DNA of 63,141 nucleotides, the filler included, from Licmophora abbreviata (Eukaryota), in the NCBI GenBank assembly GCA_900291995.1. It is 12 parts of 12 records of this genome, joined end to end, with 100 filler letters (N's around TTAATTAATTAA, not from the genome) between each part and the next. Parts side by side here need not be neighbours in the genome. Positions count along the whole stretch, not along the records: positions 31,163 to 42,512 come from OLMU01004387.1; 11 more parts are not named here. The stretch is one strand, 5' to 3'. Below, in pieces: positions 1-63,141 of this stretch; within the stretch, counting starts at the first letter, position 1; the number at the start of each line of letters is the position of its first letter. The position numbers and the translations under genes are program-made. Below the pieces are notes generated by a model. It worked only from the letters and a program-made list of their open reading frames with translations. It did not search any database and was not told the origin of the DNA.

Positions 1-141
1 ATCGTGCCGTGCTCCATCTTGAATCAAATCTGGTCGTCGTCGTCTGTCGTTCAACACTCATCTTAGAGAAAGTATGGCGGGAAGTCTCTTTTCGGAAACG
101 CAAAAAAAAGCGAACACTCTTGTCACACATTCACAACAAAG

Positions 142-1155
142 ATGATGATGAGTATACCCTCTGTCGACGAGATTCTATACTATGGTGTATGCTGTCTTTT
201 CCTAGGAGCCTGCTTTCTGCCTATGGTCTTCCCTCTGATTGCAGTTGGAGCTGTCTACTTTGGATTCTGGTGGTGTCGTGCCTTCTTGATGTTGGTCGTA
301 CTCGACTACCTCGTTCCACTCACACCCGGTCCAAGCGGGTATTGGCATGGATTCGACCAATTCTGGCGCATACCTGCAGGAGATCGCTTCTACCACGACG
401 CGGAAGTCATCGTGGAGGGCGACTATACTGGTATGAGGAACAAGAACTATTGCGTGGCTTCCTTCCCGCATGGCTTGTACGGGTTTGCCGTATTCTTGTT
501 GCGAGATCACTTTCAGCACCAGTGTGGTGCACACCTTTTCTTTGCGGGAGCCGATGTCATCTTTCGGACTCCTATTCTGCGTCGCCTCATGACGTGGTGG
601 GGGTGTACCAAGGTGTCTTACGAGGAAGTCATCAACTGTCTCGAGTTACCCTATCCTAACAATATCACGATGCTCATGCCAGATGGCGTGGCGGGTATGT
701 TTTACTCCTCGCAGGAGCACGAGCAGATACTTCTCGATCGGAGGCGAGGCTTCTGTCGAGTGGCACTGCAAACGGGGGCCTCGTTGGTACCAACGTACGT
801 GATGGGAGCCAATCAAATGTACCATCTCAAGGTCGGTCCCGATTCGGTTGCAGCCAAGCTCTCGTCCAAATTGCGCGTATCCTTTGTCTACTGGACGGGT
901 CGATGGGACGTTCCATTTGGCTTCATACCTTACAAGACCAAATTGATTGTCGTGTGTGGGCCACCGATCGACTGCGTGAAAACGAGGAACCCTACGCCAG
1001 AAGAGATCGAATCGCTGCACGACAAGTTCATACAGGAAATCAAGGGCGTATACGATCGACACAAGCATCGAATGGGTGACCAGTGGGCGCAACGTCACGA
1101 TAGACTGTACTTGGAAACGGAACATCCGTCGAAGAGATCCAACAAGCTTGACTAG
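142..1155 (+). CDS. DGAT2: Diacylglycerol/monoacylglycerol acyltransferase (DGAT2/DAGAT family)
   Basis: N-terminal hydrophobic TM block; FPHG (variant of HPHG), FRTPILR, RRGFCRVALQTGASLVPTYVMG, FGFIPY, VVCGPPI, ESLHDKF..YDRHK motifs typical of the DGAT2/MOGAT family; intronless. Confidence 0.88.
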   Translation: MMMSIPSVDEILYYGVCCLFLGACFLPMVFPLIAVGAVYFGFWWCRAFLMLVVLDYLVPLTPGPSGYWHGFDQFWRIPAGDRFYHDAEVIVEGDYTGMRNKNYCVASFPHGLYGFAVFLLRDHFQHQCGAHLFFAGADVIFRTPILRRLMTWWGCTKVSYEEVINCLELPYPNNITMLMPDGVAGMFYSSQEHEQILLDRRRGFCRVALQTGASLVPTYVMGANQMYHLKVGPDSVAAKLSSKLRVSFVYWTGRWDVPFGFIPYKTKLIVVCGPPIDCVKTRNPTPEEIESLHDKFIQEIKGVYDRHKHRMGDQWAQRHDRLYLETEHPSKRSNKLD

Positions 1156-1240
1156 AGGAAAAAGTAGCTACTCGTAGAGAAAACCAGAACTTCCTTGGTC
1201 ACAAAGGGACTCGACAGGGTAGGACGGTTGCCTGTTGATT

Positions 1241-1698
1241 TTAGCTCTTGTGAATTGCTCGCAAATCTTCGAGGCCTCCGGCATTTACAACTCGCGTGTA
1301 GCCTTTTTCCAACAGAGTCTCCTTGGCCTTGAGGGCACGGCGTCCGGAACGACAATGAATCACAATGGGGGCTACAGAAGAGGAAAGCATGTAGATACAA
1401 GGCTTACACTCCATGAGACGCAAAAACGAAACGCAGGATCCACACACACACACGCACGCACGCACGTACCATCCTTGTCAGGTACGACACTCTCTGGATT
1501 GCTCTCCAAGATGGGACAGGCGGTGGGAGTACAGCCCGACGAGACCCATGTCTTGTCGGTGGTGTGTTTGTCCTCGGCGATTTCTTCTGTTGTTCGGACA
1601 TCGAGAATCACGACGTTGGGTTCCGCAAGCAAGGTTTGGATATCTTCAATGCTGTCTAAGCCAAGTGCTTCCGCGCGAGCGACATAGTCAGAGGTCAT
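1241..1698 (-). CDS. Single-domain rhodanese/sulfurtransferase (2 exons: 1698-1470, 1371-1241)
   Basis: ILDVRTTEE and IVIHCRSGRRA..LLEKGY..V.NAGG rhodanese motifs are joined in frame by a GTACGT...TGTAG intron at 1469-1372. Confidence 0.88.
1441..1465. repeat. Compound (CA)n/(CGCA)n microsatellite inside the rhodanese intron
   Basis: cacacacacacacgcacgcacgcac read directly. Confidence 0.85.
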
Positions 1699-1970
1699 GA
1701 TGGTGATCGGGGATGGAGGGACAGTGTGTGGATGATGTGTGTGCGATGTTGTGCAATGCAACGTTTTCGTTCGGAGTTTTTCTTCAGTTTTGGCGCGCCA
1801 ATCGAGAGATTGCCCGAGGTTATGGGCTTATTGCGCGAGGTGCGCGCTGCCGCCCATTCCAGTAAGACCGGCGCCATTTTCGTGAGAGCGACGCCGATGC
1901 GCTTGTTCATTTGGAATGTGCGGTGACATTCCATGAGCAAACAGCGTCGCCTCTTTTGCTATACAAAAGT

Positions 1971-3257
1971 ATGCGGCTCGTGACGTTTTGGTTCTTCGCG
2001 TTGATCCAGGGATCCGCACAGGCAGCCTTTGGAGTGTCGCCGCGTCCGCCGTCGCTGATATCGTCACCTCGAACACTGCATCCTCGATGCAGGATGCGTG
2101 CTGATGCTGACAGTAGCATCGAGGATAGCAGCGGTATCCAAGATGCAGACGTGCTCGCATCCACATTGCGCTCTGTGACATTTGCTGAACTGGACAAGAG
2201 TCAGGAACCCATGCTGCTTTGTGAATTTTTGATGGAACTCGGAGCCTGCTCCACGAGCATCACGGATGCCGACAAGGACAAGCCCACGGAAGAGGCCATC
2301 TACGGGGAGCCTACTGCTGATTTCGACGATGATCCGTGGCAAAGTACCACAACACACGATGCTGCGGTGGTCTGTGGAGATGCTGCCGTTGGACGCAATG
2401 TCTGGAGGCGATGCAATGTGACGGCACACTTTCCTGCCTCGACGGATCTGCAGTTCGTGTCAGACATGGTGCGCGAGACGCTCGACTTGCCATTGGAATT
2501 CTCTACCGTAAATACGGTTCCGGATCGCGATTGGGTCGTGCACGTCCAACAGAGTTGGAAACCTATTCTTATTTCGGGACTTGTTTTGCGATTTCCGTGG
2601 CATTCGGATGACGACGTACGTGAGGTACTTGGGAATCTCAGTCCTAAAGATGTCGTCGAACTGCAGCTTGAGGGCGGAATTGCGTTTGGGACGGGAGAGC
2701 ACCCGACAACACAACTGTGCCTCGAATGGATTCAGAAACTACTACGAGACGACGACAGGAACGAAATTGTTAATTTCATGGACTATGGAGCAGGCTCTGG
2801 TGTGTTGGGACTGTCGGCATGCCAGTTGAGCGACGAGGTCATGGCCATCGGCGTCGACATTGACGTGGACGCTGTGCGCATTGCGAATGCCAATGCAGAA
2901 ACGAATGGCCTGTCTATGTTCAACTTTTTGCCACCCCTCGAAGAGACCGAAGACGGGGAGTCCAAAAGTGTCTTGATGAAGGCATATCAGAAAGATGCCG
3001 CAGCAGAGGTCCTACCCGAGAAGTCCAACGGGCCCATCTACGACGCCCTTGTCGCCAACATTCTGGCGGGACCGCTTGTGACTCTTGCTCCTACGCTTGC
3101 ATCTCTAGTTCGAGCAGGCGGTCACTTGGGTCTCAGTGGTATTCTGACTTCCCAATCAGACATGGTGATGATGGCGTACACTCAGTTCTTTGACGATCTC
3201 AAAGTTCAGGAGGAGCGAGGAGGATGGAGTTTGGTCACGGGGAGACGAAAACAGTGA
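1971..3257 (+). CDS. prmA: Ribosomal protein L11 methyltransferase, probably plastid-targeted
   Basis: DRDWV..VQQSWKP, GIAFGTGEHPTTQLCLEW, DYGAGSGVL (SAM motif I), GVDID, VANILAGPL, LSGIL; N-terminus MRLVTFWFFALIQGSAQA-AF resembles a bipartite plastid presequence. Confidence 0.92.
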   Translation: MRLVTFWFFALIQGSAQAAFGVSPRPPSLISSPRTLHPRCRMRADADSSIEDSSGIQDADVLASTLRSVTFAELDKSQEPMLLCEFLMELGACSTSITDADKDKPTEEAIYGEPTADFDDDPWQSTTTHDAAVVCGDAAVGRNVWRRCNVTAHFPASTDLQFVSDMVRETLDLPLEFSTVNTVPDRDWVVHVQQSWKPILISGLVLRFPWHSDDDVREVLGNLSPKDVVELQLEGGIAFGTGEHPTTQLCLEWIQKLLRDDDRNEIVNFMDYGAGSGVLGLSACQLSDEVMAIGVDIDVDAVRIANANAETNGLSMFNFLPPLEETEDGESKSVLMKAYQKDAAAEVLPEKSNGPIYDALVANILAGPLVTLAPTLASLVRAGGHLGLSGILTSQSDMVMMAYTQFFDDLKVQEERGGWSLVTGRRKQ

Positions 3258-3409
3258 AGAAAATTGCAGCTACCCCGGTTTATACATACGTCTACCATGA
3301 AACGCTATGCCATTGTGAAAGAATCCATGAAGGTCCGATTGACCCAATCGTCATCGATCGACATTGAGCCGAATGCAAACGTGAAGGAAAGCTCGCTCGC
3401 TCGGAAGAC

Positions 3410-6049
3410 TCAGCCTGGTCCCCCTTGCTCGTCCGTCTCAGATGAATTGGTCGCTGTAATTGTACTGTTCGAATCCTCCCTTGTGTCTTGTGGATCGACT
3501 TGCCCGTTTGAGGAGCCGAGGGCGTCCAGCAGAGTTAGGCAAGGCTCGTAGTATGCACAGAAGGTTTCTTGCGTGACACATGACTCTGGAAGAGATGTGT
3601 CTTGAAAGCAGCAGGTGCCTTCGAAACACAGTTTACCACACTCTAATTGACCTTCTGGTGACTTTGTTGCTTCTACAGAGCACATCCGTCCAATCTCGGT
3701 TTCGGTCTGATTGGTAGACGCCGTCCCATTCGTGTCTGATGAAGTCACGGGAGCTTCTGTGGGAGCCAGCGTTGCGTTGGGGAATGTTGTCTTCAACAAC
3801 TCGACGGACGTCGGTTCGGTCGATGGGCTCTCACTGTTGAGTATGCTACCGGAGGGCTTGAGCGTGGGAAATTCGCTCAGTCCCTCAGCAAGTGCTGCCG
3901 TCGGCGTCGGCGACCGTGAAGGCTCCGCGGGCGACGGTGCCGAGGTCCCATCTCCGCCTGTGATGTTTTCTGCTTGGAAACTGGTCGGCGCCACACTAGG
4001 AATCAATGTTGCAATCTCACGTGTTGAGTTTCCTCCTGTGTGACTAGTTGGCGACACACTGGGAGCTAACGTTGCGTTCTCACTTGGTGAGTTTCCACCT
4101 GTGTGACTATTTGGCGACGCACTGGGAGAAAACGTTGCATTCTCACTTGGTGAGATATCTCCCGTTTGGTTAAGGCTCGGGCTTGGCGACGCCGTCGGCC
4201 AAATCGATATCGAAGGTGCGCTCGTTGTAGGAGCCTGAGTAGTTTCCCAATAGAGGAGACACGGATGATACAACTCACAGGTCTGCGGATTGCTCGCGTA
4301 ACAATTGGTTGCTGTGTCATTCGCAAAACAGCATTCACCGGGCTGACACACAGCATCGCAAAGAAGAGGCCCCGTGGATGTTGACAAAACAACCTCCGAA
4401 CATCGGATGTTAATGTCAGTGTCTGGTGGATCGATTGTGGCTGTCTTACTCTCAGTTTGGTTTTCTGATCCGCTGAGCGGTACTTCATCCATGGATGCTG
4501 TCGCATTCGTATCGCCGGTATGGGAAGCATTAGACTGGCCATTCATCCGAACCAAGAGATTTTGACACGGAGCATAGAACGCACAAGTCAGAGCGTGTGA
4601 CATGATGCAGGATGTCTCCGACTGGGAATCAACGCAACACTGTCCCAACAAGCATTTTGCTGTGCATTCAACAAAACCAACTTGTGTGTCCAGAGACGTT
4701 TCTGAACATACCCCATCTAGACTCGTTTCCGGAAATGGTGGAGTCGACGTCTCTGTCACGTTTTGTCGTTGAAACGCGTCAACCACAATCGGTGTCAAGC
4801 AGGGAGCGTAAGCGGCACACTGCTGTGGATTCGTCTCAAAGCATGATGGCGATGTCGTGCTTAAATTGGCAAGAATCGACAGTGCCGACGAGAAACAACA
4901 GTACCCATCGTAGCATGCATCAGAACACTCTTGTACCCCGCCACTTGTCTCCAAAGTGTCATTCCCGCATGTACTTGTCAGATTCGTCGGCGCTTCCGCT
5001 ATGCTGCTATTGTTGGTCTCATGAGGCAACACTCCGTAGAACACATTACACAGGGGACTGTATAATCTACACTCCATATCGCGACTTTCAAAACACGATA
5101 GATCTGAACTGACATTTCTGAAATAGCAACACTCCATGGTTCGACATATCGCTTCGCATTCCATCATGCCCCAGATCGAGCCAATTACATTTTCCCGTGA
5201 GCATACTTCCTCAAATCGCAGAGGCGGTCCGGGCGTAGTTGTATTAGTGGTGTTACTCGGTGTGCTTGTCCCGTCATCTTGAGTTGGGTTCGGATCAGCA
5301 ATAGGGGCACCCGTCGGCGAAGTCGGGGCGACCGTCTGATTAGAGTCGGTCGCATTGGTATTGTTGTTCTCATTGCCGTCAAATATCCAGAACCCGTACT
5401 GAGCATGTAGCCAATAAACCAGTCCACCCATGCACCCAAGAAAAATGAATGACAGTAGTAAAATGATGCGTCTCTTGCGTATCTTTGTCATTCTCTTAGA
5501 TGGAAATGCTCTTTGATTGCGAAATCGCTTCCAAAACGGCGTGTCGGTTGTATTTTGACCAAACACATCTGTATCTTGGTATTCATCATTAAACGGAATT
5601 ATATGTCCATCTGGATCATCTTCGTCCTCCTCATCGCGACTATAGATGGGCCGCAAAGCCAGTTGACTGGGATTCACCAAGTCATGCTGGGGGCTACTCA
5701 GCTGCTGACGACGGCTGGATACGAACGATGACGAAACTTGTGTCGAGACGGTACTTCGACGATCTTGCCTCTCAGAACCTGATTGGCGGCTCTCATCCCC
5801 TACAGCTCGTGCTCCTATATCGGAAAGTGAGTATTCATCGGTCCAGTCATGCATGCCGGAATCTTGGGATCGGATGTGCTGGGCTCCGATGGAGGAGCGT
5901 CTTGATGATGAGTAGTTTGTGTCATTGGTCTCTTGATATCGTCTCGATCTTCCACTACTATCATATGTGGCTGACTTGACAGGATATCTAGCATCGTAAT
6001 CATCGGACGACGTTTGTCGTGGCGGCGGCTCGTACGATGCTCTTTTCAT
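3410..6049 (-). CDS. Type II single-pass membrane protein with five 8-Cys repeats and Ser/Thr/Pro-rich stalks
   Basis: Long ORF; basic stretch KIRKRR followed by one TM helix; five C-x14-C-x3-C-x4-CC...C...C-x2-Y-x-PC repeats; many NxS/T sequons; start Met (MKRAS) inferred. Confidence 0.8.
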   Translation of the reverse strand: MKRASYEPPPRQTSSDDYDARYPVKSATYDSSGRSRRYQETNDTNYSSSRRSSIGAQHIRSQDSGMHDWTDEYSLSDIGARAVGDESRQSGSERQDRRSTVSTQVSSSFVSSRRQQLSSPQHDLVNPSQLALRPIYSRDEEDEDDPDGHIIPFNDEYQDTDVFGQNTTDTPFWKRFRNQRAFPSKRMTKIRKRRIILLLSFIFLGCMGGLVYWLHAQYGFWIFDGNENNNTNATDSNQTVAPTSPTGAPIADPNPTQDDGTSTPSNTTNTTTPGPPLRFEEVCSRENVIGSIWGMMECEAICRTMECCYFRNVSSDLSCFESRDMECRLYSPLCNVFYGVLPHETNNSSIAEAPTNLTSTCGNDTLETSGGVQECSDACYDGYCCFSSALSILANLSTTSPSCFETNPQQCAAYAPCLTPIVVDAFQRQNVTETSTPPFPETSLDGVCSETSLDTQVGFVECTAKCLLGQCCVDSQSETSCIMSHALTCAFYAPCQNLLVRMNGQSNASHTGDTNATASMDEVPLSGSENQTESKTATIDPPDTDINIRCSEVVLSTSTGPLLCDAVCQPGECCFANDTATNCYASNPQTCELYHPCLLYWETTQAPTTSAPSISIWPTASPSPSLNQTGDISPSENATFSPSASPNSHTGGNSPSENATLAPSVSPTSHTGGNSTREIATLIPSVAPTSFQAENITGGDGTSAPSPAEPSRSPTPTAALAEGLSEFPTLKPSGSILNSESPSTEPTSVELLKTTFPNATLAPTEAPVTSSDTNGTASTNQTETEIGRMCSVEATKSPEGQLECGKLCFEGTCCFQDTSLPESCVTQETFCAYYEPCLTLLDALGSSNGQVDPQDTREDSNSTITATNSSETDEQGGPG
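3981..4168. repeat. 63-bp coding tandem repeat, about 3 copies (SPSENATxxPSxSPxSHTGGN)
   Basis: Units starting gttgc at 4008, 4071 and 4134 are highly similar. Confidence 0.88.
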
Positions 6050-6464
6050 GGTCAGTCGGCAAATTGTGAGCATAAATTCGAGAGCCGGCAAAGGCGAATG
6101 ACACGAATGGGTCATTACGACACTTAATATAAATGACCACTGATACCTTCGAGATAATGACCGATTCGTGCGCGGACGTTCACAAGCTGAACAACTCAAG
6201 GTGTAAGTCTCAGTCCGGACTGCATTGAGTCTGCAGGCCACATTGCATTGGTTCGTCACTAGAACTCTAGAGTGCGAGTCAGAAAAACATGGCGTGGTTT
6301 ATGTTAGAGGTAGTAGGCGTATGACAAGTTAGTTAATTCCGTGTGAAGAATACCAGTTGTGGTTTGCCATCCATGAAAGCGAATCAAGTTCTAGAGTAGA
6401 GAGACTGTAGTGTAACTACTAATAGTCGTGTGTACAAGCATGAGTCAGGCCTTGAGGCTTTGCT

Positions 6465-9400
6465 CTATCGCGCTTGCGAGTCGCGACTACTTTCCACTCC
6501 GGGAGACGTCTTTGGGAAGTACACATCCCCGCGACGGAGCTTGGCGTTCAGAGACGGCTCTGCGTATGACGCTGGTTGCTTGGTGACACGGCGTTGCTTA
6601 ATTGACTCCATGTACCGAGCTGCGGCAGAAGATGATGCAGCAGACCCATCGCCTTCTGGCGCTCCTCCGGTAGCCATAGCATCGAGAGCACGGCTTTCGG
6701 CATTCATAGACGCTGACGCCAACCTGTCCTGAAGCGAACTTGAAGACGTTAAGGGAGCTTCGCCACCAGCCTTTCTCGAAGAGCGACCATTTTGGCTAGC
6801 CACGATTCGCGCTGAACGATTCATCCGAAAGGAGCTCTCCTCTTCATCTGACGGAAGAGTGTTCCCATCCCGTTCGGCTGGCGATGGACGATGGGGTCTT
6901 CCACTTCTACTATCCGCCACGGATCCAGACAGAGCTTTACCTACCTGTTGGCTCGGGGATCTCGACCTATACGATCTCTGTGAATTAGACGTAGACTCAT
7001 CCAAAGTACCACGTTCTTTCTCCCTTCGCTGCTGCAGCCTCTTTAGAACCATACTTGGGCTATTCATCGAAACCTTGGCCCCCTCTTCATCATCACCTGA
7101 AAATGACGACGTCACTGAACCATCTTCGCTATTTCGATCCCTCGAGCTCTGGCTTCGTCCGCCAAATTCACCACGAGGATTCAGCGCCCGTTCATAGCGG
7201 GCTCGAGCAGAAGAGGGAATAGTCTTTTCCGGGCGCTCTGGATGTCCCATGGAGCTCGCTGGGCTCTTGTGTGACGACTGAGGAGGCGTGTGATATTGCT
7301 CGCGAGTTTTGCTTCGGCCAGTGAGACTTGGAGAAATTGATCGCTCTGATCTGTCATAGCTCGACGGCAACTCCGTCACATCCCCCCGACGACGAGTACC
7401 AGCCGTCGACTTGCCCAGATGCTCCTCGTCTTCAATCTTTTGTCGTTGTCGGTTCAGAATCGTCGATAGTGCAGGAGAGGCAGACGGAGATGGCCCGGAA
7501 GGAGAAGGTGCGCGAGGAGCTGATCCACCTTCTTTCAAGCGATCTCTTCCTTCCAAGGCTCGGGGAGTCGTCGTCACAGGAGACCGCTCGCGAATGTTTT
7601 TCGAGACAGGTGAACTCTCACGTACGCTATTGGAAACGAGCGTTCGCTCTCGAGACGTGTTCGATACATCAGCGCTCCCACTGCCACCATTGCGCGACGA
7701 CCAGTGTGCGCTATCATCATGACCGCTTTGATCGCCGGCGACGCGAGAAGTCAGAGCGCTTCCAGTCGATGGTGGCTTCGCTGGGCTCGCGACGAACGGA
7801 TTATAAAGTTCCGAGGGTGGTTTCTGTGCCTGCTGACGAGCCTCGTCCGACGGGGATGTGTTGCTGAAGCTCTCGGGAAAGGCGGTACTAAAAGATGCCT
7901 CGAAGGCGTCAATACTGCTGAGCTTCTTGTTCGCTGCTTCCCGAGCATTTGACACAACAGATGCCTCCGCATCGTCATCCTGCTGCTCTTCAATATCTTC
8001 GACTGCAGGCATGCGCCTCTCGTGATGAATGCTAGAAGGAGTAATGTCTGCCGGGAACTCATCGTTGTAGTTGTGCCTCTTTGTTACATGCGGAGACGCC
8101 GAGTTCGGGAAGAATCCTGATCCCGGGAGCTTTTCGTCCATGGGACGCGAGGAACTCGTTGCCGCGGTGGCACTCATTCCACTCATCCCGCTCATTCCAC
8201 TCAATCCACTTTGCTCCGATCCAGTCGAGTGATTTGAAGGCGATGACAGCTGTGAGTCGCCAGTTGCCTTTGTTGGCGACGCCAACGACGCCGAAGGACG
8301 CTTGGACGTGGCAAAGCCTGCAAAGAAATCTTCTTCATGGAGAGAGTCTTCATCCTCGCCATTGATATCATCATTACTCGGCGGAGGGGGAGGCGGCGCA
8401 TGCACTGCCAAGATACGATCCATTCGGTCCAATTCGACAGCGACGCTGGTCGAAGACGGACCGTTGTCGTCGCGTGCCAAGCTCGACAGCTCCGGTTCGT
8501 CTACAGATTCAGTGTCCGAGACGTTGGAGACGTTTCTTTACCCAAGACAGAGAGAGAGAGAGAGGAAGGCAATGAGATCAGAAAGACTGTATCAAAGTCT
8601 AGTTTGTCAGCGATTGGCTTGCCAAGCTGTGGAGCTACGTACCGGTGCAGCTCTCTCTGCTTTGCCAAGGCTTGCGCCGCTCTCTTTTGGTGCATCGCTA
8701 GCTCTTTCTTTAACATGGCTACATGACTCATCGCTTCCCGACAACGTGAAGCCAGGTTCATCTGGAGTGTTTTCGTTACGCAGGATCGTGAACGATCGTG
8801 TGAGCATGTATCATAGGACAGCGCACAGAGGGAAAAGTGACCCGAAAGTACATATCGACTCTATCGATCCATCAATCCATCCTCACTTACATTTTCCATT
8901 GTGAGTCTCGTCACATTTTTGGTTTCATCTCGATGGCGCACTCTCAATTCGCTCTGCAGAAGGAAAGAGCAAGGGGCGACAAAGTCTGTGAGCAAGCATA
9001 CTTGAATTATTGCAACAGGTAGCTTTGGCGCCGGTTCCCTCGTAACAAGAACACATCTTCCTTCCAGGAACCAGACGGTCCCGGCTAAACAAATCGCATC
9101 GTCTTGTTTCGTCCTGAAAATGTCGTTTCTTCATCTCTCTGTACCGACACCACCTCTCCAAGACCATTTTGAGCACCCAGACCGATAACAGAAAGCCTGC
9201 AAAACCTGTAGCAGGTTGCCAAGTCAGCATGGACCATCTCCCGGCTCCGACCTCCGAGTCTTCGAGTTCGTTCCATTTTCGTATTCCAGTAATGTCACTA
9301 GACTACAAAAAAGGCACACGTACCAATTCCTTTGCCAGCCGATAGTTTTTCGCGGTCAGAGCAGCTTCTTCTGGCGTTTGCTTTCGTCTTTGTGTACTCT

Positions 9401-9494
9401 CCGAATGGTGTGAAGAGTCATTGTTTAAATCTTGCTGGTGCGGCTGCTGCTTTCGTCGCGAGCCACGCTTCAGGCCCCCCGCTGCTTTCCTCAT
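6465..9494 (-). CDS. SGO: Shugoshin-like centromeric cohesion protector (4 exons: 9494-9324, 8953-8891, 8761-8643, ~8535-6465)
   Basis: C-terminal SGO motif RRVTKQPASYAEPSLNAKLRRGDVYF; N-terminal coiled coil (LTAKNYRLAKEL-SELRVRHRDETKNVTRLTMEN-MNLASRCREAMSHVAMLKKEL) assembled by GT-AG introns; long disordered Ser-rich middle. Confidence 0.8.
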
Positions 9495-9908
9495 GGTCGC
9501 GTCTTGCTTCTGTTTTGGGAGGATGACTTGCTCGCTGTGGTCACGCGGTGCTGTGCGGCCCCAAATCGAAAATGTCTCTACTCTTTGAACGACTAAAATT
9601 TTGAGAGCATCGGCAGGCGGGCGTCTTCTGCATAAGTAATAGTAGCATTGAATTATGTATGGGCTTGATCATCTGTATTGACCAGCCAGCGCGCACGTTT
9701 CAAAAGTCGCGCATGACGGCGTGAGGTGCGCCGTCCGCTCTCGCGCGCCAAAAACCTGAGAGGATGCTTTCTGCTGTTGTGCGGTGTGTTATTGCGGTGT
9801 CGGCGAAAATGATAGACTTGAAACTTGACACTTCCCCTTTCGAGGCTCTCGAGATCGAAAGCATCGTTTGATAGTTCGGCGACCTTCCTAGCGACAACAC
9901 TCGTCTGC

Positions 9909-10966
9909 ATGAATCGAACTCGCAGTGCCAAAAAGACAAGCAGAAAAGACGGAAACTGTATCTTCAAAGTAGTTCTGTGCGCCATGGCTACGACTCTACT
10001 CTTTGCCAGTGGCCGAAGATTCTCTTGCTGCGCATTTCAGCAGACACATCGAATGCGGTCTTCCCTTTTGTGCCATTCTCTTAAATCCCATCAGCTGGAA
10101 TATTTGACTCGCCAACTTTCTTCTGTTGCCCTAGACATGACCTCCGATGACGACGATTCCGAGGAAGCACCACCACTCTACGATCCCTCGGAACTCTTCA
10201 ATGGCACGATCCCTTACCCAAAGTCTCTCTCGCCCTCGGCCATAATGGAATTCAAAAAGTGTCCCCAGTCCTTTTTATTTCAGTACCTGTACGGACTCCG
10301 GCAGCCCACCTCTCCAGTCTTGGCCAAGGGAAGCATGTGCCACGAAGCGCTCGAAAAGATTTTCGACCTCGAACCGGAAGATCGCACCCTCGAACACTTG
10401 CAAAACCTGTTCCGCTCCAGCTGGAGCGAGCATCGCACCCGTGACACCTACAAGGACTTGTTTGGGACACACCCAGACAATGCCGAAGATTGGGACATGC
10501 AAGGAGAACGGCAGTGGGGACAAGAAGGGCTGCAGCTGTTGGAAAACTATTGTCGCGTGGAAGACCCGCGACTCATTGCGCGACCCAATCCCATGCAACG
10601 GGAAGTATGGGTACGAGCCGATCTTTCGCTCGACCCGACTCAAGGTGCGACAGGACATGCTGCAGCGAATAGCGCTGTCGCAGGAGGGTCGCACCTGGTG
10701 TCCGATGCAACTACTACCGATAGTACGGCGACATTTCATGTCCGCGGCATTGTCGATCGCCTCGACATGGTAAAAGTCTCCAAGGGGGAAGTGGCCTTGC
10801 GTGTGGTGGACTACAAGACTGGAAAGGCGCCGAATTTCAAGTATTCGGCTGCCATGAATGAAAAGATCGCCACGGAAGCCTTTTTTCAACTCAAGATATA
10901 CGCCCTGCTTTTGAGGGAGAAGAGTGAAAAGAACAAGTCGAATGGGTTGGATCTACGAATGTTGCG
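9909..10966 (+). CDS. PD-(D/E)XK nuclease, RecB-like exonuclease family, with putative organelle presequence; 3' truncated by contig end
   Basis: SLSPSAIMEFKKCP, KGSMCHEALE, VRGIVDRLD, VVDYKTGK, FQLKIYALL motifs; start codon uncertain (9909 or 9984). Confidence 0.85.
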
Positions 10967-11066
10967 NNNNNNNNNNNNNNNNNNNNNNNNNNNNNNNNNN
11001 NNNNNNNNNNTTAATTAATTAANNNNNNNNNNNNNNNNNNNNNNNNNNNNNNNNNNNNNNNNNNNN
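10967..11066. other. Artificial contig linker (44N-TTAATTAATTAA-44N)
   Basis: Identical 100-bp spacer with stops in all six frames, present 11 times in the window. Confidence 0.98.
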
Positions 11067-11460
11067 AGATATAATTCGCTTTCTGGTAGGAACGCTTTGG
11101 CATGGTAGAATTGCTTCCGGCTTGGACAGCAGCAGGTTCGTCTTCCTCGTCGAGGTCAATGTCTTGCACGGAAATGAGCAATGAAGACAGGTTCGTCGTG
11201 GCCGCTATTGCTTTCACAGGACTGGTAGCCACACGTGAGGCCGCTGAGCTTGGAGTAGGACAAAGTCGCTTGCGGTCCTTAAAGTAAGGGGAAAGAGGAG
11301 GCAAACCAATGGCAGGAATGTCACTGGACGACATCATGTGCGGCACGCAATCTTCCGCGCCGGCCCAGTGGTGATGTGCACTCCAATCGCCGGGGCTGGC
11401 GTCGCTGCTGGAGGAGCTGTCACTCCGAGCGAAAGACCCGGTTCCGCTTATACTATTCAT
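11067..11460 (-). CDS. Partial hypothetical protein (low complexity, truncated at contig end)
   Basis: Open frame running into the gap; Ser/acidic-rich with basic KDRKR patch; no recognisable domain; 5' structure unresolved. Confidence 0.35.
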
Positions 11461-11850
11461 CGCTATGGGAGGTGGAGAAGGACCGTTGGAACATGTGCAG
11501 ATGGAGACGGTGCGATCGACACATCACGGCAGCGCAACGAGAAACATCATCAACGTGGGCGCAACTCGCGGAAACGTGACGGGAATTTCCACTGCAACGT
11601 TCTTTCAACACTCCGGTTTTTTGTGCATGGACTTTCTGCGTTTGAAATTCATTATGGGTACTCAATGCTGTAGGTAACAACAGAATCAACTACTTATGGC
11701 CAGTTGCAGTCGACTCCGACGAAGAGTATACTCGGAGTACTATACAGACAACACATCGTTCTTGAAACCAGTCTCACATTTCTAACTTCCGCAAGCTTAC
11801 AGGTGAGGGAAACAACCAAGATGGTAAAGTGAAGTCGTCGCCGAACCTCG

Positions 11851-13140
11851 TCACGCCAACATTCCCACATGGGGTACAATAACATCTGGAAGTGGTTCTT
11901 CTCGAGTTCCCTCTCCCATTGTCATTATGCTTTCCGCTTGAACACAGCCTGTAAGGACCAACGTCGACACCATGCCTCCCTCAACGCCAAACCGCACATC
12001 CGTATCGAGTCGATCTCCAACCATCATGGTTCGTTTCGGATCGAGACCATGTTGTCGCTGAATAAGATCCGCCAACACAGAGCTTGGCTTTCCCACATTG
12101 ACCGACCTTCGCTGCGATGCATGTTCCAATGCCCTCACAAGCGCTCCATTTCCAGGCAAATGTCGTGCATCGGCCCCGACCAGATCAAAAGCATCTTGAT
12201 TCGTCGCGACGAGCAAGGCCTCCGGATTGCGCTGCAACAGCACCGTGGCAATGCACAATTTGCGATAGTTGAAGGCAGTGTCGAGTCCCACCACAACGGC
12301 ATCGACCTTACGAAAGTCATCATCATCATCATCATCATCATCAAAATTGTAAGCAGCCAACTCCTCTCGACTCATGGAGCATGGTTCATCATCCAGTCTC
12401 GCCCCTCCAGTCACATCAAAACCCGTGACTCGCAACTCTTCACAAAGCCCTTCCGTCCCAATGACGTGGATGCGCTTCTTGTTCTCACGAGGCGTCCTTT
12501 CCTCAATGACTTTGTTCGCGTCTTCATCTTGACTCTTCTTTTCCATCAGTTGTTCCTTCAAGTATTGGGCACACGAATACGAACTGCAAATCATTTGCTC
12601 GTCCACGAGGGAATGGCAGTGCAACATGCTCCTGAGTTTGTCCCGCATCTGTCTTTGACTGGACGCAGCATTGTTGGTGACAAAGAAGAGTTTCTTTCTG
12701 TTTTCAAGTAGATTCATTATGCACCTTCTACTGTCGGGAGCGAGGTCGTCACCCCGATATAGGACACCATCGCAGTCAAAGAGAATGGCGTCAATGTGTT
12801 GTTCCATGTAGGATTGAGCTTGTTCAGGGGTGGTCCAGAGTTTTGGAGAAACAGGGGCGGTCAATGATGAGGAAGACAAAGAAGAAAAGTGATCTACTAG
12901 CTGCTCCATTCCTCTAAGAGATTCGCGCCGCATGACTTCGGTAATACTGTCGTCGTTGTTGTTGGTTGAGGCAGCGGAAACGTACGAGCAATCACGTTGT
13001 TGTGATGGCGCGTGCAGCCTACTTCGAATTCGAGAAGTATTCCTAGTCAAGAATCCTGTGGTCTTTGATATCCTCCATGAGGTGAGGAGCAATGTCATGA
13101 TGCTGGTGGAGGCTCGAAGTGCTGCTGCTGCTGTTGTCAT
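11851..13140 (-). CDS. PGP: HAD-IIA phosphatase (phosphoglycolate/pyridoxal phosphatase, NagD-like) with N-terminal targeting extension
   Basis: FDCDGVLY (motif I), FVTNNA, VATNQD, VGKPS, MVGDRLDTDVRFG, LVLTG. Confidence 0.92.
   Translation of the reverse strand: MTTAAAALRASTSIMTLLLTSWRISKTTGFLTRNTSRIRSRLHAPSQQRDCSYVSAASTNNNDDSITEVMRRESLRGMEQLVDHFSSLSSSSLTAPVSPKLWTTPEQAQSYMEQHIDAILFDCDGVLYRGDDLAPDSRRCIMNLLENRKKLFFVTNNAASSQRQMRDKLRSMLHCHSLVDEQMICSSYSCAQYLKEQLMEKKSQDEDANKVIEERTPRENKKRIHVIGTEGLCEELRVTGFDVTGGARLDDEPCSMSREELAAYNFDDDDDDDDDFRKVDAVVVGLDTAFNYRKLCIATVLLQRNPEALLVATNQDAFDLVGADARHLPGNGALVRALEHASQRRSVNVGKPSSVLADLIQRQHGLDPKRTMMVGDRLDTDVRFGVEGGMVSTLVLTGCVQAESIMTMGEGTREEPLPDVIVPHVGMLA
12318..12342. 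repeat. (ATC)n microsatellite encoding poly-Asp in the HAD phosphatase
   Basis: catcatcatcatcatcatcatcatc read directly; DDDDDDDDD in the protein. Confidence 0.9.
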
Positions 13141-13474
13141 GGTGCCTTTTCATCGTCGCTACAACACAGAACTTTCAACTTGGAAAACTCACATCACGTT
13201 CGACATCATCATGACGAGCGCTGCAGATCTGTATGTGAGTTTGTCGTAAACACGTATGCGTTGGACTGAACACGTGCCCGTGCTGGCAGAAGATTCCACA
13301 CTCACAGGTTTGGCGGTCTACAGGCGGTCACGACGAGGAGAGACGCGTGATGATGAAGAGGAGGGTTGAAACCTGAAACGACGAGGACGACGAGAGTCAA
13401 GAGTACCAGGTACCAGGCACATCAGAGGACGGCGTCGACGATCCCCAAACACATCCATCGTAGTCTTCCTCACC

Positions 13475-15805
13475 ATGACAAAGAGCAAAAAGAAGCACCA
13501 TCAGAATCAAGCGAAGAAGCGCAGCTCTGCGTCAAAAAAAGAAAAACGAAGACAGAATTGGGTCGAAACGCTCGACTTTGTAGACCTTCCTCAGGACCAC
13601 GGTACTGCTCCAACGCAGCCCCTGAATAATGCTTCGATACCACTGCGCATCGTTTCTTGGAACGTTCTAGCCAGGTCCTATTGCAATCGACGATCACATC
13701 ATCATTTGCCAAAATTATACCAGAGCGTTGTTTTTGCTCCGGAAAAGCGACTGGAACTGCTGCAGTCCTGTCTGCGACGGATTTGTCAACTGGGAATCGA
13801 CGTTTTGTGCCTACAAGAGGTCGACGAATTGGATGAACTGTCGAATACCTTGGCAGAATTGGGATTTCGTGAGGTTGCCAGCACCCCCACGACGAAAGGA
13901 GGAGGCAGTACGGGTGGACGGATTGATGCCGTGTGTCTGTTTGCTCGGTCCGATACCTGGACGATGGTCGACTATGAAGTAGTACGGCTCGACGACTTGG
14001 GTACTCTGGGAATGCAAACAAAAGACATTGGTTCCGAAACATCGGCTCGGGAGAACACAGATACCAGTTCTACTACTTCAGGCTCTAGCACCGGCAGTTT
14101 GGAGGGACTCCAGCAAAGCTTCCTGCGTCGCAACGTGGCCTTGTTGGTACGATTGCAACATACGATGACACGGCAGACGGTCGTGATTGCCAATGCACAC
14201 TTGCACTGGAATCCTCTCTATGAATACGTCAAGTTGTGTCAAACGCACTACGTATTGCAGCGCTGTCATCTGTTTCAGTCGACTCGTAGCTTGTCATCAT
14301 GTGAGCCTGTCATTTTTTGTGGCGACTTGAATTCGAAGCCCAGCACATCCGTGCATCAGTACTTGGCTCAGGGACGAGTCAATGCCAAGATGATTGCTCC
14401 CTGGTATCGAGGGCTTCATCAGGAAGAGGAAGGTGATGATATGTCGAGTCCAATGATCCGTCTGAGTTTGCGAGACGACCCGTCGTCGTCGTTGACAACA
14501 GCAGCCGCGACCTGTCCTGAGATACGGTACATGCTGGACTACACCCTCAACAGATTTACACGGTGGCTCCGGATACTGGGCATCGATGCGGCGTTGGAAA
14601 CGGAACAAGAAGAAATAGAAAGAACCAAGTTGGGGAAGCTGTAAGAGCATGTGTGTGTACTACTGGACTGGGGAAATCGTATGCTCTCTGACTTTGTACA
14701 TTGTTGCTGTTGGTTGTTGTTCGGTAGGACTCTGTTTGAACGATGTCGAAATGAGCGACGGACGTTGATCACTACATCATCAAAACTCGTTTTGCGCAAA
14801 GACTGTCCTCCCGGTACCTACTTGGTCAATCCCAGAGGCCTCAATAATCTTGAATCGGCCCTGGTCAATCTCTTGCTCGCACATGGAGTGGTTTTAGAAC
14901 CGGCCAACTTTCTCAGCCGCTGCGTCGTTTGCAATGGAAACATTGTCAGTGTAATTGACGACGAGCACAAGCGTCGTGTATTTGCTTCTAGCAATGCTCC
15001 TGACCTGTCGGACAAGGTGGCAGTGGTCTACGAATGCGATCGATGCTCGCAGGGCTACTGGTGGTCGGATAATCCCATGAGCTCGGCGTCGCGTGTCAAG
15101 AGTCAGGCGACCCGTCTCTTTGAGCTGTGTTTGCGAGGCGGGGTTCCGATTTCGGGAGAGCTAGAGATGTTTGATAACGTTGACGTTGACGCCGAGCGTC
15201 ATAAAGGGCTGAAGGATGATGACAACATTGAGGTGGAGCGCCTGGACGTCCTCGACTGGATGAATGATGAGGAGCTCGCCAATCCGTTTTCACTGAAAAG
15301 TGCGTATGCGCTTTCCGATGACAAAGGGAACGTTGTAGGCGAGGGCTTGTCGTTTACTAATGTTACGAACGATTTTGTCGGCTTGTTGGACTACATCTTC
15401 TTTGAGGCGAAACGAGTCACTCAAACGAAACGACTTTCCGTGCCGACATCTTTTGTTGAGCTTAATACACGGGAGCTTCACTGCGGTCACTTGCTTCCGA
15501 GCAACATCTGGCCGAGCGATCACTTGGCGATCGGCGCAGAGCTGCATATTTCTGTAGACGAAAAAGCAACGAATGGATATGTGACCACAAACGATCAATC
15601 GCAGCCCGTCGAATCCATGTTCTGCGGGACCATCGATGGTTCGCCACAGCCACCGCCGCCACCAATTTTACCAGCGGCACATGCGCCTCGATGTGCTTGC
15701 GGCTGCGTTCCACAGACGCTCTCCTTGTTTGAAATGGCGGAACTTCGAAAGAAAGCGCGTTTGCGGCGTGCCGAAACATTGGCGAAGAGCCAAATAAAAA
15801 CATAG
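13475..15805 (+). CDS. CCR4/Angel/nocturnin-like EEP phosphoesterase with an inserted Mut7-C domain (2 exons: 13475-14640, 14728-15805)
   Basis: EEP motifs SWNVLA, LCLQEVD, NAHLHWNP, CGDLNS, then FTNVT..F.G.LDYIF and WPSDHLA; between them YMLDYTLNRFTRWLRILGIDA, RTLITTS, SRCVVCNG, ECDRCSQGYWW; intron GTAAGA...GTAG at 14641-14727 keeps the frame. Confidence 0.88.
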
Positions 15806-16105
15806 AAACCTCGTCAACGTAATTTTCTTTTCTCATTTTCTTATTAATAGCTAAGCCGTTGTTCGTTCTTTCCAAGATCCTTGTATTTCGATCTCGTCGA
15901 ATCAAGTCTTATCATCTCTACGTAGCTCGACTTGTCGTAGTAGTTTCGGATCCAATACATAACCGCTACTTGCCGCCGCGCAGCTTTCACACAATATCCC
16001 AATGTTCAGCCTTTCATCGACCATCCCAGTGCAGTTCACATATACAGTAACACTCACAAATGCCTCTCATTTCTTTACTTCTCTCTACAAAGCGTAAGAG
16101 TCGCA

Positions 16106-18097
16106 CTATGATGACGAGACAATGTCGGCAAAAGAACGACCACCACCCCAAACCGGTGCTGCCCTGGACGTTGGCGTCGGAATGCCCACTGGTGCTGGCT
16201 CTTTGCCGGATGGGGAAGCGGACGTGCCTACTTGCCGTTCCAATTTCATAACCTGACCAGTAGTCTTTTCCTTCTGTTTCAGGGGTGTTATAGAAACGAA
16301 GAAGCAATGTAAGTCTATCGCAGCCCAATGCATCACTTGACACACCTGACGACTCCCATTTTCGATTCCCGCGCGGATCAGACAGTACGAATAACAAAAG
16401 GCGTCCATGGATCAATATAGGATCGTCGCGTAAACATCGAGGAACACTCGAGCTATCTTCATGCCCAGCACAATGAATTCAAAATAGTGCAAGCACAGGT
16501 AACTCACCTTGGTAGTAGCACTTGGCAGTGTCGTCTGCGGCTTGGTATTACTAGAAGTAGCTCCCTTCAACAAGGCCGCCGCATACCCTCCACCTGCGGT
16601 AGTTGTACTACTAATCGCACCGGTAGCAGCTGCGATAAAGCTCTTGTTCTCCTTTGACACTAACGATGACGAGCTGGCACTCTGGGTGGTAGCGGTCGAG
16701 GCGTTGTCCGTCGTCGTGTTGGTTTTGTGAACTTCGTCCATATTGTCCACCAACGTCGTGCTGCTATTGTCGTTCCTGGTGTTGTTGATAATGCTCGACG
16801 TGGGCGGCAGCGAAGGAAAGTGAGACTCATCTGTAGAGAGCGATGGTCGGGGTTTCAAGGACGTAGCAGCAGGAGTGTTGAGTTTGGTAGTTTCATCGCT
16901 GGTCTTGTTGTTCGCCTTGGTCGCGCTCTTATGACTCTGCCCACGTAACCCTCTCGCCGTTGCCTTTTGTTTCGCATTCTTGTTCCTATTCCTTGTCTTG
17001 CGCGGTGACAGCGAGGGCTGCGACAAAATGACGACTCCTTCCGTCATGGTCGGAGAATGTGGATAAAAGGGGGGCGGCACCGAGGAGGAAGTCACGGCGG
17101 CGACGCTCTTGAGCCGAGCCTTGACGGGTTCGCCATCATGGAGCTTCTTGGATCGCAGGGCGAGCATGACATTCATCATTTCGTCACGTGATGTGGAGTC
17201 CAACGTCACGAACCTGTGCGTAGAAAGTAGGAAAGAAGGTCAGCAACGACACCAACAACACACAATCCGTGCACCAATGTCCAGCCCGACAGTCGCACGA
17301 AACAAATCGAGACACAAGGCGTGACTTTCTCCTACGTACCAGCAGTTTGCCACATCCAAGTGAGCATCTAGTACGGGAGGACACCCCTCGTAGTCAAAGA
17401 GACTTCGTACATGTTCTTCCTTGACGTCCGACGAGACATCTCGCAAGATGATGGTATTTTGCACAGTGGACCTTGTTGGAGTGAGGGGCGGCGTCACGAC
17501 CGCAGCATGATCCGCAACAAGTCCAATGGCCAAGAGCCGCGGTGGCCGTTTCGAAACGAGTTCGTCCTCGCTAGGATCCTCTGGAATGCGCTTCAAAGTC
17601 TTTTGCGAAAGGGATACTACCTCCAGCGCTTCGCTGTAGTCCCGGGCAGCCTTGCAGACAGCCTGGATGCGGTCTTCTTCCGTGTTGCTACTGGTCGGCG
17701 GCGTGAGCGTCGTGACCTTGGCAAAGTTTGCCAGTACACTGGCCGGTACGTATCCATCGTGTCTACTGCGAATGGTTTGGAGGTAGACGTCTCTCGCGAG
17801 ATTCGCAGCCGAAAAGTAAAACTCGAGCTGTCGTGCCAGCATGGGAATCCAAGAGGAGGAGGAGTCTTCCACCACAAAGAGATCGTCCGATCCAGCGTCA
17901 CTGCTGCTTGGATGAGATATGGAGGCTGTGGCGTCCTCTGTGGGGTCCGTGCCTTGCTTCAACAGCAACGAGGCAGTAGATAAGTCTTCTGTACTGCTGC
18001 TGTTGTCGTTGCTGGTAGTAGGAGTAGCCGCGTGTGCGTTTGCATGCGGCGAGCGGTCGTCACCTCCTCGCGAGGCCAAACGTGTTGATTCTGACAT
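16106..18097 (-). CDS. La-related RNA-binding protein, LARP4-like (3 exons: 18097-17340, 17213-16508, 16273-16106)
   Basis: La motif LARQLEFYFSAANLARDVYL...DGYVP...LANFAKV; RRM-like NTIILRDV...NCW|FVTL...PVKARLKS; tail motifs HFPSL, GYAAALLK, RSFADIV; both introns preserve frame. Confidence 0.85.
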
Positions 18098-18790
18098 GTC
18101 TCAAGTCAAACAGAGGATTCTGGGGAAGCCTAGATCCAAGGATACAAAGCAAACACACGAAACTGAGGCAATCCCACAGCAATAGGAGAATAATTGAAAC
18201 ACCGAGAGCGATGTCTCTGAGCACCACGTCTTGTTGCCGGTATCAGCTTGTGCTGAAAGTTTGGAGTTTTCGATGATGCACCGCCATCCATGTTGAACCA
18301 TTTCGGATTGTTAGCTGGTACTCATCCTACATACACACACACGTACGTAGATTCCTTTATACATGTTCACCGCGCGCGAGGAGCAACAAAATAACGCCTG
18401 ATGACGCACGTACCGCGATTCAGACAATCGGGTCACGACGGAGGACAGACAGCCGTGCGCGCTCCTATTTCTTACGCGTGGCACTGTATGCAGACCTCGC
18501 GCGCCGTCAAAAAAGAACGCGTCGCGACGAGAGAGAGTAGACTATGATGAGCGACGATACGACGAGAGTACATAAAATAGATTGACCCATCGTCACGGCG
18601 ACCATTCTATTTCACTTTGATTCGTTGAGTCCTTGGGCTATAATCTTGGCGTTGTGCCATCTTGAAATCGTCGAACACTGAAAACGGCGTCCTTGGTCTC
18701 TTTCAATTTCGGACCATTCATCACTACTACAGAAATCAATCCATACATCATACACGCGGCCTTTTGCGTTCTCGTAGTAGAGTCAACACG

Positions 18791-21700
18791 ATGAGAACGG
18801 AACAATCATCGAGCAGGACGACGAAACAGCGACAAAGAAGAAGGCATACTGCTCTCGTCATGTGCTGCTGTACTGTATTGCTTGGACATGTGCCTTGGAT
18901 GACGGCTCAGGCCTGCAGGCACTTCGTCATCCTCGGTATTCGAGGCGTCGTTACGGAATCGTCGAGTGCCACCGGAGAAAACAACCGCGACTCCAAATGA
19001 CAAGCTGCTTCATTCAGAACCAGTGCTGAAGGCATCGAGTCGAACACCACAGGAGAGTCAGGTTGACCCTTTCCTGCTGCAACAGCGTCCACCACCACCT
19101 CCGCCACGAGGCAGCGACAAGCTCGGGACTGATCCAAGTGACGCTCTAGAGGAAAGGATCAGGGCTTTGCGATCCGGTTCCCCTCCACCGCCACCCAAAG
19201 AAATATCTCGGAACGTCGTGATGAAGCCAGACAAATCAGAAATAAAACTGTCCGAGCCGCACGAGTCGGAGGCAAAGACCATCGAAGAAAAGTTGGATGA
19301 ACTTTCATCGCAATCCTCTCTAGGTCAACCACCACCGCCGCCGCCACCACAGAAAATAATACCGGATCCAAATCGACCTAAGGATGACGTTTGTCCACCG
19401 CTGGAACCTCCAGGATACACGTCGACGCAGCAGCAGTGGCAAGCCGGACAAGAGCGTTTACAGCAGCAGCAAAGAAGAGCACCATCACCAACCGAACAAG
19501 CTCCTCGTGTCGTCTCACAGCAGCCCAAGTTTTTGAATCAAAGACGCCAACAACCTCCAGGTCATCCTCAGTGGCAGATGCAGAACCAGCCACAACCTCA
19601 GCAACAATTCTCGCGTGGTAATGCGCAACAACCACAACAGCAGTTTCGCAGAGACTCGCAGGGGTTTCGAACGCAACAGCGAAGGCCTCCACCAGAAGTG
19701 AGATCTCAGCAGGCACGACCACCACCTCGGCAGCAGACACCAGGTACCCTAAGGAAGCTTTGGCGACGAGTAGAACGAAGACTCGATGATCTCGCGGATT
19801 TGGAAGAATCTGTGTCGGGTCGAGCCAAACAGCTCTTTTCCGTTCCCCATCTGGGGCTTCTCTCCGGTGAGACGGACCAAGCAAGAACGAAAGATGTTGG
19901 AACTCAGACATGGCCGGCGGGACCCGTCTCTGGACTTGGAGCACCACGACGGTCTGCCCCTGAGGAAGATCAAAGCGAAAGTGATGACGAGCCGGCAAAT
20001 GGGAAATATGAAATGTATAAACTGTACGGTGCGGGTGTCGATGCTAGCGAGGGGAGAGCTACACAGAGCTTGGATTCGTCGCACCCGCAAACAAGACGGA
20101 GCCCGTTGGAAAATCTTGCTGCTGGAAAAGCCAAAATGATTCGCGCAAATGGAGGTGCTTCGCCTCCCAGTAGTATGATCACTTCGTCGCAGCAGGGGCA
20201 ACCAGCAGTACGGGGACAGAGAGAGCTCAATGATCGAGTATTGGCAAACCGACGGCCGCTGCCTACACAGTCACGCGACGAGTGGCAAGAAGGCATGACA
20301 AATCCGTTTGCTCCAGAGTATGCCAGCGGTCCGCCAATTGCCTCGTTGAAAGTCGAACCGTCGAAGCGGCCCCCAGAAGTGCAGCGGCGCCCGAATCATG
20401 ACCGTCCTTCCAGCAAGTCAGATTCCCTTCAAGACAACTCCAGACCAGAGAAGCACTCAAGACCTCCATTGCTCGCTGATGGCGAACGATCGTCATTTTT
20501 GGGACAGATTGCGAGAATGGTACCTCCTATTCCACGCTTACCTTCAGTATCTCGCTTACTGGGCAGGGGAAGTGACAGTTCGTATAAGTCCTATGCTGCT
20601 GCAAGCTTGGATGCATGGAGGGAAGAGGATGCGGAAACCCGACGAGGCTGGAAGGGTATTTTTGGTCAAAAGAACCCATCCGCGTCGCCTGGACACTTAC
20701 CATCACCGACACGGAACACAAAGGGGCGTGGTGTTGCATCGTCACGGACCCCTCCGATAGCGGACCTACTCGAGCGCTGCAACGATGGAAAGTCGACGTC
20801 TCTTCTTTCCGTCAAAGACGCTCGCGTAGCGCGGTCTATAGGGCGCTCTCGGGCGACACTGGACGCAATGGCTTTGGGATTCATCCTGGTCGGCGCTCGT
20901 GAGCTCGCGCCGATGGTTTCAGACGTTGTCGTCCCGCATTCTTTATCTGAGCTCCTATCGACCACGCTTCCGGGAGTCGCGGGAGCCTTGGGATCGTCGT
21001 TTGATGGCTGGTTGTATTTTGCTTTGACTGCTGCTTACTTGTGCTCCGCCACAAACATTGTAATGAATGATGTGAAAATAAGAATGAAGGCGGCGGAAGT
21101 CAGTAAGGATGTCAAGAGGGCCACGGAGTATGGCCAGTTGTTTATGCGGCTTGTTTCTTCTGATCCCATCGACAAAGCGTTGTCCGAGCGAATCTCTGTT
21201 GCGGCTGGCTCACAGTTCGTTGGAGCAGTGGAGTCGACACGACTGACGTCCTTCGTTATGTTGGTCCTATCCGTTATCATCATTATGACGGTTTCTGTCG
21301 TGCAGCCAGCACTGGTGGGAATCCTGAAAGCGCTGTCAGACGTTGTCATGCTACAGCAGTGGAGACAGTGGCCTCCTGGATTCAGTGTGCTAGGTGGCGA
21401 GATCAAACAGATCTTTTTCGCTCTGGGCGAGATGCTGCGAGAACTGACGGCTGGTGAACTCGGTGGCATCCTGGATCACCCGCTGCGCATTGCCTTCAAG
21501 GCTTCCATATTTGCCGTCCTCTTGACGGTGGCTTATCTCCCAGTGATTGAGCGGAAGCGTCCCGTCCCTGTGGTGGTAGCTAGTGGCAGCGATGAAGATG
21601 AATCTGGGCTGCACACCGGAAATGCTGACAGTCTTTCACAGCTAGGAGTATCGAGCGCCTCACGACTCAGTTTGATGTCAAAGCCAGGAGCTCTCGAGGC

Positions 21701-23087
21701 GAATTTGGAGCGATGGCGAACGAGCCCAGTAAGGTCAAGTGGAAACGTCTCCTACTCCTCATTTCGCTCCACACTTCTGCTCGTCGGATACGGAGTTCTC
21801 GGTACCATCCTTCTAGCACTTCCGCCGGTGGCGCTGGCCGTGACCAAAATTTCTGTTGACTCATCAGCACTCAATGGAATTATTCGGCTTGACTCTTTTC
21901 TGGATATGTCTATACTTTCTATCTTTGCTCTGCATTTGACATGGAAAGCCCTGTCAGCAGTAATGGCACAGTCTGTTGCTCGCTCAGCTGCCTCTTCCTT
22001 CTTGCAATCGTTAGCCAACACTGCAGCAGAGTTTAATCGCTCGCAGTACTCGCCTCAGATGAACCTACAGCTGGCGGCTTCCATTTCGCCATCCAAAGGA
22101 CTTGAAGTGAGCGATCTCTGGGCAGCGCACACATCGAAACGGGCTTGGGCGGTCAGGGGAGCCAACTTTGCATGTCGCAATGGCGAAGTTGTAGTAGTGG
22201 TCGGAGACGACGGCTCTGGAAAGACAAGATTACTCACATCGATTGCCGAAGCCATGCTGCAACCTCCAGCGTCAGCTCTCTCGAGTACCAAGGTTCGGGG
22301 GTCCATCTCCCTAGGAGGCCTGGAGACGTCAAAATGGGATCGAATGCAGTTAAGAAAACGACTCGGTCTGGTTCTCAATGATGTGCGGACAATGACTGAC
22401 AACGCAGAGCTGTGTTCAGGAATGAGTGTAGAAGAGATACTCGAACCGGTCGATGATATGCACAGTCCGAACGAACCTCACACACTAAGTTCGAATGAGA
22501 AAGCGTGTATATCACTCGCGTTGCAGGTAAGATGACTATTCGCCACCTTTCCTATATTTCATGAACCTATCCTCACTTTTGTCACTCTTCTTATTTCGTT
22601 TCAGTTGTCGGGACTCTCCTCAACACTACTTGCTAGGCTACCTTCCAAACTGTCGACGGTCGTCTCCGCCAACGAGGACGAACTGAAGCCATCGCCACTG
22701 CGCCCACGGTGCAACGTCCTCTCGCCATCCGAATGGTCCAAGTTGCTCCTCGCTCGCGTCTTGGCCCAGACGATTCTCGACAATGACAATGCCGCCAAGT
22801 CGCCCAACGGCATTGACAAGTGCCTGATTGGATCCGTGCTGGTCCTGGATGATGTATTGGTGCACATGTCGGAGGTGGAAGAAGCCAAGTTTTTGATGTC
22901 GTTGCGACGAACGGGTGCCGCAACTCTTCTTTCGTCTCACAAGTGGGCTGTCGGTCGCTACGCCGATCGCATCATCGTCGTCAAGGACGGAGCGATTGTC
23001 GAACAGGGGACACACAATGAATTGATGGCACGGGGTCCAAACCAAAGCGTGTACGCAAACAAGTGGCAAGCCATGACGAGTGTGTAG
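18791..23087 (+). CDS. Large membrane protein with Pro/Gln-rich N-terminus and a divergent C-terminal ABC ATPase domain (intron 22528-22604; apparent frameshift near 18913)
   Basis: Several hydrophobic helices; Walker A GDDGSGKT, degenerate signature LSPSE, Walker B VLVLDD, H-loop SSH, tail ADRIIVVKDGAIVEQGTHNELM. Confidence 0.75.
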
Positions 23088-23231
23088 ATATATTGGTAAT
23101 GGATGCTCAGGTCGCCGACCAAGTGAGAAATATGGGGTCTAAGAATAGTCTAACAAAACAAGACTGCATCAATCAGCGAAAGAATGACACTGTAAGTTGA
23201 GTTTATGAAGTTTAACCATAGTCCCTCCTGC

Positions 23232-24355
23232 TCATGCACAATGTGCCAAGTTCCCGCCGGCACTGTTCATATTCAGTTGCTGCTTTGTTTGCCCTGGTAC
23301 GGGTGCAGTAGTCGCTGTCGCTTGGCCAGGAGTATGAATAACGGGTGTCGTCATGGGATGCTGCATGGCAGCATTAAACATCATGGGAGGCATGGCCATC
23401 ATGGTCGTAGTCCCTGGAGCAGCCGTGGCGACGGAAGTCGTCACGGCGCCTGAACTTGTGCCAGCAGTGGTCAGCGGAGCAGTACCAGCAGCTGGTTGCG
23501 ACATGAACGGCTGCGGCATAAAGTGCGTCGGTGCTGCCATAGAAAAGGGCGCGGCTGGTGCTCCGGCTGTCGTCATGCCGTCTGGAGACACCATCATTGG
23601 TACCATCATCATGACCTGCGATTCGAGACGAAAGAAGAGAAATTCGAGGCGGCGTTAGAACAGTCATTTCAAACAGTGGCTTCTCCTCAACTCTTTGCAG
23701 CTACCGCACTTACCGGCTTCGGGGGTCCCTGCTGGTACAGCGTGGCTTCCTTCAAGCGCGCCGCTGTGTGCTCTGCCATTTGATTGGCCTCTTGCACTTG
23801 TTTTTGCAGGTCAGAAATCTGAGTCTTTCGCTTCTTGCTGGCGTCTCTCATACGCTCCAAGACGCCAATGGTTCTAGCAATCAAATCCACGCGGTTCATG
23901 GGTCCAAAATTACAAGACGAAAGTCGACCATCCTCTCCCAAGTCTTCTGTCTCGATGCGCTGCAGCAATACGGTCAGGTCGCTGAAATGCTTGTTTGTAT
24001 CGGACCTTCTTTGCTTTTCGCGACACCGTTTGCGCTGTGCTCGTGCCTCGGACGATACTTCTTCCGGAATGGCTGCCGCTTCCGATCGAGTGGTGCAACT
24101 CGTCCCTTCGCCCTTGATGTCGTCCTGTTCGTCTGTCTGTTGCAAATAACCCGGAGAACCAACTGCTGCACTTCCAGCAGACGATGCTGGTAGCAGCGTC
24201 TCATCTTGATCGTCTCTTTGCTCAGATTGAATAAGGCCCTCGTAACCATGCATCGCTCCTAGCAGCTGCTGAATGTCATCTTCACTAAACGGATCACTCA
24301 GAGGAAAGGAAGGAGGACTGTGAGGCGCAGCGTTGGCATCGGAAGGAGGACTCAT
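23232..24355 (-). CDS. bHLH transcription factor (2 exons: 24355-23714, 23615-23232)
   Basis: Basic region RKRCREKQRRSDTNKHFSDL, helix 2 NRVDLIARTIGVL, following coiled coil; Met/Pro/Ala-rich tail; GTAAGT...CAG intron in frame. Confidence 0.85.
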
Positions 24356-24424
24356 GGTGGTCCGGCCACAACGCGCTGAAAGAGTGTCTCCCCATCAAAA
24401 TTGAACCGCATCTTTCATCATTTT

Positions 24425-24548
24425 ACGTAGAACTCAGTATGATAGCTACAGAGACTACGTCACTGCGCAGATGTCAGTACAAATACCCCACGTAGGTAGG
24501 GAATTTCGAGGTCTCGGAGAGCCAATCACAAATGTCGCAGGGTGACGT
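24425..24548. promoter_or_regulatory. Cluster of four ACGT cores (two TGACGT) plus a CCAAT box upstream of the bHLH gene
   Basis: ACGT at 24425, 24457, 24490 and 24545; CCAAT at 24522; 70-190 bp upstream of the ATG. Confidence 0.4.
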
Positions 24549-24632
24549 CGCACTAGAATTCCAACTCCAAACCAAAAATCTATCGAAAAGATCGCCAACA
24601 CAAAAATACAAAACCAATCAACTAAAAAAAGC

Positions 24633-24732
24633 NNNNNNNNNNNNNNNNNNNNNNNNNNNNNNNNNNNNNNNNNNNNTTAATTAATTAANNNNNNNNNNNN
24701 NNNNNNNNNNNNNNNNNNNNNNNNNNNNNNNN
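24633..24732. other. Artificial contig linker
   Basis: 44N-TTAATTAATTAA-44N. Confidence 0.98.
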
Positions 24733-27059
24733 GCGCTTCCGACTCATCGCCCATGTACAGGTCCTTCATGGGTGGAAGAGGGGGAGCGGTGAGAGGATCA
24801 ATTCCGTGCATTCGCGTTCCCGTCAGCATGCACTCTGGCAACTCGTCTTCCTCATTCCCCTGCACGACATAACCCATGTCCATCGTCAAGCCCGAGGTGT
24901 AGCTGCGAACGACGGAGAGGATACCACGAGCCGCCGATGATGCGACAATGTCCAAATCTGCCTCGAGGTACAAGGCCTTTTCTCCATCCTGTGGCTGATA
25001 CACGTAGTTTACGGGAAGCTTGGTTCCGATAATGGCCGGTTTGCCACCCACCACCGATTTGACGACCCAAGGACCTTCCACGACAACAGGGACAATCTTG
25101 AGACGGTCGTTCTTGTACTTGTCGTCTCCCATGAGGAATCTGGCGACGGTGCGGTCTGCTGGAGACATATCGTCAAGGGAGGGAAGAGTCGAATCGTCAA
25201 ACGTGGGTTCGTATTGTTTGTGAATGAATGGCAAGAATCGTTCGGGGATTTCAAAGTAATACAAGAGCACACCCCAGGGGAGACGATAGTTGACGATAAA
25301 TGTGGGCAGCTCACGAAGAACACCCCCCATGACGCCAGAGATGCTAAAAGAAGAAATAGTGATGTGAGAAGTGAGCCTTTCAGGTTTGGCAAAGCGTAGA
25401 ATATACGTTGGTCATCAACGTCGACTCACCTTCCAACGTTTTCGGGAGAGAGGTCTGTAAGAAACAAATCAACGCCGCGGCATGGAAAAATGAAGTCACC
25501 CGAGGGAATCTTCTTCTTGTTTTGCTTGTATTTCGGGCCGCGCACGTGAAAGTCGGCATACTTTGGTTGCGACCAGCAGTTAAATTTCGATCCGAGAGCT
25601 GCGCCTTCTGGGAATATTTCCATTGGGCTCTGAATGAGCGGCGGGGCGTCTTCCTCCTCCATGACTTCTTCCCAGCTTTCTGCATGTCTTCTTCTGCCTT
25701 GGGACTAGCCAACATGGACTTGCGCAGCAACACATCACTGGAGCGTCGCCGAGACGACTGTCTCTTAAAGGTGACAACTGGCGGTGCAGGCACGTTACTG
25801 GATACATCGACGCCCATGCGTGTGGCGCGGGGCAAGTGAAAGCCAAGGCAAAAGAAGGCAAACACGACCAACAAAAAGATGTCTGTGTCAATCGTCACTT
25901 GCGTGAACGAGGCTGATCGTAGCACCACAAGGAGGACGAGAGTGATTAGCATGAACACGTAGGGGTCCGTTTCCAAAACCTCCGTCAGCTTGCTCCCGTT
26001 CGATCGGACAACGGGAACAGGAGCCGAATAGGACGGCAACATTGCCTTCTGGTCGCGATCGTCGTCCAAGAAGAGTTTGGGCTGGTCATCATCGTGCAAA
26101 AGCTCTGCTTCGTCCTGAGCGCGAAACATCACCGACTTTCGATGTTTGCGCGAGACAGGAACCACAGGTGACATGATGCTTCTGGGGGCAGGTTCCTCTT
26201 CCTTTTTTTTATTTCCTTGAAAGAACTTTCCAAAGTCACCAATGGGAGCTCCCTTTCCGGGAGTGAATCTCCTATGGTTACTCTTATCGTCTGATGTCGC
26301 CACCGTAGAAGCATCATCCTCGTCGACGTGGTCCGTCAAGAAGAACAACTCGATAGCACCGGCAATTTCTTCTACAACAGAGGGACCTGATGCCTTTGCG
26401 GGGTAGTTCTGAAGGATGCTCTCGAGGACATCGTTGATCGTCTGACTGCGCTGCTGAGAAACCGACTTGACGTAGTTCAAGTTCACCTGATGAAATCGGA
26501 ACAAAGGCGGAGTTATCCAAAAGTGAGCAGAACAGAAATCCGACGACAATGCATACTTAGAACGGGGTGGCGACCAGCTTAAGATTGACTGGAAATTTAC
26601 CTTTCCAAGATACTGTGTACGCTGTGTCTGCACCAGGTGAGATACTGATTCGGCGAACTTGATACTCTGCTTGACGTCTGCGGGGAGGCTGTCCCAGTGT
26701 TTTTCTTTCTTGGCCGCACGCTCCGCGACCTTCTTGAGCTGACTGGCCAGAGTCCGGAACGCCGAATACGTTTTGCTGAGCCTGTTGATTCATGATTGGG
26801 GTGTCAAGTCAAGCTACCATGTGAGAATATATCGCAGCAACGAGCTGCACATTGTTGCACAAGCGTTCTGCACACCAGCTGCTTACTTGAAGGTCGCAAA
26901 GGATTCTTCGAGGGTCACATCGCTCTTGGGCTCTACTTTGATTATGTAATCCGTTTCCACTGCAAATCCACCACCAATACGATGATGATCCAAATCTTTG
27001 ACAACGGCAGACACCTTGTGCTTGGCAAGGGCTGCCGAAAGGGGGCTTTTGTCGGTCAT
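24733..27059 (-). CDS. EDR2 C-terminal (DUF1336) domain protein with PX-like N-terminus and two TM helices; multi-exon, apparent frameshift at ~25672, 3' end at contig edge
   Basis: WSQP..ADFHVRGPKY...KKKIPS, VDLF, KNDRLKIVP.VVEGPWVVK..VGGKPAIIG, YLEADLDI, QGNEEDELPE; N-terminal TDYIIKV...SKTYSAFRTL resembles PX; introns at ~26886-26784, 26600-26487 and 25429-25344. Confidence 0.82.
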
Positions 27060-27845
27060 GGTGATCTTACTGAGAGAGCGTGATGTTGTGTGTTGGCAGA
27101 GTTCTCGAAGTGGTTTGGAATTGATACTAGTAGAAGACTTCACGTAGAACCTACCATGCAAATGTAATGCAAATTGGAACGCGATTGGTTTGGAAAATGG
27201 TATCTTGAGGAAGATACTGTAGCTCGGACCTCGTGATCATTAGAACAGAACAAGGCTTTTACGTTGTAAACTACTCCGAGTACACCACAAGAACCAGCAC
27301 GACCGGCTAGAACGCGTCTCTCAATCGCTGAGAGCAATTCCTGGCCACGCCTCTGCGCCCATGCTCCCAGATATCATACGAAGAGCTTACACCGCCCGTT
27401 GAATGGCTGGAGAGGACTTAAGGACACGCGGAGAAACGCAGTCCTTGGTTGAAAACTGTCGACTGCTCTACTATGCGACGATGGAGAGACCACCAGGATA
27501 TCATGCCACTAGCATTCATTATAGACTCACACAGTATCATTTCGCCGTCTACCAGGGGCTTAACGGCTAGTGGAATCTCATCCATCAGCTTTTTGAAACC
27601 GCGCTTCTGAATCTTCCTGGTGCTCATCGTCATCGTCGTCGAGTAATTATCCCATGTCATCGAATGCAACATATTTAGCAGTGGTCTACTCTTTCGGGGA
27701 ACCAAGATTCATGCTTCTCGCCCAAAGTACCTTTGTATAGACCTGTCGCATTTTCCCTTCTCTCCCGCTTGACAAGTGTCTATTCCAGCGAAGGAGTTTC
27801 ATAGCGTCGACAAGGATGCGTTTCACGACTGATAAAAATGCCGAC

Positions 27846-29614
27846 TTACTGCTCCTCCTTGTGAACTCCAACATTGCCGTGATCAGCTACCGCGTTGCTC
27901 TTTTTCCATTCACGTGCTGCCTTTAGATCCTTGGACCAAAACGAGCTTTTCTGCTTGGTTGGCGCGACCTCTTTTATCTCAAACATAACCATACCGCTCG
28001 CCCAGATACACACGATGTTCATAACAGTCAGAGCCAACGAAATGCCACCAATGACCGCAAAGTCGTGCGCATCCTTGTCATTCGAGTTGGTGACGGCTCC
28101 AACGGCGAGGAAAAAGGAGTAGATAATACACACACCGGTGTTGACGGCGGGTGGAAGAAGAGACGCACTAATCGCCACACCCACCAGACTGCTGGTGTTG
28201 CCATCCAACATAGACAGACAAACGCCCATCCCAGAGGGAATGGCAATGGCAATACCTGTCAACAGACCTGCTGATTCACCTCGAATCTGCATCTCATTCG
28301 TTGGCCAGTCTTCTGCGAGACCCGTGAAGCTGCTGGCGAGACCTACAAAGACACCGATAATGATACAGCCGAGTAACGCCAAAACTTCATTGTAGAAGGA
28401 AGATCTGACAAGATCCCAATCTTTGATTCGAGTACCAAATGTGCAGCCAAGAACAGGTCCCATAATGGGGGCAACAAGCATCGATGCGACAATCACGACG
28501 GTGTTCTCCGTGATAAGTCCGACCCCCGCCAAGATCGATGCCACAGTCAGCAACGCCAGAAAGTCAAAAGATATGGCTGACTGCTCCATGATCTTCTCTC
28601 GAACTTGCTCAACTCTTAACGTTGTGGCTGTATTCTTCCATTCCTGTCGAGCATCCTGAGTTCTTCTTTCATTCCTTAATCTCTCGTGCTCTTCGTTGTT
28701 TGGATCCTCCACGTCGACGTCGTCCTCTGTCACTTTGTCTCGTCCTCGAGCGACGGACTCAGCTGGAGTAACACTTTCTGACTTTGATTCTTCTTCTCTG
28801 GCTGACGCAGACAAGTGTGCATAAGGCGATGCCGTCCGACACAGTTCTGCCCGAAACACGCTTACCGTGCCCGTATCAGTGCCGACTCCAATTCGTTCCA
28901 ATCGATCGAGAATTATCCCTAAAGAAGCCGGTTGCACCATGACTTGGACTTGAATCCAACCCGCGTTTCAATAGATTCATTACTTACTTGTCTCTTCAGT
29001 GTCAAGCTACGTAGAGGAGCCTTCGTATCCTCGATTCGTCGATGCGTAACGGTGTACACGGGGAAGTTGAGCAGGTGCCACTCTTCCAATAGCGATTGAA
29101 AGGTTAGTCTGATTAATTCTTCGACATTAATCTCTGCATCATCAGGATCATCGCTCATCTTTTTCACCGCTGCCGCTTCTTCCGGTGAGACTATTTCTTC
29201 CTTGTCGTCGTCCTTCTCCTCGTCCTCCTCCTGTTTAGGTTCTTCTTCCCTCGATGTCGGCTCGTTATTTTGTGCCTCGTCCTTCACTTCTTCCGACTTT
29301 GAACGCGCTTTCATGTTCTTAAGGGACTGTAGAAGTCGCACAGCCGTATGTTCAGCGTCTGGGACTTCCTCCTCTGAAGCTGTTACGTCTGAAACCTTGT
29401 CTACAAGTGGAGCGGTATCCATAACTGCGGCCGGAGCATCGTATGTCTGCGGTTGTTCGTCTTCTTGCTGTTGGGGAGCCATCGCTTTGATGTCGTTTCT
29501 CGATTCTGGTTCTTTTTGCTCTTTCACAGAAAAGATGCGAGGGGCAACAATCGAGACCAGCAACGCCTTGGTAGTCGAGGTAGGGCCATCATCAGTACTC
29601 AAAGAAGAGGCCAT
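27846..29614 (-). CDS. DUF389 family integral membrane protein with acidic N-terminal extension; apparent frameshift at ~28957
   Basis: VASILAGVGL..ENTVVIVASMLVAPIMGP, GVAISASLLPPAVNTG, about 7 TM helices; the upstream ORF joins if one base is restored. Confidence 0.8.
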
Positions 29615-29819
29615 GGTGGTGATCCGCAAGAGACATCAAAGCAATTTCAAAATTGACTCGACTCACTCCATCACGCAATACGCAACGGTATCTTGGAAAA
29701 GATACTGTAGCGCGGACCTCGTAATGAGAGTGGCCATCACTTTTCTCTCTTCTCGCACAAAGAACGAAGACGTCATGGCAGACAGTTACAGGGTAGCGTT
29801 TTTGTGATCTTTACGGCCA

Positions 29820-30932
29820 TTATAAAGGCAATCTCTTCATCCATGGAAGCATATGCGCATGAATCTGACCTGGGCATTCATCATGTGGACAGTGGCCAGC
29901 TCCAGGTAGAACCTGTAGCTCAAAGTCATCCGTATAATTTCCAAAGGAGTTTCCCGGATGCGCCCCGCCATCGAGCGGCGTCCAAGGATCCGCATCTCCC
30001 CACAAGGCCAGAACAGGACATAAGACATTCGGTAGAACAGCTTCCGGCTTTGGCCCTGGTGGTCCCGCCATAACCTTGAGAAATACTTCTTGGGCCCCAT
30101 CATCTTCGGACGGTCCCAACAACAAGTCCATCAGTTCGTCATTTACATTGGTCGTGTCGCCATAGACTCCCTGCTTGTTCAGTATGCTTTCAACGTTTTC
30201 TCGCGTCTTGAAGTTTTCAAAGAATCTACCACCCAATGACGGCCCCAACACGACCTTCTGTACGAACCATAGTAGAGGTCGAAGATACAACGGTGAATCT
30301 TCATATCGGAATCCCGTCATGCCACCGCTGCAGTTGAACAAGACGACTCCTCGGACAAGCTTCGGGAGCTGTTCTGCGACACACAGCGAGCACAGCCCAC
30401 CGATCGAGTTCCCTGCAACCACCCACTGTTTATCTTTGTGCATGGTCTGTAAGAAATCCAGCAACAGTTCGACCCAAAGTTCAATGCAGTAGTGTTCGTC
30501 TTTTGGTTTGTCGCTGCCGCCAAAGCCGAGCAGGTCAATCGCATACACTCTGTATCCCTCTTGGACTAGCGCAGGAAACTGATATCGAAAATGATTTATG
30601 TTGGCTCCAAATCCGTGAATGAGTAAAATAGGAGGGCCATTGACTGGTCCCTCGACACGGTAGTTGATATTGTAGCTGTGCTGATTGCGCTTCCACGGAA
30701 AATTTTCAAAATAGCGTTTCACCTGAGAACTTTCTCCGCTTGCAGCCTCCTTCTCTGATTCAGTTGGCGTGGTAGTACTAGCGTCGGAAGAGGCCATACG
30801 GATCTCTAGAAACACTTTGGACGGAGTGGCGAAGGCTGCTCTCGGCTGATACATCGACCGCGGTGCAAAAGCGTCGACACGATTTCCAGCAAAGAACAGC
30901 AACACCCATATCACATCGCTACCTCTTCTCAT
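29820..30932 (-). CDS. Plastid-targeted alpha/beta hydrolase (pheophytinase-like family)
   Basis: LIHGFGA, AIDLLGFGGSDKP, nucleophile elbow GNSIGG, WGDADPWTP, AGHCPHDE; signal peptide followed by VDA-FAP (ASAFAP-type). Confidence 0.88.
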   Translation of the reverse strand: MRRGSDVIWVLLFFAGNRVDAFAPRSMYQPRAAFATPSKVFLEIRMASSDASTTTPTESEKEAASGESSQVKRYFENFPWKRNQHSYNINYRVEGPVNGPPILLIHGFGANINHFRYQFPALVQEGYRVYAIDLLGFGGSDKPKDEHYCIELWVELLLDFLQTMHKDKQWVVAGNSIGGLCSLCVAEQLPKLVRGVVLFNCSGGMTGFRYEDSPLYLRPLLWFVQKVVLGPSLGGRFFENFKTRENVESILNKQGVYGDTTNVNDELMDLLLGPSEDDGAQEVFLKVMAGPPGPKPEAVLPNVLCPVLALWGDADPWTPLDGGAHPGNSFGNYTDDFELQVLPGAGHCPHDECPGQIHAHMLPWMKRLPL

Positions 30933-31062
30933 GATGAGCGTCGTCCACAAGAGAGTGGGACAAAGAAAAGCAGAGCACGGACACCTGTTCCTCCACCCTG
31001 ACTGTCGCTTCTTTCAGCTTTCTGCTTCCAGATTTTCTCACAAACATAAAAACATCGCCATG

Positions 31063-31162
31063 NNNNNNNNNNNNNNNNNNNNNNNNNNNNNNNNNNNNNN
31101 NNNNNNTTAATTAATTAANNNNNNNNNNNNNNNNNNNNNNNNNNNNNNNNNNNNNNNNNNNN
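31063..31162. other. Artificial contig linker
   Basis: 44N-TTAATTAATTAA-44N. Confidence 0.98.
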
Positions 31163-31164
31163 GA

Positions 31165-32040
31165 AAACCAGTTCGGATTCGACCGACCAGTGTGGAAACG
31201 GGACAGAGGCGGGACACCAGCGGTTCGCGTGTCTGCTCGACTCGGGTGAATTCAACATTGGCGCCACAACAACAACCAGCTTCTTCCGCGAGCACGGACG
31301 ATCCACGCGTGCAGCGTACACCAAGTACTAGGCGTCTGGGACGTAGCATTCCTCCTGTCCCATTAACATCGCGTACTACTCCGGACATGCAAGACTACAT
31401 GCAGCGGCGTCCACAACCACCACGGGCGTTTAGAGCATCTACTGGGACTCGTCGACAGCGCGAACCTCCCGAAAGAAGAAGTCTAGGTACAAGCCATGTC
31501 TCATCTTCACGTCATCCGGAGAGAGGATTTGTTGTGCGAACAGTCACTTCGACTTTCGATGATTCTACAGAAGGGACTCGGCGTCGACAGCAGGAAGCCA
31601 ATGCTACCCAGTCATCGACGCAAACTGCCATTCCCATCATAAGGTCTCCTCCTGCGAATCAGCAGTCGACGGATGTGCCCATGAGGCGCATCGATACTCC
31701 TGCGGGGCGTTCCTTTTGGGTTAGCGATGTTTTGTATCATGAATTGACTTCCACTAGGAGCTTGAACGCATCTTCGGCTCAGCGATTTGCAAGAGCTCGA
31801 TCTGGCGCAATCGAGTCCCAGATTCGTAGCTTGCCCGTGTCGATTGTACATAACCCTAACGATCTGCCTTCGAAATGCAGGCAGTGTGCAATCTGCCTTC
31901 AAGACTTTCAGCGGGGAAGCGAGCGCAAGATCCTTCCATGTATTCATGGCTTTCACACCGACTGCATCGATCAATGGCTACGAGACTTCCAAACATCATG
32001 TCCTTGTTGCCGAAGCTCTCTTGCAGCGAGATCACGTTGA
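31165..32040 (+). CDS. RING-H2 E3 ubiquitin ligase, 5' partial
   Basis: CAIC...LPCIHGFHTDCIDQWL.....CPCCR (C3H2C3) at the C-terminus; frame open to the contig start. Confidence 0.88.
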   Translation, partial: KPVRIRPTSVETGQRRDTSGSRVCSTRVNSTLAPQQQPASSASTDDPRVQRTPSTRRLGRSIPPVPLTSRTTPDMQDYMQRRPQPPRAFRASTGTRRQREPPERRSLGTSHVSSSRHPERGFVVRTVTSTFDDSTEGTRRRQQEANATQSSTQTAIPIIRSPPANQQSTDVPMRRIDTPAGRSFWVSDVLYHELTSTRSLNASSAQRFARARSGAIESQIRSLPVSIVHNPNDLPSKCRQCAICLQDFQRGSERKILPCIHGFHTDCIDQWLRDFQTSCPCCRSSLAARSR

Positions 32041-32201
32041 AATATGATAATAGACTAAGATTGCATAGGTTCTATTACAGAGACTTCTCCAGTAATCTAG
32101 CTCTGACACGCGTTTGAGTGATTTTAACTGCAACGGTCCTTGGAGAATATAACAGCGTTGTGATAGTCAGCCTCCTTCCCACCTGTACTCCGCCAGGCGT
32201 A

Positions 32202-33653
32202 CTAGCTAGAAGTACCTTTTCTGCTTGCCAATTGCAGTTTGGCTTCTCGCGCAATGATATCAGCCGCCGTGTCAATGTCTTCCGGACGCGTCGTCGGTCC
32301 CACACTCAGTCGCAGAGTGCCCATTGCAAATTCGGGAGGCACCTCCATAGCTTTCAATACGGCTGAAATGCCAGTACCTTCCGAGTGACAAGCCGCTCCC
32401 GCACTGGCAGCCACTTGATTTTGAATACATGCGAGCAACTCCCCACTGTGAATGTTTCGGAGCCCGACACTAAGCGTATTGGGCAATCGTAGAGATGGGT
32501 CGGTAGGTCCGTTCGGTCGTACCATGTCTTGTCCAAGCTCGTTCGTGAGATGGTCCAATAATCGTTGTCGCATCTCTTCCATATGCGCCGCATTCTGTTG
32601 CCATTGTTGTTTCACAAAATCAGCAGCTCTCCCCAGTCCCACGATATACGGCACATTCTCCGTGCCACCCCGCCGTCCAAACTCTTGGCCACCGCCCAGT
32701 AACAAGACACCCCCGTCGGCCAAGGCCCGTCCATGCTCTTGACAGCACTTGTCACGCACATAGAGCGCCGCCACTCCTTTGGGCGCCCCAATCTTGTGTC
32801 CAACAATGGTCACCATGTCAGGATAACCAAGACTTGCCAGCGATACGTCCACCTTTCCGACGGCTTGCGCCGCATCGGTATGAAACAGAATGTGTCGTTG
32901 ACGACAAGCTTCCGCCACCTCCCGTACCGGCTGCAGCGCTCCACTCTCATTGTTGGCCAACATGAGGGTGACCAAGACCGTGTTGGGACGACACGCGTCA
33001 ATGACATCTTGTGCTCGGACTCGTCCATCCCGCTGGACCGGTACAAAGGTGATGTCCACCATGGCATTGCGTTTCGCGACGGAACGGAGACAGACGTCAA
33101 TTGCAGGGTGTTCCACATTGGACGTGACAATATGTTTTTTCGGGGACTGGCCATCATCATCAGTACTGCTGCTCAGTGCCAGTTCAATCGCTAGATTGTC
33201 TGATTCGGTCCCACAGCCTGTGAACCAAATGGAGGAGAGCGGCTCGTCGTCATCGTCGCTATCAGCATTGAGCAGTGACAAGAGTGACCGACGGGCCCGA
33301 TCTACCGCCATCTTTGGAGCTTGTCCGTACCAGTGGGAGCTGGACGGATTTCCAAAGTGCATCGTGAGATAAGGAAGCATGGCAGTAAGCACGTGCGGAT
33401 GAATGGGTGTCGTGCCGTTGTAGTCCAAGTAGATGCAGTGATCCGAACGAGAACTCTCGCCACGCTGATGTAGCTGCAAGAGTAGTGACGACAGTTCATC
33501 GTCCGAGGCGGTACCGGTATCTATGAGATCACTGAACGCCCGGCGATTTCTAATACGCGGATTTCTTGCATAGCAGAAGTAAGAGAACGAAGCTGCCGCT
33601 GCAGATATCGCAAGCGCCAACCAAGGAGCCGTCTTGCTCTCTCTTAGTGTCAT
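32202..33653 (-). CDS. PLP-dependent cysteine desulfurase/selenocysteine lyase (class V aminotransferase, SCLY-like)
   Basis: YLDYNGTTP, FGNPSS, GTESDN, VEHPA, MLANNESG, HTDAAQAVGK, VGHK (PLP lysine), GTENV, SAGAACHS (catalytic Cys), LRLSVG. Confidence 0.9.
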   Translation of the reverse strand: MTLRESKTAPWLALAISAAAASFSYFCYARNPRIRNRRAFSDLIDTGTASDDELSSLLLQLHQRGESSRSDHCIYLDYNGTTPIHPHVLTAMLPYLTMHFGNPSSSHWYGQAPKMAVDRARRSLLSLLNADSDDDDEPLSSIWFTGCGTESDNLAIELALSSSTDDDGQSPKKHIVTSNVEHPAIDVCLRSVAKRNAMVDITFVPVQRDGRVRAQDVIDACRPNTVLVTLMLANNESGALQPVREVAEACRQRHILFHTDAAQAVGKVDVSLASLGYPDMVTIVGHKIGAPKGVAALYVRDKCCQEHGRALADGGVLLLGGGQEFGRRGGTENVPYIVGLGRAADFVKQQWQQNAAHMEEMRQRLLDHLTNELGQDMVRPNGPTDPSLRLPNTLSVGLRNIHSGELLACIQNQVAASAGAACHSEGTGISAVLKAMEVPPEFAMGTLRLSVGPTTRPEDIDTAADIIAREAKLQLASRKGTSS

Positions 33654-33915
33654 GGTGATGTGATCGTACAATCGCGATGCTGTTTGTGTTTTTCTCGGAA
33701 GCATGACATGATGTGTTCGCGTCGCGTGAGCTCTCATCACGCAAAAAGTTCGATGTCTTCGCGGGAGCGCGAAAAAGGACGAGACGTCGCGACTCATTCA
33801 CTCATCGACTCCTTAGCACTCCCGGGCTACGATGCAAGCACGAAGTGCAAAAGATGGACAGACTACATCATAGGATTTACAGTATGCAGTCGTTCCTCAG
33901 AGTTGCGGATCGGCT

Positions 33916-36900
33916 TCAGTGACGCAGCTTAGCAAGCGCTTGAGTTCGAAGCTTTTCCATTGGATTCAGTCCCAAAAACTGGAAAACTTCGTACTCGATG
34001 CGCCCACTGTAGCTGACTTCGACCGGATGCATACGCACTTCGTTCCACAGTCCACCAAAAAGCGTCCTTTCGAGAATTATATCCTTCAGATCCTGGTCCT
34101 GGTAGTTGTCCTCGCCCTGAATCCACTGCATCCACTGGAGCATCTCGATCGACACGCACTTGCTCCAAACACGCGCCGCCGCTTGAATGCGGACTTCCTC
34201 ATCTTCCATCGTCTTGGCGATTGCCAATCCAATCATGGCATACCGGATGGCGTCCTCTTTGTCTGTTCGGGCAGCGTCGATTTTATCGATGGCCTGCAAC
34301 AAGAGCTTCTCGGGCGTCTGCAGAGGCGACTCGGACTCATCTTGGCCAAGCATTTCTTGGGCTCGGACTAGCTCTAGCTTGGCACTCACTGTCTTACGGC
34401 GCTTGCGTGGCAATGTGACTTTGGCCAAACTCAAGGCTCGCTTCGTGTCGGCCAACGACGCGGCGTCCATCGCCGCATCCATGAGCCAGTCGCCGGCTTG
34501 ATCGTACTCGCCACTACGGACGGAGGCGATCCAACGGCACCGGATCAGGCGACGGTCGGTGTCGCACTTTTTCTTGAGCACCTCAGGTGCGAGACGTCCA
34601 TAGTTCAAAACGTCCGCGTAAAGTCCCTTTTCGGTAAACCAATCGAGTACGAATGATGCAAACGAGGTGTCGTGTTGAAATGTGGCAAACAAGGGCTCCA
34701 GCTCAAAGCCGACGTCCTTACGGTGGTCCAGCGCCATCTGACACAGTCCCTCAATCCAACTGTGGTCGACCGCAAGCTGAAAGGCTAGATCATCATTAGG
34801 AATCTGTCGAATAAGCGAAATGCCAACTTGCTTTAAATCCTTGTACGACGCCTCAGACGATGGAGATTCGCCTCTCGATTCTCGATGCGACTGTAGCGCC
34901 AACGTGACAATGAGTTTCGTCTGCTCTTCCACGAGCGCATCCGCTTCATCCCACAGAACCTGTCGCAAGAGCTGCTGCAAGGCACCTTGTGTCGTCAGAA
35001 GCAAACGCAATCCCAAAGGCGGACCAGTGGTAGGATCCACAATGTCGTACTTGTTCTGTGCATAGTCTTGACGAAACGCGTCGGCAGCTTGCAATGCAAT
35101 GCAGAGGCCTTCGAGCGACGTGGCGTCGTTCGGAGAATGCCACTCCCGCAATTTCTGTGCCACAGCATCGGTCGGAAGTGCCGCATCCGTCTGACGGAGC
35201 ATCGCACGATGCACCGCAAGCTCTTGTCCAATGCCCAGCAACGTCCACCGCGCTCTCGAGGATGAGAGCGATCGATAAATGCCACCCTCTTGGAGCAACG
35301 TAATGAAGGCCAAGTGACATTCGAGTGGATTGGCATGATGCGGATGGACTTGCAGTTGCTTGGCCGTCTCCAATACGGCGCGTTCCAGCGGTCCAGCCTC
35401 TGCCATTTGCAAGGACGGAGGCAGTCGCAATTCTCCCCCTTCGCCATGTTGGTAGTAATGCCAAAAGGCGGATTGCAAATGACGCGTCAGCGTCTGTACA
35501 ATCACTGCATCGTCCGCCTCCGAGAACGATGCGACACTACGCTCGTCGCACTCCGCCCCATGGCAGCGACTCCGAATGCACAATCCAGTCTGCGCCAACC
35601 CCCAGCACCCATGCGTGACTACATCTCGTCCCAAGGTTCCTGGAACAAACCGAGGAACGTGAGTCACGGGTAAGTCCACCTCGTGCATACCATAGCTAGT
35701 AGCGGTGGAATCCATGCTGACACACGTGATAGGACCAATCCCATTTTCATATTGAAACATGGCATAGGTGGTGTGTGGTTTCGTACATACCAGTCCGACA
35801 CACGACACGTCGGGATGGAAGCGATTTAACCAAGCCGCGGATGCAAGAGTAAAGGATGGTGTAGTAGTAGTGGTATCGACAGTTCCGATGATCCAATAGA
35901 TGCGAGTCTTCTTGTAGCAAACAATCGCATGCAGTGTAGTCTCATCGACGGCACTCTGCAGTACTTGTACGGAAGAACGATGACGGCCCGATGCATCGCC
36001 ACTTATTCCTCCTTTTTCTTGTTGTTGTTGATCCAGCACGACGTCTCCCAGTGTCACAAGATGTGTTTCGACAAAGTTGCTGCTCGCGTTGTCACTACTA
36101 GAACCTGGAGATGATGCTGTCGTTCCTTGCCAGACTTCCACTAGACCAGATTTGGTTATACTGACAAAGGCGACCTTGTCGTTGTTCTTGCTGTTGTTAG
36201 TAGAGGCAACTGTCGTCATTGTGATGGACAAGGCGTGTACACCACAGACGGCATCCTCCACCTGTAACTGTTCGGATCCACTGGTCGTTCCAAACGACAA
36301 GAATCGTCCCATCCAACTACCACCATTACTACTACTCTTGCGCTCCAACTCGCTCGCATAGAGCATACAAGGCAGTGGTGTATGATAGCACCAAAAGATT
36401 CGATTGTGGGACGTTCCAAGGACAAAAGTATTGTGGTTGTGACTTGTAAGACATGTCAAGTGTTCGCCTTGACGCAAGTGCAAGACTAGTTTGCTGTCCA
36501 TGGTTTTGGGGAGCAGTGAGGGTGGCGCTGTCACGTTGAGTTTCCAAAACAAGACTAGACCGGTGGTGGGATGTGCTGTCAAGACGTGAAGAAAGTGAGG
36601 AGTGTGTCGAGAGGGTGAAGTAAAGGAGGAATGAGCTCCTCTTTTGGAAGTTTTAGTAGTAGAAGTGCTGCTGCTGCCGAGTGCGAGCAAAATGGAAGGA
36701 CGAGGAGCGGAGGAAGACGGTGAAGCGGCAGCAGCAGTAGGTGGTTGTTGCTGCAGGAGAAGACTGGGGTGAAAGCAGGCGTGCACCGTCATGGGTGGCA
36801 GAAAAGGTCCTCGATGTGTACTACTACTAGAAGTACTCGTAGTACCGGTAGTAGAAGTAGTAGTCGTCGTCGTATTGCTAGGATGACTCGGCGTCGCAGT

Positions 36901-37113
36901 AGTAGTAGTCGACCAAATGCGAATCTGATCTCGTCCATAGACAGCCACGTATCCATCATTGTCACTTCTTGCACCGACCACTGTAGTACTGCTTTCCGTG
37001 GCGAGGACTTCTCTCAAGACTTTCTTGGGTGCACACGAGACGACCGAGACGTCCCAAGGATTGTCTCGACTGGGACGAACCAATGCCGTCGTATCGGAAT
37101 CACCGGATGACAT
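33916..37113 (-). CDS. NUP133: Nucleoporin Nup133-like
   Basis: 1065 aa; beta-rich N-half and helical C-half with FASFVLDWF.EKG....L, RWIASVRSGEYDQA...L...A and TKRALSLAKV, matching the Nup133 C-terminal pattern. Confidence 0.68.
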   Translation of the reverse strand: MSSGDSDTTALVRPSRDNPWDVSVVSCAPKKVLREVLATESSTTVVGARSDNDGYVAVYGRDQIRIWSTTTTATPSHPSNTTTTTTSTTGTTSTSSSSTHRGPFLPPMTVHACFHPSLLLQQQPPTAAAASPSSSAPRPSILLALGSSSTSTTKTSKRGAHSSFTSPSRHTPHFLHVLTAHPTTGLVLFWKLNVTAPPSLLPKTMDSKLVLHLRQGEHLTCLTSHNHNTFVLGTSHNRIFWCYHTPLPCMLYASELERKSSSNGGSWMGRFLSFGTTSGSEQLQVEDAVCGVHALSITMTTVASTNNSKNNDKVAFVSITKSGLVEVWQGTTASSPGSSSDNASSNFVETHLVTLGDVVLDQQQQEKGGISGDASGRHRSSVQVLQSAVDETTLHAIVCYKKTRIYWIIGTVDTTTTTPSFTLASAAWLNRFHPDVSCVGLVCTKPHTTYAMFQYENGIGPITCVSMDSTATSYGMHEVDLPVTHVPRFVPGTLGRDVVTHGCWGLAQTGLCIRSRCHGAECDERSVASFSEADDAVIVQTLTRHLQSAFWHYYQHGEGGELRLPPSLQMAEAGPLERAVLETAKQLQVHPHHANPLECHLAFITLLQEGGIYRSLSSSRARWTLLGIGQELAVHRAMLRQTDAALPTDAVAQKLREWHSPNDATSLEGLCIALQAADAFRQDYAQNKYDIVDPTTGPPLGLRLLLTTQGALQQLLRQVLWDEADALVEEQTKLIVTLALQSHRESRGESPSSEASYKDLKQVGISLIRQIPNDDLAFQLAVDHSWIEGLCQMALDHRKDVGFELEPLFATFQHDTSFASFVLDWFTEKGLYADVLNYGRLAPEVLKKKCDTDRRLIRCRWIASVRSGEYDQAGDWLMDAAMDAASLADTKRALSLAKVTLPRKRRKTVSAKLELVRAQEMLGQDESESPLQTPEKLLLQAIDKIDAARTDKEDAIRYAMIGLAIAKTMEDEEVRIQAAARVWSKCVSIEMLQWMQWIQGEDNYQDQDLKDIILERTLFGGLWNEVRMHPVEVSYSGRIEYEVFQFLGLNPMEKLRTQALAKLRH

Positions 37114-37437
37114 GGCGCTATCAGTCAGACAGACAGTGCGATTAGACTTCCCTACAGAGCACTCTTGAAGCGATGCGATGAAGTCAATGCTGCAAAGACA
37201 TTCACATGTACCGCATCAAGTGTGTGTCGACGCCGTTTTACCATGATGTGGTTGGGGCGCCGGGGCACAGACACACTTTCATACTGCTCTCCAGTCGTAT
37301 ATCTCACACACGATGTCTACCTGACTGACACAGAAAAGGCAGAAATGCGCGCATCAGAAACGTTTTGCGCGCGCAGTACTGGTACGAAAAGATCGGACCG
37401 CACAAATCATTCAACATCATCGACGACGACGACGACC

Positions 37438-38479
37438 ATGAGGAGACTCCTAGCATCCACGACAACAAGAGCGTTCTTAGTAGTAGTAGGATCAATCCTG
37501 CTACTGTGTTTGCTTCCAAAGCCGTCAGAAGCTTTCAGTGCTCATGGTTCTTTCCTTTCCAACAAATTCCGAGTAAAAACTCGAACGACGACGCTCGTGA
37601 TGTTCAGCACGACATCAACAACACCACCACCACGACCATCCGAGAGCCGCATTCAAAGTGCAAAAGAGGACATCGACCCCGCGGTATCAAGGCACATACT
37701 TCCCAAGACGGTAGTTACGTCCTTGTTTGCCGCCATGATGATGCTAACAACAACATCGTCGTCCGTAGCGCACGCCTACAATTCGGGTGATTTTGCCAGT
37801 GACACGGTGCAGGCAGTCGTACAGTCCTTGCAACAGGCGGGCGGAAATACGGAACAGACCTTCAAGGCCTACGAGAGTATTGCGGATATCATTACGGAGG
37901 GAAGAGGTGTCGGTGGTTCCATCAATTATCGTGAGTTGTGATCCATCGCACTGTCAACTTGAGTATACTAGCTGCTACCACACAATGGCAGGTGGTGGTC
38001 GATTTGGAATATACAGTGCAAACAGCAACATGTCGCCGTCGTTCTCCTCTTACACTGTGTTCTTCTCTCCCTTATTTACGATTTTCTCTGCTTCAGAGGG
38101 CGTTCAGCTGGAACGAGGCTATGTTGCCGATGAAGACACTGCCATTTACAATCCCGGCTTGACTCTCCTCACCGAATCCGAAAAGGAACGATTGGTCGAA
38201 GCCATCGTTCAGTCTCGCAAGGCAGGACTTAGTTCCAACAATGGCTGGAGCGAAAACAATCAAGTGGCCTATGACTTTTTAAAGGAAAAGTTGGATCCAC
38301 TGCACATGCTCGAACTCAAGGGCTACCTTGGCATTGTGCCATTTTATGGTGCGGTATTGTACTTGGGAGTCTTGGCTGTGCAGCAGCTTTCGAGGGACCT
38401 CTTTGCGCCAGCCTATCTGGTGGCGGCAGGCTTGTTCTTTGCACCCATTCTAGCATTGGTGGCCTTGGGACCACAGTAA
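37438..38479 (+). CDS. Plastid (probably thylakoid) protein of unknown function with two C-terminal TM helices (2 exons: 37438-37930, 38097-38479)
   Basis: Signal peptide + SEA-FS, Ser/Thr/Arg-rich transit, second hydrophobic signal ending AHA; GTGAGT...TCAG intron joins INY-Q-GVQLERG in frame. Confidence 0.78.
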
Positions 38480-39236
38480 CGAGAGTGCAACGGCGAGATG
38501 CTCTTCTTGATTGATAACAGAAAGTATGAATGATATGGCGAGATACTCTTCTTGGTTGGCACAGGATATCAAAACAGAGCGACGTCATGATGAGCGACGG
38601 TGATGGTGTCCTTGTATGGTTCACAATTGTTTGCTATTCGTACCTCGTACGTAAATAGTGCTCGCACTGTAGTTTATCCTGCCGTTGTTCACCCCCGCCC
38701 TCATTCGCACCTGTGTGATGAATCCTTTTTGGATCATCATCGACGTCCCTGCCTCATCGCACTGCGGCTCACCACAAAAATAGTCGAGTGAGTCAAATTC
38801 TGGTAGTCGAGTGACTCAAACAAGAATCTCTCACAGATTTTGGTCGGCACGAGCACTTAGCATTTTCTAGCATTTCATACGCAGATTCTTCTAATTAAAA
38901 CGAAACATATGAGAAAGGAACGCTGGAAAATGCGCGGGTGTCTGAGATGCATCCCGCGCAGATGAGGGTGTCAGACATCTCTCGAAGCACAAAAGATCGC
39001 GTCGTTGTCAGTTTTGTTCTTTCACAATCTCATCCAAGCTGGAAGCAACCAGTCAACAAGCCAAGACCTCTACCTTCTTTCTGACATACCACATTCGACT
39101 TCTGTGTACGACACAGGTTCTTGAGTGTTGCGCGCTTTGGACGTACCGTCGGTCATCGTGTATACTTCATAGATTCGAAACTCGCCCGAAGGTCGAAAAA
39201 ACTTCTCATTCATTCACCGTATCTTTGTATTCCGCC

Positions 39237-42200
39237 ATGTCCTGTGCAACTCCAAAGTCCTTTTCGAGCATTGTCTTTGTGCGGGTTGGGAATGCCGAGC
39301 ATCTCGCAACACTTCTTCAAGACGACGACGGCGATGACAACTACGCAAGCGTCATTTGGCACTCCAGCGGCCGGCAAGAAACAGTGCTTCGCTCTAACGT
39401 GCTTCACACACTCAGTGAACTCCCGAAACTTCGTACTCGTGGACCATCGACCGTGAACTCTGATAAGGCAGCCACTTCTACCACCAAGCGCCCAGTCATT
39501 CCCGACTCAAAACCACCGGCGAAGAAATCGAAAAGGAAAATCTCGCGCACGGACACTCTGGAACAAGATCTGTTGACAGAGGATCCGCAGGATCCTTTTC
39601 TTGACACGGACGATGAGGATTTGTTTGATAATGGTTGTGATGAGTTAGCCTCCGGCTCTGTCGCGACGGAGCAGCAGACACTATTGAAGGCTGGAACGCG
39701 CATCAAGAAGGTAAGGATCGTGTTGGTAGGGCTCGTGGCTTATTTCGATTGCTTCCCAATTCATGCTAAGAGCGAGTTGTATTTCTGTTTTCAGTACTTT
39801 CCCCGTAGCAAGCGCAACGTCAAGGCTGGTTGGCACGAAGGTCTCATTCAAGAGGTGGCTGAGTGTCGTCAAGGACAGCGCTTTCGTATTCAATACGATG
39901 ATGGCCATGGTGAAGTCGTCAGGAACCGCGAGGGCATCGAGATCGTTGGGCGCAATCCATCCGTCACCGGAAGCGCTGATGATAGCGATGACGAGGACGA
40001 CTTGTTTCGTAGTGATTCGGATGACTGTGCGCCTGTAGAATGCAGTGAACAGTTCGTTGACTACAGTCACGAACCTCTCACCTTCGTTACGCCTCCCAAG
40101 CAACCCCGCACCAAGACGATAAGGCCTACCAATGTCTACCGATATGACGAGCCTGTTCCGATCTTTCAAGAAGAGACAGAGCGCGTCCAATACTTTTTGA
40201 AGTCATACTTTGGACACCGGCTCCATATTACCGAAACTTGTCTCGATGATGTTGACGAACTCGAAAAGACGATAGAAATCGACAATCGGGTCTACGAGTT
40301 GGTCGTCGCCAAAATGAAGAAGAACGAAGGGAGAAACGCAAAGTATGCCTCCTTCGAGAGAAAGATAGTCCGAGCTTACTACGTGGCAGCTGGTGGAAAG
40401 CTGTGCAAAGAATTGAGTAAGCTTGGCGACTTTACAGGCATCGGAGTGGCGGGGAAAATCGCCTCCAGACTAGAGCTTATGGTCTCGACTGCGGCCTGGG
40501 GACACAACCGCCATGATCCGTTGCAGTTTGAGCTGAAAGCTGGCGACTTTGAACTTATTCCGGAGAGGTTTCATGATGGGTGCGGATTCGCGCCCTTCTC
40601 GTTCTTCGAAACTTGCCTCGTCAGCAGCAGTATGGTACAGTCTACTGACGTACTCCAGGTACGAATCTTTGGGGCCAAGATAGGATGGTACAAGGGTCTA
40701 TTGATGAAGAAGCCCGGCATTGAAAAGATTCAGCTTCCGTGTTCAATGCGCAAAGTCGAGAAATCTCGTAGAAAGAACTCCTCAAACAAGGTGTTTTTGA
40801 TTGTGACTGGCTTGTTCCCATCCGAACAGTCCAAGATGGTTGGCCGATACCTCAATCCTTCTAGAGTCGACCCACCGGAACGTTGGCGCGAAAGGAACTT
40901 AAGAGGCTTAGAAGGATATGATATGTACTGGAATCTGTTGCGGTTGAATGGCGTACCCGAAGAAGTTATCAAGGATTACAGCGACAACTCTAGAGAATGG
41001 GAAAATCACAAGCACGCCTCACTTGTCGGGGTCGCCGATCCAAGTGCTATGCTACCGAGGGATACCGTTTTCATTTCTGGTTTTGGTACAGTCGCCTCGG
41101 ATGATCCTGGAAATATTGTAAGGTTGAGAGTTTTAGTATCTCGATTCCCTTGCACAGAGAAGGGCGACTTGGTTTGTCTTGACTGTATTCGAAGTAAACC
41201 ACCCGGTATGACAGACAACAATTGGGAGTTCTTCGAGCAGCTTTCGTTCGGTGCTATCGTGTTTGCCGCTCCAGGCGATGGAAAAGATCCTATTCCACAT
41301 CGCATTGCAGATGGTGATCTCGACGGCGACTTGGTGAGTCCGAGAGGCGGCAAGGTCACATTATGTCGAAACGTGTGCTAACCGTATTCCACTTTGTGGC
41401 TAAACTGCAGTACATATGTCTTTGGGTGAGAAGGTAGAAGCCGGAACTGTTCCTGCAAGAAGAATTTCACGCCTAACAGATTCTATTTTTCTCCACGTTA
41501 AACTTTCAGGACGAAGAGATCATGTCGTGCGTTGAGAACAGCAATGTAGCAGATGCTGCTCCACCGGAAGTTGAGAATGACGACCCTTTGCTTCGCTCCG
41601 GCTTTAAACTGGACGGGCGTTCCGTCGTCGTCATTAAGAAAGTGAGTGCGGAGGAGTATGAGGTCGAGCTGCAGAGTGATGGGACAACGATGACTATGAC
41701 GAGGGCGGAAATACTTGAGGGCCGTGACCATGTTGAAAAGATCTTGTCTCATAACGCATCAAAAAGGCCGGAGGTACTTGTCAAGTGGGCATCCGAAGAT
41801 GAGCCAATTTGGGGACACGTAAACAATCTGCGAGTGGAGATTGAATCTCAGTTGGCTCAATACGCAGTTGACAATGGTCTGCTTGAAACCTCGGGATGGA
41901 AGTGGGCATCAAGATATGTTTCAGAATCTGAGATGATGCAAATTGTGGACCATCGTGGCGTTGGGCGGGATATCGAGGTCAGCGTCTTTTTTGACGACGG
42001 GACGAAGGAGTGGAGGCACATAAAGCAGGTGAAGCAAGACGCAAAGGACTTGCTTGTCGAATACTGCAGAGAGAAGGGTTTGGAAGATGAGGAAGGATGG
42101 GACTGGGTCGTATCCTACTGTAATCGCATGAAGAAGAAGTGGTTTCAAACCGCGCAGAATTACATCGCGGATGCCAGAAAGCTCCGTGAACATGATCGGC

Positions 42201-42388
42201 TGACCTCCTCACTACACTCCGAATACAAGAAGAGCTGCCAGAAAGGCGACATTGCGTCCATGGAGGCGTTTGGACGGGCTTACAAGGAATCAATCGAAAT
42301 TCGGAAACACGGGGGCAAAGTGCATTTACGAAGTGCGTTGCACGCGAACATCAAAGAAAAGTGTCTAAAAAGCTATCTCACCGTGTGA
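39237..42388 (+). CDS. RdRP: Cellular-type RNA-dependent RNA polymerase with Tudor-like and tandem chromo-like domains (exons 39237-39710, 39795-41333, 41411-41425, 41510-42388)
   Basis: Ordered RdRP motifs LGDF..KIASRLEL..ST, FHDGCG, LQVRI..G.YKGLL, IQLPCSMRK, LVGVADP, VLVSRFPC..KGD, AIVF, ADGDLDGDL-YICLW-D; all introns GT-AG and frame-preserving. Confidence 0.88.
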
Positions 42389-42512
42389 GAGTAGGAACGA
42401 GACTTGGAGTTATCCCCTCACTTGGACAATTACATATAATGCATCTAAGACTTCACGAGCTAGAACTCGCGTAGTTGTACTCTCGCTTTCTTGTTTGAGG
42501 TCATTTCGCTTT

Positions 42513-42612
42513 NNNNNNNNNNNNNNNNNNNNNNNNNNNNNNNNNNNNNNNNNNNNTTAATTAATTAANNNNNNNNNNNNNNNNNNNNNNNNNNNNNNNN
42601 NNNNNNNNNNNN
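42513..42612. other. Artificial contig linker
   Basis: 44N-TTAATTAATTAA-44N. Confidence 0.98.
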
Positions 42613-42725
42613 ATGATAAAAAAGATCGCGGCACACATACACTATCCTCTCTCACGCAACACACCAAGAGCTTACGTCTATCGAAGGCGCTCCTCAAGGA
42701 CAAGCTGAAAAGACAAGAGTCCAGG

Positions 42726-45382
42726 ATGATGTTCTGTAAACTGATCTCTCGAAATGGTGGTTTGGTGGCTCACCGCCGGCGTCATTCCACCCGCTTCTTT
42801 CGGATGAGTCCACGATTGTATGATGCCCAGGGTGCTGATGCTGATGCGAATCTTTTCCGTCGGTGCTCTTCGTCGCTTTCCAACAACAACAACAACAACA
42901 ACATTAGCAAGCAGGGACGCTCTTTTTCGTCATCTTCCTGCTTCGTCTTGCCCAACGAGAAGAGTCTGTACTGTTGGGCTGTGTCTCGTACGATCCCGCT
43001 GTCGGTACGATCTGGGGCATGATGCGAGACTATCTAAGACAAAGCGCAGCTTCTAGTAGTGATTTACTGCTGAGAAACTTTGATTTCATCTTGTACTCCA
43101 ACTACGAGCAATAGGTCCGAGCGCTGATGGAAGGAGACATTGACATTGCTTGGAACGGACCTTTGGCGCATGTCATGTGTGAACGGCATGCCGATATCGT
43201 CTCCTTGGGCATGCGAGATGTGGATTGCGACTTTGAGTCGATCGTGGTGGTGACAAGAAAGAGTGGAATCCAATCGAAACGGGATTTGAATGGCGCTCGT
43301 TTGCTTTCTGGTGCTCAAGACTCACCGCAGGGTCATGTCATACCGCTGCACTACCTCAAGGACAACGACATTCGTGTGACTGTGGACGCTCAGAATCTTG
43401 ACATCGGAAAACATGGGGATACAGCTCTGGGCGAAATCAAAGCGATGGAAACACTTCTCGTGAATGGCTTCTCGTCAGATCAGAATCCTCTGCATCAAGG
43501 TGCTCTTCTCTCCCGTATGATGTGGGACCGAGCCGTCGACGGACAGCTCGACACTGTCCACGCCTCGGAGCTCCAAGATCGTATCACTATTCTATCAGAC
43601 GCCACAATTCCAACCTTTGACCATTGCCAATTCGATGCTTTGAAAGCCACTGCCGATACGGGCAAGCTAGACTCGTTCTACAACACGCTGCACGGCATGG
43701 ACTATGACGATCCGGTACAACAGCCCATCATGAAGTTGGAAGGGATCCGTCGGTCGTGGGCCAAACCCCGACAGGAGGGATACGACATCGTGAGAGCTGC
43801 TATGGGTGTATCGGTAGGATGGCGACAAGCGCAGAACTATGTACCCCATGGCGTGAAAACATCTGTGCGAGCATTCTCGACGACTGCTGCTGCATGCAAC
43901 AGGCGACTGGCACCGGGTAGCCTTGTGGGAGTGATTGGATGCGGTGTGGCAGGTCTACAAGTCATTCGGTCCATGCGTGCTCGAGGATACGATGTAACAG
44001 CCTTTGACAAGGCGGATGACGTAGGTGGACTCTGGCGAGAAAATTATGCAAACTTTGGCCTGCAGGTGCCGAAGCAGTTTTATGAATTGCCCGACTTGGA
44101 AATGACCGAAGCGTCGTGGGGCGAGCTGGCATCGGGACCCAAGGTGCAGGCGTACATTCAACGGTTCGCCTCGGAGTTCGACCTAATGAGTGCTACGCGG
44201 CTGAGTACGGAAATCGAAAGGGTGGCGCGCAGTCCTGATGGCACGTGGATGTTTCACACGAAAGCGGGTGAGCAACATGACTTTGACTATTGTGTCGTTT
44301 CGACCGGCATGTATTCTAGCGTCCCCTTCGTACCGGATGTACCCCGCAGAGAGAGTTTCACTGGACTGTCAATTCACAGTAGCCAGTTCAAGGATGCAGA
44401 TTCTGTAAAGGAAAAGCGAGTCGTCGTCGTTGGCGGCTGCAAGAGCGCCACAGATTGTGCCACCAGTGCCGCAAACGCAGGAGCGAAGTCCGTTACCATG
44501 ATTCAGCGGCAAGCTCACTGGCCAACGCCACTTTACATCGCCGGACTCATTCCATTTCAACACGTTTTCTTGAGTCGCCTCGGTCAAGCTCTCGTAGAGG
44601 CCAAGGTCGGAGTATATCCCGGCAGCCATTCTAGTGCTTCCATGTTTCGTCCTATCATGGGAGCAGTATTTGCCATCGTTGAGCAGCTATTCGCCTTTCA
44701 ACTAGGGCTCAAACTTGATTTGCGTCCGAAGAGCGGCGTCGTCGAAGACTTTTACGGCTACGCTGCGGTGCAAGACGGCAGCTTCAAGGCTGTGCGCGAT
44801 TCGGGCATGGTCGATGTCAAGCTGGGAGTAATCGAATCGTTCACTGACGCAGGCGTGAGTCTCAATGGCAAGGACATTGAGGCAGATGTGGTCATTTTTG
44901 CAACCGGTTTTGGGAAAGACTACGGGAAACTATTTGAACCTGGTGTCATGAAATCACTGGACATTCAGAAGGACGGACTCTACTTGTACAAGCGTATTTT
45001 GCCACCTTCCGTTGAAGATCTTGCCTTTGTTGGGGCCGAGGCTGCGACTATCTTCAACAGCACCTGCTCGGGCTTGCAAGCCGAGTGGCTAGCTCGCACC
45101 CTCGCCGGGGAGACGCAGGCGGATCTCGATGACGAGTCGGTCTCTAGCGAAGTTATTTCTTTCCGCGACTTTGCCCGCTCTTGGATGCCCGCAACGGCGT
45201 CCCGCTCTGCGCTTGTGTTGCTCCACCAACTTCACTACTACGACCAGCTGCTTGAGGACATGGGTGAGAATCCGGCACGAAAGTCTAACTCTGTGGCCGA
45301 ATACCTTGGGTCATACTACAGCCGTGACTACAACGGTATCGTCGGACGCCCCGGTCGCGTTGTTCCCGTCGCCGCAAAGTGA
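42726..45382 (+). CDS. Fusion of a PhnD-like solute-binding domain and a flavin-containing monooxygenase; 5' part has a frameshift (~42939) and an in-frame TAG (43112)
   Basis: VLLGCVSYDP..GTIW, FDFILYSNYEQ*V.AL..G.IDIAWNGPL, MRDVD, DSPQG..IPL, GKHGD, FDHCQF; then GCGVAG, GGLWRENY, FTGLSIHSSQFK (FMO fingerprint), VVGGCKSA, FATGF; intact ORF 43127-45382. Confidence 0.82.
42881..42903. repeat. (AAC)n microsatellite (poly-Asn in the putative presequence)
   Basis: caacaacaacaacaacaacaaca read directly. Confidence 0.9.
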
Positions 45383-45834
45383 CGTGACACGTTAGGTCGT
45401 TTTTCCGTGCGACGATATAACGAGAACGTATGTCGTCAGGAGAGGACCGTGATCAGAACTAACTCATTTTTGAAGATACATACCAGCCTGCGCTCTTACA
45501 CGCACAAAGATCCTCGTTCTTCTGGAGAGGGAGATATAGATGTTACGACTCTACCAGATAGTAAAGTAGCGCAGGGCAAGCTGATTTCTAAGCTATGATG
45601 ATATCTAGCTAGTAGCTAGGGGTTCCAGTAACCTACCAATACCAATCCTTAGGTCCGTTACAATGCCATAGCAGGTACGATGAGGACTACGAGTATAACT
45701 GTAAGTGATAGTCCCGACGCTTCGCCACCACGCCCGTCACTTTATATGTTGATCATCGCTCGCTCGGTCGCCGGCAGTCCGTTGTAAAAGTTTCCCGCCC
45801 TCGGAAAATGTAACGGGGGCGCATGCGCACGCAT

Positions 45835-45934
45835 NNNNNNNNNNNNNNNNNNNNNNNNNNNNNNNNNNNNNNNNNNNNTTAATTAATTAANNNNNNNNNN
45901 NNNNNNNNNNNNNNNNNNNNNNNNNNNNNNNNNN
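45835..45934. other. Artificial contig linker
   Basis: 44N-TTAATTAATTAA-44N. Confidence 0.98.
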
Positions 45935-46638
45935 GCGCATCTCGAAAAAGTGATCCAAGAGACATGCAACGGACTCCAGGTGTGCTTTCGCGCCTGACGT
46001 TTTCACAAATGATTAGCTCATGTCTTGAAATATATCATTTATCGCTCATAGCCTACTCGCCAATTTGCCAACCAAGAATCCATATACTAAATAGATCGCC
46101 TATTCATTTACAAGCTCAGTACGTTTCTATGTCCGCCAAATTTTCATTCAGTTGGGATTTGTATTGAAAGGTTAAACCAGGAATATGTATATACTTACGT
46201 TCAAATTGCTCATCACCCTGGCGTAATTGTGCCTGTATAGTTTGTAATGGCACGAAATATTTTTGAACGCTTGCTAGCGTTCTTCATTGGATCCTTCATT
46301 GCCGAACATCGAGTCCGGTGTTGCTTGGATGCGTTGGACCGCATGGCTCTCCAAAACGATCGAAATTTTTGTCACAACATCATCGGCGCAAGACGCGAAG
46401 CGGCAGTGGTTCATGAAAAGACAATAGTTGCCACAAGCGCAGCATCTCGTCGAACCCGGTTCTCTCCTGTCTAGTGTGTTCGTCGGTGGCACGAAAGGAA
46501 CTACAATTTGGCATTGTCGTGTCCTGGAAACAGCTTCATCGCGTCCTTCGCTGTGTGACGGGTTCTCTTTTTGGCCAGTCGATTGTTAGGCCTGTCGACA
46601 CGTTGCGGCTCCGTTGATCACTGCTAGATCATTTCACA

Positions 46639-48442
46639 ATGCCTCCATCCTCTCAAAACTCCACCTCACTGCGCGGAGGCTTTGCAGAACGACCAAAGCA
46701 CGAGGATCTCTTTCTATCATCGTCATACGTCGACCAGCACACGCCACGCGGGCTCCAGAATGTCGGCAATACCTGTTACTCCAACTCTGTCTTGCAATGT
46801 TTACTCAGTACCGCTTTGAGCGACGCCCTCCTACACCCGAAAGCAGCTACAATCTTTCGTCGGTACTCGTCGAATTCAAATTTGCTAGTCAAAGACAGCG
46901 AGAGTGTCGATTCGGATGCCACTAGCATTAGCGGCGTCTTGGGGGCCGATCGCTGTCGGAGAACAGCCCGGCGTCGAGAGAAGAAGCACAAGGATAAGTT
47001 CGACCAGAACATGCAGAATACGTGTGAATGGCTAACAAAAGAGCTGACTGATATCACACGCGACTACGTTCGCATCTCGCGGTCCAAGCCGGCGCCGCCC
47101 CCGTCCTTGTTGGCGAGCTTGCTGGGAGGTGCGCCCAAGGGAAGGGGACCCAAGACTGTCGTGAACCCCGGTACGATTACGCGACACCCTGAACGACTTT
47201 CCAAGTGCCTGCATCCCTATCAACAAGAGGACGCGCACGAGTTCTTGAGATCACTATTGTCAACTCTGGTTATGAACGGACGCAACCGGAAACTCTCCAG
47301 TCTCTTTGACGGACTTTTGGAGAGCGCTGTCACCTGCCAGACGTGTCAACACAGCAGCTTGACTCGGGATCGATACATGGATCTCAGTCTAGACATTGAT
47401 GGTGTCAAGACGCTCTCTGAAGCATTGGATCGATTTACCGCCACAGAAATGCTACACGGAGAGAACAAGGTCTTGTGTGACGGCTGCGGCGCCAAGCAAA
47501 CCGTCACGAAGCAACTGAGGCTCGGCACAGCTCCATCCATTCTCGTGTGCCATCTCAAGAGATTTGCCATGAATCAGGCCGGGCGAACTTCAAGATTGAA
47601 CAACCATGTTCGGTTTCCTCTTCGCTTGGAAATTGGCGAGCACATGTCTCGCGTCAACAAGGCCAAGCCGCCTCCCTACGAACTTGTCGGCGTACTGGTA
47701 CACAAGGGAAGAACATGCGACTCGGGCCACTACCTTGCCTACATCAAGAGTGGAAAGGAGTGGTTCAAGGCCAATGACAGTATCGTGACTCCCGTCAATG
47801 TCGACACCGTGCTGAGCCAACAAGCCTATCTTTTATTTTACGAAGTTGCGGAAATGCGCAAGAAGGAAGGCTTTACTACACCTCATGCCCATCGAATGCC
47901 GCATCCGAATCTAACACGGCCGATGACAACAGCATCAGACGACATTTCGGTCCCAAGCTACGCGTCCACCAACGTGAGCGAAGACGACCTCGATGCGAGC
48001 TTTGGTGAATCCTCCTTTTGCTCTTCATGGATATCGGTTCTCCAGAACACCATGGGCAACGACTCGCTTCTCTTTGGAGACTTGTGCTGTCAAGCATCCG
48101 AGCCTTACCACCGTCGGGAAACAGCTGCAGTCGAGGAGGAATCTCACAAGGAGGAGCATCTCGTCGTGGACGATTCTACTCTGGCGTCGTTGGGCGGATC
48201 CTTCGATGACAGTGCCGGCAGAATGCCACGAGCCGGTCGCATGTGCAAGAGCAACAGCTCCGGGGACCTCACTCATTTTACGGACAGAGCAAAGTCGCTC
48301 CCCGCGGTGAATCCTCCACGAACGCTGAGCTTTGGGCGGCTAGATCCTGGCGGTACCGAAGGCCGTCCCCTCTATCGCCATCGAAGCCAACGAAGAAGTT
48401 CCAGTGTACGGCAACGAACACGAGAAAGCAAGCTACCGCCTC
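46639..48442 (+). CDS. Ubiquitin-specific protease (peptidase C19, USP36/42-like), 3' truncated
   Basis: Cys box GLQNVGNTCYSNSVLQCL, QQEDAHEFL, CxxC pairs, HLKRF, His box LVHKG..DSGHYLAYIK, ANDS, AYLLFY. Confidence 0.93.
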
Positions 48443-48542
48443 NNNNNNNNNNNNNNNNNNNNNNNNNNNNNNNNNNNNNNNNNNNNTTAATTAATTAANN
48501 NNNNNNNNNNNNNNNNNNNNNNNNNNNNNNNNNNNNNNNNNN
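48443..48542. other. Artificial contig linker
   Basis: 44N-TTAATTAATTAA-44N. Confidence 0.98.
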
Positions 48543-48925
48543 TTCATGCAACGCGATAGTTTCTTGTGGCAAGTGTTCGCTGCCGTGCTGCTACCGGCAA
48601 GCTGGATACTCTCATTCTACGTGTGTTGCGTTTCTAATGCCGAAGAAACGTGAGGACGTCGTCGCAGTCATCATAAAACATAGAACTCAAGTCTTTGACA
48701 CGTCGCTCGTTGGTCTTGCTATTATTAGTCGTCTTCCCTAACCATGTATGTGTCCTTGAGGTCACAGAATACCACCACGGAAGAGCTCCCGTGTTGATGC
48801 CATCATTGTTGCGATCAGTTTTTAGATTACATCAGAGTTCTGTACGCACTATTTTTGTGCACGCACACCATCACAATTCACATCGCGGTTTTTCGTCAGT
48901 TCTTGAGTTTGAAGGAAAAAGCGAC

Positions 48926-49732
48926 ATGTCCCTTGACCGCTTGGTTGCACAACTTGCGGCCTGCTGTGTGTTGGCGGCGAATATCATCGACGCGTTTCAG
49001 GCGAGACCATTCGCGGTCAACAACTTCATAGTGTTGCGACCTCATCATGCACTGTCGTCGTCATCACGCCCAGCACCAGCAACCTTTCTCTCTGACAAAG
49101 ACACGAGCATCAGCGCCACAACAACGACGACAACAACACCCATTTGTGAATACCACCAAGTCATAATACCCACTTCTCACGAGGGACCCCCTCGACAGGC
49201 GATCAGCGTCGAAGACTTGACCCCGGAACTGACATCTCTGCTGGAACAAAGCGGCATGAAGAATGGAGTGGTGCACGTCATTAGCCGCCATACAACGACA
49301 GCCATTACAATCAACGAACGAGAATCGCGACTGGCGCAAGATATGGAAGAGTTCTTCTTGAAGCTGGCACCTCCCGATCATCGCTCGTCTGCAGGTGAAT
49401 CAGCATCGGTGACAGCCCAAAAGAAGGACATTCGCTACTACCACAACGATATTGACCAACGACCGGACAGCCCGGAAGAGGCGCAGCGATGTCGCGACAA
49501 TGGATGGGATATTGATGATCCAGACTCATTGCAGGCATGGAGAGATCAGGAGCCCATCAACGCCCACTCGCATCTCTTGAGCATGTTGCTGGGTAGCTCG
49601 GAATGCATACCCGTCGTCGACGGCAGTATGGTGATTGGTCAATGGCAGAGCGTCTTGTTGGTAGATCTAGATGGGCCGCGTGATAGAACCGTAGGTATCC
49701 AGCTTATGGGGTATCAGTCGCGAGAGACCTGA
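48926..49732 (+). CDS. yjbQ: YjbQ/UPF0047 family protein, probably plastid-targeted
   Basis: RHTTTAITINE, YYHND, NAHSHL, GQWQSVLLVDLDGPRDR; signal peptide + IDA-FQ. Confidence 0.88.
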   Translation: MSLDRLVAQLAACCVLAANIIDAFQARPFAVNNFIVLRPHHALSSSSRPAPATFLSDKDTSISATTTTTTTPICEYHQVIIPTSHEGPPRQAISVEDLTPELTSLLEQSGMKNGVVHVISRHTTTAITINERESRLAQDMEEFFLKLAPPDHRSSAGESASVTAQKKDIRYYHNDIDQRPDSPEEAQRCRDNGWDIDDPDSLQAWRDQEPINAHSHLLSMLLGSSECIPVVDGSMVIGQWQSVLLVDLDGPRDRTVGIQLMGYQSRET

Positions 49733-49859
49733 ATGCACTACTAATCTATCTGGATTCTCCACCTGGCTATCTGAGGCCTAATCCTACTGCTTCGATCGTC
49801 CAGCGAGAAAGAGCCTATAACTCTTATCTTCTTCTTCCATCTAAAAGCCGCACCGGTAC

Positions 49860-50863
49860 TCAAACACTCAGATTCAACGAGAGTCCCAAATTTCCGGGGC
49901 CAACTCCATTCGTAAATCCGTTCGCCCCCAACATGGGGGCATACTCGTCAGGCACGCAGCTCAACTGCACATTTGCTCGTCCCTGCTGGTAGGATCCCTG
50001 AAGATTAAAGTTGGTGTCGGGAATACGATACGCCACACCAACGTTCCACGGTGAAGACTGTCCATACAGTTGCATTTGCAGTTGCTGAATCATCTGTTGC
50101 TGGCTCTGCAGGAACGACATGGCCGTCTGCTGCTGTTGGGCCGACTTCATCTGCACCTCGACCGCCTTCTTCCCACTCTCGGCCAGCGAGTTCATGACGG
50201 CCTGTAGGTAGCTACGTTCCGCTGCAAAGTCCCAGTCACTCCCTTCCCGCGTCGCCACTTCCGCCGCGCGCGAAAACTGCGAATCCGCCTGCAGCATGGC
50301 TTCGTACTCGGATGCCGAGGACGTGGTCGAGGCGGTACGAAAGTACTGCAGCGCCTGTTCGCGCAAGAGTGCCAGTTGCTTCAAATACAAAACTTGCAGT
50401 GGATTGTCCATGGCACTTTCCAATTCTTCCAGTTTGCGATCGTACGCGGCGGCGGCAGTCGAGTCCTCCCCGGCGTCCGGGGCTCTCTGCGCGAAACTCT
50501 CCAGTGCCTGGTTGCAGATGGTATCGGCCTTGTTGCCAAAGTCGTCGACGACCTTGCCCTGATCGACAATGTTGCGTCTCAGTTCTTCCATCTAGAGGGA
50601 TAGAAAGAGAACACGTTAGTCAAACGAGCTGTTCGTTGCTTTTTCGCTAAACCATAGAGTAGTACAACACTCACTGCTTCACCGGCTGCCTCTAGCACGG
50701 TCGACTTGACAGACTCAAGTTGACTCGCATAGTCCCCGGAACTACCGCCTCGTAAGACACCCCATGGCGAGGAACGTAATACTGATGAGGATGACACGAC
50801 TGGAGAGCAACAGCATGTTGCCACCAGGGCAAGGGTGGGCAACAATCGTCGCGGCATCATCAT
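49860..50863 (-). CDS. Secretory-pathway helical protein of unknown function (2 exons: 50863-50675, 50591-49860)
   Basis: Signal peptide, VLRGG motif, GTGAGT...CTAG intron in frame, helical/coiled-coil body with weak resemblance to the Sey1/RHD3 stalk, beta-strand C-terminus. Confidence 0.72.
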
Positions 50864-51060
50864 GGTCGAAATACCTGATGCCAACTCGAAAATGATGGAT
50901 GGTTCATCGCGATCTTAGTTCTACGTAAGTTTGTACGACAACACTGGTGCACAAGTTTTCAAGTTATGCTTCCAGGTGGCAAACAGCAGTGCAGACACTT
51001 TGACACTTTCATTTCACAAAGCTCATAACCTCAAAGTGGACGTCCTACAGACGAAGATGG

Positions 51061-51160
51061 NNNNNNNNNNNNNNNNNNNNNNNNNNNNNNNNNNNNNNNN
51101 NNNNTTAATTAATTAANNNNNNNNNNNNNNNNNNNNNNNNNNNNNNNNNNNNNNNNNNNN
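51061..51160. other. Artificial contig linker
   Basis: 44N-TTAATTAATTAA-44N. Confidence 0.98.
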
Positions 51161-51161
51161 A

Positions 51162-51461
51162 TGGACTGCTCCAGGTGAATTGCTCCAGTATTATTTTACT
51201 ACCGATGGCAGTGACGCCGTGGTGGACATCACAGTTCGTATCGCCAGTTTCAGCAAATCTAAGAGCATCCTACTCGAGCTCGCAGACTGGCCCAACGGTC
51301 AAGAGCGTAGTTTCTCCGCTCCAGGAAAAGGCTGGCAAGAATTTGAGAATGTCACCTGGAAGAACGTTGCAGTTGGCACAGGCACTGAACACGAGTTGAT
51401 TGTGCATTTCACGACGGGTAAGGTGAATCTCTGCAGCATCAGCGTGGATTATGCATCTTAG
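51162..51461 (+). CDS. C-terminal fragment with a CBM6-like carbohydrate-binding module
   Basis: ITVRIAS, PGKGWQEFENV, HELIVHFTTGKVNLCSISV resemble the end of a CBM6 beta-sandwich; 5' truncated. Confidence 0.6.
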   Translation, partial: WTAPGELLQYYFTTDGSDAVVDITVRIASFSKSKSILLELADWPNGQERSFSAPGKGWQEFENVTWKNVAVGTGTEHELIVHFTTGKVNLCSISVDYAS

Positions 51462-51675
51462 GCGGTCTTCGAGTCAAGCATTCCGACTTTTCAACAGGAT
51501 TCAGCTGCGTAGTCATTAGTGAGCAAGGGTATTTCGGTCGACGAGTAATCATAGGAAGTAGGATTCATTCAATTATTAGATCTGAAACGTGCCAGCATTA
51601 GTTTGAAATTTGTGAGGGATCGCAAGGCTTTGCTCGTCGGCTGGGATGTCACCGCGACGGGCGCTCGCTTTCTTT

Positions 51676-52673
51676 TTACAGTTCATTGCCACACAAGTAG
51701 CAGAATCTGGCGTTCGACCAATGAAGCATCGCCCCGCAGTTTGAACACGGTGTGGCCGTATCCATCGCCCTCATTGCGGCGTCACTGCTTGCATTTCTGC
51801 CATTTACTCTCTCCATCCGCCGTGGTGGTGTTGTTGGTGGTTTTTGGACTTCCTGTCGTTGCAGCAGGGCTTCGACTAGGGACGCCGTCTGTCCTGGAAT
51901 GATGGCAACACCGGCAATAATACTTCCCGACACCACTAGCTTTCCCGCCCACGTTTGCGGAGTAATATCTCCAAAGCCGACTGTCGTTAGCGTACTGAGG
52001 CCAAAGTAGAGCGCTGAAAAGTAGTTGCTCATGCCTGGATTCACATCGTGTTCGGCAGTATATATCATGCCGGTACTTACACTCAAGAGTGTAAAAATGG
52101 ATAGACTCACACGGGCCAACTGCAACTGCCACTCTTCCACCTTTCTAATTTTGTTGGACAGTCCGAGTGCTTGTTCAAACTTGGAAAAGGTTTCCAAGTC
52201 TTGTAGGACCCGTTGCAATCGCAGTAGTCTCAGTAGTTTCAGATTAATGAGTCCCGACGGGGCCGTTAACCAGTCCGGCAGTAGCATCGTCGTGTTCCAA
52301 AACGAGGCTGGGGTCAGTCCAAAGAGCAGGGGCAGCACTACGACCACCCACTCGACGGCAAACTGGGGACTCGCCACGAACCTCAGTGTGTCCTTGCTAC
52401 TACTGAACCAACGCGCGACAAACTCCATGACCAAGACGAGTCCAATCAGATTCTCTCCCACGCGGAAGGACTTTTCGTAGACTTCCAATCGATCAATCGT
52501 CCCGACAGCCACCAAGAGACTGTTCAATAAGACACAGGCCCCAATCACCACTTCTACACTTGGTTCGTTCAATCGATTGGCAATATCTTCCTTTAATTGT
52601 CCCACTGGACCTGCCGGAACGGCAATCCCGTCTTCGGTGAAATCGACAAAGGTGGATTCACTGTCCGACCGTG
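51676..52673 (-). CDS. 6-TM voltage-gated-type potassium channel with C-terminal Zn ribbon, 5' truncated
   Basis: S4 LKLLRLLRLQR, pore TLTTVGFGDITP, tail CSNCG...ARFCYLCG. Confidence 0.9.
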
Positions 52674-52773
52674 NNNNNNNNNNNNNNNNNNNNNNNNNNN
52701 NNNNNNNNNNNNNNNNNTTAATTAATTAANNNNNNNNNNNNNNNNNNNNNNNNNNNNNNNNNNNNNNNNNNNN
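52674..52773. other. Artificial contig linker
   Basis: 44N-TTAATTAATTAA-44N. Confidence 0.98.
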
Positions 52774-52774
52774 T

Positions 52775-53860
52775 GAAAACGATGTCCTCGTGGGGCGAGG
52801 CGCAGGCTTCTACAACCACTTCGGCAACCGGGTAAGTGCAGACAGACTCGAGTGAGTTGTAACCCCATGTCCACTTCTTTGCTCATGCCATGTTGACCTC
52901 TTCCTTCTCTTCCTTTTGCAGCTGATGCTTGACTTGGTGGAGAAATACAAGGATGTGTATCCAGGCCTCACGGCTCCAGAAAAGACTCGTTTGGCTAGGA
53001 GTATCACTCATGCCATTTGTCATGTACGGGGCGGACGTTTTCTTGAATTAGTAGTCAATCCAAATGGGTCAGATCAATGGAATAGCTTGTCCTTCGAGCG
53101 TGCTCGGCAGAAGGTGGTACAGGCTCTACGCGACAAGAACGGAAAGTGGATGAGTAAGGAGGTGGCTCCAACGGCGAAGCCTCACGCTTCGCTCTACCAA
53201 TGCCATCCCACTACCATAAATGGGATGCCACGAGCCAGTCACGTGTCTCTCGAGGATCGACCGAGGAACTTATGCAAGCGAACGATTAAGGTTGAGGACT
53301 CATCTCCGACCTCGACGGCCGGGTGGGGCTCGCTCGAGGCCTGGCAAGGCCCGCGAAGGCCCAAGTTCGTCTCTCCAACCTCGGCGGCGGACACTGCGTC
53401 TCCCGAGCCCAGGTCTTGCTCCCCAATTTTTCAGTTGGCGTGCGGAGCCACTCGTTCTAACGAGAAAAGCTTGCCGTCTTGTAGCCTTTTTGTAGAATCG
53501 ACATCAACCGAGACTTTGTCATGGGAAGATGTTTCTTTGTTGGACGTGCGTCTTGACGAGAAAGAGTGGCACCAGAGAAATGCCGAAGTTGTTGGCGAAC
53601 AAGAGGGTGAGCTATCTTGCGGGTCCGAAGAAAATAAACGCATAGCTGGGGGATCGATTGCATCATCTTTGAATTCGTTTTTGGGAACGAGCTCGATCGG
53701 CGCCTGGTCGAAAGCGTCGCTCTCCGAAGAGCTCGTCGCTATCATGGGGGGTCGGGAAGACGACGAAGGCAACGAGTGCAATTCCACCGAGGCTCAGTCA
53801 TCTACCCACACGGTGACTACGTATTCGGAGTTGGTCCGAATGCATTCAAGAAGATCCTAG
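52775..53860 (+). CDS. DUF6824-type domain protein, 5' partial (intron 52832-52921)
   Basis: ENDVLVGRG....HFGNR|LMLDLV...K..Y....K......I...GGRFL...W......ARQKVVQALRD. Confidence 0.8.
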
Positions 53861-54056
53861 ACGCTCGCGGTGACTCACGCCCAGGTACAGCTGGAGCATG
53901 TACATTCGCAAGGCAACTAAACTGCAAACAACCCGGAGAAGCCTGGAGAAGAGTTTTGCTCCCATTGTCGGCCTTGGGCGTCGAGCCCTCCTTGAAGGCT
54001 TCTACGTACTCATAGAGGGCAGATGTAGGAATTATATACAGTCTATACAAAATGAA

Positions 54057-54588
54057 TCATGATTTAATTGCCGGATCCCTTCCGCGTTTGCGATCAAAAA
54101 GCGTCATGTCCGGCGCGTGGACGGGTCCCTCTTGCAAGAACAGTGAAGTGGCAGCCCATCCGGTCGTACAACGGCGCCTTGGATCCTCATGTAGGCAACC
54201 ACGGAGGAGTTCGTTGGCCTCTGGGCTGGCACCACTTAGCCCCTCGCTGTGGAGACGTTTGTATGTGTCCTTATAGTCGGGATCCAGTTGATCAGAAGCG
54301 CCCCTCCATAGCCAGTGGAAAAGCAGTCTGGATACGACAATACCGAACGACCAAATTTGAGCTGCCTGGACATCGACAGGTGGGGCTACCGGATCGTTCA
54401 GCTCCGGCGCTCTGAAGTCCGACTCGCCACCAGGGACGAGAGGCGTCGCCGCGAGCTTGCGGATCCCGGCGCCGTAAGGCACCGCCCCAGCCGCATCGAA
54501 CCGCAACAGGACAGGTACTCCTTTGCTAGTCAGGTAGAAGTTTGTCAAAGACATGGCTCCGTGGTACAGTCCGATCTGCTGCACCTCC
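54057..54588 (-). CDS. Divergent protein kinase-like C-lobe (possible pseudokinase), 5' partial
   Basis: LYHGAMSLTNF (HRD loop degenerate), FRAPEL, QIWSFGIV, ANELLRGCLHEDPRRR. Confidence 0.65.
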
Positions 54589-54688
54589 NNNNNNNNNNNN
54601 NNNNNNNNNNNNNNNNNNNNNNNNNNNNNNNNTTAATTAATTAANNNNNNNNNNNNNNNNNNNNNNNNNNNNNNNNNNNNNNNNNNNN
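54589..54688. other. Artificial contig linker
   Basis: 44N-TTAATTAATTAA-44N. Confidence 0.98.
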
Positions 54689-54689
54689 T

Positions 54690-56366
54690 GCGGGATGTGA
54701 AGTATTGTGCTATTTGGCACTGGACCACGCCGACAACCGTGTCTACATTGCTGACGCCGGAGGAGTTGAATGCGTGATGTATGCCATCACTTTCGCCCTG
54801 GAAAATCTTTTCATGGGGTTGCGGGAAACGGGGTGTAGTGCATTGGTAAATCTGGCATTCGAGAATGTCGAGAACCAGGCAGTGATTGCCGAGTTGGCGA
54901 ACAGAATCAATGTGAACGGAAGAAACGCCCTAATGGATGCTTGCCAGATTGGGTGCGATTCTGTTGTGCGAATCCTTCTAGAATCTGGTGCAGACGTCGA
55001 CCGGAAGAACGGGATTGGTCGCAGTGCGCTGACGTTTGCATGTCAGTCTGGACACGAGTCCACAGTGCAGATCTTGCTAGATGTCGGCGCCGACACAGCC
55101 GGCATAAGCACAGCTAGAATGACTCCAGGTAGCAAATATCGAGGGATCGTTGACAAGTTGAATCTACACGAGGGGTTGCTTGCCGGGAGCAGGGTTGTCG
55201 ACCTTGTACAGCTACCATGGTCGTATACCACGGCAGAGACAGCCACGATTGTTCCCCGCACTGCGGAGCGTCCCGAACTTGTCTCCCTCCGTGTTAGAAA
55301 GGCGCTCCAACACCAATCTGTTGCCGCATCCTTTTCTCAAAAGGGGCGAGAGGCACGATGCACATGCATTGACGGGACGGTTTTTGTTATCAGATTCTTC
55401 GCGGGGAGAGGCGACAATGACCATGGAGTGGTTGTTGAGATCATCCCAGTATCCTTTGGAACGGATCGCTTCGCGTTTTACCGCGAATCCAGGGTCGTCC
55501 TTGATGCCGCCGAAGGAAAGCCTCTTGTCGAAGGCCATTCGTCTTCGTCACCTTCCTGCACTTTCGGTGGCCCCCGAGAGGCTGATATTGGCGACATGAG
55601 CTCGGCGTTTCGCTTCGTCCGCGAAACCATGTCCCAGCTCGATGCAGAAGGCCTTCCAGACAATACACGGTGTCAGGTTTTGATGAATCTAGTGCGAATC
55701 ACGGAGGTGGAAGGCACCGTACCGGTAGACTCAAAGCTTCGAGTTGTCACTGAAGCACTTTCGCTACATCCAGAGGGAGTCGATGTGTTACCGACCCTTG
55801 TCGAAGCGACCACCTTGGATTGTGAGAACTCTGGGGGCATCTTTGCCATGACGGCAGTATCCAACTGTCTCCAAAACTTGGTCGAAGATGCTATTGATAG
55901 ACGCGTGAAGGATCGGCTGGTCGCTCTACGTGAGCAACTCTACCCGACCCTGGTGAAGCATCTACAGTCGGCAGATCATAATCTTCAGCTTGCCTATCAA
56001 GCCGTGCGATGCCTGGAACTCATATTACCGCTGTCGGCAGCTCAGATGAACGTTTTGCCCAACCTCCTGGAGAAGCTGGTCGAAATCGGAAACTTGCGCC
56101 ATGCTGCTCTCAAGGAACAAGCTGAAAAGTGCTTGTTTTTGGCGCGACGGCAAAAGAGAGTTGAAGTGTCGCTGTTTCAGCCTGTTCGCGGAGACCAAAA
56201 AATCGAGTTTACTAGTAGCGCACCTGGCACACCTCAATCGATGCCCGAGAGATTCTTTCGGAGAAGTAGGAGCCTCACCCCCACCGGCTTGGTGTCTCGT
56301 TTCAGCTGGACGGTGGGCTGCGCCGGCTCAGTGTGCAGCAGCAGCAGTATGAGCAATAGCTTGTAG
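54690..56366 (+). CDS. Armadillo-like + ankyrin-repeat protein with KA1-like and helical C-terminal region, 5' partial
   Basis: ARM-like NRVYIADAGGVE..GCSALVNLA; ankyrins GRNALMDAC..G..SVVRILLESGAD and GRSALTFAC..GH..TVQILL..GAD; FVIRFF...GVVVEI...FYRESRVVLDAA. Confidence 0.72.
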   Translation, partial: AGCEVLCYLALDHADNRVYIADAGGVECVMYAITFALENLFMGLRETGCSALVNLAFENVENQAVIAELANRINVNGRNALMDACQIGCDSVVRILLESGADVDRKNGIGRSALTFACQSGHESTVQILLDVGADTAGISTARMTPGSKYRGIVDKLNLHEGLLAGSRVVDLVQLPWSYTTAETATIVPRTAERPELVSLRVRKALQHQSVAASFSQKGREARCTCIDGTVFVIRFFAGRGDNDHGVVVEIIPVSFGTDRFAFYRESRVVLDAAEGKPLVEGHSSSSPSCTFGGPREADIGDMSSAFRFVRETMSQLDAEGLPDNTRCQVLMNLVRITEVEGTVPVDSKLRVVTEALSLHPEGVDVLPTLVEATTLDCENSGGIFAMTAVSNCLQNLVEDAIDRRVKDRLVALREQLYPTLVKHLQSADHNLQLAYQAVRCLELILPLSAAQMNVLPNLLEKLVEIGNLRHAALKEQAEKCLFLARRQKRVEVSLFQPVRGDQKIEFTSSAPGTPQSMPERFFRRSRSLTPTGLVSRFSWTVGCAGSVCSSSSMSNSL

Positions 56367-58340
56367 CTCTTGGGTGAAGAGGAAAGAGATTGCCAAAGAA
56401 GTATTCATGACAGCCCTTCATCAGGCAGTGTCTCTCGTGGTATGATGCCGAGTATCAGTAGCGCCGAATCTGTCTGGAGACTCACCTTGCACTAAGACCT
56501 GCGTGCAGCTACATGTAATTTACGTATACACTTATAGTCAACAGGTCTTGCATTGGAAGTCGCATTGCTGTAAAGAATCATTGCTTTCCTCTTTTACCTG
56601 GTTCAGTCAAAAGGGCGCAACCGGAAGAGATCGTCTCAAGCAAGCGCTCTCTTGTTTATCCAGTAATCGCCGCTGCTTCGCACTGACATTGAAGGACTTC
56701 TGTTGCAGTGTATCAACGGAGCCAACAGCAGCAGCTTTAATATCCTTCTTGACGATTTAAAGCACTCCTCTCATGGTCTAAGCTCAATACGTTCTATGGT
56801 AGCTCCAGTGATCCTGTCCCCGCTCGTAATGTTCCGCATCCGCCGTGATGTGAAGAGCTTGTCGAAGATGCCCTCTCATTAGAATGATTAGCAAACAATG
56901 ACATGACATCGTCTCAGAACGCTACGCCATGCCTTGTACCAGTAGAGGAGGAGCGGCGTCTCGCATGGACGGGATGGTACGAGCTGAGCTGATACGGGCG
57001 ACAGCGTCATAGCACCTCGGATGAGCAGACCGTCACCTCCCATCTTGTCGAGTGAAACCTGAGTGAGTGGGTTCATCATTGACGAATGCCCAGTACACTG
57101 CGTGGGTCTTTCGGAAGCTCAAAACATGAGAACAAAGGGCGTTTACGAATAATATCCATCGTCCAATAGAAGCAGCGAACCTCGCTGTCACGATAAGGCG
57201 TCCTCGTATCATCCTTATAGTCGTCGGCAGCGACGACGAGACCGCCAGAGGCTAACATCGTGTATCGATGTATCGTACGCGAAAGAAGCAGTCTTTGTCG
57301 CTATTGAGACGATAATCCACGTCGCAACAGCGAGACAGATTGGAAAGTCAACACCGTGCATGATGACCGCAAACAGGCAGTCGTTCCGGGGGCTCGGAAA
57401 GATTCCGTATCCCTGTTGCACGGTGCTTCCTATTTATGCCCATTTGTATGTTTAGCTGTCACGCGTGACTCGTCGTCCCAAGCCGTGTCACATTGCAAAC
57501 TACTTTTTGGCGGCTCACCGATCGGACAAACATTTTCTATCAACGATCCGCCGGAAAGATCGAATTCGCGTGCGCTGCCGCTCTCTTGGTCTGCTGCCGC
57601 TGTGAACGCAAGCAATGGGCGTGAGACACTTCGGTAGACTGCTTGATATCCTGGCGTCCTGAATGCCGCTATACGCCTTTTACCAACTGACATCGTTCGG
57701 GAAAAAGGCAGAAGCACAATGGTTGCTTTGCACGGTCCCGTGTTTCTTGGCTATTGAGCTTAATGGGGTTTGGAGGTGCGCAACCGGAGCACATTAAACA
57801 TGCTCCTGCCCTCCCCCCAGACGTCTTCAGATATCAAGACTGATGACAACCCCACGACTGAAGCTGTTGACAAATTTATATAGATATATACTATTTGTGA
57901 CTGAGGACCCTTAACAATGAAAGTATTAATCCATTTATGTCATTCATGAAAATATTTTCCATTCATTCCCGCCCGCGACTAGGTGGTACTTCATCCCAAG
58001 CGTCCAAAGAAGTAAATTACATATGAGTCGTTTAATGGTTCCTGTACGAAGAGCGAGTGGGTGTGTGTGGGGGGCGACTACAGTCTGTTGTACCCTTTCT
58101 CATCCCTCTCACCTCTCACGCCTCACTTTCTCGCGACAGGTGTCAGACAAACTCTGTTTCGAAAGTCCTCCCGGTAAGTTGAACATTGTAAAAGTACGAA
58201 GAGAAGATACGAGGACGCATGGGTGAGGAGATGGATTAAATCGGCTGAAAACGAGCGAAACTCACGTTCGAAGAGTGCTGTTCACACAATCACCAGAAGG
58301 ATCTTTTCTGACGTTCTTTTTCTGTGCTACTATCGACAAC

Positions 58341-59549
58341 ATGACAACGATCGATACCACGGCTGCCTCTGTGGGCCTTATCTACCTGGAGGGAGGTCCT
58401 TGCGTAAATGACCTGGTGTGCCACAAGAACCCAGGGAAAGAATGGTCGGCTCACAACAACAAACTCCCTTACAACGATGTCATCGGGAGTCATCGGGATC
58501 CCTTCAGAGCACTGAAGAAGAAGCAAGAGAAGAATAGAATGATTAAGCAGGTGATTCTGATCTGCAAGGAAAAGCACAACATCCGTTTCGTAAGAAACGA
58601 AGATGCTCCTCTTTGTACTGGTCGCTGGTACATCTTGCGCGACCAGGAGGTACAAGGCAAGGTTCGAACTATTTTGAGGCCTCGTCCCGGTAAAAAGCAG
58701 CAAATGGGTAACAATCAAACGACGCCGACTCGGGTTTACCATGCAGCGTTGTCTACGGTTTTGAATAGGGTTAAGCGTGTACAGAAGTATCTGTATTACC
58801 ATCCTGAGGAAGCCCCAGCTGTCTGGGAGGCCAATGAGGACGTCCGAGATACGACTGACAATGATGTCCTTTCGGGACGGGGAGCCGGCGCATACGACCA
58901 TTTTGGGAATCGGGTAAGTGCGGAGACACCCGAGTTGGTAGCAAACCCATATCTATCCCTTTATTAAACGCTGTTTCCTCCTTCATTTCTTCACATCACA
59001 GGTGATGATTGAGTTGGCGAAGGAATACAAGGAAATGTACCCGGGCCTCGAGAAACCCCTGAAGATTCGTTTGTCCGCGAGCATTTGTCATGCGATTCGT
59101 CATGAGCTGGGAGGACGCTTCCTCGAGAAAGAGGGGGGCACTTGGAAAGTCCAATCTTTCGGAAGCGCTCGGCAAAAGGTCGCCCAGCGTCTACGGGATG
59201 AGAAGGACGACGAGGCGACTGGTGGCGGTACGGTGCCTGAAGGTGCTGCTGCCTCTGCCGACCTTGCCGCATCTACGACGCCACGCGCCCGCAAGAAAAC
59301 TCGTCGTCACAAGAAGAAGAGTAAATGCTCCCCTACCTCGGTGGTAGATCCAATCTTGTCGTCTGACGCTGCTCTTTCCAACAAGACAAGCCCCAAGCCT
59401 AGTACCCCTCTTCCACAAGGAAGTCTCTCTTTTGAGCCCAATAACGCATCTCCTCCTATAATGAAGCAAGCTTCGACTCTAGCGTGTGAGAGACAGGTGA
59501 CTGCCAAGTATAGTTTCGGGACCTGCCGAGAGAACAGAAAGGAAGACTC
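58341..59549 (+). CDS. Tandem DUF6824-type domain protein, 3' partial (intron 58914-59001)
   Basis: Degenerate first domain (NDLVC..HN...IRFV...GRWY...KVRTILR) and clear second domain DNDVLSGRG....HFGNR|...GGRFLEK...ARQKVAQRLRD. Confidence 0.78.
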
Positions 59550-59649
59550 NNNNNNNNNNNNNNNNNNNNNNNNNNNNNNNNNNNNNNNNNNNNTTAATTA
59601 ATTAANNNNNNNNNNNNNNNNNNNNNNNNNNNNNNNNNNNNNNNNNNNN
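59550..59649. other. Artificial contig linker
   Basis: 44N-TTAATTAATTAA-44N. Confidence 0.98.
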
Positions 59650-59958
59650 AGGAGAGCAGACGGCGTCTACGAAGCGTCCATCGTCTGTGAGAAGCAGTAG
59701 ACCCTCGCTGTCACGATCCAGGCGTCCGCAGATTCTTAGATCTGGTGGCAAAGACGTCGATAAGTCGGCGAGAGTCTGTCGTTGCGGGCGGTGCTTGCGG
59801 AGGGAGCGGTCCTTATCGCTGTTGAGACTGCACAAGGTCAGTGCTGGCTTGTACAGTGCAACGTATCGATGTTCCTGCTGAAGTCCCTGTGTCAGGAGTA
59901 GATTCAAAGCGAGTACACTGGCAAAGATCAGACCAGCAAACCGCCGTCCTACCTTCAT
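59650..59958 (-). CDS. Pseudouridine synthase (RsuA/RluE family), N-terminal fragment with signal peptide
   Basis: YVALYKP and GRLDRDSEGLLLLTDDG catalytic motif; truncated at the gap. Confidence 0.88.
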
Positions 59959-60535
59959 GCTTTGCTACCGTCGCCGCTGGCTTTCTTCATTGTGTTTCAA
60001 AAGCACAGTTCGGCTGATTTTTAGTCAAAGAAGTCGAAGAAGAATGTCACAGCGTCCGTCATGACGTTTTGAGAGTGCTCCTCGCGTGCGAACGTGCTCT
60101 TCTCGAGTTTGAGATGAAGTTCACGTATCATATGATCATAGGTTTTATTATAATATGATCATAGGCCTGAATCAGAAATGCGAGGGAAATGAAGAAACTC
60201 TCATCAAAGAAGCTTCGCGAGAGCGAACGCATGATGTTCAACATCGAGACAATTACAGTAGTACGTTCAAAAGTCTCCCCTGATGGTACTTCCCATGCTG
60301 TAACCTGTTCCGCTGCCACCCAATATTTTGGTGTAAGGCCGCCTTCTGTTACTCATCACACTCTACCAGTACAGTAGGACATTGGCAAAGCGAAGAGTGG
60401 GGCCAAAGTAGTCTCTCGGACTTAACCGTGTAGCAGCAGGACGACATCCGAAAGGCAAATCGCTCAGACATGATGTGAAATACCGAGCTAAGCGTGTGCT
60501 AGCTAGTGTTCCACGGGCGCACGGATGCACCTCTT

Positions 60536-61684
60536 CTATATGTCGGTTAAGTTCTCCCAGAATTTCTTTGATTTTGCTTCTTTCTTTGTCTTAGGTACCG
60601 TCAAAATAGGTCCCTGGTTGCGAAATCGCGTTCCATTCAAGTGGAAGAAGCCTTCATGAACCTCGTATCGAAACTCTCGCTTTCGAAACAGCTCGTTCAT
60701 TAGAGGTTCTGACTCCAAGTACTTCTCAAGGATGGTTTTGGTATACTGATAATGGCAGAACATGACTTTGATTCTGTAAGTACGGTTTTCAACAGATTTG
60801 GTCTTCGTCAGCACTTGCTTGCCGTTCGGCTGCCAACAGAGTTCGCAACTGCAGCAGTGCCCGAACGGGAAATCCTCGAGACAGAGCCCATCCCATGCAA
60901 CGCTTCCAACAATGCCGGTGAAGCGGATTCCAAGTCGCTCGTGGTGACGGCTTAAAATGCCGTACATGGATGACTCCTCTTCCTTCCCGCCAGTTTCGTC
61001 GAAGTATTGCGTTTGCTGAACAGCGAAGATTTCCTCCAGAGGGCGCTCTGCCAGTCGAAATAGCTCGTTTATTTTTGGAATGTTGCGGTATAATGTGAAA
61101 GCACCAGACACTTGTTGGTTGTGTTTCTTGGGATAAGCGCTGATGACATCAGATTCGGAGAGTAATGCACGGCTCAAAAAGGAGCGAATGTTGCCCAGAA
61201 TTACATCGTTATCGAGATATCCCCAAAAATGATAACGCTCGACTTGCTCAGGAAAGAGGTATCCAAACAAAGGCTTGAAATCATCTGAAAGTACGAACTC
61301 TTCGTGTAAGAAGACAGAGCATTGATATCGGTTCAAGGTCGCGCAACGATGCCGGTCGTCAGTTATCACTCACTGATCTTGTAATACCCATGTTCGGACT
61401 CGGGATTCTGTCTCAGCTTCCCAGGTTCCACGCCATCAAAGACTCGGAATTTAACCCGGTCTGTGAGTTCATCCCACGTGACTGGTATATGAAACACGTT
61501 TGGGGGCAAGGGGAACAGCCAATTCGGTTCTGGAGATCCGACAATCGCAATATCGATTCCACACCCCCGAGCAGATTCGATAAACAATTGAAGGTGCCGC
61601 GTATTGCTCTTCATTTCTCCGAAAACCCATGTAAACATGAGTATCGGCACTGGCTTCCGCTCCGGAAGGCCGAGTTCGAGCTCG
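60536..61684 (-). CDS. DUF6625-like putative glycosyltransferase, 5' partial (intron 61373-61285)
   Basis: Spliced YYKINDFKPLFGYLF...YHFWGYLDNDVILGNI (DxD), SGAFTLYRN, FDE. Confidence 0.75.
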
Positions 61685-61784
61685 NNNNNNNNNNNNNNNN
61701 NNNNNNNNNNNNNNNNNNNNNNNNNNNNTTAATTAATTAANNNNNNNNNNNNNNNNNNNNNNNNNNNNNNNNNNNNNNNNNNNN
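61685..61784. other. Artificial contig linker
   Basis: 44N-TTAATTAATTAA-44N. Confidence 0.98.
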
Positions 61785-61931
61785 TGGAGCGACAAATACT
61801 CGAATACATACTTTTCCGTTGAGGGGAATGGGTTCAACCCCCCATTTCGCAATCCCCACCGAGAATTGACCCTCAGCTGTCCCTCGCCCGTCTTCCTTTA
61901 AAGTTCATGCCTCCTGCCGTCACCTTACTGA

Positions 61932-63128
61932 CTATATGACGAACAAGACCAATGACAGGGCCATCACACCCATGCCCACAATGAACGAGTAGGTGACAAC
62001 CGTATCCTCAGGATCATACCGATGGGCTGTAGGCAAGAGCTCCTTGACACTGATAATGACCATCATACCACCAACTAAGCCAAACAACACGGCATACAAG
62101 CTATCACTGAATGAATTGGCCAGGATGGCCCATCCGAGCAGTGCCGCAATCGGCTCAGAGATGCCGCTAATACAGGCCCACAAGAATGCCTTCCAGCGAT
62201 TGCCAGTGGCATAGTAAATGGGCAAGGCAACACAGAGCCCTTCAGGAATGTTGTGAATACCAATAGCAATGGCTAGAACTGCACCAACACTGGGATCGTC
62301 CAATGCTGCGACAAATGTGGCGAGGCCTTCGGGAAAGTTATGCAATCCAATCGCAATAGCGGTGTTGATGCCCATGTGGACCAACTTTCGGTTTTCCTCT
62401 TCCATCGCTGACACGGCTGGCTTCTCAATGTTGGATTCCTCGGACTGGATCTCCACTGGCTCTCCGTCTTCTTGCGTCGTTGTTGGGACTTCGTTCTCGT
62501 TTCCGCCCAATTGATCATGTTCGGCTCCTTGTTCGCGTTCTGCCATGTGTTTCCAAGCCTCTAGCTCCCCCACAGGGTCATCCGAAGAACATGCACAGTG
62601 AGGCGTGAGTACATCCGGATTTAGGTCTTCCTGTGCTTGGGCACAGTTACGTTCGGATTGAGGAGACGTGTGATCATGATGATCGTGGTGGTGATGTTTC
62701 CCACCACTAAGCCACTTGACCAGGACATCAACAATCTAGAGTCAGTGCGAGTGTAGGAGAGAAAGAAAAAAGCAATGAGATTGAATTGCGTGCCTTCGAC
62801 ACCCTTTCAGATCAAGAGCCCGACAAGTAGTGCAACGTACAATCATGAATACAACCCCGCCAAAGAAGCAGAGCGTAGCATAGATGTATGCCACGTCCTC
62901 GTCGTGGCCCGCGTCTAGGAAGCTTCCATTTGATTTTTGAAAGATCTCAACAAAGCTGACATACGTCATGACTCCTGCCGAGATACCGAGCGCACCGGCC
63001 AGCACGCGACGGGAGGCCAATTTGACGAGCGATGGGAAGAAGACAACGGACGCGCCGAGAGCGGTAGCGGCTCCCGCTCCGCACACCAGGCCGAACGCCA
63101 CTCCCACATTGGGGTTGTCTACTGGCAT
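61932..63128 (-). CDS. zupT: ZIP-family divalent metal transporter, ZupT type (2 exons: 63128-62841, 62735-61932)
   Basis: SAGVMTYVSFVEI, His-rich loop KHHHHDHHDH, AIGLHNFPEG, AIGIHNIPEG, SEPIAA, GGMM..IS..ELLPTA. Confidence 0.93.
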
Positions 63129-63141
63129 CCTATCCTTTTCT

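Follow-up and report, generated by a model that had tools for sequence, protein, structure and literature searches.

Does the RNA-dependent RNA polymerase (RdRP) gene on contig OLMU01004387.1 of Licmophora abbreviata carry chromo-like repeats inserted within the enzyme itself, and if so, from where were they derived and what might they do? To our knowledge, it has not been established how RNA silencing in diatoms is directed at their abundant copia elements, and no earlier description of a chromo cassette inside an RdRP was found in the literature; a conserved module within the polymerase that is also common to a copia polyprotein would offer a concrete, testable handle on the targeting of silencing. 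In the available text of earlier papers, diatom RdRPs are listed as putative only (De Riso 2009; Rogato 2014). The window referred to below is the whole stretch of DNA analysed (63,141 nucleotides, comprising 12 joined parts), in which the following gene features were modelled:

39237..42388, + strand: cellular RdRP gene, modelled with four exons and ~968 codons on the basis of ORFs, the Pfam RdRP match, GT..AG splice sites, and the homologues P0002 and P0003
39237..39710, + strand: exon 1, encoding an acidic and basic N-terminal region of low complexity with a possible small barrel (from translation)
39711..39794, + strand: putative intron 1 (GTAAGG..TTTCAG), 84 nt and in frame; read-through is also possible
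39795..41333, + strand: exon 2, encoding the RdRP core up to the catalytic loop (Pfam RdRP profile 346-441 of 582)
41316..41330, + strand: catalytic Asp-triad motif DLDGD, seen directly in the sequence
41334..41410, + strand: putative intron 2 (GTGAGT..CTGCAG)
41411..41425, + strand: putative micro-exon of 15 nt (YICLW), preceded by AG and followed by GT, proposed from conservation alone
41426..41509, + strand: putative intron 3 (GTGAGA..TTTCAG)
41510..42388, + strand: last exon, encoding the core end and then the linker, the barrel, both units, the tail, and the stop codon (translation, P0001)

The locus belongs to a host gene that encodes a cellular RdRP of a diatom-type clade. The Pfam RdRP profile (PF05183) matches the 38946-41381 frame with 71.7 bits (cut-off 23.8; E 7.1e-20; profile positions 346-441 of 582), and a family profile matches solved RDR2 (7eu0) over the catalytic loop (E 6.8e-10) as well as QDE-1 (2j7n; E 2.7e-5). 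The DLDGD columns D680, D682, G683, and D684 are invariant across a 36-row family alignment. Intron 2 was included in the model because it is needed to reach the Y-x-x-L-W that is conserved after DLDGDL in P0003 and P0002; in relatives, DLDGDL, Y/F-L-L/C-L-W (the equivalent of the micro-exon), and D follow one another uninterrupted. The reading frame of the original prediction is open at 41477-42388 and yields the peptides quoted there. Two short RNA contigs lie at the locus (39391-39573 and 42203-42375), neither of which bridges any intron. The exon 1 product has weak matches to Tudor_5 (Pfam, E 0.024), and the unit and barrel profiles described below identified no copy in the N-terminal exons of this gene. 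The neighbours scanned on the same contig comprise one gene for an aminotransferase and one ORF without a Pfam match; neither a reverse transcriptase nor an integrase was identified by a Pfam scan of the large ORFs of the window, including two on this contig.

Between the catalytic DLDGD...W-D and a helical tail, the last exon encodes ~200 extra residues, made up of an acidic linker followed by a small beta-barrel and a tandem pair of units:

41528..41599, + strand: acidic linker, predicted to be disordered (pLDDT <50, residues 1-24), at the start of the insertion
41600..41716, + strand: small beta-barrel, first domain of the cassette, modelled as four strands and a short helix (E31-34, E37-44, E49-54, E60-64, H65-69)
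41720..41920, + strand: chromo-like unit 1 (unit profile E 1.7e-20)
41918..42118, + strand: chromo-like unit 2 (unit profile E 1e-23), acidic, with a net charge of -8
42134..42385, + strand: conserved helical RdRP tail (W-F...Q, then K-H-G-G), identified by BLASTP to the C-terminus of insert-less relatives

The original prediction placed the repeats inside the RdRP as an insertion rather than as a terminal appendage, and this is upheld at the level of sequence: the two units form an insertion within the RdRP, and the tail is the C-terminal segment of the RdRP itself, because the tail aligns with the C-terminus of relatives that have no units. Specifically, the 82 residues of the tail (P0001 residues 209-290) align with the last 86 residues of P0112 (BLASTP E 5e-16), and also match P0116 (E 6e-9). 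Eight relatives are devoid of any unit, and in seven of these the Pfam RdRP match is unbroken from profile position 346 to 538-547, the exception being P0120, in which it stops at position 449. The acidic linker has no counterpart in insert-less relatives except a variable linker of 30-50 residues. The window protein ends ~20 residues beyond the K-H-G-G segment.

By analogy with the domain order in the available text of Fukudome 2021, we infer that the tail, modelled as long helices (H198-245 and H248-264), corresponds to the segment of bridge helix and trigger loop. By sequence, the tail was not picked up in solved RdRPs with the family profile; the VIA matches to the tail were generic helical hairpins and were set aside. 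Going by the published domain order, the insertion would fall in the loop that leads from the second double-psi barrel to the bridge helix, and the module would project from the enzyme surface near the secondary channel, leaving the catalytic core unbroken; in two-barrel RdRPs, the loop after the catalytic barrel would then tolerate a 200-residue insertion. A chromo insert is not mentioned in the available text of structural papers on cellular RdRPs (RDR2, QDE-1).

The tandem units, of ~67 residues each, are encoded at 41720-42118 in the last exon. The original prediction of two chromo-like repeats at 41729..42109 proved to be real, on the evidence of their mutual similarity, a unit profile, and their modelled fold. 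Repeat 1 (41729-41920) and repeat 2 (41921-42109) match one another by BLASTP (28.1 bits, E 5e-7) in an ungapped alignment with 12 of 57 positions identical and 25 of 57 similar. A unit profile was built from the two window repeats and then iterated over fetched relatives; no further copies were found with it in six frames of the 63-kb window. The pattern first noticed in the repeats (I..H, V.V.W, W, Y....L....W.W) falls on conserved columns of the profile, including His at column 12 (77/79 first units and 76/77 second units), Tyr at column 49 (79/79 and 76/77, respectively), and Trp at column 61 (58/79 and 60/77).

In an AlphaFold model of the last exon (3-row alignment, mean pLDDT 76.5, pTM 0.36), both units are predicted to have three strands followed by helices (unit 1: E75-82, E88-93, E100-103, H104-121, H131-136; unit 2: E142-151, E154-161, E166-170, H171-188), and as modelled the units adopt a chromo/chromoshadow fold, namely a three-stranded sheet against a C-terminal helix. 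VIA matches to the chromo or chromoshadow domains of HP1, Chp1, Rhino, SUV39H1, and Polycomb have Z scores of 5.5-7.4 and rmsd values of 1.2-3.4 A. Among these, unit 1 superposes on the chromoshadow domain of Rhino with Z 6.4 and an rmsd of 1.2 over 42 residues, and unit 2 superposes on the dHP1 chromodomain (Z 6.4, rmsd 1.4 over 50) and on the chromoshadow domain of HP1alpha with Z 7.4 and an rmsd of 2.3 over 55 residues. In the model, the second short helix also recalls the two-helix layout of chromoshadow domains. The top Foldseek matches are the tandem chromodomains of CHD4, cpSRP43, CHD5, and CHD1 (probability 0.95-1.00, E 1.6e-3 to 2.7e-2), with nothing at E <=0.001 for the last-exon model; ESM Atlas provided leads only (scores 0.81-0.90). 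Unlike HP1-type domains, the window repeats have no match to Pfam Chromo or Chromo_shadow (Chromo being absent even at E <=10), lack the full aromatic cage, and bear an additional W-x-W extension. As a single-sequence query against Pfam and solved chains, the last exon gave nothing significant for the units. Sub-threshold matches to Pfam Chromo (PF00385) were obtained for the RdRP-side relatives P0006, P0058, P0061, and P0104 (19.6-22.0 bits, against 25.1 required), and homology to accepted chromodomains was established via intermediates, in that a profile of transposon-type units matches 20 solved chromodomain sequences at E <=0.01.

The fold and the Foldseek matches to tandem chromodomains of CHD4 and CHD1 raise the alternative that an ordinary host chromodomain pair of HP1/CHD type was fused into the polymerase, reading methylated histone tails and tethering the RdRP to heterochromatin. 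A single protein would then combine the roles that in fission yeast are divided between Chp1 and the RNA-directed RNA polymerase complex (RDRC), and in plants between SHH1 and Pol IV-RDR2. Also in keeping with this, the central cage column retains an aromatic residue (Trp/Tyr) in 66/79 first units and 75/77 second units, and CHD1 reads H3K4me3 with two aromatic residues only. Against it, the other two cage columns are aromatic in only 8/79 and 0/79 of the first units and 0/77 and 1/77 of the second units, such that the full three-aromatic cage is present in none of the 156 RdRP-side units, compared with 10 of 39 transposon-type units. The lost aromatics are mostly replaced by Asp, Asn, Glu, or Ser; in the window the three columns are D, W, and E in unit 1 and S, F, and D in unit 2. 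The incomplete cage noted in the original prediction is thus confirmed in the window and throughout the RdRP-side units, and canonical methyl-lysine reading by these units is unlikely, because none of them has a full aromatic cage. The relationships described below argue further against a host HP1/CHD-type source, which we regard as quite improbable.

A library search over 1.84 billion representatives returned 103 matches at E <=1e-3. PF05183 is carried by 55 of these at E <=1e-3 (4 of the 55 below the gathering score), and 31 are tandem-unit fragments, 17 of which have RdRP flank motifs. Nearly all RdRP-side matches have exactly two units, and the two-unit layout, with its conserved His, Tyr, Ala, Leu, and Trp columns, is kept in relatives that are 25-43% identical to P0003; these sequence comparisons establish that many divergent RdRPs have the arrangement in common. 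Unit 2 goes back to an old duplication within the protein, and unit 2 sequences form a clade with support of 96/98. P0012 (2282 aa, 18 stretches) was rejected because its repeats match spuriously, through a short string of A-Q-W-A-V-D-N-G type.

The persistence of layout and conserved columns at such divergence counts against the insert being a neutral relic or an annotation artefact, that is, an in-frame transposon fragment without function, as do the open frame leading into a conserved tail and the lack of a reverse transcriptase or integrase on the contig. In favour of a relic, the insert-less P0112 and P0113 adjoin the window RdRP in the core tree; their placement reflects either loss or a gene model with a skipped exon. 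A functionless fragment is scarcely credible on this evidence.

Of the non-RdRP matches in the library, 12 are copia-type proteins, 4 are proteins with multiple units, and 1 is spurious. An extended motif is common to the 12 short matches, of which 11 match Pfam Chromo at E <0.1, and in three proteins (P0079, P0106, and P0107) RVT_2 lies downstream of the unit. The BLASTP alignment of window unit 1 to the copia polyprotein P0106 has 35% identity over 88 columns (E 5e-12), with E 1e-4 for unit 2; against P0107 the corresponding values are 2e-7 and 4e-7. Of 38 metagenome loci with the motif, 37 are collinear with the integrase and/or reverse transcriptase of P0106. By sequence, then, the closest non-RdRP relatives of the units are chromodomains situated between the integrase and reverse transcriptase of copia-type (RVT_2) polyproteins. 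Alignment of the RdRP profile to the transposon-type profile with hhalign gave 98.4% (E 6.8e-15), and in one and the same search the canonical units of P0052 scored 7-14 bits per domain, compared with 36-48 bits for copia-type and fragment matches. These values bear out the predicted likeness to copia rather than HP1-type domains, and, together with the composition of the non-RdRP matches, the C-terminal W-x-W extension common to RdRP units and copia polyproteins, and the shared barrel (see below), they count against the host-chromodomain alternative.

The original prediction overlooked the small barrel upstream of repeat 1 as a further element common to copia. A barrel profile built from 67 RdRP relatives matches the window at 41552-41734 (E 2.7e-13) and matches copia loci 11-19 residues upstream of the chromodomain in the same frame (six loci, E 4e-7 to 4e-4); reversed controls gave a best E of 3.2 for the RdRP-derived profile and of 0.25 for a second reversed control. 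After iteration, the barrel profile had 22 transposon targets, with the barrel correctly placed in 15 of 16 loci, and a single BLASTP segment extends from the barrel through the chromodomain (E 9e-11). Since the barrel upstream of unit 1 is also common to copia, the part shared by the RdRP and copia is evidently, as aligned, a collinear two-domain cassette of barrel plus one unit. RdRP inserts and copia polyproteins were the only places in which the barrel was found; the multi-unit proteins did not have it.

A chromodomain at the integrase C-terminus has been described, in the text available, for a diatom Ty1/copia clade, as CoDi-A (Llorens 2009) and CoDi-I (Ustyantsev 2017). The copia-type polyproteins identified here, possibly of the same clade, have one unit between integrase and RVT_2. 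The polymerase shares with these CoDi-like copia proteins both the extended motif and the barrel upstream of it, but differs in having two units and in having lost two cage aromatics; moreover, its cassette resides in an intron-containing host gene with no reverse transcriptase or integrase found nearby, not in a retrotransposon polyprotein.

Taken as a whole, the best explanation is probably that this host RdRP carries a cassette that came from a copia element, or from a source common to both, and that has been retained as a targeting or adaptor module that does not read methyl-lysine. A copia element would have supplied the cassette to the polymerase gene, or the two would have drawn on one source, and the cassette would then have been kept under selection, with methyl-lysine reading lost as two of the three cage aromatics were replaced. 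If so, this would be a clear example of one two-domain cassette at work both in a transposon and in an enzyme of host defence.

Trees and an AU test were computed from a sub-sample of 57 of 126 units (22 of 70 RdRP, 18 of 39 transposon-type, and all 17 multi-unit rows). RdRP and transposon-type units cluster against canonical units (support 91/87), in a set with a sampling bias, as every unit sequence was brought in through its resemblance to the window and P0052 is the only source of canonical chromodomains. Two other, quick trees have the RdRP units nested, with weak support, in a grade of transposon-type units, and the sub-sample tree has the transposon type as a single group (SH-aLRT 83); monophyly of the transposon type is not rejected by the AU test (p 0.278). 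The trees leave the order of the RdRP and transposon groups, and hence the donor, undecided. Of the original proposal of a transposon-derived domain domesticated by the host, the kinship with copia stands (on the hhalign result), and the transposon is a candidate donor (given the AU test).

As the trees do not give the order of the groups, it is possible, if doubtful, that a copia lineage captured the cassette from the host polymerase, or that both acquired it from another host family with extended chromodomains. A third, host source is conceivable because arrays of the extended unit also occur in P0065, P0090, and P0105, which have neither RdRP nor reverse transcriptase nor barrel; the confinement of the barrel to RdRP inserts and copia polyproteins speaks against it. 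In the available descriptions, the chromodomain occurs in only one copia clade (Llorens 2009; Ustyantsev 2017), and there would therefore have been an acquisition in the transposon too. Transfer out of the polymerase is opposed by the greater proximity of transposon-type units to canonical chromodomains, as indicated by their full cages (10/39), their Pfam Chromo matches, and the 20 solved chromodomains matched at E <=0.01, because transfer from cage-less polymerase units would need the cage to have been regained.

With respect to function, for which the original prediction put forward a possible decoy or targeting module, we infer from sequence features that the cassette serves as a targeting or adaptor module. 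It would be non-catalytic, with a basic peptide or protein partner as the proposed ligand of its acidic units: median net charge is -4 for unit 2, +1 for unit 1 (-3 in the window), and -2 for the barrel. The partner may be a chromatin feature or host factor that is also used by the copia integrase cassette, and synthesis of dsRNA would thereby be placed at transposon loci or transcripts; host and transposon would then share a probable targeting part. The tandem chromodomains of CHD1 and CHD4 and those of cpSRP43 (CD2-CD3) resemble the window module in having two adjoining chromo folds per chain, and differ in belonging to other host proteins; the pairs superpose with rmsd 8-15 A, and at a pTM of 0.36 for the window model the mutual arrangement of the two folds is not comparable. 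Among solved sequences, cpSRP43 is matched best, the family profile giving E 0.0018 and the transposon-type profile 5e-6. The chromodomains of cpSRP43 bind basic peptide motifs, not methyl-lysine, and by analogy such binding would fit an acidic, cage-poor module.

An alternative is that the module binds RNA, holding template or product near the active site in place of a head domain that is missing from the clade. Some chromodomains and small barrels bind RNA. The window RdRP is like RDR2 and QDE-1 in its catalytic loop and second barrel (by sequence, the catalytic stretch alone aligns), but unlike them, its clade ends soon after the putative bridge-helix/trigger-loop segment, so that neck 3 and the head appear to be largely missing. 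Much of neck 3 and the head would be missing because few residues follow DLDGD: all eight unit-less relatives end 120-145 residues past this motif, compared with ~299 in Arabidopsis RDR2 (1133 residues in 7eu0), for which the Asp-triad loop is given as 828-836 in the available text (Fukudome 2021). The same text speculates that the tip of the RDR2 head guides the template. On the other side, the module is acidic (unit 2 in particular, both in the median and in the window, and the barrel), and insert-less relatives in the same clade do without it; a role in RNA binding is accordingly unlikely, and a targeting or adaptor role is the reading that we prefer.

In the fission yeast RITS-RDRC system, via the Chp1 chromodomain, and in the plant SHH1-Pol IV-RDR2 system, a reader brings the RdRP to silent chromatin. 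The resemblance of these systems to the window polymerase is one of functional analogy only; the Chp1 chromodomain and the SAWADEE domain of maize SHH2 are among the fold matches. There, a protein distinct from the polymerase does the reading and has its methyl-lysine pocket intact, whereas here the module lies inside the polymerase and the pocket is missing.

A bolder version of the targeting reading, which we consider rather unlikely as it stands, is that the RdRP has acquired its own target's address label: the cassette that guides a copia integrase to a chromatin site or host factor would have been captured, duplicated, and stripped of methyl-lysine reading, and the RdRP would be recruited to the partner or place sought by incoming copia elements, making dsRNA where these land. 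Some relatives (P0037 and P0017) bear extra transposon-like units at the N-terminus, and under such a scenario these would point to repeated captures and an arms race.

The chromo-like repeats are encoded in the last exon of a gene for a cellular RNA-dependent RNA polymerase (RdRP). An open frame at 38946-41381 (+) matches the Pfam RdRP domain PF05183 (71.7 bits, E 7.1e-20) and stops just past the motif D-G-D-L-D-G-D-L; the frame of the original prediction (41477-42388) is a different one, and canonical GT..AG sites link the two via a 15-nt micro-exon. This micro-exon brings back Y-x-x-L-W-D, which is contiguous with the catalytic loop in the RdRP homologues P0003 and P0002, and a four-exon model of about 968 codons, with predicted exon joins, was therefore adopted:

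39237-39710, + strand, exon
39795-41333, + strand, exon
41411-41425, + strand, micro-exon of 15 nt (YICLW), GT..AG sites
41510-42388, + strand, exon

YICLW lies immediately behind the catalytic loop, with a short putative intron on either side; P0002 has these five residues running on from DLDGDL, with an unspliced intron after them. Assembly of reads from one run gave two short contigs, both away from the putative introns. The polymerase N-terminus (39237-39950) holds two short stretches resembling small barrels, the first reading I-V-F-V-R-V...V-I-W-H and the second split by a putative in-frame intron (39711-39794), with only weak Tudor_5 matches (E 0.024).

A search with the polymerase core retrieved 14 long relatives, eight of them without any unit. 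Seven of these eight give a continuous Pfam RdRP match that covers profile positions 346 to 538-547 of 582 (in P0120 it ends at 449), and all eight proteins terminate 120-145 residues past DLDGD. The window tail (last-exon residues 209-290) finds a match in the 86 C-terminal residues of P0112 (E 5e-16, 38% identical) and another in P0116 (E 6e-9), and in these alignments the barrel and units of the window last exon have no counterpart in either protein; approximately 200 extra residues therefore lie between W-D-x-x-I and W-F-x-x-x-Q, a place taken in the insert-less relatives by a linker that varies from 30 to 50 residues. This bears out the original prediction that the repeats are an insertion rather than a terminal appendage, and that the tail is RdRP. 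According to the available portion of Fukudome et al. (2021), the second double-psi barrel is followed by a loop across the secondary channel, the bridge helix, the trigger loop, neck 3 and the head; by analogy with this order, we infer that the insert would occupy the secondary-channel loop and that the tail would be the bridge-helix and trigger-loop segment. In RDR2, as far as its partly available description goes, the chain of 1133 residues continues for about 299 residues beyond the Asp triad (loop 828-836), compared with 120-145 past DLDGD in the insert-less relatives, and thus the RdRP clade of the window seems to be without most of neck 3 and the head.

The two repeats align with each other without gaps over 57 columns (21% identical, 44% similar, E 5e-7), and a 68-column unit profile seeded by them locates the units at 41720-41920 and 41918-42118, with no further copies in the window. 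The AlphaFold model of the last exon (mean pLDDT 76.5, pTM 0.36) predicts, in order:

first, disordered acidic linker
residues 31-69, four-stranded small barrel
residues 75-136 and 142-188, two modules, each of three strands, a long helix and a short helix
residues 198-264, long helices

Foldseek found no solved structure at E up to 0.001 for this model; its top rows are tandem chromodomains (probability 0.95-1.00), namely CHD4 (1.6e-3), cpSRP43 CD2-CD3 (6.3e-3), CHD5 and CHD1. A Foldseek-independent structure search matched unit 2 to the HP1alpha chromoshadow domain (Z 7.4, rmsd 2.3 A over 55 residues) and the dHP1 chromodomain (Z 6.4, 1.4 A over 50 residues), and unit 1 to the Rhino chromoshadow domain (Z 6.4, 1.2 A over 42 residues); these Z values are middling by the tool's own note, and the rows are mutually consistent. 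Chp1, Rhino, SUV39H1 and Polycomb were further structure matches of unit 2. The original observation is real and beyond chance. Pfam Chromo makes no call on either window unit, and 'chromo-like' is the right word for them.

The likeness to a copia chromo-like domain, also proposed originally, was upheld. Unit 1 and 12 copia-type proteins have in common a chromodomain that continues into L-A-x-Y-A, L-L and W-K-W-A-x-R-Y; Pfam Chromo is matched at E below 0.1 in 11 of the 12 (three above the gathering score). In one of these relatives, P0079, RVT_2 lies downstream of the unit, and a search with the P0079 unit recovered two polyproteins:

P0106, rve 410-499 (weak match), unit 786-858, RVT_2 935-1153
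P0107, unit 1149-1216, RVT_2 1300-1510

Both window units align to P0106 (E 5e-12 and 1e-4) and to P0107 (E 2e-7 and 4e-7). Among 38 confirmed metagenome loci obtained with the motif D-D-P-[IV]-T-L-A-x-Y-A, 37 are collinear around the unit with the P0106 integrase and/or reverse transcriptase, and the other is a 1.7-kb contig with the unit alone. With a limit of E 0.01, the transposon-type profile matches 20 chromodomain sequences of solved structure (among them cpSRP43 5e-6, CBX1 2e-4 and HP1 4e-4), and profile-profile comparison (hhalign) of the RdRP C-terminus with the transposon type gave 98.4% (E 6.8e-15).

Because the hhalign alignment extended upstream of the chromodomain, a barrel profile was built from the 60-residue stretch ahead of unit 1 in 67 RdRP-side relatives and searched against 243 targets (294,277 residues), with reversed targets as control. 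It matches copia loci at E 4e-7, 5.5e-6, 3.5e-5, 4.4e-5, 1.2e-4 and 3.9e-4, each time just upstream of the chromodomain in the same frame (best reversed E 3.2). Iteration reached 22 transposon targets (best reversed E 0.25), the barrel ending 11-19 residues ahead of the unit in 15 of 16 loci, and a single BLASTP alignment covers both barrel and chromodomain in one copia locus, L016 (E 9e-11, 35% over 106 columns). The profile did not find the barrel in multi-unit proteins or insert-less RdRPs. As judged from sequence, the common part exceeds that originally noticed in that it includes the barrel, and this two-domain cassette is, within our sample, common to only the polymerase insert and copia polyproteins.

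HMMER comparison of the 177-residue insert with 1.84 billion representatives (E up to 1e-3) yielded 103 proteins. PF05183 is present at E up to 1e-3 in 55 (35 of 50 and 19 of 52 in two Pfam scans, plus P0003), four of them under the gathering score, and the Pfam match in these carriers mostly ends at profile position 450-490, followed by the units. Another 31 are short tandem-unit fragments, of which 17 have a K-H-G-G or W-F...Q tail or an upstream D-G-D and 14 are too short to judge; 12 are copia-type and four are multi-unit proteins (P0052, P0065, P0090 and P0105). P0012 was rejected as spurious. Three named relatives are diatoms (Stephanocyclus meneghinianus, a CCRYP record and an MMETSP record beginning 'Thala'). 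Nearly all RdRP-side proteins have exactly two units; two insert-bearing RdRPs, P0037 (95-160) and P0017 (424-480), carry a third unit towards the N-terminus, well ahead of the core, which could represent repeated capture or an internal copy. The third unit of P0037 has the transposon-like features D-P-x-x-L-A-x-Y-A and G-W-x-W-A. P0065, P0090 and P0105 carry three or four copies of the extended chromodomain and no RdRP, reverse transcriptase or barrel, and could be the source family of the extended unit. P0052 (544 aa) has six canonical Pfam chromodomains after an ADP-ribosyltransferase-like N-terminus (PF03496, E 4.1e-7), an unusual pairing.

On a core tree of 37 rows, two changes are needed to account for the insert. 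Six of the insert-less proteins group together (SH-aLRT 90); the insert-less P0112 and P0113 fall near the window protein with weak support, which means that either the insert was lost or an exon was skipped. The chromo insert is absent from a sister group of diatom-type RdRPs (P0115, P0116, P0117, P0120, P0121 and P0122), whose N-terminal half instead bears KOW/SPT5-KOW-like or KIN17-SH3-like small barrels.

The aromatic cage is incomplete, as originally predicted: the three cage columns are aromatic in 8, 66 and 0 of 79 first units and in 0, 75 and 1 of 77 second units, and no RdRP unit has all three. Most of the residues that take their place are Asp, Asn, Glu or Ser, and canonical methyl-lysine reading therefore appears unlikely. 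The conserved columns (His 12, Trp 32, Leu 46, Tyr 49, Ala 50, Leu 55, Trp 61 and Trp 63) are the ones that transposon-type units have as well. The module is acidic (median charge -4 for unit 2 and -2 for the barrel), a composition that argues for a basic peptide or protein ligand rather than a plain RNA-binding surface. The chromodomains of cpSRP43 bind such a ligand.

Four unit trees were computed from 66 usable columns. The careful tree (57 units) separates the transposon-type units, both RdRP units, P0090 and P0105 from the canonical P0052 and P0065 units (ultrafast bootstrap 91, SH-aLRT 87); unit 2 is a clade (96/98), which fits one old duplication, and the remaining order is not supported. 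In two larger quick trees the RdRP units are nested, with weak support, in a transposon-type grade; in a sub-sample tree the transposon type is one group. The AU test did not reject monophyly of the transposon type (p 0.278), and the joining of the two RdRP units is unsupported (47/0). The trees are therefore silent on direction. The characters favour transfer from transposon to host, or a common source, over host to transposon, since the canonical cage is better preserved in transposon-type units (10 of 39 have three aromatics and 23 of 39 have two). We consider capture from a copia element marginally probable; acquisition by the element from the host, which the better-kept cage of the transposon-type units speaks against, or derivation from a third source, is rather doubtful. 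In function, the insert would be a targeting or adaptor module retained from the copia cassette, and may share a binding partner with the integrase cassette.

The structural and comparative claims of the original prediction hold; domestication and the function of the module are inferred. Full-text literature, with subscription journals outside coverage, yielded no description of a chromodomain in a diatom or stramenopile RdRP; the available portions of De Riso (2009), Rogato (2014) and Maumus (2011) list diatom RdRPs with no domain detail.

Rather than a single genome stretch, the window is a chain of 12 contigs with N-TTAATTAATTAA-N linkers between them (44 N + TTAATTAATTAA + 44 N; 10967-11066, 24633-24732, 31063-31162, 42513-42612 and seven further sites), and gene order across linkers is meaningless. 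Scanned neighbours of the RdRP on its piece (31163-42512) are a class-V aminotransferase gene and a large ORF without a Pfam match; Pfam found a flavin monooxygenase, a PrmA-like methyltransferase and a HAD hydrolase on other pieces, and no reverse transcriptase or integrase among the large window frames scanned. On the next contig, a single frame (43115-45379) fuses a phosphonate-binding periplasmic-type domain (PF12974) with a flavin monooxygenase (PF00743), and a frame at 6468-8537 (-) carries a Shugoshin C-terminal motif (PF07557, E 3.6e-6).
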